A DNA stretch of 62,888 nucleotides, taken from positions 1-62,888 of the forward strand of contig JAUNRT010000003.1 of the NCBI GenBank assembly GCA_030535475.1, written 5' to 3'. The notes under the pieces are model-generated. The model was given only the letters and a program-made list of their open reading frames with translations. It was not told the origin of the DNA and ran no database searches. A program made the translations under genes and the position numbers. This DNA is from Weeksellaceae bacterium (lineage in GTDB: Bacteria; Bacteroidota; Bacteroidia; Flavobacteriales; Weeksellaceae). Shown here piece by piece: positions 1 through 62,888 of the stretch (the stretch's first letter is position 1; every line of letters begins with the position of its first letter).

Positions 1-55
1 GTGAAGAAAGCACAATCCTATGATTATTCCGTGTCTTAGCCGATTTAGATTTCAT
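1..55 (-). pseudogene. Tyrosine integrase, distal fragment; continues off the left edge and is separated from its N-terminal part by the TnpB element
   Basis: The minus-strand frame from 55 downwards reads MKSKSAKTRNNHRIVLSS and is open to the window edge. An ..RNN.. block after the N-terminal arm-binding region resembles Bacteroidota integrases as I remember them. Deleting 56-1313 (1258 bp, 1 mod 3) joins it in frame to the 1296-1814 fragment. Confidence 0.4.
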
Positions 56-74
56 AATATTGGGAGCAAGGAAA

Positions 75-97
75 CCCCTTCGCCTTTAGGCAAGGGG
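75..97 (+). repeat. Left-end subterminal hairpin of the TnpB element
   Basis: CCCCTTcGCC-TTTA-GGCaAGGGG. It starts about 19 nt inside the proposed left boundary, a spacing typical of IS608-like left ends. Confidence 0.55.
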
Positions 98-180
98 AGG
101 AATTGCCCCAGATTCCCTCTTTTGTTAATAATTAATCTTATGTATTTTCTCATATCAGAAAATAATTGTATCTTTACAGT

Positions 181-1275
181 ATGAAATTGACGTTGAAAAT
201 CAAACTTCTTCCAACCGCTGAACAGGCTGAATTGCTTCTCGAAACCATTCGGGAAACCAATGTAGTCTGTAACGCCATTTCGGATGTTGCTTGGTCTAAA
301 CGTATCTTTAACAATTTCAAACTCCATCACGAAGTTTACCATGTCTATAAGTCCACATTCAAACTTTCTTCCCAAATGCTTATACGCTCTGTTGCAAAGG
401 TTGCGGATGCTTATAAGTTGGATAAGAAAGGTAAACGTACTTTCAGACCTCTTGGCTCTATTGCTTACGATAGCCGTATTATGACTTACAAGCCCAACAA
501 TGTCGTTTCCTTGTGGTGCATTGGCGGTAGGCAGAAGATTAATTTTGTCTGCCATAATCCTGATTATCTGCCCTACATTAAAGGAGAAGCTGACTTGGTT
601 TACAAAAAAGGTAAATTCTATCTGTTTCAAACCGTTGATGTTCCCGAACAAGACATTGATGATATTGAATCGTTTATCGGTGTGGATTTCGGTCTTCACG
701 ATATTGTAGTTACCTCTGATGGTGTTAAACATTCTGCCGATTGGATTAATTCTTATCGGGAGCAAAGACAAAAAGTTCGTAGTTCTATTCAAAGCAAAGG
801 CACACGAAGTTCTAAACGACTTCTGAAACGGCTCTCTGGCAAGGAAAGAACAACGGCTACCATAATCAACCACACTATTGCAAAAAGCATTGTAAATTCT
901 GCTAAAGAACAAGGTAAAGGCATTTCGATTGAGGACTTGACTAATATCCGCTTTACTTCCAAAAGACGAAACAAAAAGTTTAGGACTAAACTTGGTCGTT
1001 GGTCTTTCGGGCAGCTGCGTTCTTTCCTTACTTACAAGTCTGCTTTGAATGGTGTTAAATTGGTTGCCGTAGAACCTCGTTACACTTCTCAAACTTGTTC
1101 CTCCTGTTTCCACATTGGAAAAAGGACTAACAAAGTGTTTAAGTGCACAAACCACAAATGCAAAGTTGATGTTGTTGATGCAGACTTTAACGCTGCTCAA
1201 AACATTTCTTTGTTGGGGGAAACCGTAAACCTCCCCGAAAGATGCGATATGTACAGTTGTTCTGTGCATTATTGA
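181..1275 (+). CDS. tnpB: TnpB/OrfB RNA-guided nuclease (IS605 OrfB family)
   Basis: Split RuvC motifs are present: GVDFG (D), ISIEDL (E) and DADFNAAQNI (D). A zinc-finger pattern CSSC...CTNHKC is also present. The N-terminus MKLTLKIKLLPT is typical. The ATG at 181 is preferred over the TTG at 166. Confidence 0.93.
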   Translation: MKLTLKIKLLPTAEQAELLLETIRETNVVCNAISDVAWSKRIFNNFKLHHEVYHVYKSTFKLSSQMLIRSVAKVADAYKLDKKGKRTFRPLGSIAYDSRIMTYKPNNVVSLWCIGGRQKINFVCHNPDYLPYIKGEADLVYKKGKFYLFQTVDVPEQDIDDIESFIGVDFGLHDIVVTSDGVKHSADWINSYREQRQKVRSSIQSKGTRSSKRLLKRLSGKERTTATIINHTIAKSIVNSAKEQGKGISIEDLTNIRFTSKRRNKKFRTKLGRWSFGQLRSFLTYKSALNGVKLVAVEPRYTSQTCSSCFHIGKRTNKVFKCTNHKCKVDVVDADFNAAQNISLLGETVNLPERCDMYSCSVHY

Positions 1276-1284
1276 TGTCTAAAG

Positions 1285-1308
1285 CCCCGATGCCTTTAGG
1301 CTCGTGGG
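1285..1308 (+). repeat. Right-end subterminal hairpin of the TnpB element (likely part of the omega-RNA scaffold)
   Basis: CCCCGAtGCC-TTTA-GGCtCGtGGG has the same apex as the left-end hairpin and lies just after the tnpB stop codon. Confidence 0.55.
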
Positions 1309-1814
1309 TAGTTTACTAATTCGTTTAAATATTCCAAAACGTGTCGGCGTTGGAGGTCTTCAATGTTCTGAAAATCCAACCCTTTTGCGGCACACCAACG
1401 TAGGAACTGACTTAGTTTCTGCTCATAATCCCCAGCGGTTGTAGCGGTAAGTGATTTTTGTTTTATCTCCAATGCCCATGTCAAGGCAGATTTTACGGTA
1501 TAAGTATCTTTAGCATTCGGGTATGGAGAATGACCTTGATGCAGTAACATTAGTAAATTTTTCTGTAAAAGTTTAAGTTCCTTCAATCTGGTTTTTACAT
1601 CTTTTTCAGATTGATTGAGAAGATAAATGTTTTGTTGGCGTTCGAGCTTATCGGTTTGTGGGTTTCTATATTTGTAGTACACATACCACCGTTTTGAGGT
1701 ATCCAAATTGGCACCACCAGTATAGATTTTCGGGATTGAAAAATGTTTTTTATTTTTCCTCAAATGGTGTTCAAATTGGTGTTCAACTCTTAGTAAATCC
1801 AATATTTTATCCAT
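1296..1814 (-). pseudogene. Tyrosine (phage-type) integrase, N-terminal fragment truncated by the TnpB insertion
   Basis: These 172 aa cover only the N-terminal arm-binding/SAM-like region (RWYVYYKYRNP.., ..HVLEYLNELV). The catalytic domain is missing. The gene starts 47 nt from the 3' end of the tRNA, a classic island-integrase position. Confidence 0.7.
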
Positions 1815-1860
1815 AAAAAAATCGGTGTAAAACGCTATTTATCACCGATTTAATACACAG

Positions 1861-1934
1861 TAGCGAAGACGGGAATTGAACCCGTGACCTCAGGGTTATG
1901 AATCCTGCGCTCTAACCATCTGAGCTACCTCGCC
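1861..1934 (-). tRNA. tRNA-Met (anticodon CAT); a lysidine-modified tRNA-Ile2 cannot be excluded
   Basis: The reverse complement GGCGAGGTAGCTCAGATGGTTAGAGCGCAGGATTCATAACCCTGAGGTCACGGGTTCAATTCCCGTCTTCGCTA folds as a 74-nt cloverleaf. It has a 7-bp acceptor stem, GCTC/GAGC D stem, TTCATAA anticodon loop and ACGGG/CCCGT T stem with a TTCAATT loop. Confidence 0.9.
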
Positions 1935-1989
1935 AAAAATTTGGGACTGCAAATATAAGAAAACTATCCACAATTTGCAAAAATTAACC

Positions 1990-3156
1990 TTAGGTTTTCA
2001 AGACTTGTTGCGCTAATGCTATCATTTCCGGCGTGCCAGTATGCTTTTTGGGCTCATCTGAGAGTTTCACTACATGTTCCCAACCACCATCTGTGGTTTG
2101 CACCTGCATCAATTTGAGTACTATATTCATAGGCTTCAACCCCACATCATTGGTGAGATTGGTGCCAATCCCAAACGAGATGCCAATCTTGCCACGGCAT
2201 TGTTCCGTGATATCCGCTACTTTCGCAGAATTCAGCCCATCTGAGAAAATGATAAATTTATATAATGGATTGATGCCCAATGATTTGTAATGCGCTATGG
2301 TTTTATGGGCAAACTCTACCGGGTCGCCACTATCATGCCGTACACCATCAAAGAGTTTAGCAAATTTCTTATCAAATTGTCTGAAAAATACCTCCGTGGT
2401 ATAGGTATCAGACAACGCAACACCCAAATCTCCGCGATATATTTTCACCCAATTTTCCAGCGCTACAGCATTTGACATTTTAAACCCATATTCCGCGGCA
2501 TGAAACATAAACCACTCATGCGCATGCGTGCCAATGGGTCGTGTGTCATATTTCATAGCCATATGCACATTACTACTACCTATAAAGCTACCCTCATTAT
2601 TCTCTTTCAAAGTTTTTACCACCAGATTGTGTGTGTGTAGCGAGTGTCTGCGACGTGTACCAAACTCTGCCACTGGCACCTGCAAGTCTTGATACAGTTG
2701 CAGTTTGCTAAGCGTGTTGGCAGTGATCTGCTCATCAGTCCACGGAGTTAATTGATGCTGCGTATAGAACAGCTCAGAGATAAGCGCCAATAGAGGCACT
2801 TCCCACAAAATAGTCCTGTACCAGTAGCCTTCCACTGTAACGCTGATGTTGTTGCCATTTTGCTCAATTTGCACTTCAGAAGCATCATAGCGGTATCCCT
2901 CTAGAAAATCAAGATATACCGGAGATAGATACGGACACCGCTTTTTCAAAAAATCCTTCTCTGCTCTAGACAAGGCCAAATCTTGCATGGCAAGCACTTC
3001 TTGTTGCAAAGCATCCGCAAAACCAGAAGGAAAATCATGCTCACCTCGATTGATGAAAGCGTAGCGCGCCTTAGTATTCGGAAAAAGCTGCGTCACAGCA
3101 TTTTGCATCGTGAATTTATAGAAATCATTATCTAGGATAGAGTGAAATATTGCCAT
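1990..3156 (-). CDS. pncB: Nicotinate phosphoribosyltransferase
   Basis: The N-terminus MAIFHSILDNDFYKFTMQ and overall length match PncB. The ATG at 3156 is preferred over the longer track start. Confidence 0.9.
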   Translation of the reverse strand: MAIFHSILDNDFYKFTMQNAVTQLFPNTKARYAFINRGEHDFPSGFADALQQEVLAMQDLALSRAEKDFLKKRCPYLSPVYLDFLEGYRYDASEVQIEQNGNNISVTVEGYWYRTILWEVPLLALISELFYTQHQLTPWTDEQITANTLSKLQLYQDLQVPVAEFGTRRRHSLHTHNLVVKTLKENNEGSFIGSSNVHMAMKYDTRPIGTHAHEWFMFHAAEYGFKMSNAVALENWVKIYRGDLGVALSDTYTTEVFFRQFDKKFAKLFDGVRHDSGDPVEFAHKTIAHYKSLGINPLYKFIIFSDGLNSAKVADITEQCRGKIGISFGIGTNLTNDVGLKPMNIVLKLMQVQTTDGGWEHVVKLSDEPKKHTGTPEMIALAQQVLKT

Positions 3157-3287
3157 ATATATAGAATTATTAGCACAAAAGTACCAATACAAACATACTA
3201 CAGAAAACTGGCAAAAAACACACAACTCACAAAAAAATCATTTACCGCATCCGCACAAAATCTCTACCTTTATCACAAAATACTTCC

Positions 3288-3989
3288 ATGGCACAGCTAC
3301 TCCTCGCCAGCACATCTACCGTTTATGGCTCACCGTATTTGTCATATCTCAAGCCGGATATAGTAGAGTTTTTTGACACAGTGCAAGAATTGGTTTTCAT
3401 ACCCTACGCACGCCCAAATGGCATTTCACATGACGCCTACACCGCCATAGCGGCAGAGTTTTTTGCTAGCATCGGCATAGCAATTCGCGGATTGCACACC
3501 GCCTCAAATCCACAAGACCTATTAGAGCATGCACAAGGCATTTTCACAGGAGGCGGCAACACCTTTTTGTTGCTCAAGATGCTCTATGAGCAAGATCTCA
3601 TGCAAGTATTGCGCTCAGCAGTGCATCTAGGAGCGCGGTATATGGGCACCAGTGCAGGCAGCAACATAGCGGGAGAGAGTATCTGCACCACCAATGATAT
3701 GCCTATAGTTTACCCACCCACATTTCAAGCCATGGGTAGCATACCCTACAACATCAACCCGCACTATCTAGACCCTGACCCCGGCTCTGTGCACATGGGC
3801 GAAACCCGTGAAACCCGCATCAAAGAATTTCACACGCAGCAGGAAACCCCTGTGATTGGGCTACGTGAAGGCAGCTATCTACGAGTCACAGACCAAGAAA
3901 TTATCTTGAAAGGACCACTGGCAGCACGGTATTTTGAGCCAGGTAAATCTCCAGAAGAGAAACCTGCAGGCAGCATTTTTCCTCTATGA
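3288..3989 (+). CDS. pepE: Dipeptidase E (peptidase S51)
   Basis: Contains GGGNTFLLL and the GTSAGSNIAG nucleophile region typical of PepE. Confidence 0.85.
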   Translation: MAQLLLASTSTVYGSPYLSYLKPDIVEFFDTVQELVFIPYARPNGISHDAYTAIAAEFFASIGIAIRGLHTASNPQDLLEHAQGIFTGGGNTFLLLKMLYEQDLMQVLRSAVHLGARYMGTSAGSNIAGESICTTNDMPIVYPPTFQAMGSIPYNINPHYLDPDPGSVHMGETRETRIKEFHTQQETPVIGLREGSYLRVTDQEIILKGPLAARYFEPGKSPEEKPAGSIFPL

Positions 3990-4048
3990 AGTTAGGAGAT
4001 TTTTCCGATATGAGTGGCACACGATTTTTAATTGTAAATTACTTTAGT

Positions 4049-4778
4049 GTCAGGCTCTGATAAATTGAGCATAAACAGCAGATAGATGAGATTTTTTTTA
4101 TTTGGGCGGCACCCTTTTCTGGGCAAAATACTTCAGGTTTTATAGAAATCGGCCAAATACCAGGAAACCACCCCAATCTCAAATTTCCATACATGAAATT
4201 GCCCAGAAAAGGGTCGGTGTACGGCTAATACTCCGCGGTCTTTTGGCTACAAAAAATGCTGCAAAATCGGTTTTCCTTAATCTCTCAACCCGCTTTGCAG
4301 CTTTTTTGTAAGAGCCAAAATCCCTTGCGGGGTAACCGCCTACCACCTGCCGCGGCCAACCGCTAAGGCCATTTTGCTTCGCTTGTAACATTTGGATGTT
4401 TTTATTTTGGTCAATTCTAGATGTTTTTTGTGCATCGGCGATTTTGATAGATTTTCTGCCGTTTCTTGGCACAAAAAGCCCTCATTGACCGTGTGTTCCA
4501 AGTGAGCGTTTATGGTATGGCTTGTAGAGACGTTGTCATGTAACGTCTCTACAAGCAGCGTAACGTTTCTAGGTGCATTGAAATGTCTCTAAGTGTTTGC
4601 GGAAAATGGCCTTGTGGGCTGGCCTAGCCCGGATGCGAGCGGCTATCCTTGCAAAATAGACAGCCCTACAGCAATCTGGTGTGGCGGTGGCCGTAACGAT
4701 AGTGGAGGCAGCCGCGACACCGATTGCTGTGGCTGTATATGAGCAAGATAATAGCGGGCAGCCGGAAATAGCTCCTAA
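4049..4778 (-). repeat. Structured two-module repeat element, copy E1 (A end at left, B end at right; inverted relative to E2)
   Basis: About 90 percent identical by eye to the reverse complement of 16492-17262 outside the hairpin apices. A-module is 4101-4355, the central palindrome 4521-4555, and the B-module about 4572-4778. Confidence 0.9.
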
Positions 4779-4793
4779 AAATAGTACTGCTAC

Positions 4794-5678
4794 TTATTTG
4801 CCTTGCTTGAAGAGGAAATCTTTTTCTTGCTCTGTGAGGGAGTTGTAGCCTGAGCGTGATATTTTCTCTAAAATGCGGTTGGTCTCTTGTTCTTTTTCTA
4901 CTTTGAGACTGTTGTAGTCATAGTCATTCTTGGGTGGGATGACGGGTGCGTTTTGCTGTTGTGCCGCAGTGGAAGTGCGTTTTTTGGTTGTCCTTGTGCT
5001 ACGCAAAGGTCCGGTTCTGCGCGTGCTGAATCTTTCTAGGAGCTTGTCAAACCACGCGAGGAAGTCTTGTCCGCGCTCATACTGCTTCATGTAATAGTAG
5101 CCAAATAGTGCGCCACCTGCGTGGGATAGGTTGCCTCCAAAATTGTTGGCATGCAATAGAAATCCTAGCACTAAAAATCCTATGGCGAGGTGCATGATGC
5201 GAATGGGTGTTTCTATGAAAAGGAGTCTGATGCGATAGTCTGGCTGATAGGCTGCGAGACCGAAAAGGACGGAATATATAGCAGCAGATGCACCCATGAG
5301 TATATTATTAGATGGGTAGATGAGGGCGTAGAGCGTGTATAGTAGTCCGCCGGCTATGCCACCAAATATGTAGAATTTGGCGAGGGCTTGCTGGTTGAAG
5401 AATTGATAGAAAAATCTGCCCACGAAGTAGAGAAATACCATGTTGAACAAGATGTGAAATATGTCTATATGCAAAAACATATAGGTGATAAGGGTCCACG
5501 GCTTGCTGGCAATGTCATCTATGTAGGCTATGATGCCGAGGTACTCTGTGATGCGCAGTCTGTCTGAGAACAAAAGGATCAGGCGAACGAGTACGAAGAT
5601 AGCGACGTTGATATAGATGATTTTGATGACAAAATCACCTTGTTTGAAGTTTTTTTTGAGGTTATCTATCCATTCCAT
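4794..5678 (-). CDS. Rhomboid family intramembrane serine protease
   Basis: Multi-TM protein with a GASAAIYSVLFG serine motif and a downstream SHAGGALFG histidine motif. Confidence 0.85.
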   Translation of the reverse strand: MEWIDNLKKNFKQGDFVIKIIYINVAIFVLVRLILLFSDRLRITEYLGIIAYIDDIASKPWTLITYMFLHIDIFHILFNMVFLYFVGRFFYQFFNQQALAKFYIFGGIAGGLLYTLYALIYPSNNILMGASAAIYSVLFGLAAYQPDYRIRLLFIETPIRIMHLAIGFLVLGFLLHANNFGGNLSHAGGALFGYYYMKQYERGQDFLAWFDKLLERFSTRRTGPLRSTRTTKKRTSTAAQQQNAPVIPPKNDYDYNSLKVEKEQETNRILEKISRSGYNSLTEQEKDFLFKQGK

Positions 5679-6382
5679 CTGTGTATCTGTTTTTTCCAGT
5701 TGCGTATGAGCAAAAAGCCTATGAGCGCACCGCCTAGGTGTGCAAAGTGTGCGATGTTGTCACCCGGCTGATTGCGTATGGCTAAGTATAGCTCTATGAC
5801 TATATAGATGGGTATGAAATACTTGGCTTTGAGCGGTATCGGCGGGAAAATCAACATCAATACTGCATTTGGAAAAAGCATGCCAAATGCTACGAGTATG
5901 CCAAAAATGGCGCCTGATGCTCCCACCATGGGTATAGAGTAGATCATGCTGACGTCTTCTTTGCCTGTGAGTGCCATAAATGGATCTAAGTTTCGCAACT
6001 CTGCTACCTGGCCTGCAGTGAGGTTGTAGGATTCTATTAATGATTTGGCTTCTAGGTAATTGGTGAAATTGAATATGGCAAATGCACCTAGACCGGATAG
6101 GAAATATAGAATGAAATATTTTTTTTCTCCTAAGGTGCGCTCTACGGTAGAGCCAAACATCCACAGTGCAAACATGTTGAAGAAGAAGTGTACGAGGTCT
6201 CCGTGCATGAACATGTGTGTGATGATCTGGTAGCTCTGAAAATTCTTACTAAGCGGAAAGAATGCGCCGAGTATGAGGTCTAGATTGATACCTAAATTGC
6301 TTGCCGCGATGAATTTGGCTACGAAAAAGAGGGCGTTGATGATGAGCAGTGCCCGGGTGATAGGAGGTATATTTTGAAACAT
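5666..6382 (-). CDS. Rhomboid family intramembrane serine protease
   Basis: Contains GASGAIFGILVAF and HLGGALIGF motifs. The ATG at 6382 (MFQNIPP) is preferred over the TTG at 6412. Confidence 0.85.
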   Translation of the reverse strand: MFQNIPPITRALLIINALFFVAKFIAASNLGINLDLILGAFFPLSKNFQSYQIITHMFMHGDLVHFFFNMFALWMFGSTVERTLGEKKYFILYFLSGLGAFAIFNFTNYLEAKSLIESYNLTAGQVAELRNLDPFMALTGKEDVSMIYSIPMVGASGAIFGILVAFGMLFPNAVLMLIFPPIPLKAKYFIPIYIVIELYLAIRNQPGDNIAHFAHLGGALIGFLLIRNWKKQIHRWNG

Positions 6383-6495
6383 TGATTTTTCTGATTTACG
6401 GGTTGGCGACAATTGGCTGCTTGGTCACAAAAATACGATATCTGCCCCAATGTGTTGTGAGCAGATTGTGGGCTATGGTGTGTGATGCTTTGCGC

Positions 6496-8289
6496 TCAGG
6501 TGAATTGTGCATCTGTTTCTTGCCGTGATATGATGTGGTAGTTTTTCTTACCTGCAGGAGAGTAAACATTGTTTTGTAGGTTGAGAAACTCTTGCAGCAT
6601 ATTGCTTGTCTGATCCGGGCTAAGGTGCTGACCTGAGCGCACGGCCATGGATTTGGCCATAGATTTGGCGAGATGCTCCCGATGGGTGTCATACTCAAAG
6701 TGCATTTCATTGCTCAAATAGTGGCGTACCACATCCGGGAGCATACTGGCAGGCAAGTCTGCAGGTAGTGCGTTGAATTGTATTGTTTGATCTTGGAATT
6801 CTAAGCCAAAACCAAAGGAAATGAGCAATTTTTCGGCGTCTTGCAGGGCAACTTTTTCTTGCATGTTGAGCTCTATGCTGATGGGAAATAGAAGCTGCTG
6901 GCTGAGCACATGGCTCTGATCTTTGGATCTGAAATGATGGTAGAGTAGTGTTTGGTGCATACGATTGCGATGTATGACCATCAGGTTGCCGTGGAAGACG
7001 TGCAACAGGTATTTTTCTGCCCAAGGCAGTGCAGTATGTGAGTGTAAGGGCAGGTCTAGAGCCGGGGCTTGCTCTTCTTGCTCTATATGATGATGTAGAG
7101 TACCGATGTCATATTTGCCGCCAGCGCTTGGGATTTGTGGCTGACTGTGATGTGTGTAGTTATTGCTTGTGTGTGTGCTTTCTACTTCAAAGGGATTGTA
7201 TGTCCTGTCAACGCTGATTTGCGGCGGTGCAATGTTTTGATTCTTGGGTAGGGAAGGGATTTCCCATTGGGGTTGATCAAAATCTATGGCTGGTGTAACG
7301 TGGAACTTATTTAGTGCCATTTTACATGCAGCTCGTAGTTGCGCATAAATAGCTATTTCATCCTCAAATTTTACTTCTGTTTTGGTGGGATGTATGTTGA
7401 TGTCAATTTTTTGCGGGTCTATGGTAAGAAACAGAAAGTATGATGGATGGTGGCTAGGGGAGATGAGGTTTTCGAAGGCGCTTTGCAAAGCTCTATGTAG
7501 GTATCCACTGCGTATGAATCGGTTATTTACAAAAAAGAATTGCTCACCTCTGGATTTTTTGGCGATCTCTGGTTTGCCAATGTAGCCAGTGATGCTTACG
7601 ATGTCTGTTTCTTCTTGTACGCTGATGAGTTTTTCTTCTATTTTGCGACCGAAAAGTTGCACGATGCGCAATGCAGGTGTGGCGGAGTTGAGTTTGTACA
7701 CCTCTGCATCATTATGCACAAGAGACATTTCTATTTTGGGGTGTGCTAGCGCAACACGGTGAAACTCATCTAGGATGTGTCTGAACTCTACACTATTGGA
7801 TTTGAGAAAGTTGCGTCTTGCGGGTATATTGTAGAAGAGGTGTTTCACGGCTATCATGGAGCCGGGTTGTGTGACAGTGGGATCTTGCTTTTTGATTTCG
7901 CTACCATGGATATGTAGCTCGGTTCCAAGGCTGTCTTCCGGTTGTTTGGTTTTGAGCGTGACTTGTGCTACAGCTGCAATGGATGCTAAGGCTTCGCCAC
8001 GGAATCCTTTGCTTGTAAGGTGAAAGAGGTCTTCTGTTTTGCGAATTTTGGAGGTGGCGTGTCTTTCAAAAGCCATGCGAGCATCTGTGACGCTCATGCC
8101 GCGACCATTGTCTATGACTTGGATGAGTGATCTGCCTGCATCTTTTATCACAAGTTGAATATTGTCTGCACCTGCATCTACTGCGTTTTCCAGCAATTCT
8201 TTGACGACGGATGCGGGTCTCTGAACTACTTCTCCGGCAGCGATCTGATTGGCAACATGATCAGGCAATAGCTGAATGATGTCACTCAT
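6496..8289 (-). CDS. mutL: DNA mismatch repair protein MutL
   Basis: MSDIIQLLPDHVANQIAAGEVVQRPASVVKELLENAVDAG is the canonical MutL GHKL ATPase N-terminus. The start is set at the ATG at 8289. Confidence 0.95.
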   Translation of the reverse strand: MSDIIQLLPDHVANQIAAGEVVQRPASVVKELLENAVDAGADNIQLVIKDAGRSLIQVIDNGRGMSVTDARMAFERHATSKIRKTEDLFHLTSKGFRGEALASIAAVAQVTLKTKQPEDSLGTELHIHGSEIKKQDPTVTQPGSMIAVKHLFYNIPARRNFLKSNSVEFRHILDEFHRVALAHPKIEMSLVHNDAEVYKLNSATPALRIVQLFGRKIEEKLISVQEETDIVSITGYIGKPEIAKKSRGEQFFFVNNRFIRSGYLHRALQSAFENLISPSHHPSYFLFLTIDPQKIDINIHPTKTEVKFEDEIAIYAQLRAACKMALNKFHVTPAIDFDQPQWEIPSLPKNQNIAPPQISVDRTYNPFEVESTHTSNNYTHHSQPQIPSAGGKYDIGTLHHHIEQEEQAPALDLPLHSHTALPWAEKYLLHVFHGNLMVIHRNRMHQTLLYHHFRSKDQSHVLSQQLLFPISIELNMQEKVALQDAEKLLISFGFGLEFQDQTIQFNALPADLPASMLPDVVRHYLSNEMHFEYDTHREHLAKSMAKSMAVRSGQHLSPDQTSNMLQEFLNLQNNVYSPAGKKNYHIISRQETDAQFT

Positions 8290-8612
8290 TGAGAGAAGAT
8301 ATTGGAAAAGTTTGGGTTGGTAATCATCCACATTACAAGTACAAGCATCATGAGCACTACAAAAATTACGAAAGTGTTGGTGCCTGGTGTGCGCTTGCTG
8401 TGTGAGCGTTTGGTGCGGTAGCTGCTGAAATCTATATTGTAGTCGCCTTTGGTTTCTTTGCCTTGGTTTGCCTTTCTTTTGGCAACATATCCTTGGGCAA
8501 AGCGAGATTCAGACATGCGATTGTAGAGCAGATTGTTGTTCTGCTTGTCATAGTAGCGCGGTGTGTAGTTGAATTTGCGCGGTTTATGTTTTGGGACTAA
8601 TCTGCTGATCAT
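8286..8612 (-). CDS. Hypothetical small membrane protein (C-terminal TM helix)
   Basis: ATG start, a basic N-terminal half, and one hydrophobic helix (FVIFVVLMMLVLVMWMI). It overlaps the mutL start by 4 nt, suggesting translational coupling. Confidence 0.55.
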   Translation of the reverse strand: MISRLVPKHKPRKFNYTPRYYDKQNNNLLYNRMSESRFAQGYVAKRKANQGKETKGDYNIDFSSYRTKRSHSKRTPGTNTFVIFVVLMMLVLVMWMITNPNFSNIFSQ

Positions 8613-8692
8613 ACCTACAAAGTTACGAATTTTTCTCTTTCCACACTTGAGCCTTGCTGCGGGTGATGTATGTGTGGTGTATGTATTTAGGC

Positions 8693-8722
8693 AAAAAAAC
8701 CGGCTATTTCAGCCGGTTTTTT
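8693..8722 (-). terminator. Intrinsic terminator downstream of infB
   Basis: ACCGGCT-atttc-AGCCGGT is flanked by an A run and a T run, so on the minus strand it reads as a hairpin followed by a U run. Confidence 0.75.
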
Positions 8723-8746
8723 ATTTTAATTTGTGTTCAAAATCGA

Positions 8747-11641
8747 TTATTTCAATTTTTTCTTCACTTCTTTTACTTCATAAGCCTCTATGAGGTCACC
8801 TACTTGTATGTCATTGAATCCTTTGATGTTGAGACCGCATTCATATCCTTTGCTTACTTCTTTCACATCATCTTTGAATCTCTTGAGACTGGCAAGTTCG
8901 CCTTCGTGTACTACTACACCATCGCGTATGATGCGCACCTTAGAGTTTCTATAGACTTTGCCGTCTAGTACCATACATCCTGCAATAGTACCAACACGTG
9001 TGATTTTGAAAGTTTCGCGTATTTCAACATTTCCGGTAACTTCTTCACGCATTTCTGGTGATAGCATCCCTTCCATCGCTTCTTTGACATCGTTAATGGC
9101 GTCGTAGATGATAGAATATGTACGGATTTCTACTTCTTCTTTGTCGGCAATGTTTCTTGCAGTTGCATTTGGACGTACGTTGAAACCAATAATTATGGCT
9201 TCTGAAGCCGTAGCCAATAGAACGTCAGATTCTGTGACAGGACCCACACCTCTGTGCAGTATGTTTACATGAATCTCATCTGTAGAGAGTTTTTGTAGAG
9301 AGTCTGTCAATGCTTCTACAGAACCATCCACGTCACCTTTGAGTATGATATTGAGCTCTTTGTAGTCACCAATGGCAATACGTCTTCCAATCTCGTCAAG
9401 GGTAAGTTGTTTTTGTGTACGTACAGATTGCTCTCTCTGTAATTGTGATCTTTTGGTAGCCAATTGCTTAGCTTCACGTTCATCTGTAAACACACGGAAT
9501 TTGTCACCCGCAGTAGGCGCTCCGTCAAGTCCAAGAATAGTAACCGGAGTTGATGGACCGGCTTTTTTCATGTTTTTACCGCGCTCATCTAGCATGGCTT
9601 TGATTTTACCGTGGTTGCTACCTGCCAATACATAGTCGCCAATGGCGAGTGTACCATTTTGTACGATGATCGTAGATACATATCCACGTCCTTTGTCTAG
9701 AGTAGCTTCTATGATAGTACCAGATGCTTCTCTATCTGGATTGGCTTTAAGGTCGAGCATTTCTGCTTCTAGTAAGACTTTTTCTAGAAGTTCTTGTACG
9801 TTCATACCCGTTTTGGCAGAAATATCTTGCGATTGAATGCTACCACCCCAATCTTCAACAAGGAGGTTCATACCTGCTAGTTGTTCTTTTACCTTTTCCG
9901 GATTGGCTGTAGGTTTATCCACCTTGTTGATGGCAAAAATCATTGGAACACCTGCAGCTTGTGCGTGTGCAATGGCTTCGCGTGTTTGCGGCATTACTTG
10001 GTCATCTGCAGCAATAACTATGATAGCTATGTCTGTAACCTTAGCACCTCTGGCACGCATAGCAGTAAAGGCTTCGTGACCCGGAGTGTCTAGGAATGTA
10101 ATATGCTCACCATTTTGCAATTCAACGCTGTATGCGCCAATATGCTGGGTGATACCACCTGATTCACCAGCAATAACGTTGGCTTCACGAATGTGGTCTA
10201 GTAAGGATGTTTTACCATGGTCAACGTGACCCATTACGGTAACAATTGGAGCTCTTTTGATGAGATCCTCATCCTTGTCTTCTTGAACGTCTGCAACTGC
10301 TTCTTCTATTTCAGCATCTGCATATTCTGTTTCATATCCAAATTCATCTGCAACAAGGTCTATGGTCTGCGAGTCAAGACGTTGGTTCATAGTTACCATA
10401 ACACCTATAGACATACAGGTAGAGATCACGTCCATTACAGACACGTTCATCATGGTTGCCAACTCGTTTACCGTTACAAACTCTGAAACGTGTAGAGTTT
10501 TGTCCTGTTCTTGTTGTTGGATTTCAAACTCCTCTTGTTCACGACGGGATTGACGTTTTTCGCGACGATATTTAGCACCTTTAGAACCTTTACCTTTGGT
10601 GGTAAGCTTCTCAAGCGTTTCCTTGATTTGCTTTTGTACTTCCTCATCGGTAAGCTCTGCAACATCTTTGGATTTAGGTCTTTGTCGTCTATTTTGACCT
10701 TGAGGTCCGGCTTTTCTGTCGTCGAGTTTTACATTTTTGACAATGCGCTTTCTCTTCTTCTTTTCTCCAGCATTGGCGTCTGTTTTGATAGCCTTTTCAC
10801 GTTTTGGTTTTTCAAATTGTGAAAGGTCTATTTTACCAACTTGAGTGATACCGTCAAGTTTTTTGTACTGGGTTTTTATGGTTTCGTCCTCCTTCTTTTC
10901 TGCAGTGTCTGCGGCAGGAGTGGCTTGTTGCTTTGCAGCTACAGCAGGTTCTTTCTCTGCTGGTTTTACCGGATCGGTTTTTTCTGTTTTGGCTGCCGGA
11001 GTAGCTTGTTGCGGTTTAGCCGGCTCTGGTTTTTTGCGTTTATCACTTCTTGAAGGCAATTCTATCTTGCCAACTTCTTTGATTCCGGACAATTTTTTTC
11101 TACCTCCGATGAGGTTGTCGTCTTCAGCTTCATCTTTCGGCTCTTCTTTGGTGGCTTGCGCTTTTTCTTGCTCAGCCTTTTCCGCTGCAATACGTGCTAC
11201 TTCCTCTGCTTCTTTTCTCTTTTTCTCCTCTTCCTCTTGCTGAATACGCGCAGCCTCTCTATCCTTTTCTTCTTGAAGAAGTCTTTGAGCCTCTTTTTCT
11301 TGGGCTTCTTTCTCTTCCTGCTCTTTGAGCAATTGTTGTTCAGCCTGTTTTTGTTGCAAATCCTGCTCTCTTTTCAAGCGTTCTTCTTCTCGGCGCTTTT
11401 CTTCTTCTCTTTTTTCCTTGAAGTCATCAGCGTATTTATTGATTACAACTTCTTTAGAAGATTCACGGCGCTCGCGGTCGGCATGAAATTCTTTGGCCAT
11501 AATTTCATACACGCTTTCATCCAACTTCGCATTAGGGGATACAGTGAGCTGCACTTCGTTTTTGTTTAAAAACTCAGCGGCTCTTTCCATGCTAATGTTG
11601 AATTCTTTGAGAACTTGTCCTAATCTATAGGTTTTGGCCAT
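8747..11641 (-). CDS. infB: Translation initiation factor IF-2
   Basis: GTPase core [24 protein letters not shown] and NKVD, preceded by the long E/K-rich N-terminal region typical of Bacteroidota IF-2. Confidence 0.97.
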
Positions 11642-11725
11642 ATAATGTAGTTATTCTAATTTGTCGGCGTGCAAAGTTACAAAACTTTATGCACAATGCC
11701 TTATTTTATAGTTTGTAGTGTAATA

Positions 11726-12964
11726 TCAGTCTTCAAACTCTCTGTTGAGCACTTCAAACACATCATCGATGGTTTCAAGGTCAAGGTCGGTTCGTTTTGC
11801 TAGGTCTTCTTTATCTTGTTCAAGGATACTTTTTGCAGTGTCAAGGCCAATAGCTTTGAAAGTGTCTATCACCCAATCAGCGATTTCATTGGCAAATTCT
11901 TCAAGAAGTACATCCTCATCATGCGGTATATCACGGAATATGTCTATTTCCATGCCTACCAATTGGCTTGCAAGTCGTACGTTGTATCCGTTTTTACCGA
12001 TGGCTTTTGATACTTCATCCGGATGCACAAATACAGATGCTTGATTTTTTTCAGGGTGAATCTCGATGCGGTTGATTTGAGCCGGGCTCAATGCACGTTG
12101 AATCATTAGGGTTTCATTGTTGGTATAATTGATCACATCAATGTTTTCATTGCGAAGTTCACGTACAATACTGTGGATTCTAGAACCTCTCATACCTACA
12201 CACGCGCCTACCGGATCTATTCTATCATCATATGATTCTACGGTAACTTTTGCTTTTTCACCAGGGATTCTTACAACTTTTTTGATGGTGATAAGACCGT
12301 CAAAGATTTCAGGAATCTCTTGTTCGAAGAGTTTTTCAAGGAACATAGGTGAAGATCTGGAAAGCATAATCTGCGGTTTGCTACCTTTTAGATTTACCTC
12401 ATGCACTACCGCACGTATGGTTTCACCTTTTTTATAGAAATCTGCGGGGATTTGCTGATCTTTGAGCAAGAGCATTTCATTTTGCTCATCATCAAGGATA
12501 ATCACGTGGCGATTTTTGCGTATATGGTGTATTTCTCCATTTACGATTTCACCTTCAAGGTCCTTGAATTTCTCATACATATTTGCATTATCATACTCGG
12601 TGATTTTGGACATGAGGTTTTGACGTAGAGACAAAACGGCTCTTCTACCCAAGTCTGCAATAGCGATCTCTTCGATGACCTCTTCACCGATTTCAAAATC
12701 TTCTTCGATTTTACGTGCGTCTGACAGTGAAATTTCAGCACCTTCATTTTCTACCATACCATCTTCTACAACAATTCTGTTGTGGAATATTTGAAAATCG
12801 CCTTTATCAGGATTCACGATGATATCAAAATGTTCGTCAGAGCCGTATTTTTTGCGTAAGACAATTTTCAGTGCCTCCTCCAAAATAGCCATCAGAGTGG
12901 TTCTATCTATATTTTTTTCTTCTTTGAAGTCGCCAAAAGACTCAATAAGCGCTTGATTGTCCAT
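11726..12964 (-). CDS. nusA: Transcription termination/antitermination factor NusA
   Basis: S1 and KH domain sequence (e.g. DPVGACVGMRGSRI), with conserved rimP-nusA-infB gene order. Confidence 0.95.
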   Translation of the reverse strand: MDNQALIESFGDFKEEKNIDRTTLMAILEEALKIVLRKKYGSDEHFDIIVNPDKGDFQIFHNRIVVEDGMVENEGAEISLSDARKIEEDFEIGEEVIEEIAIADLGRRAVLSLRQNLMSKITEYDNANMYEKFKDLEGEIVNGEIHHIRKNRHVIILDDEQNEMLLLKDQQIPADFYKKGETIRAVVHEVNLKGSKPQIMLSRSSPMFLEKLFEQEIPEIFDGLITIKKVVRIPGEKAKVTVESYDDRIDPVGACVGMRGSRIHSIVRELRNENIDVINYTNNETLMIQRALSPAQINRIEIHPEKNQASVFVHPDEVSKAIGKNGYNVRLASQLVGMEIDIFRDIPHDEDVLLEEFANEIADWVIDTFKAIGLDTAKSILEQDKEDLAKRTDLDLETIDDVFEVLNREFED

Positions 12965-12975
12965 AAGTCAAGTTT

Positions 12976-13437
12976 TTATATATCAATTTGTATGATTGCT
13001 TTTTTAATATCTGTGTAAGGAATTTCCTTAATTTTTTCTACTGTATGTTTTCCTTTGCCTACTGGTTTTGGCTCGCGCACTTCCCAACGAATTGTCACAG
13101 CCTCTTCAGTAGCAGCAGTGATTTCACCTTTGAATTCTTCATTTTCCGGAGTAAGAATTTTGATGATTCTGCCAATGTTTTTTCTATATTGTCTAGGAGT
13201 GCTAAGCGGTGTGCTGACACCAGGTGATGACACAGTGAGTTCAAAGTCATGCTCATCGCGGTCTATGTTATGCTCAATGTGTCGGCTTATGCGCACTATC
13301 TCTTCCAAGGCTAATCCATGGTCGCCATCTACATGGACTTGGATTTTGTTGTCTTCTGTAATTTTCCAATCCACCAAAAACAAGTCTGGATTGGCGTCCA
13401 CAGCTTCGTGCAATAATTTTTCTACTATCTCTTTCAT
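12976..13437 (-). CDS. rimP: Ribosome maturation factor RimP
   Basis: 153 aa, directly upstream of nusA, with RimP-like sequence (LEVSSPG-type motif, here LTVSSPGV). Confidence 0.85.
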   Translation of the reverse strand: MKEIVEKLLHEAVDANPDLFLVDWKITEDNKIQVHVDGDHGLALEEIVRISRHIEHNIDRDEHDFELTVSSPGVSTPLSTPRQYRKNIGRIIKILTPENEEFKGEITAATEEAVTIRWEVREPKPVGKGKHTVEKIKEIPYTDIKKAIIQIDI

Positions 13438-13457
13438 TTGTAATATATGCCAAACAA

Positions 13458-13487
13458 AAAAAGAGCCTTTACGAGCTCTTTTTTAAG
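13458..13487 (-). terminator. Probable intrinsic terminator downstream of nth
   Basis: On the minus strand, AAGAGC-loop-GCTCTT is followed by a T run. Confidence 0.5.
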
Positions 13488-13574
13488 TTCCCCTAAAAAA
13501 TTCGATGCAAATATACGTATTTTTATTGATTTTGACAAAACAGTAGGGCTTAGCAGGTAAGCATCAATGATTTA

Positions 13575-14219
13575 CTACTGCATGCTTCTCAAAAAACTTT
13601 GTCTGCCAATTGTAGTTGTGATGATGTCTTTTTCTGCTCGCCAACCCCGTGCAGGTGAGTATTCTCTGCCATACCAAATGATCTGTAAGTGCAATTTATT
13701 CCACAACTCTTTTGGGAACAATCTTTTGGCATCTTTTTCGGTTTGCACTACGTTTTTGCCATTGCTTAGATTCCAACGCCACATAAGCCTGTGAATGTGG
13801 GTATCTACCGGGAAAGCCGGAATGTCAAAGGCTTGTGCCATAACCACTGATGCTGTTTTGTGACCCACGCCGGCCAATTGCTCCAAATCTTGAAAATTGT
13901 TGGGTACAATACCATCGTGTTTCTCCAACAATTGCCCGGCCATAATATGCAGGTTTTTTGCTTTAGAATTTGTGAGACCTATCCCTTGAATGAGTTGTTT
14001 GATTTTAGGCTCGCCAATTTGGTGCATGGCGTAAGGATTGGGTGCTTCTGCAAACAATCTAGGCGTGATTTCGTTGACCTTCTTATCCGTGGTTTGTGCA
14101 GAGAGGGCAACGGCTACCAGTAGAGTATAAGGGTCTTTGTGGTCTAGAGCTATGGGAGGATTGGGATAGAGTTCCTCTAAAGTATTTATGATAAATTGGA
14201 TTTTCTCTGTTTTTTTCAT
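13575..14219 (-). CDS. nth: Endonuclease III-like HhH-GPD base-excision glycosylase
   Basis: Contains the HhH motif LEQLAGVGHKTASVVM and a VDTH catalytic-Asp region. The C-terminus lacks the usual four-Cys Fe-S cluster. Confidence 0.8.
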   Translation of the reverse strand: MKKTEKIQFIINTLEELYPNPPIALDHKDPYTLLVAVALSAQTTDKKVNEITPRLFAEAPNPYAMHQIGEPKIKQLIQGIGLTNSKAKNLHIMAGQLLEKHDGIVPNNFQDLEQLAGVGHKTASVVMAQAFDIPAFPVDTHIHRLMWRWNLSNGKNVVQTEKDAKRLFPKELWNKLHLQIIWYGREYSPARGWRAEKDIITTTIGRQSFLRSMQ

Positions 14220-14740
14220 GATCCGGATTCAAAAAGCGCTTTGAGCTCTGTGGCATCTTCCGGTTTCATTCTTTTGCTCAAAACTAGGCTGAGTTGTCTT
14301 CTTCTGAGCGCAGCATCAAAACGTTGTTGTTCTAGTTCAGAGATTGGTTTGATTTCCGGCACCTCTATAGGTTTACCGCTTTCATCCACTGCCACAAAAG
14401 TGTAAATGCCCTCATTGGTTTTGAGTATCTCACCAGTTGTAGGCTCTTCCCACCATGTGTCTGCAATAATCTCCATGCTACTACGGAAAGCGCGCGTAAC
14501 TTTTGCTTCTATCTTCACAATACTTCCCACCGGGATTGGGTGTTGAAAACTTACCTGATTCACACTCGCAGTCACCACGCGATGCGTTTCGGCATGTCTT
14601 CTGGCCGCAATGGAGCAGGCTTTGTCCATTCTAGAGAGCAATTCACCTCCAAACATATTGTCTAGATAATTAGTTTCACTGGGTAAAACTATATTGGTCA
14701 TGATGGTAAGTGAGTCGTTAGGTGTTTTGATTTTGTCCAT
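14216..14740 (-). CDS. Acyl-CoA thioesterase (hotdog fold)
   Basis: LPSETNYLDNMFGGELLSRMDKA..VVTASV is typical of the BFIT/BACH thioesterase family. The ATG at 14740 is preferred. Confidence 0.8.
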   Translation of the reverse strand: MDKIKTPNDSLTIMTNIVLPSETNYLDNMFGGELLSRMDKACSIAARRHAETHRVVTASVNQVSFQHPIPVGSIVKIEAKVTRAFRSSMEIIADTWWEEPTTGEILKTNEGIYTFVAVDESGKPIEVPEIKPISELEQQRFDAALRRRQLSLVLSKRMKPEDATELKALFESGS

Positions 14741-14872
14741 TTGTATATTGTGAATTTGAGGGCAAATTTCGGCTTTTTGGATCAAATGAGCGTACAATTA
14801 AGGATATATTTGGGTAAAACTTTTGTAGCCTGCAAGACGGAAAACATTTGAATAATAAAAGATGCATTTAAT

Positions 14873-14904
14873 AAAAAAGCCGCCTCAAATTTGAGACGGC
14901 TTTT
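14873..14904 (-). terminator. Intrinsic terminator downstream of fumC
   Basis: The GCCGcCTCAAATTTGAGaCGGC hairpin is followed by a U run on the minus strand. Confidence 0.7.
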
Positions 14905-14927
14905 ATAATAACGAGTGTTTTTCAGTC

Positions 14928-16313
14928 TTAAATCATGTCTTCCGGGCGCACCCATTGATCAAACTCTTCAGCTGTTACGTAGCCTAGATTTACGGCTTCT
15001 TCTTTGAGAGTAGTGCCGTTTTGATGTGCGGTTTGTGCAATTTCGGCAGCTTTGTAGTAGCCAATCTTGGTGTTGAGCGCAGTAACCAACATGAGTGAGT
15101 TGTCTAGCAACTCCTTGATTCTACTGTGATTAGGCTCTATACCATCCACGCAATGCTCTTTGAATGACAAGCAAGCATCGGCCAATAGCTGAGCGCTTTG
15201 CAGCAAGTTGTAGGCAATCACAGGTTTGAAAACATTGAGCTCAAAGTGCCCTTGAGTGCCTGCAATGGATACAGTAACGTCATTGCCCATCACTTGAGCG
15301 CAAACCATTGTCACAGCCTCTGATTGAGTAGGGTTTACCTTACCCGGCATGATAGAAGATCCTGGCTCATTGCTGGGAATGATGATTTCGCCAATGCCAG
15401 AGCGTGGTCCGCTTGCAAGTAGGCGAATGTCATTGGCAATTTTGTTGAGTGCCACTGCCAGTTGCTTGAGCGCACCGTGAGTTTCTACCATGGCATCATG
15501 AGCGGCCAAGGCTTCAAATTTGTTTTTGGCTGTGATGAATGGCAAGCCTGTAAACTCTGCAATATATTCTGCAACTTTCACATCATAGCCCTCCGGAGTG
15601 TTGAGTCCTGTGCCTACTGCTGTGCCGCCCAGTGCTACTTCAGACAAGTGTGCTAGCGTATTTTTGATAGCCTTGATAGCATAGTGTAGCTGTGCTGCAT
15701 AGCCAGAAAATTCTTGCCCTAGCGTGAGCGGCGTGGCATCCATGAGGTGTGTGCGACCTATTTTCACCACATCTTTGAATTCCTCTGATTTTTCTTGCAG
15801 AGACTTATGGAGTTTTTCCACAGCGGGCAAGGTGGTTTCCACCACTTTTTTGTAAGAAGCGATGTGCATGCCAGTAGGGAAAGTGTCGTTGCTAGACTGT
15901 GATTTGTTTACATCATCATTGGGTGCAAGCGTTTTCTCGCCTTCACCAATTTTTTTGCCGGCCAATTGATGCGCACGATTGGCTATGACCTCGTTCACAT
16001 TCATATTAGACTGCGTGCCAGAGCCCGTTTGCCAGATAACAAGAGGAAATTGATCGTCCAATTTGCCTTCCAAAATCTCATCACACACCTGTGCTATAGC
16101 ATCTCTCTTTTCTTGAGATAGTGCTCCAAGGTCATGATTGGCATAAGCAGCTGCTTTCTTCAAATAGGCAAATCCATAGACTATTTCTAGAGGCATGGAA
16201 GCCTCTGGGCCTATTTTGAAATTGTTTCTAGAGCGTTCAGTTTGTGCGCCCCAAATTTTATCGGCAGGTACTTTTACTTCGCCAAGGGTATCTTTCTCTA
16301 TGCGGAATTCCAT
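14928..16313 (-). CDS. fumC: Class II fumarate hydratase
   Basis: Carries the [16 protein letters not shown] signature; full length is 461 aa. Confidence 0.97.
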
Positions 16314-16491
16314 AAAAAATAAATTTTTCTAAAAATGCAGTGAAAGGTACTGAATTTTAACAGAATCATTTGTGTGACATTCATCATAGGGCTGCAATTG
16401 GTGGCGCAAGGTGGTGCAGGCAATAGAGGTCTTCTTGGTATGACTAGAGAAGTGGTAATTTTTCTTGTGGGGTAATATTTTTTATTTTTTT

Positions 16492-17262
16492 TTAGGAGCT
16501 ATTTCCGGCTGCCCGCTATTATCTTGCGCATATCCAGCCACAGCCATCGGTGTCGCGGCTGCCTCCACTATCGTTGCGGCCACCGCCACACCAGATTGCT
16601 GTAGGGCTGTCTATTTTGCAAGGATAGCCGCTCGCATCCGGGCTAGGCCAGCCCGCAAGGCCAATTTCCGCAAATACTAATAGACATTTCAATGCACCTA
16701 CAAAAGTTGCGCTGCTTGTACAGACGTTGCATTGCAACGTCTCAACCGAATGTACAGAGGTTGCATTGCAACATCTTTACAATCCATGCCATAAACGATC
16801 ACTAAGAACACACGGTAACAGACGGTTTTGTGTGCCAAGAAACGGTAGAAAAACAATTAAAATTGCCTTTGTACAAAAAACATCTAGAATTGACCAAAAT
16901 AGAAAAATCCAAATTTTATAAGCGAAGCAAAACGGCCCTTGCTGCGGGCCGCGGCAGGTGGGAGGCGGTTACCCCGCAAGGGATTTTGGCTCTTACAAAA
17001 AAGCTGCAAAGCGGGTTGAGAGATTATGGAAAACCGATTTTGCAGCATTTTTTGTAGCCAAAAGACCGCGGAGTAATAGCCGTACACCGACCCTTTTCTG
17101 GGCATTTTTATGTGTATTGATAGGAAATACTTGCGGATTTGTTTTCAAAAATCCAAATGACAAAACACTACCGAATTTTGCCCAGAAAAGGGTGCCGCCC
17201 AAATAAGAAAAATAAGAAATCTGATGAACTTGTTGTTTAGACTCATCTTATCAGAGCCTGAC
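16492..17262 (+). repeat. Structured two-module repeat element, copy E2 (B end at left, A end at right)
   Basis: B-module is 16492-16675. Two tandem palindromes lie at 16722-16742 and 16756-16776. A central unit follows, then the A-module at 16949-17203. A further 60 bp or so to 17262 is shared with E1 only. Confidence 0.9.
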
Positions 17263-17376
17263 TCTGCCCAAATTTCCAGTTTTCAATCAAAAAAATTGTG
17301 AATAAGAATTTTTCTTAAAAATTTAAGAAAAAGCTTGTTTGTAAAGGATATTTCTATACTTTTAGCAAAAAAATTT

Positions 17377-18021
17377 ATGAAACATTTTGTATTTGTTGTG
17401 TTTTTCTTGGGAATGCTTGCTGGCGCGAGCGCAAAAAACTTTGTGAGAGCAGAAATTGATTACGTCAATGGCACAAGTGAGAGTGTGTATGTAGGTTTTC
17501 CTATAAGCGTTGATAGTAGAAAGATTTCTTTACGATCTTCTGAAAATGGTAAAATCACGAAGATAGACGCTGAAAATGTGCGCATGATTACGGTGAATTC
17601 TAATGACGGATTAGCGCATCTGATATATTCTAAGTATAAGTACTACTTAAGCAACATGAAAGAGAAAACATCCAAGTCTAAAGCTTGGTTTCTAAAATCT
17701 GGAGAGTGCGGTGATCTAAGCTTGTATTTAGATGCAACTGAGTATAGAATGAAAAAAAACTCGATGATGGCATATTTTGCCAGTCCGAATTCTCAAGCGT
17801 ATTACCTGCACCTGAAAAAGGCGTCAGAAGAGGAAGTCACACAAGTGGCCTTGAATAGAAGTGTTGGTCCTATGGTAGCTATTATGGCTAATAAATATTT
17901 CAGAGATTGCAGCAAGGAGTACTTTTCTGACAGGCCTGATTTGGTGGAAAAAATTGGGGCTAAGCACTATAACGGTGATGTGGTGCAGCTGATGAAGGAC
18001 TATTGTGGTATAGAAGAATAA
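17377..18021 (+). CDS. Hypothetical secreted protein
   Basis: Signal peptide MKHFVFVVFFLGMLAGASA; no family recognised. Confidence 0.6.
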   Translation: MKHFVFVVFFLGMLAGASAKNFVRAEIDYVNGTSESVYVGFPISVDSRKISLRSSENGKITKIDAENVRMITVNSNDGLAHLIYSKYKYYLSNMKEKTSKSKAWFLKSGECGDLSLYLDATEYRMKKNSMMAYFASPNSQAYYLHLKKASEEEVTQVALNRSVGPMVAIMANKYFRDCSKEYFSDRPDLVEKIGAKHYNGDVVQLMKDYCGIEE

Positions 18022-18159
18022 AACCTTTGAATAAACCGGTGGCTTTAGTACTTGTGATTGAAAAGTTCTTCAAAGCAGAATTATTTCACTGATTGTTGGA
18101 TTATTGTGGCAATGAGTGACGGGCTGTTGGTCTTGGATAGCACAAAAATATAGGATATA

Positions 18160-18193
18160 AAAAAAGAAAACCGTTCGTGAATGAACGGTTTTC
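18160..18193 (-). terminator. Intrinsic terminator downstream of the 18215-18937 gene
   Basis: The GAAAACCGTTC-gtgaat-GAACGGTTTTC hairpin is followed by U7 on the minus strand. Confidence 0.8.
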
Positions 18194-18214
18194 TTATAAT
18201 TAGTGTAGTTGAGT

Positions 18215-18937
18215 TTACACGTTTTCTTCACGGATGCTGTCTGATGGTCTGTCACCTTCTAGTCTTGTGTGATCATCGTGTCTTAGATGAGCGTCTGTAC
18301 GGTCACCTGCAAGGCGTTGATCGTCACGGCGGTTTTCATCAAAGAAATCTTGATTTTCACTGCCTCTTCTTGGATCTTCATGTCCTGCAAGGTTTTCTAC
18401 ATCATCTGTATAGTCAGTGGTGTACCATCTGTCATACATATAGCGTGCATCTTCTGACCCTCTAGGCTCGAATCCCATGTATATGCCACCGTCCTTGATT
18501 CTGTCTTTGTAGTACTTAGCCTCATCATCCGGCACTCCCATACCTGTAAGCGCTCCAATAAGACCTCCTGCAGCCGCACCTGCGCCTGCACCAGCTAGAC
18601 CTGCAGCTAGTGGACCAGCGATTACCAATCCCAATCCAGGGAAAATAACATTGCTACCAATTGCGGCTATTGCACCTACAACTGCTCCGATACCACCTCC
18701 AATGAGTGATCCTTTTCCAGCGTTTTCTGCAACCTTGTCTCCAAGATCTGACTTGTAAGAATCTTCACCGAAATAGGTGTCACGCGTTTTGTCTGACATC
18801 ATCACATTGATGTCTTCTCTGCTGTAACCTCTTTCTTCTAGATCTCTATATGCAGTCTCTGCACTTTCACGATCATCAAAGACTCTTGATACGAATCTTT
18901 CATTGTACTCTGGGGTGTAATTTCTACCGTATTCCAT
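18215..18937 (-). CDS. Glycine-zipper stress-type protein (hypothetical)
   Basis: The central G/A-rich glycine-zipper segment GSLIGGGIGAVVGAIAAIG...GLAGAGAGAAAGGLIGALTG is flanked by acidic regions. Confidence 0.65.
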   Translation of the reverse strand: MEYGRNYTPEYNERFVSRVFDDRESAETAYRDLEERGYSREDINVMMSDKTRDTYFGEDSYKSDLGDKVAENAGKGSLIGGGIGAVVGAIAAIGSNVIFPGLGLVIAGPLAAGLAGAGAGAAAGGLIGALTGMGVPDDEAKYYKDRIKDGGIYMGFEPRGSEDARYMYDRWYTTDYTDDVENLAGHEDPRRGSENQDFFDENRRDDQRLAGDRTDAHLRHDDHTRLEGDRPSDSIREENV

Positions 18938-19234
18938 TATTTCTAAAATTTTTATTGTTTAATGATAAATTGACAAGAAGCATGCCTTTGTACTGACAAA
19001 AATCATTTATTTGGCATTTTAACCTAACTTTATAAGATCAAAAATAGGTTTGTTAAAATGCAAATATTAACCCCAAAACTCATTGCAAATGATTGATAGT
19101 GCAATTCTTGCGGGTATGATTATACCTTTGATATTTTTAGAAGGGATATTAAAGTGTTAAATAAATCTACAAGTTTGTAGAATTCTAATTATACAGCAAA
19201 ACAAGGTAGAAATTATATCAACTTGCTAGAAAGC

Positions 19235-19735
19235 TCAGTATCGGCGTCTGCCCATTGTGAATAATGCTATGATGGCTGAGAGGAACAATCCCAGCAACCC
19301 AAAAGCAATAGGAATGTACACCGCAAAAGACCAAGAATTGAATATCCTTTCCGCTTCCTCTGCTGTGAACTGGTTCTGCTCTATGGCGGCTGCTATGTAA
19401 TTGTCAAAGAAATCCGGGGTAATGAATCGGAAAATGAGAAACTGCAAGGGTGTAAGTATGAGTATAGTGAGTAGTGTGAGAGCCATACCGGAAAAGAATC
19501 CGTGCTTCCACTTCATGCGCTTTTTGTAACGATGAGACTTCTTGTCTATCAAAAATATGTAGTAAACAATAGCCGCAGGTATTATAAATAGTAGTGTGAG
19601 GTATTTGTGTTTCTCAATATTTTCAGAATGCCATCCAAGCTCAAATTCTACTGCGCACCATATAAGAATCACCATTGTGTATATCGCAGCCCATCGCCAT
19701 TCGTATTTTGTGAAATACTTCTTCATGCGCTCCAA
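19235..19735 (-). CDS. Small multi-pass membrane protein (DUF4199-like)
   Basis: Four predicted TM helices, about 166 aa; the family assignment is from memory only. Confidence 0.55.
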   Translation of the reverse strand: MERMKKYFTKYEWRWAAIYTMVILIWCAVEFELGWHSENIEKHKYLTLLFIIPAAIVYYIFLIDKKSHRYKKRMKWKHGFFSGMALTLLTILILTPLQFLIFRFITPDFFDNYIAAAIEQNQFTAEEAERIFNSWSFAVYIPIAFGLLGLFLSAIIALFTMGRRRY

Positions 19736-19952
19736 AACTAATTATTTTTTTTAGAAATCCTATTTTTTGCAATGTATGCTTTGGATATAAAAGATTTTGG
19801 CCATTTGTGTAATTTTTTGTGAGAATACTATATGCGCACCTGTATATAGCTTAGAAAGCGATCATGTCATAGTACACTTTGAAAACTGCTGCAAGCATTT
19901 ATTGTATAGAATCCTGTATTTTTGAGAATAATTTCACTACAATTATAGCGTC

Positions 19953-21200
19953 ATGCGGCAAATAGAAAAACAAAAGGAGCTCAACAGGTACAAGTGGTTT
20001 GCCACAGGGCTTTTTATATTGATGGCTGTGGTATTTGTGGTTACCACCTACATGCAGCGTAGCAATGATGCACATTGGATAGGGCTTATACGCGCATTTG
20101 CAGAGGCTGGAATGGTGGGCGCGCTGGCAGATTGGTTTGCAGTGACGGCTCTGTTTCATCACCCGCTAGGCTTGCGCATTCCGCATACCAATCTCATAGA
20201 GAAAAGCCAGCAAAAAATAGGCAACAATCTAGGCGATTTTGTAGTCGGAAATTTTTTGTCACCGGAAAACTTAAAACCCTATTTCAAAAACTTGCGCATT
20301 GCATCTCGAGCTGGGCAGTGGCTTTCCCAGGCTCACAACCAGCAGAGACTCATAGATGAGGTGTCACACATACTTCTAGACATACTGCACAAAGCAGAAG
20401 AGGAGAAAGTACTACGCTTTGCACTGGGCAAAGCGCAGAATATGCTTACAGAAATGCAACTTAGCAAACCTGCTGCCGGCGCGGTGGAGTATCTGGTAGA
20501 GCAGCAGGCACACCACAAAATTATCACCTATTTGGCCACGGAAATTGGTGGCTTTCTCAGAAACAACAAATCCATGGTGCGTGAGCGCGTGCGCAAGGAG
20601 AGTTCGCCCTTTTTACCGGCCTTTGCAGACAACATGATTGCAGACCGCATACACAAAGGTATGATGGGCTACTTTGCTGAGATAGAACATAATATGCAAC
20701 ATCCTTTGCGTGAGGAAATCGCTGAGAAATTGTTGCAGATAGGTAGAGCAATGGAAGAGGATGGCTACCTGGAAGATGACTTGCAAAACATCATGCAGCA
20801 GCTATTAGATTATGAAAAGGTAGAGCCTTATGTGGGTGAAATTTGGGACAACGTAAAGCAAGGACTGGTGTGGGAGTTGACCCACGCAGAGTCTTCACTA
20901 CAAAGCTATTTGCGTAGAAGCATAGCAGAGTGGGCGCAAAAACTACAGCAAGATGTGGCGCTTCAAGCCAAAGCAGATGGGTGGATAAGGGTGCAAGCCT
21001 ATAGGCAAATCATGCGCAACAGACACAAATTTGGTGAATTGATCAGCAACACGGTAGGCGATTGGGAAGGCCGCGAGTTGAGCAACAAACTAGAACTGGA
21101 AGTGGGCAAAGACTTGCAATTTATTCGGGTAAACGGCACTTTGGTGGGCGGCCTCGTGGGTCTCATCTTGTATGTGATAGTGCATTTTGTGCTGGTGTAA
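19953..21200 (+). CDS. DUF445 family membrane-associated protein
   Basis: FAEAGMVGALADWFAVTALFHHPLGLRIPHTNLI matches the conserved DUF445 N-terminal block. Confidence 0.75.
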   Translation: MRQIEKQKELNRYKWFATGLFILMAVVFVVTTYMQRSNDAHWIGLIRAFAEAGMVGALADWFAVTALFHHPLGLRIPHTNLIEKSQQKIGNNLGDFVVGNFLSPENLKPYFKNLRIASRAGQWLSQAHNQQRLIDEVSHILLDILHKAEEEKVLRFALGKAQNMLTEMQLSKPAAGAVEYLVEQQAHHKIITYLATEIGGFLRNNKSMVRERVRKESSPFLPAFADNMIADRIHKGMMGYFAEIEHNMQHPLREEIAEKLLQIGRAMEEDGYLEDDLQNIMQQLLDYEKVEPYVGEIWDNVKQGLVWELTHAESSLQSYLRRSIAEWAQKLQQDVALQAKADGWIRVQAYRQIMRNRHKFGELISNTVGDWEGRELSNKLELEVGKDLQFIRVNGTLVGGLVGLILYVIVHFVLV

Positions 21201-21280
21201 ACATCACATTTCACAGGCGATGGCGCAAGTTTCAAAAAGATTCATCACAAGGCTTTGAGCAGTTTTTCTGCGAATTTTTA

Positions 21281-21475
21281 TTAGGAGCTATTTCCGGCTG
21301 CCCGCTATTATCTTGCGCATATCCAGCCACAGAAATCGGTGTTGCGGCTGCCTTCACTATCGTTGCGGCCACCGCCACACTGGATTTCTGTACGGCTGTC
21401 TATTTTGCAAGGATAGCCGCTCGCATCCGGGCTAGGCCAGCCCTCAAAGGCCATTTTCCAGCGCAGACATACAGT
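21281..21475 (+). repeat. Solo B-module of the structured repeat family
   Basis: TTAGGAGCTATTTCCGGCTGCCCGCTATTATCTTGCGC...CCGGGCTAGGCCAGCCC is collinear with 16492-16675. The long hairpin carries paired substitutions. Confidence 0.9.
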
Positions 21476-21726
21476 CCATATAGTTTTTAATCATTACAGG
21501 TATTTGAGCCACAAATCTAGTAATCACTTGTTTCTACCTATTTTGAAGTTCTTGCTATTCCGCTCGAAATTCTATATTGCAAACAATAGCAAAAAATCTC
21601 TTTGTGTCAAAAATCAAAACTATTTGAGCGAAGTTATTTTCAGCTAAACTATGATAGATATATCGCTAATAAATGAGAATCATAAAAACCTAAACATAAA
21701 AGATGCTTTTTAGGAGGTTTACTACT

Positions 21727-22965
21727 TTATGTATGTTTTATTGTGAATCCAAGACTTTGCAAGTCTTGCCAAAAACTAGGGTATGACTTATGTACCACCT
21801 CCGGTTCCTGTATGTATATGGGTTGCTGCAGTGCATGTATGGCAAAACTCATAGCCATGCGATGGTCTGCATAGGTTTCTATAATAGGATTTTCAACAAC
21901 AGCTGCATATTCCTTTAGCTCAATAGAATCAGGGGTGATATGCGTTTTAGCTCCTAATTTTTGCAACTCTTGTTGTAGCGCTTCAAGTCTATGGGTTTCT
22001 TTATATGCCAGTGTGTGTAATCCTGTGATGTGGAAGGGGATTCGCAAGCTGGCACACAGTACGGCAAAAGTTTGGGCAAGGTCTGGCGTATGGTTAAAAT
22101 CAACCTTGAAATCGAGTTTTGTGCCGGGAATTGCTTGTGAGGTTTTATGTATATGCAGCCTTTCTGCAGACCAATTTATTTGCAGATTCGTGATTTGAGT
22201 TATTAATTGCAACAGTGCACTATCTCCTTGGGTGCTTGTGCGTGAGAAGTGCATTAGTTCCAAATCAGCTGTTGCTGCGAGAGCTGCTGCAGCGATTAAG
22301 TAACTCGCAGAGCTCCAGTCTGATTCGCATGTAACAACATGGTTTTTGGAAAGTTGGGGCGTATGCTCCACGTGGAATGCTTCATCTGTGAGACTGACAT
22401 TGATGCCTATTTCAGAGAGTTGCGCTTGTGTGAGTTGTAAATAGGGTTTAGAAGTGATAGGAGTTGAAAATAGGATATGAAGTCCGTTTGGCATTTTTGC
22501 GCCTATCAGAGCAAGTGCTGTTATGAATTGGCTGCTGATGTTTCCCGCTACAGAAACTTGTCCGCCGGAAAGTGTCTTTCCCTGTATGTGCAACGGTAAA
22601 TACCCATGTTTCTCCGTATAGTTGATTTGTGCACCGAGTTGCTGGAGGGCAGCAACAAGTGGTTCTATGGGTCTTTGGTGCATGCGTTCTGTGCCGTGCA
22701 GAATGATGTTGCAACCTGGCAATTGCGCAAAGTATGCTGTGAGAAACCTGGCGGCTGTACCCGCATCGTAGATATTAATGTGGTCTGTTAGCTGCGTCAA
22801 GGCGGCTTGCATGATACGCGTATCACGTGCCGTGCTTAGATTGTGTATATCCAGAATTTGAGGATAGAGCGCTTGCAGAATGAGCCAACGATTGCTTATG
22901 CTTTTAGAGCCCGGAATAGTGATTTTACCTTGTAATTGCTTTGTTGGATGGCTGAGTAAAATCAA
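21727..22965 (-). CDS. aroA: 3-phosphoshikimate 1-carboxyvinyltransferase (EPSP synthase)
   Basis: N-terminal GKITIPGSKSISNR motif; 412 aa; apparent TTG start. Confidence 0.9.
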   Translation of the reverse strand: MILLSHPTKQLQGKITIPGSKSISNRWLILQALYPQILDIHNLSTARDTRIMQAALTQLTDHINIYDAGTAARFLTAYFAQLPGCNIILHGTERMHQRPIEPLVAALQQLGAQINYTEKHGYLPLHIQGKTLSGGQVSVAGNISSQFITALALIGAKMPNGLHILFSTPITSKPYLQLTQAQLSEIGINVSLTDEAFHVEHTPQLSKNHVVTCESDWSSASYLIAAAALAATADLELMHFSRTSTQGDSALLQLITQITNLQINWSAERLHIHKTSQAIPGTKLDFKVDFNHTPDLAQTFAVLCASLRIPFHITGLHTLAYKETHRLEALQQELQKLGAKTHITPDSIELKEYAAVVENPIIETYADHRMAMSFAIHALQQPIYIQEPEVVHKSYPSFWQDLQSLGFTIKHT

Positions 22966-23291
22966 GGCTTGAGTTTTGGGTTATTTTGATGTCTGGAAGT
23001 ATCTCGTGAAGTTTTGATTTGCATTTTTTTGTCAAAAGCTGCTTGTAGATCAGTTTGTGTTTGATTAGCAAGGCAGAGAACCACAAACATCACATCTGCA
23101 AGTTCTTCGCCAAGATCTTTGTTTTTATCAGACTCTTTCTCAGACTGCTCTCCATAGCGTCTGGCTATAATTCTTGCCACCTCGCCAACTTCTTCTGTGA
23201 GTTGTGCCATGTTGGTAAGCTCGTTGAAGTATCGTACTCCATGATTTTGAATCCAATTATCTACTTCTTGCTGCAGTTGTTTTATAGGCAT
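22962..23291 (-). CDS. MazG-like nucleotide pyrophosphohydrolase
   Basis: EEVGEVARII...LGEELADVMFVVLCLAN contains the EExxE...ExxD MazG motifs. Confidence 0.8.
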   Translation of the reverse strand: MPIKQLQQEVDNWIQNHGVRYFNELTNMAQLTEEVGEVARIIARRYGEQSEKESDKNKDLGEELADVMFVVLCLANQTQTDLQAAFDKKMQIKTSRDTSRHQNNPKLKP

Positions 23292-25231
23292 TATTTCTTT
23301 CTTAAAATGATTTGTGTGTTTTCCTTATCTACGATATGCTGGTTTTGGGTTTTGAGCGTGAGATTGTAATTGGAGTTAAGTGTGTTGAAAAGTATGATTT
23401 CTTGTGAAGTCACAGTAATTACGTTTCCTGAAACAGTATATTCTATGCCATATAGACCTACTTTGTCATCCATTTCATACAAAAAGTTTTGTGGAACGTT
23501 TTCCACCTCAAATTCTTCATCAAATTGTATTCTCGCTATTTTTATGGAGTTAAATGGTGATCCAAATTCAAATGGAAATTTACGTTTAGTGTCTAGAATT
23601 GGGTTTTTGGTCTGAGCAAGGAAGAGCAATGGCTTTATAAATATGCGATTGCCTATTACATCTATATTATCCTCTCCTCGGATTTTTGCAGAAATGCGTA
23701 CAGCATCTTTCGTTGGGTTTACGTTTACCTGAACATCTTTGTATTCATTAACTTTTTTCCGACTTAAAAATTTTGTCACAAAATCCTGTTGATTGTTTTC
23801 TATGTCTTGGATGTTGTTGATTGCAAAGTAATTGTTTTGTACATTTATGAATTCACCCTCATACGTTCCATCAGCATTAATTTTGTAATTCAAATTTGTT
23901 CGGTCAAGACTTTCCCAATCGTTTTGAATTGGAATTTCCGTACCACTATTATCTTTGATCACAATTGCACGATGATTCATCGCTCGGATCGGCAACATGT
24001 TTATTTTCATGTGTTTGGATGTTGCGTCGAGTAAGATGTTTTTGTTGTTGTGCTGTACACTGGCTACAACATAATCAAGTTTAGAAAGCGATGGTTGTAC
24101 ACCAAGTACACCGTTTCTTACGGAGCTGAGTACAGCAGGATTGGCATCAAATCCTGTCATACGTAGCAGGCTTACTAGTAGAAGGTTGATATCGCTCACA
24201 TTTCCCACCTTATTTTCTAGAGTTTTACGGATACCGCTTTCTGTATAGATACCATAATTACTATTCCAATTAGTGTTTTGCTGTACAAATTGATATACGG
24301 CTTCCAATTTTTTATTGGGGTCTGAATACTGATTGTTAAATTCAGCTGCCTTTTCGCGTAGGTAATTTTGTCCTTTTAATTCCTGGCCAAAATTATGATC
24401 ACTGTTCAGGGTTTTGGCTACGTCGTTCCAATTTTTTGCAAGTTGATGAGAGTCGAAGTTTGCACCATTTACTGACGCAAGTTCCATGCGCACAGAGGAG
24501 CGTAGGTTGTCACTATTTAGTACAAATGGTTCATCTGTAATGGGTAAAGCGTTTCTCAAGAAAAAGGAATGAATGTGTATTTGATTTCCACTTGTGAAAT
24601 CTGTGTTTTTGGCTGTGAATATGTCTGCAGAGCCTTTAGTTTCTGTATTGTAGAAAAATTCGTTGAAATGCTGAAAACTATAGTAGCTATAGACAACGGG
24701 TATTTCATCTTGAAAATACCATAGTCCAGTATCAAAAAAATTGGTTTGTAGCATTTCATAGCTATATTCTATAATAGAGCCGTTTTGCACATTGGGGAAG
24801 GTGAATTTGCGGAAAGTTACATGCTCCGCTTGTTTATCATCAAAAATGTCAGAGTTTCTCACTTTTTCAGATTGCACGTTATCTTGACTACTTAGGTTGT
24901 AGCTAGTTGCACTGAAAGTCTGTAAATGATCGTTTCTACTAGCTCTGTAATTGCGCAGCGTAATGATAGGGTTTAGTATATGATTTGGAGTTTTGTCCTT
25001 GTCATAAATTTTCACCCTTCTTTCAAAAAAAGTTCTCAAGTAAAATCTTTTTTGAGCATCATCCCATGTAAGATATTGCCTTTTGGCTTCATGCAGCACT
25101 TCTGCCGGAGCGCTAGGCTGCAAAGTGCTGCTAGTGCTTTTCAAATCTTCAACTTTCACTCTTTGTAGCTTATCTTGAGAATAGGCAGAAAGACATGCAA
25201 AAATCAGGAGGAGGTAAGAGAGCTTTTTCAT
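23291..25231 (-). CDS. DUF3857/DUF3858-type secreted protein (transglutaminase-like neighbourhood)
   Basis: Has a signal peptide. It is the same size as, and a distant paralog of, the adjacent 25228-27135 gene, an arrangement common in Flavobacteriia. Confidence 0.7.
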   Translation of the reverse strand: MKKLSYLLLIFACLSAYSQDKLQRVKVEDLKSTSSTLQPSAPAEVLHEAKRQYLTWDDAQKRFYLRTFFERRVKIYDKDKTPNHILNPIITLRNYRASRNDHLQTFSATSYNLSSQDNVQSEKVRNSDIFDDKQAEHVTFRKFTFPNVQNGSIIEYSYEMLQTNFFDTGLWYFQDEIPVVYSYYSFQHFNEFFYNTETKGSADIFTAKNTDFTSGNQIHIHSFFLRNALPITDEPFVLNSDNLRSSVRMELASVNGANFDSHQLAKNWNDVAKTLNSDHNFGQELKGQNYLREKAAEFNNQYSDPNKKLEAVYQFVQQNTNWNSNYGIYTESGIRKTLENKVGNVSDINLLLVSLLRMTGFDANPAVLSSVRNGVLGVQPSLSKLDYVVASVQHNNKNILLDATSKHMKINMLPIRAMNHRAIVIKDNSGTEIPIQNDWESLDRTNLNYKINADGTYEGEFINVQNNYFAINNIQDIENNQQDFVTKFLSRKKVNEYKDVQVNVNPTKDAVRISAKIRGEDNIDVIGNRIFIKPLLFLAQTKNPILDTKRKFPFEFGSPFNSIKIARIQFDEEFEVENVPQNFLYEMDDKVGLYGIEYTVSGNVITVTSQEIILFNTLNSNYNLTLKTQNQHIVDKENTQIILRKK

Positions 25232-27135
25232 GATTTCTTTTCAAATAAAATTTTAGATTTTTCAACTCTTTCAATGTTTTTGAAAAAGTCTATGAAGTCG
25301 TTGTATTGTTGTTTGGAATATTCACCTTGATTGAGATCTATGGTGCTATGTATAAGAATTTGTTTATCGTCACTAGTTATTGACATTTCATAACTTCCGA
25401 ATATTGTGGAGATTTTTTGGTTTTGAGGCATTTCAACTATGCTGTGATGCTCTGGGATTTGATAGCTGGCTTGGAAGGTGCTTATGGAACCAAATGGTAT
25501 GTGAAAAGGTAATTTTCTATCATTATTTCGGCCATAATTGTATGGATTTTGAAAGAATGGGTTTATGGAAGTTACTAGAAATACCGGGTTGGGTTTTTGA
25601 TGCCAATTGTCTATGTTGGCATTTACTTCTCGTTGTATATTTCCATAACGCTTGTCATTGGTGATATTAATTTCCTTAACGTAAACTTGCCCTAAGTGAC
25701 TGTATTGCGCCTGAAATTGTTTCTTAAGATCATCTTGATTCATATCTATAAATCGGCGCTCATCATCATACATCAATCCAAAGTGAGAAGACTCTAGGAT
25801 TAGGTTGACTTTGTTGTTAGGCAGATTGGTGGTGTTAATCTTCGTGCTTGTGATGTTTTTCTCTTTTGGATAGAATTGTGTTTTTTGAATTACTCCACCT
25901 TCTGGCGTAAGCACTAAAGCCTTACGATCATAGCCAAATTGCCCTAAATGATTGAAAGGACCTTGCTGTGTTGTGCATTCCAACCATATAGTGTCTTCTT
26001 TGGTTGGCACTTGAAGTAGCATGTGATTTCCTTGAGGTGCAGGTAGATCTGCATCAAAATTTTGTTTGTGTCGAGAATCGGCATAGAGTATTACCAAGTT
26101 GCTTGGTATGTCAACGGCATCGAGAAGGCTTTTCATGTAATTGCTTAGCCCTTTACAGTCACCATATCCTGTTCTGTTTACGTGAGAAGCTTTATATGGT
26201 TGCCAACCGCCAATATTCAATGCTACATTTATATAGCGTGTTTTCTGCTGCAAGTAATTGTAAATTTTATATACTTTTTCTTCTACGTCCTCTTCATTCG
26301 CTACCAATTGTTTTATTTGATTTTTAGTTTCGGTGGGAATATCCATTCGGTCGTTTAGTAAATTATTGTTATACCATAGACCAAACTCTTTCCAGTCTTT
26401 CGCAGAGCCTTTTACAGAAATCAAATTAAAGTCTTGCAAAGCCACGCGTGCATAGGGAAAAAATGATGAAGCTTGTGGTGCCATGGGTTCGTAATCTATT
26501 CCAGCGATTTTCTCAATGGCAAGGTGCAGTTTGTTCCCACTTTTTTCCTGTCTCACGGCAAATTGATCTTGGTTATACAATGAGAAGAAATAGGTAAGAT
26601 TTCTAGGATTGTTGATTATATATTCGCTTTTTTCTACCCCTATATTGTATCCAGAAAAGGGTTGCCAAGTAGGTATAAAAGCGGTGTTAGATTGTTCTAA
26701 TGAAACAAAATATTTGATAGTATATGGATATCTCGTGGGTGTGAAATCACCTACAAGTACTCTACTTTCTGTATATAAACTTGAATTGTCAACAGCGCTA
26801 TAGTCTGAAAAGTCTTTCTTTCCAAGTTTTTTTATAATTTTTCCGTCTGCATCGTATACTTCACCATAGTACTGCTTGATTTTCGTTGATGGAATATAAT
26901 GGATTGGAAAACTTGTAAAGTGATCTGCATTGCTATTAAAAACGGTGACAACTATTTCATATTGATGTTCAAATCGATCTTGCGATAATAACACCAATTC
27001 TGTTTTTTCACTTCGCACCACCGCGCTTTTAGACTTGTCATTGAGTATTTCTGCAGGAATTTCTGATACGGGAAATACTTGACCTTTGGGAGTTAAAAAT
27101 CCCAAAAAGAATACAAAAAAGAACAATCTGTACAT
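25228..27135 (-). CDS. DUF3857 domain / transglutaminase-like protein
   Basis: GYGDCKGLSNYMKSLL looks like a transglutaminase-core Cys motif. The ATG at 27135 (MYRLFFFVFFLG) is preferred. Confidence 0.75.
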   Translation of the reverse strand: MYRLFFFVFFLGFLTPKGQVFPVSEIPAEILNDKSKSAVVRSEKTELVLLSQDRFEHQYEIVVTVFNSNADHFTSFPIHYIPSTKIKQYYGEVYDADGKIIKKLGKKDFSDYSAVDNSSLYTESRVLVGDFTPTRYPYTIKYFVSLEQSNTAFIPTWQPFSGYNIGVEKSEYIINNPRNLTYFFSLYNQDQFAVRQEKSGNKLHLAIEKIAGIDYEPMAPQASSFFPYARVALQDFNLISVKGSAKDWKEFGLWYNNNLLNDRMDIPTETKNQIKQLVANEEDVEEKVYKIYNYLQQKTRYINVALNIGGWQPYKASHVNRTGYGDCKGLSNYMKSLLDAVDIPSNLVILYADSRHKQNFDADLPAPQGNHMLLQVPTKEDTIWLECTTQQGPFNHLGQFGYDRKALVLTPEGGVIQKTQFYPKEKNITSTKINTTNLPNNKVNLILESSHFGLMYDDERRFIDMNQDDLKKQFQAQYSHLGQVYVKEINITNDKRYGNIQREVNANIDNWHQKPNPVFLVTSINPFFQNPYNYGRNNDRKLPFHIPFGSISTFQASYQIPEHHSIVEMPQNQKISTIFGSYEMSITSDDKQILIHSTIDLNQGEYSKQQYNDFIDFFKNIERVEKSKILFEKKS

Positions 27136-27177
27136 TTGGATAGCAATTACCTGTGCATAAATGTACAATAAAAAATA

Positions 27178-27780
27178 TTATTTATTATACAATACCGGAT
27201 TTAATTCTTTGTCATTATACATTTTCATTTGCTTGTATAATTTCATTTTCTTATTTCCGGTTTCCAGATCATTGAGTAGTTGATCCAGTGCAATAGATAA
27301 ATCCTGCTTTTGCGTGCGTAAAATGTGGAGTTTGTCCTGATTCTTTTCCTTTAGCTCTTCAGAAATCTCGTTTCGGCGAGCCTCAATATCCATATGGTAT
27401 ATTTTGAGCGCCAGTATAGAAAACCTATCTACAGCCCAAGCAGGCGTTTCTGTGTTTAGAGAAGCTTCTGAAGAAGGAGTACTTGAAGAAAACTTGTGGT
27501 AAAACCACTCATCTATATCTTCTACGAGATCAGTGCGTTTCTGGTTGGAGTTGTCAATTCTCCGTTTAATCTGTAGTGCTTCTTCTGGCGCAATGTTAGG
27601 ATCACGTATTATGTCTTCTAAATGCCATTGCACAGTGTCAATCCAGTTTTTGTGATACAGCATTGCCTCTAATGTATTAGGCTCATGCGGGTTGTGCATA
27701 GCGGTGTCTACATTGTCAGATTTATGATAATCTTCAATGGATTGATTGAAAATTTGCCAGGCGGTTTCACTGATTTTCAT
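27178..27780 (-). CDS. Hypothetical protein (possibly DUF4254)
   Basis: Clean 200-aa ORF overlapping the upstream gene end; the family call is from memory only. Confidence 0.55.
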   Translation of the reverse strand: MKISETAWQIFNQSIEDYHKSDNVDTAMHNPHEPNTLEAMLYHKNWIDTVQWHLEDIIRDPNIAPEEALQIKRRIDNSNQKRTDLVEDIDEWFYHKFSSSTPSSEASLNTETPAWAVDRFSILALKIYHMDIEARRNEISEELKEKNQDKLHILRTQKQDLSIALDQLLNDLETGNKKMKLYKQMKMYNDKELNPVLYNK

Positions 27781-28903
27781 GATTTAACTTGAATGTTGTG
27801 AATAGTGCTTCATATTGAGTGAGATAGTCACGCTTTTTGCTTTTGCCTTGATTTAGTGGTGCAAAAATCACTGCATCAGCTATATAAAGCATATTGTTGT
27901 TGTGATCTTGTATGATTTTCATGGTATAAGGTCCACCCATTTGAGTGAGAGTCATAGACCAGTAACCTTGTGTTTCGTAAACAGATTGAGAGCTATCTCT
28001 ACTCACTTGTCGAAAATCATAAAAATCCCTAAGCATAGGCTCCTTTTCTGTCTGCAAATGGTCTTCGGTCATCACTCTTAGTGAATCCGCCCCTACAAAC
28101 ATTTGTTGTGGTGCTCTGTTGCCTTTGGTGTGCAAGCGGAATACTGAGTCTCTTATTGCAATTGCATCCTCTATGGTCACTTCCGGTTTGTAGAAAGGTA
28201 CCTTATACACAAATAGGTTGATGAGATCAATAGAGCTGTGATTCACCACTCCTTGATCACTTTGGTGAACATTTTCGATGGTGTTCACAAAATCTCTTCT
28301 ATACCAAAGAAAGTTCTCTTCGTTTAGAGACTTTACAAATCCTTTGGGTATAAGCATATCTACGCCTAGTGCTTTCAAATCAGTTTTATCCTGATCTTTG
28401 TGGCTTTCTCCTGCAAGAACAAATCGGCGTTCTGTGTTTCTGAAAAGCCGAAGAATACTATCTTGATTTTGTTGGAGTAGCGTAACTGCCTCTTGCGGTG
28501 AAGGTGCAGTCACCTGGACGTAAGCTTGGGGTCTTGCAAATTTGTCTTGTTCTATGCTTATAGAGCTTGTACCCTGCTGCACTTCTACCATGAGTCTGGT
28601 ATTTTTGAATCTATTGAGGAGTGCAGGGTCAAATTGTCTGGTTCCGAACATGATTTCGGGTGGGTAATACAAGCCTGGAAATACTTTACCAAACATTAAT
28701 GTGTCCCGCAAACCCTCTTCCATACTATGATACCAGTCTTCAGAAGCGAAAACAGTAACTTGATTAAGAGGACCAGAGGATTCCGGTAGATAAGTGGTTG
28801 TAGATTCTGATTGACAAGAAAATAGCGCCCCGGAAAGCAGTGAAATCATGAGTAGAGAATACACATAATAGTTTTTGCTGCTTTGGAGATATTTTCGAAT
28901 CAT
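27767..28903 (-). CDS. Hypothetical lipoprotein (possibly DUF4837)
   Basis: Signal peptide with a lipobox-like LSGALFSC. Confidence 0.6.
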   Translation of the reverse strand: MIRKYLQSSKNYYVYSLLMISLLSGALFSCQSESTTTYLPESSGPLNQVTVFASEDWYHSMEEGLRDTLMFGKVFPGLYYPPEIMFGTRQFDPALLNRFKNTRLMVEVQQGTSSISIEQDKFARPQAYVQVTAPSPQEAVTLLQQNQDSILRLFRNTERRFVLAGESHKDQDKTDLKALGVDMLIPKGFVKSLNEENFLWYRRDFVNTIENVHQSDQGVVNHSSIDLINLFVYKVPFYKPEVTIEDAIAIRDSVFRLHTKGNRAPQQMFVGADSLRVMTEDHLQTEKEPMLRDFYDFRQVSRDSSQSVYETQGYWSMTLTQMGGPYTMKIIQDHNNNMLYIADAVIFAPLNQGKSKKRDYLTQYEALFTTFKLNHENQ

Positions 28904-28915
28904 GCAGAATTTTAT

Positions 28916-29116
28916 TTAAGCCGGAGGGTTGTTTTTGGGATTTATCTCCTCTTTTTTATCATCGTCTTTGGTAGCATCTTTGAATTCCTTGATGCCCGAA
29001 CCTAATCCACGCATCAATTCTGGAATTTTTCTTCCACCAAATAAGAGTAAAACTACCAGAATTATGGCTACTATTTGCCATGTTCCGATCATTCCCATAA
29101 TGATTGTAGCTAACAT
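28916..29116 (-). CDS. tatA: Twin-arginine translocase subunit TatA/E
   Basis: [26 protein letters not shown] is the canonical TatA helix-hinge-amphipathic motif. Confidence 0.85.
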
Positions 29117-29157
29117 ACTATATTTTTTACAAAGTTAGGTAATTTGTACGAATTGGA

Positions 29158-30561
29158 TTACATGCCTGTTACCCAACTCGCCGGGTTGAGCTTAGTCATC
29201 CCTTTGTAGATTTGGAAATCCAAGATAGTGTTGTTTTCACTGTCTGTAAATATCCTACCCAGATTATCACGTATTCCAACCTTCTGACCTTTAGTTACAT
29301 TTACAGATTCTAAGTTGTTATACACTGTGAAGTAATCGCCATGATTTATTACAATGGCAAACATACCGGGTTGTGGTGTCATGATGGATGTCACCGTACC
29401 TCCAAATACGCTTCTGGCCATACTGCCTCGTGATGTTGCAATTTTCACGCCTGGATTATTTTCCATCACTTGCGGCAACACAGGGTGAGGATTTCTACCA
29501 AACCTTCCCACTACTTGCCCAGAAGCGGTAGGCCAAGGCAAACTTCCCTGATTTGCTGCAAATGAACTAGAAAGCGCAGTGGCTTCGGACGCCGCAGGGC
29601 TTGGTGTTGGGGCTGGTGCTGCGGCAGCAGGCAGTGGAGTAGGAGCAGGTTCCGCAGGGCGCGGTGCAGGTGCAGGAGTGGTTCTGCCACTACTAGCAGC
29701 AGCAAGCTCTCTTTCTCTTGCTTCTCTAGCCTCTCTTTCTCTGCGTTCGGCTTCTACTCTTGCTAGTCTTTCCCGTTCTAATCTCGCCGCTTCTTCGCGT
29801 TGGCGACGTTCAGCTTCTTCTCTTTCCCGTGCTATGCGGATTTCTTCTTGTATTATTGCCTGTATTTGGCTTTGTATGCGATCCGTTTGCTGTTGTTTTT
29901 GGCGTAAATCTGACGCAATGTTTGAAGCATTTTTACGATAATCTGCTAAAATTTGATTCTGCTCGCGGCGCTCAATTTCGAGGTTGTCACGCATTGCCTG
30001 TTGCCTAGCCAATAGCATCTCTTTCTCTTTTTTCGCAGCTTCGCGTACAGCGATAGTTTTTTCGATTTCTGCCTGTTTTACTTTGATTTCCTCAGCTTTT
30101 TCACCTTGGAAATTTGAATACTTCTCTAGATATTTCAATCTTCTATAAGCCTCTGTGAAATTCTTTGAACCCAATACAAAAACCACCTTGTTTTGCATGG
30201 ATTTGTTTTTGTATGCGTTCACCAAAACCTCCTTGTATTCTTTCTTCAGCTCAGCCATTTCCCTATTCAGGTGGTTGATTTCTAGCTGTGCAAGATATAT
30301 CTCATCATCCAAAAATCTTTTTTCGCGGTTGGCATTGCTCACAAGTTGATCTTGAGCCTTGATTTTCTCCTCCAAACTTTTTATATACAATAAAGACTTT
30401 TGAGAACCAGCTCGGTTTTCATTCAATACTTTATTTAAAGCAGAAATTTGATTGCGCAACTCTTGACTCTGCTGCCGAAGTCTTTCTTTTTGTGACGGCT
30501 GAGCCCAAAGTAGCACTCCCGCAAAACAGCATAGTATAACTAAAAAGCTTCTTTTCGTCAT
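29158..30561 (-). CDS. Murein hydrolase activator / M23 peptidase (EnvC-like)
   Basis: Long N-terminal coiled coil, an R/E- and A/P-rich linker, and a C-terminal LytM/M23 domain (..AIVINHGDYFTVYNNL..). Confidence 0.8.
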   Translation of the reverse strand: MTKRSFLVILCCFAGVLLWAQPSQKERLRQQSQELRNQISALNKVLNENRAGSQKSLLYIKSLEEKIKAQDQLVSNANREKRFLDDEIYLAQLEINHLNREMAELKKEYKEVLVNAYKNKSMQNKVVFVLGSKNFTEAYRRLKYLEKYSNFQGEKAEEIKVKQAEIEKTIAVREAAKKEKEMLLARQQAMRDNLEIERREQNQILADYRKNASNIASDLRQKQQQTDRIQSQIQAIIQEEIRIAREREEAERRQREEAARLERERLARVEAERREREAREARERELAAASSGRTTPAPAPRPAEPAPTPLPAAAAPAPTPSPAASEATALSSSFAANQGSLPWPTASGQVVGRFGRNPHPVLPQVMENNPGVKIATSRGSMARSVFGGTVTSIMTPQPGMFAIVINHGDYFTVYNNLESVNVTKGQKVGIRDNLGRIFTDSENNTILDFQIYKGMTKLNPASWVTGM

Positions 30562-30588
30562 ATCTCCTTCAACTTCACTTTTATTTCA

Positions 30589-31377
30589 TCAGTTTATCTC
30601 CCGTGGAGAGTAGTTGCCCGGTATGTTGAAGGGCGCATCCATAGGAGTCAAATCAAAAGTATTGTACTCTAACGTAATTTCGTCATTTTGAGTACCTTTT
30701 ATCACAACTTTAACAATTCCGGGTAGATCTCCAGCCGCTGTGCTGCTCCAGTTTTCGTAAGTAGCGGTGAGTGTAGTTGGTGAATTTCTATCTTGCATCT
30801 CAGCACGCAACAATCTGAAATTGCCATCAAGAAAATACTTAAGGGCAAAAATTTGTGAGGTTCCGGAAGCACTTTGATTAGGTTGATATTCTACAACAAA
30901 CTCATTGTTGGCTTTATCAACACTCATTTTATAAGCATCTTGAGCGCCTAGAAGCAACATTCTTCCGAGCAACAATTGTTGTAGTCTTTCAAAATTGATA
31001 AAATCTACTTTGAGTTTTTCATTGAAAAACGCAAAATCGCCATCAATGTAGGTTCTATCTATCACCTCATAAGCTTGCACGCGAGATGGGGTGATGTTGG
31101 CACGTGCACCTGTAATTCCGAGCATAGAAAGGTTTACCCAAATCCTCTCATCGCCTTGCATATAGATTCTGCTACTGGCAGAATTTTGCTTGCCGTTGAG
31201 GTTGGCAGTTACCTTGCCTCTTATCTGCAAATGCTCAAAGTTTGGTTCCTTTGCCACATATTCACGGAAAAAAGCTTCCCGGTTCATGTTCTCTACATTT
31301 GCCGTACCCGAATCAGTTGGTTGCACAGCGCATTGCACAAAAAGAAGTGCAGTGAGTGCTAAAATTATTTGTTTCAT
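30589..31377 (-). CDS. DUF4292-like (LolB-like) lipoprotein
   Basis: Lipoprotein signal LLFVQC. The position next to the envC-like gene is typical of Flavobacteriia. Confidence 0.6.
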   Translation of the reverse strand: MKQIILALTALLFVQCAVQPTDSGTANVENMNREAFFREYVAKEPNFEHLQIRGKVTANLNGKQNSASSRIYMQGDERIWVNLSMLGITGARANITPSRVQAYEVIDRTYIDGDFAFFNEKLKVDFINFERLQQLLLGRMLLLGAQDAYKMSVDKANNEFVVEYQPNQSASGTSQIFALKYFLDGNFRLLRAEMQDRNSPTTLTATYENWSSTAAGDLPGIVKVVIKGTQNDEITLEYNTFDLTPMDAPFNIPGNYSPREIN

Positions 31378-31422
31378 TTAGAGTTTCTTATCTACAAAGA
31401 AATTTCGTGCCACGAATCACAA

Positions 31423-32442
31423 TCAATCTTTTGCTTGAAAATCCAGCGTAGAAAAGTCACCCAAGCTTATGTTTCTAGAAACACCATAGTACTCTGCATT
31501 ATTGCCAATCATGCTATGCGTAAGGTTTCCATACTGTATCTTGGTGCATTCCTGTATCAGAGAATTATCAATGTTGCTATTGCGTATTTCCGTGCCGTTG
31601 CCAATAGAGACATTCGGGCCGATCTTTGAATTTTCTATCACCACATTCTCTCCAATGAAGCATGGCTCAAGTATCAGTGAGTTGATGATTTTTGACGAAG
31701 ATGGGAACTGCTTCAGCACCTCTTTCTCAAAGCCCAATACCTTGGAGTTGGTTTCTACAGTCACTGTTTTGTTACCACAATCCATCCATTCATCCACCTC
31801 ACCAAGAGTAAACTGATTGCCTTTGCTGCGCATGTTCTCCAAAGCGTCAGTGAGTTGGTATTCACCACCGCTCTTCAAATCATTGTCTAGCAAATACTCA
31901 ATTTCTTTGCGTAGTTGCCCACCATCTTTGAAGTAGTAAATACCTATAATTGCCAGATCAGAAACAAATTCTTTTGGCTTCTCTACAAAGTCAGTAATTA
32001 CATTATTTTCATCAAGCTTCACTACACCAAATGCACTTGGGTTTTCTACTTTTTTCACCCATACAACACCGTCTGCATCCTTGTCAAGTTCGAATTTCGC
32101 ACGGAATAGTGTGTCAGCAAAGGCTATAATCACAGGACCTGTGAGTGCCTCTTTTGCTTGATAAATGGCGTGAGCTGTGCCCAGTGGCTCTTCTTGTCTC
32201 ACTACTGTGCCTCTAGCACCCAATTTTTCCGCAATGGCTACCAATTGATCCTCTACCTCCTTGCCAAAATCACCGGTGATAAAAGCAATTTCATCAATAG
32301 GATCTTTACATAGCGATGTGATGTCCTCTGCCAATCTATGCACAATAGGTTTGCCGGCAATAGGTATTAGAGGTTTTGGTACAGTGAGCGTGTGTGGTCT
32401 CAAGCGTGAGCCGCGCCCCGCCATAGGTATTATGATTTTCAT
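31423..32442 (-). CDS. Sugar-phosphate nucleotidyltransferase with C-terminal left-handed beta-helix
   Basis: Carries the MKIIIPMAGRGSRLRPHTLTVPKPLIPIAGKPIV NTP-transferase signature. Confidence 0.85.
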   Translation of the reverse strand: MKIIIPMAGRGSRLRPHTLTVPKPLIPIAGKPIVHRLAEDITSLCKDPIDEIAFITGDFGKEVEDQLVAIAEKLGARGTVVRQEEPLGTAHAIYQAKEALTGPVIIAFADTLFRAKFELDKDADGVVWVKKVENPSAFGVVKLDENNVITDFVEKPKEFVSDLAIIGIYYFKDGGQLRKEIEYLLDNDLKSGGEYQLTDALENMRSKGNQFTLGEVDEWMDCGNKTVTVETNSKVLGFEKEVLKQFPSSSKIINSLILEPCFIGENVVIENSKIGPNVSIGNGTEIRNSNIDNSLIQECTKIQYGNLTHSMIGNNAEYYGVSRNISLGDFSTLDFQAKD

Positions 32443-32496
32443 AGTGTTCTATATATTTAAGAGAATAGTACTTAAAAGTTTTTTCTGTTCGCAAAT

Positions 32497-32934
32497 TTAT
32501 GGCTTATCACCCGTGCTGCCAAATCCGCCGCTACCGCGTGAAGTCTCACTCAGCGCATCACTTTTTTCCCAAGAGATCTGTTCATACTTGGCAAAAACCA
32601 ATTGTGCAATGCGCTCACCGGGTGCCACCTCATAAGCCTGTGTAGATAAATTGGCAAGTATTACACCCACTTCGCCTCTATAGTCCGCATCAATAGTGCC
32701 GGGAGCATTCAAGCAGGTGAGTCCATGCTTCAGTGCCAAACCACTTCTCGGACGTACTTGCGCTTCATAGCCTGCTGGTATCTCTATGTACAAACCTGTT
32801 GGGAAAAGCCTTCTTTCCATCGGTTGCAGAGTCCAAGATTCTTCTATATTGGCTTGTAGATCCAGACCTGCGGCGTGCTCAGTTTGGTATTCTGGCAGGG
32901 CATACGGAGATTTGTTTACCACTTTGATCTTCAT
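32497..32934 (-). CDS. dut: dUTP diphosphatase
   Basis: Contains [15 protein letters not shown] and [10 protein letters not shown] motifs. The start is set at MKIKVVNKS (32934). Confidence 0.93.
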
Positions 32935-33067
32935 CGGTGTGTTTTGCAAATTTCCACAAAAATAGCCATTCCCATCATACCATCAAACACGGATAGTATT
33001 CTCAAGTAAATCTACAAGCAAAATAACGGCACATTTTGTAAATCAAAAATCTTTAGGAATGCACAGA

Positions 33068-34489
33068 TCAACGACGTATCTGGGAAAGAATAAAATTTCT
33101 TTCCAGAAAATACACCAGTCCAAGATATAAAATTAGCAATCCATTGCCAATCAAGAAATTGCTGTCTGCCAAATGATAGCTTATAAAGCCTATAAACATA
33201 GACACAGCAAGGTAGAAAATTATCTTTCTAGACTTATACGGAATGGGGTAATTGCGTTGCCCAATATAGCAAGAGAGCACCATCATGCACATGTATACAA
33301 TAAACGTTGCATAAGCAGAAACCATGAAGCCCAATCGTGGCAGTAGCAGCAAGTTTAGCCCTACAGTCAACACAGCGCCCACCAGCGAAATGTAAAAACC
33401 AATGCGTGTTTTATCCGTCACCTTATACCAAGTAGAGAGAGTATAGTAAATCCCAAAAAATAAATTTGCAAAAACTATAATCGGCACTATATCCATAGCC
33501 TGCCAATAAGACGGATTTGGAATGAAAAGCCTTTTCAGCCAACCCAGATTTACAATGATGGCCAGCGCTGCCACACTTCCCAGCACAGTGAATGCTTCTG
33601 TGATCATTGCATATGTTTTTGGAGCATCCTTGTCCTGCATTTTCTTGAAAAGAAATGGCTCAATCCCCAGTCGGAAAGCCGTTACAAAAAGTGTCATGAG
33701 CACTGCTAGCTTATAGCAGCCACCATAAGCACCCGCCATTTCATCAGATATGAGCATCCGTTGCACCGTTTTGTCAAAATTTTCATTGATCATAAACGCA
33801 AACCCAGCCAACATCACCGGCCAAGAATACCCGAGCATTTTGCGGAAAAGCTCAGCATCAAACTTGCGGCGCACCTTCAAGCTCACCGGCAACAAAAGCA
33901 AAAACCCAAAAATACTTCCTAGCAAATTGGCAAAAAACGGAATCGCCACCTGCTCCTGTAGGCCAAAAACACGCAAATTCTCAAACGGAATTTGCATAAA
34001 CATCAGCAACACCAGCAGTGTCTGCACAGCAGATTGGCTCACACGTACAGCCGTGTATCGCAACGGTTTGTTGTGAAATCGTAGCCAAGCAAGCGGTATC
34101 ACACACAGCGTGTCAAAGAAAGCTATCCACACAAACCAGCGTATGTACTCCGGGTTTTGCGCATAGTCCAGACCATCAGCTATAGACCGGTGAAACAGTA
34201 GCCCACCCAACAAAAAAACCAGCGAAGTAGCCCCTAAAAACCAGTAAGAAGTATGAAAAGTTTTATCTCTTTTGCTCTCATCTGAGCTGAACCTGAAAAA
34301 AGCCGTCTCAAACCCAAAAGTCAGAAAAATATTCACAAAAGAAATCAAGGCATACAACTGTGCAAACTTGGCAAACTCCGCAGCATCTATATACATAGCA
34401 TACACCGGCACCAGCAGAAATATGAGAATACGGGGTAGTATAGCCCCAATGCCATATATTACCGTTTCACCCAGTAGTTTTTTGAACAA
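33068..34489 (-). CDS. Polysaccharide/oligosaccharide flippase family protein (MOP superfamily)
   Basis: About 14 TM helices, 473 aa, with conserved dut adjacency. The apparent start is TTG and is uncertain. Confidence 0.75.
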   Translation of the reverse strand: MFKKLLGETVIYGIGAILPRILIFLLVPVYAMYIDAAEFAKFAQLYALISFVNIFLTFGFETAFFRFSSDESKRDKTFHTSYWFLGATSLVFLLGGLLFHRSIADGLDYAQNPEYIRWFVWIAFFDTLCVIPLAWLRFHNKPLRYTAVRVSQSAVQTLLVLLMFMQIPFENLRVFGLQEQVAIPFFANLLGSIFGFLLLLPVSLKVRRKFDAELFRKMLGYSWPVMLAGFAFMINENFDKTVQRMLISDEMAGAYGGCYKLAVLMTLFVTAFRLGIEPFLFKKMQDKDAPKTYAMITEAFTVLGSVAALAIIVNLGWLKRLFIPNPSYWQAMDIVPIIVFANLFFGIYYTLSTWYKVTDKTRIGFYISLVGAVLTVGLNLLLLPRLGFMVSAYATFIVYMCMMVLSCYIGQRNYPIPYKSRKIIFYLAVSMFIGFISYHLADSNFLIGNGLLILYLGLVYFLERNFILSQIRR

Positions 34490-34584
34490 TTTTCAGCAAA
34501 TTTTCATGCAAAAGTCCATTTTCTTTTTCTAAAAACCAATCAATGCACTCATTTTTTTATCTTTGCCTATTGCAACACATCCCT

Positions 34585-35586
34585 ATGGACAAGCATAAAA
34601 AGCAGAGAATAGGCGTCATCGGCAGTGGAAGTTTTGGTACAGCCCTCACCAAGATTTTTTGTGAGACCAATGAGCAAGTAAATTGGTGGGTGCGCAGTGA
34701 AGAAGTTAAGGACACCCTCCTCACAGAGCATCGCAACCCGCACTACCTGAGTTCAGTATCATTCCGCCCCAACAAGCTTCAAGTATTCACAGATATCAAC
34801 CAGCTCGTGGAGCACACAGACATCCTTGTCTTTGTCACGCCCTCCATCTACCTGCTAGACTGCCTCAAAGACCTCAACGTCTCGCTACAAGACAAGCTTG
34901 TAGTCACAGCCATCAAAGGTCTCATTCCGCAGCAGTCCAAGATCATAGGAGATTATTTCCATGAAGATCTGGGCATACCCTTGGACAACATTGGCGTCAT
35001 AGCCGGCCCGTGTCATGCAGAAGAAATAGCACTCGAGCGGCTCTCATACCTTACCGTAGCCTTCAAAGACGCACACAAAGCAGAAATCCTTGCCCAACAC
35101 CTGCGTTGCAGGTACATGAACGTCACCTTGAGTGATGATATCTTTGGCACAGAACACTCCGCAGTGCTCAAAAACGTGTATGCCATATCAGCAGGTTTGG
35201 CGCATGGGTTAGGCTATGGAGACAACTTCATAGCAGTTCTGCTCAGCAATGCCATCCGTGAAATGGCGCGCTACATGGACGCCATTTATCCCATACAGCG
35301 AGACGTTAACGAGTCTGTTTACCTTGGTGATTTGCTCGTCACCGGCTACTCCTACTTCAGTCGCAATCGCATGTTTGGCAACATGGTAGGCAAAGGCTAT
35401 ACAGTGAAATCCGCACTTATGGAGATGAACATGGTGCCAGAAGGCTACTACGCCGCAGACGGTATCAAAAAAATCGCTGACGAGCACAACGTGCACCTAC
35501 CCATACTCAATCGCGTACACAAAATCCTTTACCGCGACAAAAACCCCAAAAAGCAATTCCAAAAACTCACTGCCGACCTCAATTAA
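34585..35586 (+). CDS. gpsA: NAD(P)H-dependent glycerol-3-phosphate dehydrogenase
   Basis: RIGVIGSGSFGTAL Rossmann motif and a GpsA-like C-terminal domain; ATG at 34585. Confidence 0.9.
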   Translation: MDKHKKQRIGVIGSGSFGTALTKIFCETNEQVNWWVRSEEVKDTLLTEHRNPHYLSSVSFRPNKLQVFTDINQLVEHTDILVFVTPSIYLLDCLKDLNVSLQDKLVVTAIKGLIPQQSKIIGDYFHEDLGIPLDNIGVIAGPCHAEEIALERLSYLTVAFKDAHKAEILAQHLRCRYMNVTLSDDIFGTEHSAVLKNVYAISAGLAHGLGYGDNFIAVLLSNAIREMARYMDAIYPIQRDVNESVYLGDLLVTGYSYFSRNRMFGNMVGKGYTVKSALMEMNMVPEGYYAADGIKKIADEHNVHLPILNRVHKILYRDKNPKKQFQKLTADLN

Positions 35587-35683
35587 CCCCGTATAAACGC
35601 CAGGCTTTTTCATTTGCAGCATTCATATAAATAACAAGATTACATAGAGGAGCCTAGCAAAGTATAATTATTTTTTTATTTTT

Positions 35684-35863
35684 TTAGGAGCTATTTCCGG
35701 CTGTTGCCTCCAATCTTGTTGGTCAGTGGCAGCAAAAAAATCTCCCTTCAGGCACACTCTCCCGGATGAGCCGGGACCCGGTACCTGCAGGGAGTTTTTT
35801 GCATTGCCACTGCCTGCACAAGGATTTCCGGCACATTCGGGCTAGGCCATACAGCACAAGGCC
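35684..35863 (+). repeat. B-module, subtype 2
   Basis: Conserved 5' block. The closing helix is ATCTTGT/ACAAGGAT (35713-35719 / 35818-35825). A roughly 29-bp hairpin spans 35724-35812, and the 3' block is CGGGCTAGGCC..GGCC. Confidence 0.85.
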
Positions 35864-36106
35864 AAAAAATAGTCAGCACCCATTCCCACAGATCAAAAGC
35901 TACAACCAGCATTCACATACAACCAGCAATCACTTTCAAAGGACAATCAAAATCCCAGAAACACGGTCACTGAGGGTTTTTTGTGCCAAAAATCGCGGGA
36001 AAAACAAACAAAAATTGAAACTGCACAAAAAATGTCTCGAAGTGACGAACTTCAAACTTATTCCTTTGCTTCCTGTGGCTTCTCGACAATTTGGCTTAGG
36101 CAAAAT

Positions 36107-36146
36107 CCCTCAGCCACCGTTTTGTATCGGTCACTGAGGGTTTTTT
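36107..36146 (+). terminator. Intrinsic terminator-like hairpin ending tandem unit 1
   Basis: CCCTCAG-20 nt-CTGAGGG followed by TTTTTT. Confidence 0.7.
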
Positions 36147-36267
36147 GTGCCAGAAGTCGCAGTAAAACCAATGAATCGTCAGTGCACAAAAAACGTCTCG
36201 AAGTGACAAACTTCAAAATTATTGCTTCGCTTTATGTGGCTTCGAGACAATTTTGCTTTGGCAAAAT

Positions 36268-36307
36268 CCCTCAGCCACCGTTTTGCATCGGTCACTGAGG
36301 GTTTTTT
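36268..36307 (+). terminator. Intrinsic terminator-like hairpin ending tandem unit 2
   Basis: CCCTCAG (36268-36274) ... CTGAGGG (36295-36301) followed by T6 (36302-36307). Confidence 0.7.
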
Positions 36308-36544
36308 GTGCCAAAAATCACGGGGAAAACAAACAAAAATTGAAACTGCACAAAAAATGTATCGAAGTGACGAACTTCAAAATTATTCCTTTGCTTCACG
36401 TGGCTTCTAGATAATTTGTCTTAGGCAAAATCCTTCAGCCACCTTTTTCCATGTGAAAGCTTTGAAACTTGAATTTTGCAAATCAGCACCGCTGACTTGC
36501 AAAAAAAAGAGCAATATGAAGGTCTATTTGCACTTGTACAGTGT

Positions 36545-36826
36545 TTAATCTAAGTCAAATTCTCTTCCTTCTAGGAATTTCCCCCATTCTTCTGAAATAG
36601 CTTCTATAAAGGACCACGCGTGCCTATCTTCTCCAAATCCTTTGCGTATTATCGGCTGAATGAGCTCCATGGTTTCTTCCTCTGGATTGTATAAATATTC
36701 ATTCCCTTTGAGTAAATGAATGTTTACATAACAACCTCCATCACTGCCATTGAAAGGCTTTGTGTCAATGTATTTAATATTGCCTAAGTCAAAAGCCTGA
36801 TTTCCGAATAAAAAAATTCTTCCCAT
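36545..36826 (-). CDS. Hypothetical small acidic protein (93 aa) carried inside element E3
   Basis: ATG at 36826 (MGRIFLFGNQAFDLG...). No recognisable family. The upstream part of the longer track ORF looks non-coding. Confidence 0.45.
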   Translation of the reverse strand: MGRIFLFGNQAFDLGNIKYIDTKPFNGSDGGCYVNIHLLKGNEYLYNPEEETMELIQPIIRKGFGEDRHAWSFIEAISEEWGKFLEGREFDLD

Positions 36827-37038
36827 GATTATTTGATTTAAAAATTTGATCTTTTTTGTGAACTGTTCTGGTATGCTTCTTATGCAACTTTTTGCATAAC
36901 AAAGTAAACTACGGTGTAAAAGTATTGACGTACAACGCCAAAACATGTCGTTGAAAAAAATTCAAAAGCCAAATAATACTTTTTACGCTATACCGGATGA
37001 AATAATGAGAGTTTTAAGCTAGATCTATGTTGCGATGC

Positions 37039-37283
37039 CCGCGGCAGGTGGTAGGCGGCTACCCCGCAAGGTATTTTGGCTCTTGCAAAATGTGAGCGCA
37101 AAGGGGTTGATGCCGCCCAACCGGCAGAAAACCCTTTGCGCCACTATTTTGCAGCCAAAAAACCGCGGAGTAATAGCCGTACAACCGACCCTTTTAATGG
37201 GTTGTAGAAACGCGATAATCGATGTAAATAATGAATACCCGATCCATTGCGTCTCTACAGCACAAAAAAGGGTGCCGCCCAAA
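37039..37283 (+). repeat. A-module of E3
   Basis: Collinear with 16949-17203. It has the CCGCGG...CCGCGG frame, the CC-GCAA-GG hairpin (37064-37071), and covarying helices at 37074-37091/37146-37160 and 37096-37105/37132-37141. Confidence 0.85.
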
Positions 37284-37318
37284 TCATTAAAAAATATTGC
37301 TTGCCTGTGAACGCTGTT

Positions 37319-38161
37319 TTACTCTTCTGGCATGACTACGTTTAGCTCGTTTCTGTCCCAATCGTAGAGGAAGTCTATGCCATAGTTGGTGCTGTGCACT
37401 AGCAGGCGATTGATCTCATACCGAGTGGCATACTTGCGGAAATGGTAGATGTCTGCTGGTGTGATGAAGGGTTCGCGGTCTGGATAGGTGATTGAGATTT
37501 GGCTCTGATCTATGTCTTCTTGTGTAACGCTGTGTGGCATGTACTGGTTGAATTGCAGATTGTAGAAGATTTTGCCCTCCTCGTCTGCATAATACAGGTA
37601 GTCACGCCCAAATGGTATGGTGGATGTGGCTGTGGTCTCTGTGAGCAGATAGAGCTTGTATAGGTGGCGCTCCTTGCCGCGCACTACGTCTGTGAAAGGA
37701 ATGAAAACAGGATTGAAAAACTCGTCTTTGCCAGGGTTGGTAAAACTATATTTGGATTGCACATTGCGCATTACTAGCGCTTTCATGTCTATGAAATGTA
37801 GTTCTTCTTCTGCCAATGGGCGCTCAACGGGGTTGATTTCTCCTGCGTCTTCTGAGCTGTAGTAGTACACTTCTGATATTACTTTTTGTGTGCTTTTGGC
37901 ATCCATAATCAAGGCGATAATACTATCATTGCGGGATATGACATGCACTTCGCCGGAGCGAGAGCGCATGCGCCTGTCGCCATCTATCCATTTGACGGTT
38001 TGGGTGAAGGCTTGCTCATACATATATAGCTTATCTGCTTCTTGCAATATGGAGTCATTGATCTGCTGAAAGGTGCGTGTCTCACGCTTGGTTTGCGCTT
38101 CTAATGGGGTATGCAAGCTGAGGTAAAGTAGTATCGTGAGTAAGTAAGGTAGGTGTTTCAT
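37319..38161 (-). CDS. Hypothetical secreted protein
   Basis: Signal peptide MKHLPYLLTILLYLSLHTPLEAQ; ATG at 38161. Confidence 0.6.
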   Translation of the reverse strand: MKHLPYLLTILLYLSLHTPLEAQTKRETRTFQQINDSILQEADKLYMYEQAFTQTVKWIDGDRRMRSRSGEVHVISRNDSIIALIMDAKSTQKVISEVYYYSSEDAGEINPVERPLAEEELHFIDMKALVMRNVQSKYSFTNPGKDEFFNPVFIPFTDVVRGKERHLYKLYLLTETTATSTIPFGRDYLYYADEEGKIFYNLQFNQYMPHSVTQEDIDQSQISITYPDREPFITPADIYHFRKYATRYEINRLLVHSTNYGIDFLYDWDRNELNVVMPEE

Positions 38162-38385
38162 GATTTTGTGTTTTGATTGGGTGTCAAAAAGTATTTTACC
38201 AATCCCAAAACAATGCCAAGCCCTACCCAAAATAGAAAATTGCGTATATGGTCTTGCTGAGCGATGGGGTTGTCTAGGCTATAGTGGTTGATGAGCATGA
38301 AGCCAAAAAATAGCGCTAGCCCAAACAGGACGGAGTTTTGCAACTCTCTGCGGAAACGTGGATCACTGAATTGTGGTATGGGCAT
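38158..38385 (-). CDS. Hypothetical small membrane protein (two TM helices)
   Basis: 75 aa with two hydrophobic helices; its stop overlaps the start of the downstream gene. Confidence 0.5.
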   Translation of the reverse strand: MPIPQFSDPRFRRELQNSVLFGLALFFGFMLINHYSLDNPIAQQDHIRNFLFWVGLGIVLGLVKYFLTPNQNTKS

Positions 38386-38406
38386 AGGGTTTGAAATTTT
38401 TATGTA

Positions 38407-38919
38407 CTATATCCAGTCTATATGAGCGTTACTGCTTAGCTGCCACATGACTATGGCTAGAAATACTATGCAAAGTAGAAGGCTGAGCCCGCTGCTCATC
38501 ATGAACCCAATGAAGGAGCCTGTGGCTGCCCTGAGGGCGTCTTTGCGGTTGCGTTTTTTGAAAATAAACTCGCCAATGAAGGCGCCTAAAAATGGCATGA
38601 CAAAGATAGACCATAATCCTAACGGGGCGAAAAATATGCCTACTATAAGCCCTATGGTGGTACCGTAGACGCCATACCGGCTACCACCAAATCTTTTGCT
38701 ACCCCAAGCGGGAAGTATGTAGTCTGCTGCGCTCACTAGACCCACGCCAATGAGCGCTGCTATGAGCAGCCCCCATCCATAGTCTGCAAAGCTTGTGAAG
38801 GAGAAAACCAAAAGGCCTAGCCAAGAGAGTAATGGTCCCGGCAGGACGGGTAGAAAGGAGCCAAACACTGCAATAATCATCATAATTACAGAGAGTATGG
38901 CAAGGATTTCATCGGTCAT
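38407..38919 (-). CDS. DUF456 family membrane protein
   Basis: LPGPLLSWLG and AWGSKRFGGS blocks are typical of DUF456. Confidence 0.7.
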   Translation of the reverse strand: MTDEILAILSVIMMIIAVFGSFLPVLPGPLLSWLGLLVFSFTSFADYGWGLLIAALIGVGLVSAADYILPAWGSKRFGGSRYGVYGTTIGLIVGIFFAPLGLWSIFVMPFLGAFIGEFIFKKRNRKDALRAATGSFIGFMMSSGLSLLLCIVFLAIVMWQLSSNAHIDWI

Positions 38920-39037
38920 TTGACAGGTTTATTCTAACAAATGTAATTGATTTTTTGTTGTGCAAAAATTCATAGAATTGTTACGGGTGTTTGCCGCAGA
39001 TTTTATTAGCGTGCAAAATGTAGTAAATTTGCGAGCT

Positions 39038-40312
39038 ATGAGTTGGTATACTAGACAAGAATTGAGGCAGTTTAGAAACCCGTGGACGGAAAATACGCAC
39101 AAGTATATTCTAAACTTGTTCGAGGCCAATTGGGGTGGGGTTGCCTACACAGTGCTAGGGATTTCTGCCTTGCTAGTGGTGGGTATATTTCTGGATATGC
39201 TGCTAAAACGTGTGATGCTGTTTGTGGCAACACGCTTTGTGGCTATCACCAAACTCACTTGGGCCAAGCATATACTGCAAAGTAGGGTTTTCAACTCTTT
39301 TGTACATCTGACGACCTTGCTGCTCATGCGGGCGCTGACGCCGTTTGTCATGTATCCATATCCTAAGGTGCTAGACTATCTGGGGAAAGGTTTTGAATTG
39401 CTTTTTATCCTCATCATGGCGCAGTTCATTTTTAGGCTCATCGATGCTATTCTATACATCTCAGACTATGAAAACAGCTACAAAACTGTGGCTCTGCGCA
39501 CCTTTGGTCAGCTAATGAAAGTGGTGGGAGTGTTTTTTGTGGTGCTGATAATAATTTCAGTGATTTTCAATGTGAAGCCACTAAATATATTCACTACTCT
39601 GGGTGCTGTGACTGCGATTTTGCTTTTGATTTTCAGAGATGCAATTCTAGGGTTTGTAACAGGTTTGCAAATAGCCTCTAGCCGCACAGTGAAGGTGGGA
39701 GATTGGATAAGTGTACCTAAGCATAATATAGAAGGACTGGTGAAGGAGATTAATTTGATATCTGCCAAAGTGCAGAATTTTGACAAAACAGTGTCTTCTA
39801 TACCTACGTTTGAATTGATAAACACAGAGGTGAAAAACTTTGAACCTATGCGTAATACCAATACGCGTAGAATCAAAAGGGCAATAATGTTCAATGTGAG
39901 TTCTTTCCGTTTTCTGGGTGCTGAAGATTTGGAGCAGTATAAGGAAGTGCGCCTTCTTAGTGGTTATATCAACGAAAAACAGGAACAGTATGACCAGTAT
40001 AATGCTATGTGGGATGCTAAACCCAATGCAAATCTCAATAGCAAAAAACTCACAAACATTGGCCTATTCAGAAAATATACAGAGTTGTACTTGCATGAGC
40101 ATGAAAAGATTTCCAAAAATGATGTGATCATGGTGAGGCAAATGGAGGTAACACCGCAAGGTATGCCGCTGGAAATATGGTGTTTCACCACTACAACGAT
40201 GATGCTGGAATATGAAGCCATAAAAGCCGATATTTTTGACCACCTACTCACGGCAAGCAAGGAGTTTGGTCTGGAAGTGAGCACCGTGATCAATCTGAAA
40301 AATGAACAATGA
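39038..40312 (+). CDS. Mechanosensitive ion channel family protein (MscS-like)
   Basis: TM3/beta-domain sequence ..RDAILGFVTGLQIASSRTVKVGDWISVP...EGLVKEINL..; ATG at 39038 preferred. Confidence 0.8.
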   Translation: MSWYTRQELRQFRNPWTENTHKYILNLFEANWGGVAYTVLGISALLVVGIFLDMLLKRVMLFVATRFVAITKLTWAKHILQSRVFNSFVHLTTLLLMRALTPFVMYPYPKVLDYLGKGFELLFILIMAQFIFRLIDAILYISDYENSYKTVALRTFGQLMKVVGVFFVVLIIISVIFNVKPLNIFTTLGAVTAILLLIFRDAILGFVTGLQIASSRTVKVGDWISVPKHNIEGLVKEINLISAKVQNFDKTVSSIPTFELINTEVKNFEPMRNTNTRRIKRAIMFNVSSFRFLGAEDLEQYKEVRLLSGYINEKQEQYDQYNAMWDAKPNANLNSKKLTNIGLFRKYTELYLHEHEKISKNDVIMVRQMEVTPQGMPLEIWCFTTTTMMLEYEAIKADIFDHLLTASKEFGLEVSTVINLKNEQ

Positions 40313-41049
40313 AAATGACAAAACTCAGTGTAAACATTAATAAAATAGCCACTTTGCGTAACGCAAGAGGTGGTAATGAACCCAATGTGCTGTTGGCTGC
40401 CATAAGATGTCAGGAGTTTGGAGCTCAAGGCATCACGGTACATCCACGGCCAGATGAGCGCCACATACGCTATTCTGATGCTTATGAACTGAGAGAAGTA
40501 GTGCACACAGAGTATAATATAGAAGGTAATCCTATCCCAGAATTTGTGGATATGGTGTTGAAGATAAAGCCTGAACAAGTAACTTTGGTGCCAGACGGTG
40601 ATGACGTCATCACCTCCAATGCCGGCTGGGATACAGAAAAGCATCAATCTTTTCTATCTGAAGTCATACAGGAATTCAAATCAAATGGCATACGCACAAG
40701 CATTTTTCTAGATCCGAAACCGGAATTTATAGAGAGTGCCGCCAAAACTGGTGCAGACCGCATAGAGTTATACACTGAAGCATTTGCGGTGGGATATGGT
40801 AAGAAGGAAGGTCAGCAAGCTATCCAAGCCTACAAAGAAACAGCCCTGCGCGGCGTAGAATATGGATTGGGTATAAATGCCGGGCATGATTTGAGTCTTG
40901 ACAATATTGAATTTCTCATTAAAAATATCCCAGAGATCAATGAGGTATCAATAGGGCATGCCTTGATCTCTGAAGCTCTATATTTGGGCTTGGAAAACAC
41001 CATACAGATGTATTTAAGAAAGATAGAATTGGCTCAAAAATCAGAATAA
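40309..41049 (+). CDS. pdxJ: Pyridoxine 5'-phosphate synthase
   Basis: LSVNINKIATLRNARGG and ITVHPRPDERHI are canonical PdxJ motifs. Confidence 0.93.
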   Translation: MKMTKLSVNINKIATLRNARGGNEPNVLLAAIRCQEFGAQGITVHPRPDERHIRYSDAYELREVVHTEYNIEGNPIPEFVDMVLKIKPEQVTLVPDGDDVITSNAGWDTEKHQSFLSEVIQEFKSNGIRTSIFLDPKPEFIESAAKTGADRIELYTEAFAVGYGKKEGQQAIQAYKETALRGVEYGLGINAGHDLSLDNIEFLIKNIPEINEVSIGHALISEALYLGLENTIQMYLRKIELAQKSE

Positions 41050-41826
41050 ATGGCACCCCTTTTACATCATAAAAGCATGGGAGATGCTCCCGAGCATCTA
41101 CTCATTGTTCACGGTCTTTTTGGGCAACTTGACAACTGGAATACATTGGCCAGATCATTTGCAGAACATTTTACAGTTCATTTACTAGACTTGCGAAATC
41201 ATGGACGCTCTTTTCATCACAGTGATGCAAGTCATGGCGCTATGGCTCAAGATCTCGTAGACTACATGCAAGAGCAGGGAATAGAAAAAGCGCATATGAT
41301 TGGTCACTCACTAGGCGGGAAAGTAGTGATGAAATTGGCCATATCACACCCTGAACTTATAGATAAAGCCATTATCGCGGACATAGCGCCCGTAGAGTAT
41401 CCTCCGCAACATTTGGAGATATTGGAAGGATTGCAAGCGGTAGATTTTGAAAAAATTGAAGAAAGAGCTGAAGTAGATGAGGTTTTGAAAAATCATATAA
41501 GATCTACTGCTGTGCGTCAATTTTTGCTGAAAAACGTTTTCAGAACTAAGGAAGATAAATTTGCTTTTAGATTCAATTTGCAAGCTCTGAAAGACAGCTA
41601 CTATGAACTGATCGGCAACTCGTTGGTTCCCGGGGACATGTCTAGCAACGAAATGCTTTTCTTGTATGGTGGCCAAAGCGATTATGTGGCGGAAGATAAT
41701 AAGGCGCTAATTCAAGGGTTTTTTCCAAATGCAAAATTTGATGTTATAGAAAAAGCCGGACATTGGTTGCATGCTGAGGCTCCGGATGAATTTCTTGAGA
41801 AAAGCCTTGACTTTCTACAAGGGTAA
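41050..41826 (+). CDS. Alpha/beta hydrolase (YbfF-like esterase)
   Basis: HGLFG oxyanion region, GHSLGG nucleophile elbow, and a C-terminal GHWLH. Confidence 0.8.
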   Translation: MAPLLHHKSMGDAPEHLLIVHGLFGQLDNWNTLARSFAEHFTVHLLDLRNHGRSFHHSDASHGAMAQDLVDYMQEQGIEKAHMIGHSLGGKVVMKLAISHPELIDKAIIADIAPVEYPPQHLEILEGLQAVDFEKIEERAEVDEVLKNHIRSTAVRQFLLKNVFRTKEDKFAFRFNLQALKDSYYELIGNSLVPGDMSSNEMLFLYGGQSDYVAEDNKALIQGFFPNAKFDVIEKAGHWLHAEAPDEFLEKSLDFLQG

Positions 41827-42013
41827 AATTATTTATCCTTAATGTGATTTCTATTTTTGACGTAGAAATTGTGTCTTTTAAACACTGATTATCATTGCTT
41901 CGAAAGTTTCATAGGTGACATAGTTCATACTGAATTATGATCGCTAAAATTGCCTGATGAGTAAATTGGACAAATTGTTGAATAATAACAATCTCTAAAA
42001 ACTCTAAAAGGAA

Positions 42014-42717
42014 ATGAAACAGTTTGTAGTTTTAGTGGTAACAATGCTATTGATGAATGCTTGTACTCTAAATGAGAGCACGAATGAAACTTTGAATGGA
42101 GAGTTGAATACTGTACCTACAATCATGGAAAAAGACAAATTTGGAATCTCCCAAAATCAAGCTTTTTTAGACAAATTCCGATTGGTGCAGGTAGATACAC
42201 TTTTGTTCAACCCTGTGAGCTACGGTGAGGCTGCGATTGGGCCAAAAATAACGCAAGAAGAATTCGACTATTGCCATCGAGTTTTGAGGTTGATTCTCCT
42301 TGGAGTTCTGTAGAGGATTATGAAGCTTTTTTGAAATTTGAAATCAACACATCACATTACGGTTTGGTAATGCGTACACCGGGGGAATACTCTTACACTT
42401 CTCTCACATTATTCTTCTATGATCGCCAGCAAGATGCATTCGTGGATAAATATTTTGAACTTGCCGATCAAACTGGTGACGCCGGATATTCCGAGGAAAA
42501 ATTCTCATGGCTTTTCAAAGAAGGAGATACTTTGCGTTCGTATACTTATCACAATGAAAAATTGGAAAAGATAGAGCCGTCAGATAATACGGAAACCTTT
42601 GACAGGAGAAACTACTATCTTGTAAGTCTAACGCCGCAAAAATTTGATACACTAACAACAGACTCAGAAAAGCAACAAATTTTTGAGCAATACTGGCAGA
42701 ACAGAAATGTCAAGTAA
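42014..42717 (+). pseudogene. Lipoprotein gene split by a 1-nt frameshift near 42270
   Basis: ORF 42014-42313 has a lipoprotein signal (LLMNAC). ORF 42271-42717 has no plausible own start. The second frame is open from 42229, and adding one T at GACTATTGCC restores ..EEFDYLPSSFEVD... Confidence 0.55.
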
Positions 42718-42875
42718 ATTGGATTGCTAGGCTTTATTTTGCCCGCAATTCACTCATTTTTAGGTATAAGTTTCATGTAGTTGCAAGCAGTACCGGCCAT
42801 TAAATTTTGACTAGGTATTAATAATTTTTCTCTCATTTTTAGAAAAAATTTGACTAGAAAAATTATTTTTGCGGA

Positions 42876-43691
42876 ATGAGGAAGGTTTTTTGGGTTTGGA
42901 TAGTACTGTTTTTTTACTTTGAAGGTCATGCCCAAGCGGACTCTGACCGCAAGATTTTTTACCCTTCATCGGTGGCTTGGGCCAAAGTAGAAGCCAATGA
43001 AATATTTGACAATAAAGTAGGGGTTGGTCTGGACTATGTGCACCGTACAAAAAATATTTTGGGTCAAGGAACCATGTTTGATACACACGCGAGGAGTAGT
43101 ATCAGACCTTGGGTGCATTATCAGTTTGGTACAAATGCCAGAGCCTCCGTATCGCCGATTGGATATTTCATCACCAATGACCACGTTGCCACTGAAGCGG
43201 ATCTCAACAGACCAGAATATCATGAGTGGCGTACCACTTTTCAATATTTTCATCACCACAAACAGCTCAATGGCAGGCTCATGCACACTTGGCGCTACAG
43301 ATATGAGTTGCGCTGGCAAGAACAACCCAGATTTGATAATTATAGATTTTTTACACGATTCCGATTCAGATATAGAATTCGATATGTACTCAATCAAGAA
43401 GATTTTTATGAAAACAATGCCTTGTATGGTATGATTTCCAATGAAATCGGGCTCAATATTGGTAGAAATGTAGTCATGAATACTTTCAATCAAAATAGGC
43501 TTTATGTAGGTCTGGGCTACAGATTTTTCAATTCAGCTAGAGTTGAGTTGAGGTACGTTGATAGATTGCGTACAAGAGGCGCAACAGGCTTTGAAATGGA
43601 TCTGGAAAAAGGTTTCATGGTAGGCTTGTATATTGATCAAATTTCAAATTTGGGTAGACGAAAAATTGAAGGTGTAAGATTTGCAGATTAA
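42876..43691 (+). CDS. DUF2490-like outer-membrane beta-barrel protein
   Basis: Signal peptide plus alternating aromatic/basic beta-strand repeats (WRYRYELRW, RFRFRYRIRY). Confidence 0.65.
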   Translation: MRKVFWVWIVLFFYFEGHAQADSDRKIFYPSSVAWAKVEANEIFDNKVGVGLDYVHRTKNILGQGTMFDTHARSSIRPWVHYQFGTNARASVSPIGYFITNDHVATEADLNRPEYHEWRTTFQYFHHHKQLNGRLMHTWRYRYELRWQEQPRFDNYRFFTRFRFRYRIRYVLNQEDFYENNALYGMISNEIGLNIGRNVVMNTFNQNRLYVGLGYRFFNSARVELRYVDRLRTRGATGFEMDLEKGFMVGLYIDQISNLGRRKIEGVRFAD

Positions 43692-43777
43692 GCGGATAAT
43701 TATTGCAAATCAATACTTTATCTAAAAAAATTCTGAATTTTGTAAGGAAAGGCACATTCATTGCTAATCTTCACTCT

Positions 43778-44584
43778 ATGGATATGAAATATATCGGCTC
43801 AGTTGTATTGTTGTTTGCGTTTCTGGCTTCATGTCAGGAAGAACAAAAGGAAACAATTGAAACCTCAGACTACCAATCAGAATTGGTGCTTGCAAGGCAT
43901 CAAGTAGATTCCTTGCAATTGATTGCCAAAGAATATGAGAGATTACTGCAAGCGGTAATGCACAATAAGCATGGCGATAGAGCACATGCCGATTCGCTGT
44001 GGAATATTCTGGAGCACAATGGAGATGAACGAATGACTATACTCATCAACAACCTTCAAGAGCACAAAGAACTGAAAGGTTTAGCGGATTTGCCTCCGGA
44101 AAAAGAAATTGTAATAGTGCAAGCAGAAACACCCAAAGCACCTGTAAAACCTATTGTAGAAGAAGAGCCGAAGGAAATTCTAGACCCTATTCCACCGCAA
44201 CGATTGGACGAGAAAAATACAGTAAGCTCACTCACTTTTGTTAGTACCAAGAATGTACTCATAGAGTATGAAGGAGAGATAAGAAATGACAAAGCCAATG
44301 GGCAAGGCGTTGGAAAATTTGAATCCGGAAGTATTTATGAAGGCAATTGGAAAGACAATATGCGTCATGGGAGAGGTACCTTTACTTGGGAAGATGGCGC
44401 TTCCTATACCGGTGAATTTGTAAAAGATGTGAGAGAAGGACAAGGCACTTACCATTTTACCAACGGTGATGTATATGTAGGGAAGTGGGAAAACGATCGC
44501 AGACATGGTCCTGGCGTTTATAAAAACAAGCAAGGCAAAATACTCTATGAAGGTGAGTGGAAGAATGATGAATTTGTGAAGTAA
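43778..44584 (+). CDS. MORN-repeat lipoprotein
   Basis: Lipobox FLASC. C-terminal MORN repeats: YEGNWKDNMRHGRGTF, YTGEFVKDVREGQGTY and YVGKWENDRRHGPGVY. Confidence 0.8.
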   Translation: MDMKYIGSVVLLFAFLASCQEEQKETIETSDYQSELVLARHQVDSLQLIAKEYERLLQAVMHNKHGDRAHADSLWNILEHNGDERMTILINNLQEHKELKGLADLPPEKEIVIVQAETPKAPVKPIVEEEPKEILDPIPPQRLDEKNTVSSLTFVSTKNVLIEYEGEIRNDKANGQGVGKFESGSIYEGNWKDNMRHGRGTFTWEDGASYTGEFVKDVREGQGTYHFTNGDVYVGKWENDRRHGPGVYKNKQGKILYEGEWKNDEFVK

Positions 44585-44726
44585 GATTTTTGCCTTGGGC
44601 ACACCATTTTTACCAAACAATCCTATTCGGTTAAACAAAAATTCTTCTTCAGGCTAAGATTTTAGTTTTTTGTTTTTGAATTGAATGCCGAGCACAGTAA
44701 AAGTACTCCGGACGGAGTGAAAAAAT

Positions 44727-45374
44727 TTACTCGTCATCCAGTATTTCCAACATTTCGTCTATAGTAGTGTTGTGATGTTGCAAATACATGGTTTCATGAA
44801 ATTGCACCAATTTATAGAGCAATTTATGCAGCGTTTCCTTTTCACGATTACTTAGGTTGCCAGATAGCAGTTTAGAGACGTTATTTACATTGGCAGTACT
44901 AGCTAAGAAAACTTTTTTTCCTTTTTTACTTACAGCGATTCTTTTGCTTCTCTTGTCAGTAGGGTCAATAGTTTCTTCAAACAAGCCATTTCTCACCAGT
45001 CTTTTTATAATTTCCAGTCCGGTTTGTTTTTCATGACCGTTTTTTTCTATCAGTTGAATTTTTGTGAGAAACTCATAGTCCATGAGGCGGTACAAGTAGG
45101 TGAAATCCTCATTGGATAACTCGGGAAAATCCTCCATGCCTTTTCGCAGGGTAATTTTTGCGTATCTACCAATCATGAGCAACAATTTGCAGATCTCATT
45201 TTCAAGAGAAATACCCTCAATATCATACTTCTCATAGAGCGCCTTAGGGCTTTCAGAAATATAATGCTGCTCATTGAGCCACACTCGGAAATCATTGAGA
45301 TTACATTTATTAGGATTTGATTTCTCAAAACTCTGCATAGCATCTACAACCTCACGTAAGAAATTAAAATCCAT
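44727..45374 (-). CDS. MarR-like winged-helix transcriptional regulator, divergent from the crt operon
   Basis: wHTH-like region (EKQTGLEIIKRLVRNGL..DKRSKRIAVS.KG). The position is typical of flavobacterial carotenoid clusters. Confidence 0.65.
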   Translation of the reverse strand: MDFNFLREVVDAMQSFEKSNPNKCNLNDFRVWLNEQHYISESPKALYEKYDIEGISLENEICKLLLMIGRYAKITLRKGMEDFPELSNEDFTYLYRLMDYEFLTKIQLIEKNGHEKQTGLEIIKRLVRNGLFEETIDPTDKRSKRIAVSKKGKKVFLASTANVNNVSKLLSGNLSNREKETLHKLLYKLVQFHETMYLQHHNTTIDEMLEILDDE

Positions 45375-45445
45375 AGCTTAAAGATAGATAATTATTTTTC
45401 TAATTTAAATAAATTCAATTAGATTTGTGCTATAAACATCTGACG

Positions 45446-46903
45446 GTGCGTATAGCAATTTTAGGATCAGGTTTTTCTTCCCTTTCTGCAGCAACGTATT
45501 TGCAAAAATATGGGTGCCAAGTTACTGTATTTGAAAAAAATGAGCAAATCGGCGGGCGAGCTTCTGTTTTAGAAGAAAACGGATTTCGGTTTGACATGGG
45601 ACCAAGTTGGTATTGGATGCCGGATGTTTTTGAGCGATATTTCGCTGATTTCAACTACAAACCTTCAGATTTCTATTCTTTAGAAAAATTAGACCCTGCC
45701 TACAGGGTGATTTTTGGGGAGAATGATTCAATTGATATTTCAGCAAATCTGGAAGAGGTAATCAGCACTTTTGAAAACATAGATCCGGGTTCTGGCAAGC
45801 CCTTGCGAAAATTTATGCAGCAATCTCGTGATAATTACTCCATTGCCATGCAAGACTTGGTTTATGAGCCGGGTATTCGCATCACAGAGCTCATCACACC
45901 TGCTACAGCAAAAAAACTGAACTTGTTTGTTCAAAATATTTCCGGGCAAACCTCCAAAATCACTTCAGACCCTAGACTTCAAAGCATTTTAGACTTTCCA
46001 GTATTATTTCTGGGAGCCAAACCTCAAAACACCCCGGCATTCTATAATTTTATGAATTGGGCAGACTTTGGACTTGGCACCTGGTATCCACAAGGTGGCA
46101 TGCATCAAATAGTACAAGCCATGGAACGCATAGCGCTCGAGCTGGGTGTTGAATTTCATACGGACAACCAAGTCACAAAATTAGAAGTGCATGATCAACG
46201 AATCAAAACAGTGCATACCAACACCGGTACATATGAATTTGATGTAGTAGTAAGTGGTGCTGATTATGCAGCCACAGAGCAATTGTTAGATTCCAAATTT
46301 AGAAACTTTACAGATCAATATTGGCAGAAAAAAACCTTTGCGCCATCGGCAATTTTATTTTATCTCGGTATCAATCAAAAAGTTGAAAAACTGCTGCATC
46401 ACAATCTGTTTTTTGATACAGACTTCAATCAGCACGCGCGTGAGATATATGACAAGCCCGCATTCCCGCAGAAACCCCTTTTCTATGCCAATTTTTCATC
46501 CAAAACAGATTCATCCTTAGCGCCTGAAGGCAAGGATAGTGGGTTTATTCTCATACCCGTTGCAGTAGATTTGGAAGACGATGAGCAAATTCACCAACAT
46601 TATTATGAGCTTGTCATGGAGCGCTTGGAAAAATTCACCGGGCAAGCCTTGAGAGAATATGTTGAATACAAAAAATCCTTTGGCGTTCAAGATTTCAAAA
46701 CGCGATACAATTCATGTAGAGGCAATGCATATGGTTTGGCAAATACACTCATGCAAACCTCCGTCCTACGCCCCGGTATTAGAAACAAAAAACTCAAAAA
46801 TCTTTTCTACACAGGTCAACTCACAGTTCCTGGCCCGGGAGTGCCTCCAGCTCTCATTTCGGGCAAAATTGTTGCAGACTTCATCAAAAAAAATGTTATA
46901 TGA
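45446..46903 (+). CDS. crtI: Phytoene desaturase
   Basis: FAD-binding N-terminus RIAILGSGFSSLSAA and a conserved C-terminal TVPGPGVP. The GTG at 45446 is preferred over the TTG at 45425. Confidence 0.9.
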   Translation: MRIAILGSGFSSLSAATYLQKYGCQVTVFEKNEQIGGRASVLEENGFRFDMGPSWYWMPDVFERYFADFNYKPSDFYSLEKLDPAYRVIFGENDSIDISANLEEVISTFENIDPGSGKPLRKFMQQSRDNYSIAMQDLVYEPGIRITELITPATAKKLNLFVQNISGQTSKITSDPRLQSILDFPVLFLGAKPQNTPAFYNFMNWADFGLGTWYPQGGMHQIVQAMERIALELGVEFHTDNQVTKLEVHDQRIKTVHTNTGTYEFDVVVSGADYAATEQLLDSKFRNFTDQYWQKKTFAPSAILFYLGINQKVEKLLHHNLFFDTDFNQHAREIYDKPAFPQKPLFYANFSSKTDSSLAPEGKDSGFILIPVAVDLEDDEQIHQHYYELVMERLEKFTGQALREYVEYKKSFGVQDFKTRYNSCRGNAYGLANTLMQTSVLRPGIRNKKLKNLFYTGQLTVPGPGVPPALISGKIVADFIKKNVI

Positions 46904-47748
46904 CCAATAGACAGTTATATGACAAAGTGAGTTTTGGAGCTGCAGCAATGGTTACAAAAAAGTATAGCAGTTCCTTCTCTAGATCTATACTTTTTCTAAG
47001 CCCGGAAATACGGCGAAACATTTACAATATCTATGGATTTGTGCGCTTAGCAGATGAAATTGCAGATACATTTCACATCCCGCAAAAAGAAGAAATGTTC
47101 AATGAATTTTGCCAAGAATATCAACACTCGCTTCAACGCGGCATCTCCACCAATCCCATCATACACGCATTTATCGTCACTCAGCAAAAATATGCCATAC
47201 CACAGCACCTGGTAGATTCCTTTTTGCATAGCATGCGAATGGATTTAGGAGACATGCAGCATCTCACAGGTCAGAAATATAGAGAGTACATATATGGATC
47301 TGCAGAAGTAGTAGGGCTCATGTGTTTGGTAGTATTTGTACGCGGTGATCAAGACAAGTATCAACAACTCAAGCCATATGCCCAATCTTTGGGTGCCGCT
47401 TTCCAGAAAGTAAATTTTCTGCGAGATCTACAAGCAGACTACAGTCAGCTCAATAGAAGCTACTTCCCGGGAATAGACTTTGATCAGTTTACAGACACAG
47501 ACAAAATCCAGATCGAAAGAGAAATCCAAAATGATTTTGATCATGCCATCCAAGGCATACGTCAATTGCCCATAGATTCCAGATATGCAGTATATTTAGC
47601 ATACAAATACTACAACAGACTGCTCAGCAAAATCAAGAAAAGAACACCACACCACATACAGCATCACCGTGTGCGGGTCAACAATTTTGAAAAAGTGGTA
47701 TTATTTTCGAAAGTAATGGTCTACAAAACCATAAAAATCACAAAATGA
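46900..47748 (+). CDS. crtB: Phytoene synthase
   Basis: Squalene/phytoene synthase blocks YGFVRLADEIAD and GSAEVVGLM. Confidence 0.9.
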   Translation: MTNRQLYDKVSFGAAAMVTKKYSSSFSRSILFLSPEIRRNIYNIYGFVRLADEIADTFHIPQKEEMFNEFCQEYQHSLQRGISTNPIIHAFIVTQQKYAIPQHLVDSFLHSMRMDLGDMQHLTGQKYREYIYGSAEVVGLMCLVVFVRGDQDKYQQLKPYAQSLGAAFQKVNFLRDLQADYSQLNRSYFPGIDFDQFTDTDKIQIEREIQNDFDHAIQGIRQLPIDSRYAVYLAYKYYNRLLSKIKKRTPHHIQHHRVRVNNFEKVVLFSKVMVYKTIKITK

Positions 47749-48191
47749 AATTTGTAATACTATTCATAGCTTTATTTCTTTCCATTGGGAGTTTTGCACA
47801 AAACCAAAACTTACGCCAAGAGCTAGACCAAGCAGAAAAATCCAAAAAAGCTGCCGAAGCTTTCATGAAAAAACTGCAAAACACCAGCGCAAAAACAGCC
47901 TCAATTGATGGATACACCGCCATGACCCATTTCATACTTGCTAGAGAAACCTCCAACCCTTTCACACGCATGAAGCACTTCAGAGAAGGCAAAGAACTAT
48001 TGGAGAAAACCATTAAGCAAGAGCCAAATCAGCTAGAGTGGAGATTTTATCGCTATATGGTGCAGGACGGCGCACCAGCCATGTTGGGCTATAAAGACCA
48101 GTTGTCCACAGACCTACAATTTATACGCAACAACATCAGCAAAGCCGACGCCGATCTACAAAAACGTATCAAGCAAAACATAAAATTATAG
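47745..48191 (+). CDS. Hypothetical secreted protein embedded in the crt operon
   Basis: Signal peptide MKFVILFIALFLSIGSFAQ. Its start and stop are tightly packed between crtB and crtZ. Confidence 0.6.
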   Translation: MKFVILFIALFLSIGSFAQNQNLRQELDQAEKSKKAAEAFMKKLQNTSAKTASIDGYTAMTHFILARETSNPFTRMKHFREGKELLEKTIKQEPNQLEWRFYRYMVQDGAPAMLGYKDQLSTDLQFIRNNISKADADLQKRIKQNIKL

Positions 48192-48193
48192 AC

Positions 48194-48664
48194 ATGATAT
48201 ACCTATTCTATGCACTGATCACACTGGCAGTATTCGTAGCCATGGAAGCCGTTACATGGCTCACCCACAAGTACGTCATGCATGGATTTATGTGGTATTT
48301 TCATGAAGACCATCACCAGCCGGGCTATCCACAACCCTTTGAAAAGAATGACTTCTTTTTCATCATATTTGCCATACCTAGCATATTGCTCTTCTATTTT
48401 GGCACAGTGCCAAGTATCAATTACCTTTTTTTCATAGGTCTGGGCATACTATTTTACGGCATAGCCTATTTTTTGGTGCATGACGTGCTCATACACAGAC
48501 GCTTCAAATGGTTTGAAAAAACAAATAACCCCTATCTGCAAGGACTACGCAGAGCACACAAGCGCCACCATAAGCATCTTGGCAAAGAAGACGGAGAGTG
48601 CTTTGGCATGCTCTTCGTTCCTTACAGATACTTCAACAACAAATGGAAAAGTACCTCTACCTGA
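48194..48664 (+). CDS. crtZ: Beta-carotene hydroxylase
   Basis: Histidine boxes HEDHH, HDVLIH and HKRHHKH. Confidence 0.9.
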   Translation: MIYLFYALITLAVFVAMEAVTWLTHKYVMHGFMWYFHEDHHQPGYPQPFEKNDFFFIIFAIPSILLFYFGTVPSINYLFFIGLGILFYGIAYFLVHDVLIHRRFKWFEKTNNPYLQGLRRAHKRHHKHLGKEDGECFGMLFVPYRYFNNKWKSTST

Positions 48665-49365
48665 CCCTCAACCTGCTCAGCTTTTCCATTCCATTCCTTT
48701 TCAGCTTTGAGCGCCGTTGGTTGCACTTCATACAGTATTTCAAACCCTATATCCTCGCTATCATAGCCATAGCTATTCCATTCATACTCTGGGATATATG
48801 GTTCACACAAATCGGTGTTTGGGGCTTCAATCCGCGCTATCTCACAGGATTAGATATTTACAATCTACCCATAGAAGAAATCCTGTTTTTCATACTCATA
48901 CCCTATCCCAGCAACTTCATACACTACTCACTGCTGTATTTTTTTCCTAGAACAGCACTCAATCCGCGTTTTGCACGCATTCTCGCGCTTATCTTAGGCT
49001 TAGCAGCCATCGCCGTAGCCATCACACACACACAACGCCTATACACGCTCACATCCTTTGGCACAGCAGGCATACTCCTCTTAGCACAGTATAGATATCG
49101 CTGGCCTATATTCAACAGATACATCCTCTCATTCCTGCTCATACTCATACCTTTTATATTGGTCAATGGTTGGCTTACAGGTAGTTACACACCAGAGCCT
49201 GTAGTATGGTACAATGATGATCAAAACCTCGGCATCAGAGTCGGCACCATACCTATAGAAGACTTCTTCTATTGCTTCACTATGCTCTACAGCTCGGCGC
49301 TGCTCTTTGAACATCTACTCAAAAAATTCAACTACAAAATCCCCAATTGCTGGCAATATGATTAG
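48643..49365 (+). CDS. Lycopene cyclase domain protein (fused CrtYc/CrtYd type)
   Basis: Multi-TM protein with two repeated halves containing PxEE-like motifs (LPIEEILFF, IPIEDFFYC). ATG at 48643. Confidence 0.8.
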   Translation: MEKYLYLTLNLLSFSIPFLFSFERRWLHFIQYFKPYILAIIAIAIPFILWDIWFTQIGVWGFNPRYLTGLDIYNLPIEEILFFILIPYPSNFIHYSLLYFFPRTALNPRFARILALILGLAAIAVAITHTQRLYTLTSFGTAGILLLAQYRYRWPIFNRYILSFLLILIPFILVNGWLTGSYTPEPVVWYNDDQNLGIRVGTIPIEDFFYCFTMLYSSALLFEHLLKKFNYKIPNCWQYD

Positions 49366-49831
49366 AAAGATTGGGCACACCTATCAGCTACAAACCACCA
49401 CACACATCCCTGGCAGCCTAGAGCAAGTTTGGGAATTTTTCTCCACCCCGCACAACCTAGATCGGCTCACACCGCCAGACATGCCATTTACCATAGAGTC
49501 TAGCACCGGACACCGCATGTTTCCCGGTCAAATAATCATCTACAAAGTTGGCGTTCTACCCAAATATACCACACGGTGGGTCACAGAAATCACCCACGTA
49601 CAGCACCGGAAAATGTTTGTAGATGAGCAGCGTTTCGGACCCTATATATTGTGGCATCATTTACACCAATTCAGAGAGGTGGCAGACGGAGTAGAAATGA
49701 CAGATACCGTACACTATCGCTTACCGTTTGGCGCATTGGGCATGCTGGTGGCAGCGAACTACATACGCAAAAGGTTAGAACACATATTTCATTACAGAGC
49801 ACAAATTATCCAAAAGATTTTTCACTCCTAG
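49358..49831 (+). CDS. SRPBCC family protein
   Basis: About 157 aa, START/polyketide-cyclase-like, at the end of the crt operon. ATG at 49358. Confidence 0.6.
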   Translation: MIRKIGHTYQLQTTTHIPGSLEQVWEFFSTPHNLDRLTPPDMPFTIESSTGHRMFPGQIIIYKVGVLPKYTTRWVTEITHVQHRKMFVDEQRFGPYILWHHLHQFREVADGVEMTDTVHYRLPFGALGMLVAANYIRKRLEHIFHYRAQIIQKIFHS

Positions 49832-49859
49832 ACAGTAAATTTTTTTCTTTTTTTTTTTT

Positions 49860-50065
49860 GCTCAGGACCAGGCTATTGGGCTAAATCCTGCTTGCCATAA
49901 TCTACAAAAGCTGCTGCTGCCGGCACACTCTCAGGCTATCGCCGTGACCCGGTACCGGCAGCAGCGCTTTTGTAATAGATTTTGTCTGCGCACGATACCG
50001 CCCATATCCTTGCCTCAACTTGCCTTCGGCAAGTGTTGGGTAGTAATGGAAGCGGGGAAACTTTC
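49860..50065 (+). repeat. Diverged B-like structured module (related to subtype 2)
   Basis: Preceded by a roughly 20-nt T-rich tract. The hairpin at 49899-49980 has the same loop motifs (GGCACACTCTC ... GACCCGGTACC) as 35751-35785, but different, complementary stems. Confidence 0.7.
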
Positions 50066-50135
50066 CTTTGCAAAATCTTAAATAAATTTACCGAATTCAG
50101 TTTGATAAATGCGGATAATGAAGATGTTATAGCAT

Positions 50136-50165
50136 AAAAAACCGTCTCATATACTTATGAGACGG
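50136..50165 (-). terminator. Intrinsic terminator downstream of the SOD gene
   Basis: The CCGTCTCATA-tact-TATGAGACGG hairpin is followed by U6 on the minus strand. Confidence 0.8.
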
Positions 50166-50197
50166 CTGGATTTTATTGTCTAAAAAGCAGTGCAAAA

Positions 50198-50800
50198 TTA
50201 CTTCGCAGACTTGAAGTGCTCAGCAACTTTCTCCCAATTTACTACATTCCAGAATGCTGAAAGATAGTCTGGGCGCTTGTTTTGATATTTCAAATAGTAA
50301 GCGTGTTCCCACACATCTACACCCAAAATAGGAGCGCCTCCGCAACCAGCTTCAGGCATCAAAGGGTTGTCTTGGTTGGGCGTAGAGCATATTTCCAATT
50401 TCCCATTTACTACACACAGCCAAGCCCAGCCAGACCCAAATCGAGTCTTACCTGCCTCTTCAAATTTCTTTTTGAAATCTTCAAAAGATCCAAAAGCATC
50501 ATCTATAGCTTTTGCCAAGTCACCTTCAGGCTTGCCGCCACCATCCGGGCTCATGATTTCCCAGAAGAAAGTGTGATTCCAGTGACCGCCACCATTGTTG
50601 CGCACCGCTTTTTTACCGCTTCCTTCCTTCACAACTTCTTCTAGAGATTTTCCCTCTAACTCTGTGCCTTTTATAGCATCGTTCAAGTTGTCAACATAGG
50701 ATTGATGGTGCTTTCCATGGTGTATTTCCATAGTTTTTGCATCTATATGTGGTTCCAAAGCATCAAATGCGTAGGGCAATTTTGGTAATTCAAATGACAT
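50198..50800 (-). CDS. Fe/Mn-family superoxide dismutase
   Basis: [32 protein letters not shown] and DVWEHAYYL motifs. Confidence 0.95.
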
Positions 50801-51006
50801 AATTTTTTGATTTTTTGATTAATAATGATATTTAGCCTGCAAAAAATCCGCCAAATTTTAACATTTCACATCATTTAATACAATATTCACATACTTTATT
50901 CTTATAAGTAGCCATGAGGCAATGGTCTTATGTAAGCCTCAAGGCTCAGAAGACTAGACTCTCACATCGCAAAAAAAAATTAATTTTGTAAGATATAAAT
51001 TCCCAC

Positions 51007-52227
51007 ATGCCGCAACAAACACCCCGCACAGCAAAGCGCAGAGTAGGCTGCCTACCCAACTTTCTACGCATCATATTTGTAGGCGTGCTTTTGCTTGTAG
51101 CTTTACTATTTATCACCGGCAATCAATACATAATCCGTGGAGTGCAACTTACCTATCTCAAGGGTAAAACCACCGCCAACATATATGATTATAAAGATTT
51201 TGGAAACAGATTGGTGCTCAGTGCTGCTCCACAGCCTTGGGATACCCAACCGGATTACAACCAGCAATCACTGCCGGATTCTCTACTTCAACACCTAGAG
51301 CAGTATAGTACAGATGCCTTTTTGGTGATAAAAGATGGGAAATTATGGCAAGAACATTACTTCCAGAATAGAAAATCTACAGATATAAGCAATAGTTTCT
51401 CTATTGCTAAAAGCGTCGTAACTATGTTGATGTTCAAGGCTATAGAAGATGGATATATACAATCTACTGAGCAAAAAATCACTGATTTTTTGCCCGAGTA
51501 TAAAGAAGATAGTTTTGGGAGCCAATGCACAATTGGCCATCTCAGTGCCATGACTTCCGGCTATGATTGGCAAGAAGATTATTATTTGCCACTCAATCCT
51601 ACCGCCAAAGCATACTACGGTACAGATATAGAAAAGCAAATGCTACAACGCGGGTTTGATGAAATGCCGGGCAGCCGGTTTGAATACCTGTCCGGTGCTA
51701 CACAATTGTTGGCTATAATAATCCAAAGAGCAACAAACAAGCCCATTTCTACCTATCTCACAGAGTCTTTCTGGCAACCCATGGGCATGGAGCAAGATGC
51801 GCAGTGGAGCCTGGATGCAAATGATGAAATGGAAAAAGCTTATTGCTGCTTGAATGCCACCGCCAGAGATTTTGCCAAATTGGGGCAGCTTTTGTTGCAA
51901 CACGGCAATTGGAACGGAAGGCAACTATTATCTAAAGAGCATGTGCAAAAAATGGTGCAGCCAAATCTCAGCGCATTTGCCTCTGCAAACACAGCACAAT
52001 ACGGCTACTCCATTTGGACAGATTACAGCAATCAACCGCAATTTTACGCTATGCTTGGGCATCTGGGCCAGCGTGTGATTGTGATACCGGAAATCAATAC
52101 TGTGATAGTGAGGTTGGGACATGAAAAGGATGACAGGAAATTGGGCATGGGCACCATAGGTGATGCCACCGGGTCTGACACATATATCTATGTAAATCAA
52201 GTGTATAAAATGATAAAAAACCAATGA
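51007..52227 (+). CDS. Serine hydrolase (beta-lactamase/transpeptidase-like)
   Basis: SxxK motif (SIAKS) after an N-terminal TM anchor; about 400 aa. Confidence 0.7.
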   Translation: MPQQTPRTAKRRVGCLPNFLRIIFVGVLLLVALLFITGNQYIIRGVQLTYLKGKTTANIYDYKDFGNRLVLSAAPQPWDTQPDYNQQSLPDSLLQHLEQYSTDAFLVIKDGKLWQEHYFQNRKSTDISNSFSIAKSVVTMLMFKAIEDGYIQSTEQKITDFLPEYKEDSFGSQCTIGHLSAMTSGYDWQEDYYLPLNPTAKAYYGTDIEKQMLQRGFDEMPGSRFEYLSGATQLLAIIIQRATNKPISTYLTESFWQPMGMEQDAQWSLDANDEMEKAYCCLNATARDFAKLGQLLLQHGNWNGRQLLSKEHVQKMVQPNLSAFASANTAQYGYSIWTDYSNQPQFYAMLGHLGQRVIVIPEINTVIVRLGHEKDDRKLGMGTIGDATGSDTYIYVNQVYKMIKNQ

Positions 52228-52919
52228 CACAGATCAACCTTTCCAAAATATTATTTCTGGATATAGAAACCGTGCCTCAAACTGCTGATTGGAACCAGGT
52301 AGATCCCGGATTGCAAGAGCTTTGGGAAAAGAAAACTTCCTATAGAACCCAAGAGCTGGAACTGAGTGCTGCGGAGTATTACCATACGCATGCCGGTATA
52401 TGGGCAGAATTTGGAAAAATTGTTTGCATTTCTTGCGCAATCATCACCGGAGATAATAGATTCAGAATCAAAAGTTTTTCTGGTGATGATGAGACTGCTC
52501 TGCTACAAGAGTTTGCGGAGATGCTCAATGATAATTTTTCTGGCTCTCAGCATAGACTTTGTGCACACAACGGCAAAGAGTTTGACTTTCCATACTTGGC
52601 AAGACGCATGACTATACTGGGCATAGAATTGCCAAACATTTTGCGTTTTCACGGTAAAAAACCGTGGGAAGTGCCGCACTATGATACGTTAGAACTTTGG
52701 AAATTTGGTGACTACAAGCACTATACCTCTCTAGATTTGCTTGCGCGCATATTGGGTATAGATTCGCCAAAAACTGACATAGATGGCAGTATGGTAGCCA
52801 AGGTGTACTATGAAGACAAAGATTTGATCCGCATACAGAAATACTGTGAACTGGATGTAATAACTACTGCCAAAGTGTTTTGCCGAATGATGCAAATTCC
52901 TGTCCCAGAACATGAGTGA
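52224..52919 (+). CDS. DnaQ/PolB-like 3'-5' exonuclease (RNase H-like fold)
   Basis: Exo motifs LFLDIETVP, CAHNGKEFDFPYL and YCELDV. Confidence 0.75.
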   Translation: MTQINLSKILFLDIETVPQTADWNQVDPGLQELWEKKTSYRTQELELSAAEYYHTHAGIWAEFGKIVCISCAIITGDNRFRIKSFSGDDETALLQEFAEMLNDNFSGSQHRLCAHNGKEFDFPYLARRMTILGIELPNILRFHGKKPWEVPHYDTLELWKFGDYKHYTSLDLLARILGIDSPKTDIDGSMVAKVYYEDKDLIRIQKYCELDVITTAKVFCRMMQIPVPEHE

Positions 52920-53418
52920 TATACCAACGCCGGAAAATATAGACCAGCAAGCCCGCCTGTCGCATAAGCAGAACAAGCAGTTTCTGGACTGGATGCGCAA
53001 AAAGCAACCCAAAGACTTGGACGCTGTGGCGCAAGCAACGCATGATGAGGTGTTTGAAGAGGTAGATTGCTTGCAATGTGCTAATTGCTGCAAAACTACC
53101 GGACCTTTGTTCACAGAAAAAGACATAGAGCGCATTGCGGCTCAGCAGCGTATGAAACCCGGTAAATTTGCTGAAATCTATTTGCGAAAAGATGAGGAAG
53201 GCGATTGGGTGCTAAAAAGTGTGCCTTGTCCATTTTTGCTTGCAGACAATAGTTGCGTAATCTACGATGTGCGCCCCAAGGCTTGTGCAGAGTTTCCGCA
53301 TACGGATCGCAGAAAGCTATATCAAATAAACCATCTTACCATAAAAAACGTGGCAATATGCCCAGCGGCATACGCCATAGTGCAACGTATGCAGCAACAT
53401 TATCTCACACGCAGGTAG
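52912..53418 (+). CDS. YkgJ-family cysteine-cluster protein
   Basis: CLQCANCC ... CPFL..NSCVIYDVRPKAC pattern. Confidence 0.7.
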   Translation: MSDIPTPENIDQQARLSHKQNKQFLDWMRKKQPKDLDAVAQATHDEVFEEVDCLQCANCCKTTGPLFTEKDIERIAAQQRMKPGKFAEIYLRKDEEGDWVLKSVPCPFLLADNSCVIYDVRPKACAEFPHTDRRKLYQINHLTIKNVAICPAAYAIVQRMQQHYLTRR

Positions 53419-53439
53419 TAAACCAGTTGTTGAGGTATG

Positions 53440-54372
53440 CTAAGGTTTGTTTTTGGCAAAAAGTTCTGGAAGGCGATTGAGCAAGGCGTATTTGCGGTAA
53501 GCAGCCTTACCTTCTTCTGCAGGGACGCCCATATATAATTTACCGCCTTCAAGTGATTTGGAAACGCCGGATTTGGCGCTCACTACAGCAGCCGTGCCAA
53601 TACGTACACCGCTGGTGACGCCTACTTGACCCCAGAGTGTTACTCCGTCTTCTATGATGCAACAGCCTGCTATGCCGCAATGTGAGGCTATGAGACAGGA
53701 CTTGCCTATAATGGTGTCATGGCCCACTTGAATCTGGTTGTCTAGCTTGGAGCCTGCGCCTATCACTGTGCTGGCGGTAACTCCACGGTCTATGGTGCAG
53801 TTGGCACCGATCTCTACATTGTCTTCTATGACCACATTGCCAACGCTCTGGAGTTTGTCATAGCCTGTATCACGCTTTTTGTAGTAAAAGGCATCTGCGC
53901 CCAAAACAGTGCCAGCGTGTATGATGACGTTGTTGCCAATGACGCTGTGGCTGCCAATGACTACGTTGGGGTGTATGTGGCAGTTGCTGCCAATGACTAC
54001 ATTGCTCTCTATGACTACCCCGGGTGCAAGATGTGTATGCTCACCAATGATGGCATCCGGCGCTATGGACTGATTGTAGTGTTGTCTCTCAAAAAAATGC
54101 TGGCCTATGGCTACAAAATCGCGAAAAGGATCGTCTGATATGAGTAGTGATTTGCCTTCAGGACATACAACTTCTTGATTGATGAGGATGGTAGTGGCGG
54201 CGCTGTTGAGCGCTTTTTCATAGTATTTTGGGTGATCTACAAAGACTAAGTCTCCGCTGCCCACGCGGTGGATCTCGTTGATGCCCCAAACGGGAAAATC
54301 TGCCGGTCCAACGGGTTTTGCGTTTATGAGGTCTGCGATTTGTTGCAGGGTTTGTGGTTGTGGGAATCGCAT
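53440..54372 (-). CDS. lpxD: UDP-3-O-acylglucosamine N-acyltransferase
   Basis: Hexapeptide repeats and an LpxD-type N-terminal domain (LQQIADLINA). ATG at 54372. Confidence 0.9.
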   Translation of the reverse strand: MRFPQPQTLQQIADLINAKPVGPADFPVWGINEIHRVGSGDLVFVDHPKYYEKALNSAATTILINQEVVCPEGKSLLISDDPFRDFVAIGQHFFERQHYNQSIAPDAIIGEHTHLAPGVVIESNVVIGSNCHIHPNVVIGSHSVIGNNVIIHAGTVLGADAFYYKKRDTGYDKLQSVGNVVIEDNVEIGANCTIDRGVTASTVIGAGSKLDNQIQVGHDTIIGKSCLIASHCGIAGCCIIEDGVTLWGQVGVTSGVRIGTAAVVSAKSGVSKSLEGGKLYMGVPAEEGKAAYRKYALLNRLPELFAKNKP

Positions 54373-54487
54373 GTGCAAATGTTTGGGTAAAAATACTGTA
54401 TTTTCTGTATGTATGACAGATGTATGCTGCTAAAGCCTGATAATGTGTACAGTAATTGGTTTTAAAACTCGGATGATTTGAAAGGAG

Positions 54488-54694
54488 AAGTACATTGAAA
54501 TTTGCCGATGAGGCAAAAATGGCCTTTGTGGGCTGGCCTAGCCCGTATGCGAACGGAAATCCTTGCGCGGCAATCTGCCCTACAAACAGTGGGCTGGCAG
54601 GTACTGGAATCCCTTGTGGTGGACGTACCGGCAAGCCCTCTGTTTGTGGCAGATTGCGAGCAAGATTGCAGTGGGCAGCCGGAAATAGCTCCAA
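54488..54694 (-). repeat. Solo B-module, subtype 3, in the lpxD upstream region and in lpxD orientation
   Basis: The reverse complement begins TTGGAGCTATTTCCGGCTGCCC. It has the AATCTTGC/GCAAGGATT closing helix, a roughly 30-bp hairpin, and then ACGGGCTAGGCCAGCCC...GGCC and ATTTCAATG. Confidence 0.85.
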
Positions 54695-54855
54695 AAAATA
54701 ATAAATAGGCTAATCAAGCATGATAAAGTGTTGATTTTTAAAGGATTGATGAGTTTTGTGGAATTTGAATGTGTTTGGAGAAAAATGGCTTGAAGGAATT
54801 GTAAAATCTGTTTAAATTTGTGTTTTCTAATTTTCAACAAAAAAGTAGGAGTTTT

Positions 54856-55605
54856 ATGGGTCGCGCATTTGAGTATCGCAAAGCAGCCAAATTTGCCCGT
54901 TGGGACAAGATGGCAAAACAGTTTAGCCGCATAGGCAAGGAGATAGCTATGGCTGTGAAAGATGGTGGGCCAGACCCGGATTCTAATCTGGCGCTGCGAC
55001 GTGCTATACAAAACGCTAAGGGTGTAAACATGCCCAAGGATAATGTGGAACGCGCTATAAAAAAAGCTTCCGGTGCGGATGCTGAGGTGTATGATGAGAT
55101 AACTTTTGAGGGCTATGCACCGCATGGGATTGGGGTTTTTGTGGAGTGTACTACGAATAATAATAACCGTACTGTGGCCAATGTGCGTGCAATCTTCAAC
55201 AAGGTGGGTGGTAGCCTGGGCACGAAAGGTGAACTGGCCTTCATGTTTGACAGAAAGGGTGTTTTTACCATTGAGGAGAGCCAACTGAAAATGGATTGGG
55301 ACGACTTTGAATTGGGCTTGATAGATGCCGGGGCGGATGAGATAGAAAAGGTGGAGGATCTGATAGTGGTGTACTGCAATTTTGAGGACTTTGGCAATGT
55401 GTCTCACGTGCTTGATGAGATGGGGCTGGAGGTGCAAAATGCTGAGCTAAAGCGTATTCCGAACATCACAAAGGAATTGAGCTTAGAACAATCTAAAGAG
55501 ATTTTGGATGTCATAGACCGCTTTGAGCAAGATGATGATGTGCAAAACGTGTATCACACGCTGGAGATAAGTGATGAGATGGCTGCGGAATTGGACAAGG
55601 ACTGA
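54856..55605 (+). CDS. YebC/PmpR family DNA-binding transcriptional regulator
   Basis: MGRAFEYRKAAKFARWDKMAKQFSRIGKEI is the canonical family N-terminus. Confidence 0.92.
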   Translation: MGRAFEYRKAAKFARWDKMAKQFSRIGKEIAMAVKDGGPDPDSNLALRRAIQNAKGVNMPKDNVERAIKKASGADAEVYDEITFEGYAPHGIGVFVECTTNNNNRTVANVRAIFNKVGGSLGTKGELAFMFDRKGVFTIEESQLKMDWDDFELGLIDAGADEIEKVEDLIVVYCNFEDFGNVSHVLDEMGLEVQNAELKRIPNITKELSLEQSKEILDVIDRFEQDDDVQNVYHTLEISDEMAAELDKD

Positions 55606-55660
55606 GTTCCGGACGGGCAACTTGAGATAATTTTGTAAATTGGTGCCAAAATGCTGGTTT

Positions 55661-56236
55661 ATGAAAATGTTTTGGATGCTATGTTTGGTGGCTATGAGCA
55701 CTTTGTGCTTTGCACAATCTGGGGGTGAATCTGCCGCTGATACTTTTTGGAATAATTTGCAGCAACATTGTGGCAAATCTTATATAGGTCACATCACTAC
55801 CGGTGCCAAGGTGGGCGATGGATTTACCGGGGAGCCGCTGGTGATGCAGGTTTTGTCTTGTGAGAAAGATCGTGTGAGAATTCCATTCTATGTAGGGGAT
55901 GACCGCTCACGTACTTGGGTAATAACACGCTTGGCAGATGGCAGGATACGGCTGAAGCATGATCATCGCCATGCAGATGGCAGCGAGGAGGATGTGACAC
56001 AGTATGGTGGTGCGGCCACAAACCATGGTTTTGCGGAGTTGCAAATGTTTCCGGCGGATGCTGAAACAGCGGCTAATATTTCTTATGCTTCTACCAATGT
56101 GTGGTGGATGACGCTAGATGAAAAATATTTTAGCTACAATCTGCAACGTGTAGGCTCTGACAGAGTGTTTACAGTGGTTTTTGATTTGGGCAATGCCGTG
56201 GAGGTGAACTACAGGCCTTGGGGTTGGAAAGACTAA
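55661..56236 (+). CDS. Hypothetical secreted protein
   Basis: Signal peptide MKMFWMLCLVAMSTLCFAQ; no family recognised. Confidence 0.6.
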   Translation: MKMFWMLCLVAMSTLCFAQSGGESAADTFWNNLQQHCGKSYIGHITTGAKVGDGFTGEPLVMQVLSCEKDRVRIPFYVGDDRSRTWVITRLADGRIRLKHDHRHADGSEEDVTQYGGAATNHGFAELQMFPADAETAANISYASTNVWWMTLDEKYFSYNLQRVGSDRVFTVVFDLGNAVEVNYRPWGWKD

Positions 56237-56494
56237 GAGGTCTTGGAAATACCCATGAAGTGTGCTGACTGGGTTTGCTAAAGAATTCGTTATGGGTTTT
56301 GCGACACAGTTTTCAAAATATTTTCTGTGAAATTGCAGGTTTTGCTGCGCTATGCGCTAGAGCAAAATAAGAAGTTGCTCGGAAAATAATGATATTGTTG
56401 TAAAGTTGGAATTAATTGACGTTAAATTTTTGGTTAAATGTTGATTTAATTGTAGCTTTATACTCTTAAAGAGATAATAATTAAAAAATAGTAT

Positions 56495-58066
56495 ATGAAA
56501 AGAAGTTTATTTTGTGCCGGTCTGCTATTAGCAGGTTTGGCCTATGGTCAAGTATTTCAAGAAGACTGGGACGGAAATGGTCCTGGTATTGAGGCTTGGA
56601 CTGTAGTGGATGAGAGTGGCAACACTCCTGATGAAGGGGTGAGCTTTATGACGGATGCTTGGACGGTTGTGGACAGACATGGTGCTCAGAATTTTGGAGG
56701 ACCTGCGGGCGATCATGCTGCAGCAAGTACTTCATGGTTTTCACCTCCTGGACAGGCTGATGCATGGCTGATAAGCCCTGAAATAGAGTTGCCTATAGAA
56801 GAGGCATTCTTGATATGGGATGTTAAGGCTCAGGATGCACAATATCCTGATGGGTATGAGCTACGTTTATCACCAACCGGTGGTAGTGCAGTGGAAGATT
56901 TCACAGTGGTATTGTTTTCAATAGCTTCTGAGCAAGCTACTTGGCAAACGAGATCTATTAGCCTTGGAGAGTATAGCGGAACTACTGTGCGTGTGGCATG
57001 GAGAAACAACTCTACAGACCAGTACATACTTCTTGTAGATAATATCCTAGTGCAAGCGCTGGATATGGAAGCGCCAAGCTGTGTGACTCTTTTAGAGCCT
57101 ACAGATGGGTCAACTGTTGATCCTGCAAATGCAGTATTTTCTTGGGAGCCGGCAGAAGGTGATAGCATAGACAATTATACTTTCTACTTAGGAACAAGTA
57201 TAGATGATATGGCAAGTTTAGGTACTACTACCAACACTTCAACTCCACTGAGTGGCCTACAGTTTAGTACTACTTACTACTGGACAGTGATCCCAAGCAA
57301 TTTGGCAGGTGCACCAACTGATTGTGCTATCTATAGCTTCACAACAGAGGAGTCTCCATTGGCACCTTACTGTGGACCGCTTAATTTCACGCTTGTGGAG
57401 CCAATCACGCTTGTGGAGTTTGCAGGGATAAATAATTCTACTTCTGCAGAGGTAGGAGGGGTTCCGGCTCATGGTATTTATCTGGATATGGTAGCCAATG
57501 TAGCGCAGGGTGAAACGTACACCATTATTCTTTCAGGTAATACTGCCGGAAATTATATAAATAGATTTGCAGTGTTCATTGACTGGAATCAAAATGGTGT
57601 CTTGGATGATGCTGGTGAGGTATATGAAGTAACACAGTTGCTAGAAAACTCAACAGGAACTGATGGTGTCACTATATCTCACGAAATCACTGTGCCAGCA
57701 GATGCTGTAATAGGTACTACTAGAATGCGCGTGAAGAAGATATATGGAACTACTGATTTTCTAGATCCATGCGCAGGTACCACATTTGGACACGCTCAAG
57801 ATTATTCTGTTGAGGTAGGTACAATGTCAACTGTTGATACAGAAATGAGAAGAAACAATGTGTATCCAAACCCTACAAGAGATGTACTCAACATATCTGC
57901 TACAGATGTAGCGCAAGTACGTGTGTACAACATGCTTGGACAGCAGATGAGAGTAGATTTCAATGCTCAAACTGTAAACGTAAGCCACTTACCAGCTGGT
58001 AATTACATACTACAGATGGAGAATGAGAATGGTGACTTGCAAAACGTGAAGTTCATCAAGAAATAA
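56495..58066 (+). CDS. T9SS-sorted secreted protein with choice-of-anchor-J-like N-terminal domain and GEVED-like domain (paralog 1)
   Basis: Signal peptide; the QVFQEDWDGNGPG block; PYCGP...FIDWNQNGVLDDAGEVYEV...RMRVKK...AQDYSVEV; and a C-terminal VYPNPTRDVLNI...KFIKK sorting domain. Confidence 0.85.
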   Translation: MKRSLFCAGLLLAGLAYGQVFQEDWDGNGPGIEAWTVVDESGNTPDEGVSFMTDAWTVVDRHGAQNFGGPAGDHAAASTSWFSPPGQADAWLISPEIELPIEEAFLIWDVKAQDAQYPDGYELRLSPTGGSAVEDFTVVLFSIASEQATWQTRSISLGEYSGTTVRVAWRNNSTDQYILLVDNILVQALDMEAPSCVTLLEPTDGSTVDPANAVFSWEPAEGDSIDNYTFYLGTSIDDMASLGTTTNTSTPLSGLQFSTTYYWTVIPSNLAGAPTDCAIYSFTTEESPLAPYCGPLNFTLVEPITLVEFAGINNSTSAEVGGVPAHGIYLDMVANVAQGETYTIILSGNTAGNYINRFAVFIDWNQNGVLDDAGEVYEVTQLLENSTGTDGVTISHEITVPADAVIGTTRMRVKKIYGTTDFLDPCAGTTFGHAQDYSVEVGTMSTVDTEMRRNNVYPNPTRDVLNISATDVAQVRVYNMLGQQMRVDFNAQTVNVSHLPAGNYILQMENENGDLQNVKFIKK

Positions 58067-58098
58067 GTATAAGTGATCTGATCACTGGGTCTTATGAA

Positions 58099-58130
58099 AT
58101 CCCGCAGCCGCAGGCTGCGGGATTTTTTTT
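58099..58130 (+). terminator. Intrinsic terminator after paralog 1
   Basis: ATCCCGCAGCC-gca-GGCTGCGGGAT followed by T8. Confidence 0.85.
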
Positions 58131-58230
58131 ATGAAACAATTTTTCTCGATGAATTGAGTTTTTGCCTTATGCCCTACGGCATTTTGTGTAACTTTATGGC
58201 CAATTGATATTTTTAACACAAATAGTTTTC

Positions 58231-59805
58231 ATGAAGAGATTTTTATTGTTTTCGGTTTTGATTTTTGCCTCACAGGTTTATGGCCAAATTTTTCAGGAAG
58301 ATTGGGACGGTAGTGGTCCTGGAATTGCCGGATGGACCGTGATAGACGTAGATGCCAATACCCCATCAGCTACAGTAGCCTCATATATGACAGATGCTTG
58401 GGTGGTACTAGATCAGGGAGGTACGCCCAACTTAGATGGCCCTGAAGGAAATTTTGTAGCCGTGAGCACATCAGACTACACACCGGCGGGTACTTCAAAT
58501 GACTGGCTGATATCACCCGTCATAGAGCTCCCCACCGGCAACATTTCTGTGTTCTGGAACGCCAGAGCACAAGATCCCAACTATAGAGATGGATATGAAC
58601 TTAGGTTGGCCCCCAATGCCGGCAATAGTCCGGAGGATTTTACTGTTACATTACTTTCGGTAGCAGAAGAAAGCAGCACTTGGGCCAACAGAAGTGCGTC
58701 ACTCAATGAATATGTAGGAACCAGCGTGAGACTGGCTTGGGTGAACAATTCTACTGACAAGTTTCTTCTACTGATAGACAATATTTTGGTGGATGTAGTA
58801 GAGAATGTAGCTCCGTCATGTTCTGCTCTATTGTCTCCTGCTGATGAAGCTGTAGGAGTGGACCCACAAGGGATTGTGCTCTCTTGGGAAGCTTCTGATT
58901 CAGCTACGAGTTATCAATTGTTTGTGGGCAGCTCACCGAGCACTTTAAACTATATTGATAGCGTAACCAATACCTCTACACCGCTTTTTGGTTTGCAATA
59001 TTCTACAACATATTATTGGTCTATAGTCCCATCCAATGACACGGCCGATGCGCAGGCTTGTGCGGTGTTTTCTTTCACCACCATGGATTCGCCGTTTGCT
59101 CCTTATTGCGGTCCTCTCGTGTATTATTTGACTACAGAACCTATAACTTTAGTAGATTTTGCGGGAATAAATAATGCTACATCAGCAGAAGGTGCTGAGA
59201 GCGCAGGCCATATGGATTTCACAGATCAAGTAGGACATGTGGTGCCGGGTGAAACATACACTATCACCCTACAAGGATATACGGGTGGCAACTATGCCAA
59301 TCGCTTTGTGATCTTCATAGACTGGAACCAGAATGGTGTGCTAGATGATGCTGGCGAGGTATATGAGGTGACACAAGAATTGGTGAACTCTACAGGAACA
59401 GATGGACAGCAAGTAACTCATGAGATTACAGTACCTGCCAACGCATTAATCGGTGAAACACGCATGCGCGTGAAAAAACAATTTGGGCCCAATTATTACA
59501 CAGACCCTTGTATGGCGCCCGGTTTTGGACAAGCCGCAGACTATACACTACAAGTAGGTAGCTTGAGTGTAGGAGAGCAAGAATTAGCCGCTATGAAAAT
59601 CTATCCAAATCCAGTGAAAGATGTTTTGCATATACAAGGAGATGCCTGGGTAGAGGCCAAAATTTATAATTATTTAGGCCAACAAATTCATGCTAAAATT
59701 CAAGGCGGTACAGTACAAGTATCGCACCTGTCACCGGGGAATTATGTACTGCAATTGCAGCAAAGCAATGGTGAAATTCGATCGTTTAAATTCATCAAGA
59801 GATAA
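58231..59805 (+). CDS. T9SS-sorted choice-of-anchor-J/GEVED-like protein (paralog 2)
   Basis: Same architecture as 56495-58066. ATG at 58231 (MKRFLLFSVLIF). Confidence 0.85.
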   Translation: MKRFLLFSVLIFASQVYGQIFQEDWDGSGPGIAGWTVIDVDANTPSATVASYMTDAWVVLDQGGTPNLDGPEGNFVAVSTSDYTPAGTSNDWLISPVIELPTGNISVFWNARAQDPNYRDGYELRLAPNAGNSPEDFTVTLLSVAEESSTWANRSASLNEYVGTSVRLAWVNNSTDKFLLLIDNILVDVVENVAPSCSALLSPADEAVGVDPQGIVLSWEASDSATSYQLFVGSSPSTLNYIDSVTNTSTPLFGLQYSTTYYWSIVPSNDTADAQACAVFSFTTMDSPFAPYCGPLVYYLTTEPITLVDFAGINNATSAEGAESAGHMDFTDQVGHVVPGETYTITLQGYTGGNYANRFVIFIDWNQNGVLDDAGEVYEVTQELVNSTGTDGQQVTHEITVPANALIGETRMRVKKQFGPNYYTDPCMAPGFGQAADYTLQVGSLSVGEQELAAMKIYPNPVKDVLHIQGDAWVEAKIYNYLGQQIHAKIQGGTVQVSHLSPGNYVLQLQQSNGEIRSFKFIKR

Positions 59806-59840
59806 GAATTTCAAGCGCTAAAACAGTATTCGTTTAGAAA

Positions 59841-59872
59841 AATTCCGGGATGTGAAAATTCCGGAATTTTTT
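59841..59872 (+). terminator. Intrinsic terminator after paralog 2
   Basis: AATTCCGG-loop-CCGGAATT followed by a T run. Confidence 0.7.
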
Positions 59873-59978
59873 ATTTCGCAATTCTCAAATGTGCAACATA
59901 AGCCGCTTTTATGGCTCAAAGTTTTTGAAAAATAGCTATTTTTAGCGCTACAACAAATTACTTTAATAAAAAAATAGT

Positions 59979-61562
59979 ATGAAAAGATTTTTATTCTGTT
60001 CGGGTTTGCTGCTTGCATCACTAGCCTATGGACAGGTGTTTCAAGAAGATTGGGACGGAAATGGACCGGGAATAGAAGCTTGGACCGTGATTGATGTAGA
60101 TGGCAACACGCCGGCACCCGTAGTTTCCGTGGTGTCTGACGCTTGGGTGGTAATAGACAGAGGTAATCCAGATTTCTATGTAGGTGGACCAGCGGGCAAC
60201 CATGCCGCAGTGAGCACTTCTTGGTATGCACCACCCGGCACCTCAGATGACTGGTTGATCACCCCACTCATAGAGCTGCCAGAACATGCAGTGCAAGTAA
60301 AATGGGAAGCAAAAGCGCAGGATGGCAACTTCAGAGACGGGTATGAACTCAGATTAGCACCCAATGGTGGCAATACCGTAGAAGATTTCACCGTGCTATT
60401 GACAAGCATAGACGCAGAAAACGTGATTTGGACTACACGCATCATTTCTCTAGAAGAGTATGCCGGTACAAGCGTGCGCATAGCTTGGCGTAACAATTCT
60501 ACCGATGACAACCTGCTGCTAGTAGATAACATAGTGGTGGACACATTACAAGTACAAACCCCACCGGCATGCGTCACATTATTGACCCCGCAAGATGGCG
60601 TAGAAGATATTGCCAGCAATGACACATTAGTGTTCACTTGGCAACCCGCAGAAGGAGAAGAGGTAGATTTTTACACCTTCAGCATTGGCACCACACCAGA
60701 GGCCAACCTATTGTCAGACGCCACCACTGACACTAGCATCAGCATTTCTGGTTTGGCTCCGGGTACAGTATATTACTGGACAGTTACTGCTCACAACGCC
60801 TCTGGTGAGTCTCAAGATTGTGAGGTATTCTCATTCCGCACCATAGGCAGCGACGTGTCGCCATATTGCGGGCCCATATTTTTCCACAACGTAGAGCCCA
60901 TCACTTATGTAGATTTTGCAGGCATCAACAACACCACGTCCGCCTCCATGGATTCATCACCTCATGAGGCATTTCTAGACCAAGTGGCGCAAGTAGTACC
61001 CGGCGAAATGTACACCATTACCTTGGGTGGATTTACAGACGGGCCATATTCCAACAAGTTTGCAGTTTTTATAGACTGGAACCAAAACGGAATCTTGGAT
61101 GATGCCGGAGAAGTGTATGAGGTAGCAGATCTGCTCACTAACTCCACAGGTGAGGATGGAGTGCACATTACCCACACTATTGCAGTACCATTAGATGCAT
61201 TGCCGGGCGAAACGCGCATGCGCATCAAGAAAATCTACCACACACATTCAGGTCTTTTAGACCCGTGTGAGCAATCAGGTTGGGGTCAAGCAGAAGACTA
61301 TACAGTCAACGTGGGAACACTTTCCACTATAGATGTAGCAGCGAATAGCCTCATTGTTTATCCAAATCCGGCCACAGATGTGCTGAATGTCAAAGGATTA
61401 GAGATATCAAAAGCCACAGTATTCAATACCGCCGGGCAGCAAATTGCTGTACAAGCCACACGTGAGCAGGTAGTAGTAAATCACTTGTTGCCAGGAGTTT
61501 ACATCCTTCAAATTACAGATGCAGACGGGAAATTGCACACAGTGAAATTCATCAAGAAATAA
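59979..61562 (+). CDS. T9SS-sorted choice-of-anchor-J/GEVED-like protein (paralog 3)
   Basis: Same architecture. Its N-terminus is nearly identical to paralog 1 (MKRFLFCSGLLLASLAYGQVFQEDWDGNGPGIEAWTV). Confidence 0.85.
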   Translation: MKRFLFCSGLLLASLAYGQVFQEDWDGNGPGIEAWTVIDVDGNTPAPVVSVVSDAWVVIDRGNPDFYVGGPAGNHAAVSTSWYAPPGTSDDWLITPLIELPEHAVQVKWEAKAQDGNFRDGYELRLAPNGGNTVEDFTVLLTSIDAENVIWTTRIISLEEYAGTSVRIAWRNNSTDDNLLLVDNIVVDTLQVQTPPACVTLLTPQDGVEDIASNDTLVFTWQPAEGEEVDFYTFSIGTTPEANLLSDATTDTSISISGLAPGTVYYWTVTAHNASGESQDCEVFSFRTIGSDVSPYCGPIFFHNVEPITYVDFAGINNTTSASMDSSPHEAFLDQVAQVVPGEMYTITLGGFTDGPYSNKFAVFIDWNQNGILDDAGEVYEVADLLTNSTGEDGVHITHTIAVPLDALPGETRMRIKKIYHTHSGLLDPCEQSGWGQAEDYTVNVGTLSTIDVAANSLIVYPNPATDVLNVKGLEISKATVFNTAGQQIAVQATREQVVVNHLLPGVYILQITDADGKLHTVKFIKK

Positions 61563-61598
61563 ATGTCATAGCCTTTCTTGAAAGATAGAGAATTATCC

Positions 61599-61638
61599 AT
61601 TCTCCCTGTGATCATAGATTGCAGGGAGAATTTTTTTT
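61599..61638 (+). terminator. Intrinsic terminator after paralog 3
   Basis: ATTCTCCCTG-loop-CAGGGAGAAT followed by T8. Confidence 0.8.
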
Positions 61639-61639
61639 A

Positions 61640-61667
61640 TTTGGGCGGCACCCTTTTCCGGGCAATT
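61640..61667 (+). repeat. Isolated A-end stub of the structured repeat family
   Basis: TTTGGGCGGCACCCTTTTCCGGGCAA matches the outer 28 nt of the A-module (4101, 17203rc, 37283rc), but no partner arm follows. Confidence 0.7.
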
Positions 61668-61839
61668 CACGGAATAGCTGTTTTATTGCGGTTTTTGAGA
61701 AGAAAACCGCCAGATTTCCCAAAGTCTCTATAATTTAAATCCGTTACTATTATTGACTAAAATGCTCAAATCATCATCTTTAACGCTTTTTTCCATAACA
61801 AACGGCAGGATCCAATGAGGGTGGAGAGGTGAAAAAATA

Positions 61840-62403
61840 TCACTCAGATTTCTTAACAAAAGTTTTTTCTAATTGACTTAGGTATTTGGAAAACTTATAT
61901 ACAATAGGTTGATAAGTTATTGAATCATCAATTATGGACAAATTAAATGAATATAAACTATCATTTTTGGTAATGAGCATTACATAATCGTCTGGATGTG
62001 ATCTAAATTTATTATTGATATTTTTCCGGTTGAAAGAAGTTATGGAATCAAGATAAAATTTGATTTCTGCATATTTTTCGTGTTCAAGTTCGCTTCGCTT
62101 TGGCGTTCCCCACTCAAAATCTTCAAATGAATCAGAATTATACAAATATTTCCTATCTCTATATTTCAGTAAAATAGCTTTTTCATCGTTCAACTTTATC
62201 ATATAATTTATAAACCAATAACCTATAATCTCTTCATCTAACTTATTGTCAATGCGAATATAATCACTATAGCGAATTTCAACTTTGTAATCATCTTTCA
62301 AGTTAGGTTTTGATGCGAATTTATAATTATTTTCTACAGCATTTCGATTACATGAAAATATGAAAGATAGAATTAAAACTTTAACAAAAAATGGCATTTT
62401 CAT
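61840..62403 (-). CDS. Hypothetical lipoprotein, candidate immunity protein
   Basis: Lipobox LSFIFSC. It is AT-rich and lies immediately downstream of a toxin-like C-terminal domain gene. Confidence 0.5.
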   Translation of the reverse strand: MKMPFFVKVLILSFIFSCNRNAVENNYKFASKPNLKDDYKVEIRYSDYIRIDNKLDEEIIGYWFINYMIKLNDEKAILLKYRDRKYLYNSDSFEDFEWGTPKRSELEHEKYAEIKFYLDSITSFNRKNINNKFRSHPDDYVMLITKNDSLYSFNLSIIDDSITYQPIVYKFSKYLSQLEKTFVKKSE

Positions 62404-62408
62404 AAATT

Positions 62409-62888
62409 TTATTTACCTTGGATGATGATGGGATTCAACACTATAGTTTCTGATGGTGGATTTTTATACTTAAAATAGGTTTCCTGATAAAACTGATCTA
62501 GAGAATTAAAATTGACACCTTCTTTAAACAAATAACTTTTCAAACTATTAACGGTAGTTGCCTTAAAGAGATCTGTTGTTGCAGGGAACCGAGGAAAATC
62601 GATTTCGTTTAAATAAGCTTTATGATGTTGTCCATTATTATTACCCCAATTATTTCTATTGTGAGACCAACTCTCATGCGGTATTATTGCGGTTTGAATA
62701 TTCTCAACCGTTGATTCAAAATTTCGATTACTAATACCATTTGTATAAACATATTTACCATCTGCATAATGAGATGGTACTGTTCCACTGCTACCTGTTC
62801 TTCCGTCGCCAGGCAATACGGTTATATTATCGTTTAGAATTAGAGGGTTTCTTCCAATCGGTCCTTTGTACTGATTTGCAATGTGATT
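62409..62888 (-). CDS. C-terminal part of a larger protein (N-terminus off window), candidate polymorphic-toxin C-terminal domain
   Basis: The minus-strand frame stays open through to the window edge (..NHIANQYKGPIGRNPLILNDNITVLPGDGRTGSSG..). No family recognised. Confidence 0.5.
   Translation of the reverse strand, partial: NHIANQYKGPIGRNPLILNDNITVLPGDGRTGSSGTVPSHYADGKYVYTNGISNRNFESTVENIQTAIIPHESWSHNRNNWGNNNGQHHKAYLNEIDFPRFPATTDLFKATTVNSLKSYLFKEGVNFNSLDQFYQETYFKYKNPPSETIVLNPIIIQGK

Follow-up and report, generated by a model that had tools for sequence, protein, structure and literature searches.

The window, a 62,888-nt stretch from a Weeksellaceae bacterium (GenBank assembly GCA_030535475.1, contig JAUNRT010000003.1, positions 1 to 62,888), carries downstream of its crt operon a hairpin with two loop motifs that recur in the B-module of a second locus, E3, where they are surrounded by entirely different stems. 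The initial annotation regarded conserved loops on swapped stems as the pattern expected of a functional RNA or a protein-recognised fold. The locus raises the questions whether this resemblance is real, to what kind of element the hairpin belongs, and whether its structure matters as RNA or as DNA.

The element downstream of the crt operon

The last ORF of the crt operon stops at 49831, and the leader of the element starts at 49840, 9 nt past the stop codon. From there the element extends to approximately position 50037 and comprises a T-rich leader, a body and a tail hairpin capped by a UUCG loop. The range originally proposed, 49840-50065, holds for the part up to about 50037, while positions 50040-50065 lie outside the conserved element; the strings quoted were all found at the coordinates given for them. 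The hairpin first noticed is the inner part of this larger, framed element, which has the following features, all on the plus strand.

49840-49859, plus strand: T-rich leader (family consensus in type-1 elements TTTTTTATTTGG, located before frame helix P1)
49860-49869, plus strand: degenerate frame remnant GCTCAGGACC, as judged by comparison with intact type-1 copies
49870-50008, plus strand: body with basal helix P3, bulged helix ATCCTG/CA-G-GAT, two long variable helices and apical domain
49900-49911 with 49966-49980, plus strand: stem ATCTACAAAAGC with GCTTTTGTAATAGAT
49913-49923 with 49955-49965, plus strand: stem GCTGCTGCCGG with CCGGCAGCAGC
49922-49956, plus strand: class I apex, with a small variable hairpin at 49933-49945
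49922-49932, plus strand: 11-mer GGCACACTCTC
49934-49943, plus strand: small hairpin GGC-TATC-GCC
49946-49956, plus strand: 11-mer GACCCGGTACC
50012-50016, plus strand: 3′ strand of frame helix P1, GCCTC
50017-50037, plus strand: tail hairpin AACTTGCC-TTCG-GGCAAGTGTT with UUCG loop, terminator-like on this strand

In elements that we call type 1 the order of the parts is leader, 5′ strand of P1 (GNGGC), hairpin P2, body, 3′ strand of P1 (GCCNC) and tail hairpin, and the body proceeds from basal helix P3 through the bulged helix and two long variable helices to the apex. P1 closes a three-way junction and the P2 hairpin is hypervariable; intact copies read GGGNGGC-TCCC-(hairpin)-GGGACC. At the crt operon the T-run is followed only by the ten-nucleotide remnant, with the 5′ P1 strand and P2 both absent. 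This copy is therefore truncated at its 5′ frame, and GCCTC at 50012-50016 is unpaired because its partner was lost. Its base is of the derived type 1, with loops TAAA/TACC and the basal helix AGGCTATTGGGC/GCCCATATCCT. Folded as a single sequence, the body reaches -78.9 kcal/mol on the plus strand (z -4.96) and -88.2 kcal/mol on the minus strand (z -6.58). Further downstream, a separate bidirectional intrinsic terminator of the ordinary type (AAAAAACCGTCTCATA-loop-TATGAGACGG, 50133-50177) separates the element from the convergent minus-strand gene at 50198-50800. For the protein encoded upstream of the element, the homologues in relatives are only 33-53% identical, their synteny is not conserved, and they have no element downstream.

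Each of the two 11-mers forms one side of the tip in a long nested hairpin. Within the window both occur only at 49922-49956 and at 35751-35785 in the E3 B-module (35751-35761 and 35775-35785), in the same order, 13 nt apart at both loci and on different stems, as had been claimed. Sharing by chance has to be considered for strings of this length, since with up to one mismatch 16 of 100 shuffles reach two matches for one of the 11-mers; the mean numbers of matches in shuffles are 0.60 and 0.14. It can be dismissed in view of the genome as a whole (2.46 Mb in 132 contigs, 41% G+C, 96% complete), where 64-67 instances of the bipartite pattern, distributed over both strands, have a fixed spacing and a covarying closing pair, against no match of a backwards control pattern. 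A lack of further homologues, named in the initial annotation as the counter-argument, is thus the opposite of what was found.

The fold was derived from a structure-blind MAFFT alignment of 31 copies covering the conserved core ±52 nt. The consensus comprises 38 pairs in five helices, 31 of which pairs are changed on both sides. Paired cells amount to 95.7% as compared to 74.1% in shuffles, and cells changed on both sides number 231 as compared to 58, values that none of 500 shuffles reached; when the partners are slid by 1-3 columns, pairing drops to 33-44%. With pairing and covariation this far above shuffles, the pattern of conserved loops and swapped stems is real and strong. A covariance model built from this alignment, R1, scores the body at 49870-50008 with 131.5 bits (E 4.4e-32) and the E3 B-module with 133.4 bits, which confirms the former as a diverged member of the same family. 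Since E3 has a base that we call type 2 (see below), the two copies originally compared share an apex class but stand on different base subfamilies.

Family size, tip classes and relation to Flavo-1

The genome search with a covariance model, proposed in the initial annotation, gave 130 matches for R1. Sixty-five of these score 95-148 bits and have the class I apex found at the crt operon, whereas about 64 others score 42-76 bits and combine the same scaffold with other apices. A BLAST census with all R1 matches as queries led to 182 full-length elements, with orientations that agree with R1 in 129 of 129 cases. Only four of the 182 overlap ORFs of at least 150 amino acids, and together the repeats account for about 1.5% of the genome. 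The apices fall into at least six classes, among which class I is the commonest and the only one found on many base types, mostly on the derived type-1 frame.

Class I: GCACACTCTC..GACCCGGTAC, 66 copies
Class II: GCACGTCCAC..GGGATTCCAGTAC, 16 copies
Class III: GCACGTCCG..CTCCAGTAC, 39 copies
Class IV: GGTTTTC..TCAACCC, 19 copies
Class V: long GGTTTGC...CGCAACCC, 8 copies
Class VI: GGCTGCCTCCACT..GTTGCGGCCAC, 19 copies

The window itself holds six members of the family.

4632-4764, minus strand: class VI apex (BLAST census)
16506-16638, plus strand: class VI apex (BLAST census)
21295-21427, plus strand: class VI apex (R1, 50.4 bits)
35698-35837, plus strand: E3 B-module, class I apex on a type-2, canonical Flavo-1-like base (R1, 133.4 bits)
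49870-50008, plus strand: body of the copy at the crt operon, class I apex (R1, 131.5 bits)
54546-54681, minus strand: class II apex, the nearest neighbour of the preceding copy, 4.5 kb away and in opposite orientation

Many members of the family are situated no more than a few hundred bases from a contig end, for example C7:100-238, C22:230-369, C41:52-190, C44:1-137, C97:72-209 and C114:194-332. The repeats, or something adjoining them, seem to break the assembly at many contig ends.

The class I apex is present 66-67 times in the genome and has a conserved core of 35 nt in 66 copies. It starts with the helix GG-C-AC/GT-A-CC, which includes a conserved C·A opposition (G·U on the minus strand), and continues inward with a 4x4 internal loop ACTC/CCCG, a 2-bp TC/GA helix and the small variable hairpin. 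The outermost pair covaries, being G..C (GGCAC...GGTACC) in 44 copies, A..T (AGCAC...GGTACT) in 20 and C..G in one. The loop strand ACTCTC is identical in 65 of 66 copies and GACCCG in 64 of 66, whereas the inner 8-13 nt occur in 34 sequence variants, almost all with the potential to fold into a small hairpin. Pairwise identity between class I copies is 95% over the 22 fixed core positions as compared to ca. 41% over the adjacent 30-nt arms.

On the other strand, the scaffold of these elements is that of the Flavo-1 motif. To our knowledge Flavo-1 has been an orphan since 2010, present in dozens to more than 100 copies per flavobacterial genome and without a known function. The motif corresponds to Rfam family RF01705 (Weinberg et al. 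2010, Genome Biol 11:R31, PMC2864571), which is filed as a small RNA and models the strand opposite to the one used in the initial annotation and here. The E3 copy matches all 76 positions of RF01705 on the minus strand (35690-35847), with 98 nt at the apex; its score of 25.1 bits (E 0.003) is below the gathering threshold of 42 bits. The copy at 49840-50037 gave no RF01705 match at E up to 10, either in a scan of 401 nt or in one of 163 nt with lax filters, and E-value scans of this copy against Rfam yielded nothing beyond generic noise from hairpins (miRNA precursors). Of 4227 Rfam models, only a tRNA matched the window as a whole at gathering thresholds, and the whole genome contains one RF01705 match above the 42-bit cut-off. 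By Rfam's own criterion, the copies described here are not members of Flavo-1. A comparison by eye with the cores of hammerhead, twister and hairpin ribozymes gave no match.

Flavo-1 is found in 16 of 30 relatives at E up to 0.001, 15 of the 16 being above the cut-off, with 3 to at least 97 matches of 75-117 nt in each; carriers of canonical copies include relatives from the same family. Read on the strand used here, their canonical copies have a leader of a T-run plus AGGAGC, a type-2 base and a tip that is a short perfect palindrome. Type-2 copies such as E3 share with Flavo-1 this leader, basal helices with symmetric internal loops and the bulged helix AATC-T-TG/CA-AG-GATT; both are multi-copy, intergenic and confined to Flavobacteriales. 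The difference is in the tip, which in Flavo-1 consists of ca. 15 variable nucleotides and in the present family of ca. 100 nt with three nested helices and a conserved asymmetric core. The fit of E3 to RF01705, together with the matching base in relatives, identifies the scaffold as Flavo-1 and the tip domain as new. The copy at the crt operon is tied to Flavo-1 only through the shared model R1 and the shared apex, although by eye the seed alignment of Weinberg et al. (PMC2864571) resembles the type-1 base too. We regard the identity of the family as secure: it is a branch of the Flavo-1-type dispersed repeats, specific to this lineage and with an expanded tip.

Searches for the class I tip in other sequences gave single matches in five genomes out of 400 from elsewhere in the order, 61 of which belong to the same family, and this is about the control frequency; they gave three chance matches in coding DNA among ca. 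185,000 species-representative genomes, two chance matches in metagenome contigs and none in viral contigs. With 21 candidates scored per genome, R1 had no match in any of 150 genomes of the order other than that of the window. Among the sequences searched, a set that includes no other genome of the genus, the class I tip was not found outside the genome of the window. In the literature we found no relevant REP or MITE description of this family in flavobacteria.

Two observations concern Flavo-1 in the relatives. In three genera of the same family a canonical copy (around position 1500) follows directly after the stop codon of the same gene, the product of which ends in ...VRE, and these copies differ by compensatory changes. 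The insertion seems to have been kept since before the three genera split, which suggests retention at the level of the host rather than pure selfishness. In the complete genome of a relative, canonical Flavo-1 copies on the plus strand cluster at ca. 0.8-1.8 Mb among the matches listed, with minus-strand copies elsewhere; this looks like a replichore or gene-strand pattern.

Frames, A-modules and genomic distribution

Frame helix P1 covaries between elements, with the pairs GAGGC/GCCTC, GCGGC/GCCGC, GAGAC/GTCTC, GCAAA/TTTGC, GCGTC/GACGC, GTGGC/GCCAC and others, and of 38 elements tested 32 have it at a constant offset. The tail hairpin is present in 59 of 60 type-1 elements, ca. 8 nt past the body; it is locus-specific, has a mean folding energy of -15 kcal/mol and is most commonly closed by loops of the UUCG/UACG type. 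P2 may be absent, may have the default sequence TCCCGTAAATACGGGA, or may be a unique perfect palindrome of up to 57 nt, and for these palindromes no source was found elsewhere in the genome. The type-2 frame is simpler, with a T-run and AGGAGCTATTTCC before the body, CGGGCTAGGCC-loop-GGCC behind it and the leader T-run plus AGGAGC described above.

Part of the frame is shared with another repeat, the A-module, of which the genome has about 100 copies. A-modules carry the type-1 leader and P1 frame of the B elements (TTTTTTATTTGGGCGGC...GCCGC) on the opposite strand, with a leader of T-run plus GGGCGGC and a closing strand ending in CCTGCCGC. In the window they are found at the following positions.

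4092-4355: A-module
16949-17225: A-module
37039-37300: A-module

Because the A-module leader is on the opposite strand, the composites E1-E3 of the window are tail-to-tail doublets of the form B>A<, with their leaders facing outward. Wherever an A-module lies within 1.5 kb of a B element, it is downstream of B and in the same annotated orientation (12 of 12). The class IV motif GCAAAAT..GGTTTTC..TCAACCC..CATTTTGC occurs in B-type bodies and in A-modules (37077-37157; C131:51661-51741), which indicates that the two repeat families have sub-modules in common.

The position of the elements relative to genes was assessed with crude ORF calls, using ORFs of at least 150 amino acids as gene proxies. 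The leader-side gene is co-oriented with the element in 103 cases and not in 57 (64%, p=0.0003, median distance 95 nt), where about 47% is expected from the mix of intergenic regions; near-identical copies are not independent and inflate these counts. A cruder count of 130 copies had given no gene-orientation bias and is superseded by this one, which is based on the 182 copies. In the window's genome, element orientation shows no link to GC skew or to the local gene majority.

Neighbouring elements have a marked relation to each other. Most copies are solitary, but those less than 1 kb apart are in opposite orientation in 11 of 11 cases, 10 of these tail-to-tail and usually with partners of different classes. 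Below 5 kb the neighbours are opposite in 26 of 31 cases (p=0.0002), and beyond 10 kb the orientation is random. Short pairs of the order minus-plus bracket 1-3 genes. Doublets are found in convergent, tandem and divergent intergenic regions alike, so that gene 3′ ends do not explain them.

Comparison of near-identical copies shows that bodies and frames can differ in their relationships. Eight loci with unrelated flanks carry class VI bodies that, together with their type-2 frame, are 95-100% identical, the identity starting exactly at the T-run. Six class IV bodies are ca. 95-100% identical from P3 to P3, but each is set in a frame of its own, with no relationship between the loci in P1 pair, P2 hairpin (12-40 nt) or tail hairpin.

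C9:22860-23140: class IV body
C9:20450-20740: class IV body
C14:17060-17340: class IV body
C106:16440-16740: class IV body
C117:2680-2960: class IV body
C10:16520-16820: class IV body

Point mutation cannot produce like bodies in unlike frames, which implies either that bodies are copied into existing frames or that the frame hairpins are remade locally. Copying of bodies could proceed either by gene conversion through the conserved P3 and base or by targeted insertion. Single elements have no terminal inverted repeats, whereas doublets have outward-facing T-run leaders; both flanks are T-rich, which would mask a target-site duplication. In the 96%-complete assembly no match was found for a Y1/RAYT transposase (PF01797) or a reverse transcriptase, and an all-against-all search of the ORF products revealed no multi-copy protein family or multi-copy transposase and no autonomous partner. 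Multi-copy insertion sequences are often missing from metagenome-assembled genomes, and for this reason all these absences are weak negative evidence.

DNA or RNA

The evolution of the stems bears on the level at which the structure acts. In the variable helices of 158 elements we counted 2268 stacked Watson-Crick pairs, 15 G·U pairs and 19 A·C mismatches. Since G·U is as scarce as A·C, a wobble is no better tolerated than its mirror mismatch, whichever strand is read. Pair swaps that need a double transversion (130 cells) are as common as those reached by a double transition via a wobble (100 cells). Together with an orientation unrelated to GC skew, these counts argue for stems that follow DNA-like rules. 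The strands nevertheless differ from each other: in 125 of 129 copies folding is ca. 8 kcal/mol better on the Rfam (minus) strand, and the mismatches are mostly pyrimidine-pyrimidine on the plus strand, i.e. purine-purine on the Rfam strand. This indicates that a folded single strand matters, either as RNA or as single-stranded DNA. The tip loop reads CGGG/GAGU on the Rfam strand.

These results bear on the two options offered by the initial annotation. A functional RNA receives no support from the wobble and transversion counts, from the fact that only 64% of the copies are sense to the upstream gene, or from a published flavobacterial transcriptome, the only one found to mention the motif, in which Flavo-1 has no consistent strand, its matches being sense, antisense or outside transcribed regions (PMC9723704). 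A protein-recognised fold is, judged from the sequence, a plausible candidate for the tip.

The hairpin at 49870-50008 is the body of one copy among ca. 180 T-run-led intergenic repeats, and in this lineage the short tip of a Flavo-1 hairpin has grown into a domain of ca. 100 nt. The mechanism that we favour, and consider probable, is that of a dispersed DNA repeat similar to REP, BIME and BOX elements. Bodies would have spread, or been copied between loci, at the DNA level. The stems may be strictly Watson-Crick through selection for a hairpin in single-stranded or extruded DNA; alternatively, template switching that corrects palindromes may keep them so. The asymmetric tip loops, which are purine-rich on the Rfam strand, may be constant because a protein reads them, and candidates for such a reader would be an enzyme of mobilisation or recombination, or else a host protein that binds structures. 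About two thirds of the copies, including the one at 49840-50037, are located between the stop codon of a gene and a terminator-like hairpin, and are therefore probably transcribed passively as 3′ untranslated sequence.

The main rival to a DNA repeat is a cis-acting RNA element of 3′ untranslated regions, which would be read through from the upstream gene on the plus strand and form a stable structure in front of the tail terminator. It could act as a terminator enhancer, an insulator or a shield against 3′-to-5′ decay, as REP sequences do for E. coli mRNAs, and the tip would bind an RNA-binding protein or RNase. The strand asymmetry points to a single-stranded form, which could be RNA, and the UNCG tail loops on the plus strand and the 64% of sense copies fit a role at the RNA level. 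This explanation is further favoured by the short distance to the co-oriented leader-side gene (103 of 160, median 95 nt) and to the last crt stop codon (9 nt), by the nearly universal terminator-like tail hairpin of type-1 elements (59 of 60, often with a UUCG or UACG loop) and by the orthologous Flavo-1 copies retained directly after a stop codon in three genera. It has to account, however, for the 36% of copies that are antisense to the adjacent gene or face its 5′ end, for stems that do not tolerate G·U, for a plus strand that folds worse by ca. 8 kcal/mol, for the inconsistent strand of Flavo-1 in the published transcriptome (PMC9723704), and for tail-to-tail doublets that occur in divergent and tandem intergenic regions as well. 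On balance we consider such an RNA element, and the terminator-related, insulating or protective action it would have, rather unlikely.

A recombination site, i.e. the substrate of a structure-specific recombinase that loosely resembles attC, with inverted pairs bracketing exchangeable or invertible segments, would explain the conserved base with its variable tip, the almost invariably inverted close neighbours, the short minus-plus pairs around 1-3 genes and the exchange of bodies between frames. We regard it as very unlikely, as there are no arrays of sites in the same orientation, the R/L box consensus of attC is not recognised, the bracketed segments include ordinary housekeeping genes, and selection against deletions would by itself predict avoidance of close direct repeats. 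Even less likely is that each element is a small-RNA gene of its own, transcribed independently from a promoter in the T-rich leader and terminated at the tail hairpin. The layout of leader, closed multi-helix domain and terminator does resemble a small-RNA gene, and Rfam files Flavo-1 as small RNA, but by eye the leader contains no match to the Bacteroidota -7 box TAnnTTTG, the stems do not tolerate G·U, the better-folding strand is the opposite one, and the copy at the crt operon has lost part of its frame while its body is still perfect. Moreover, we know of no precedent for ca. 180 paralogues with unrelated stems as trans-acting RNAs.

Similar to the REP/BIME elements and REPINs of Enterobacteria and Pseudomonas, the family is an extragenic palindromic repeat of high copy number with a bias for gene 3′ ends, mosaic clusters of modules and, among close neighbours, inverted doublets, and in both cases a hairpin in a single strand is presumed to be the active form. 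The present elements are 5-10 times longer, have several helices and non-palindromic conserved loops, and differ in their stems between copies; a cognate RAYT (Y1 HUH transposase) was not found in this assembly. BOX elements of Streptococcus pneumoniae and Correia/NEMIS elements of Neisseria are likewise modular, structured, mosaic intergenic repeats that are often co-transcribed with their neighbours. They have no sequence kinship to the family, are characterised by conserved stems or terminal inverted repeats, and do not have class-specific tip domains on a shared scaffold. With integron attC sites the family shares strand asymmetry, conservation of structure rather than sequence, and a conserved base that carries a terminal structure which varies. 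Unlike attC sites, the elements have no cassette arrays and no R/L core sites, alternate in orientation and are dispersed over the chromosome.

A more far-reaching possibility is that the tips on the Flavo-1 scaffold are swappable 'address' domains read by dedicated proteins, which would make the elements the substrate of an undescribed structure-specific transaction of DNA or RNA. On this reading, which we consider distinctly unlikely, bodies would be copied from locus to locus into pre-existing frames, and P2 and the tail hairpins would be remade or diversified locally. If it were true, Flavo-1-type repeats would be no passive palindromes but a modular system of mobility or recombination that works without a Y1 transposase.

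New in this analysis are the census with its tip classes, the invariant class I core that is absent from all else searched, the frame of P1, P2 and tail hairpin shared with A-modules, the wobble and transversion statistics, the distance-dependent rule of inverted neighbours in this genome and the exchange of bodies between frames. The stems show DNA-like substitutions, close neighbours avoid direct orientation and bodies are exchanged between frames, all of which casts doubt on Rfam's label 'small RNA' for the family. For annotation it is of relevance that repeats covering this share of the genome seem to account for many contig breaks. The genome is informative for the orphan Flavo-1 since it presents one scaffold with at least six tips, and the invariant asymmetric core of class I, kept in 66 copies with otherwise randomised stems, provides a defined and mutable experimental target.
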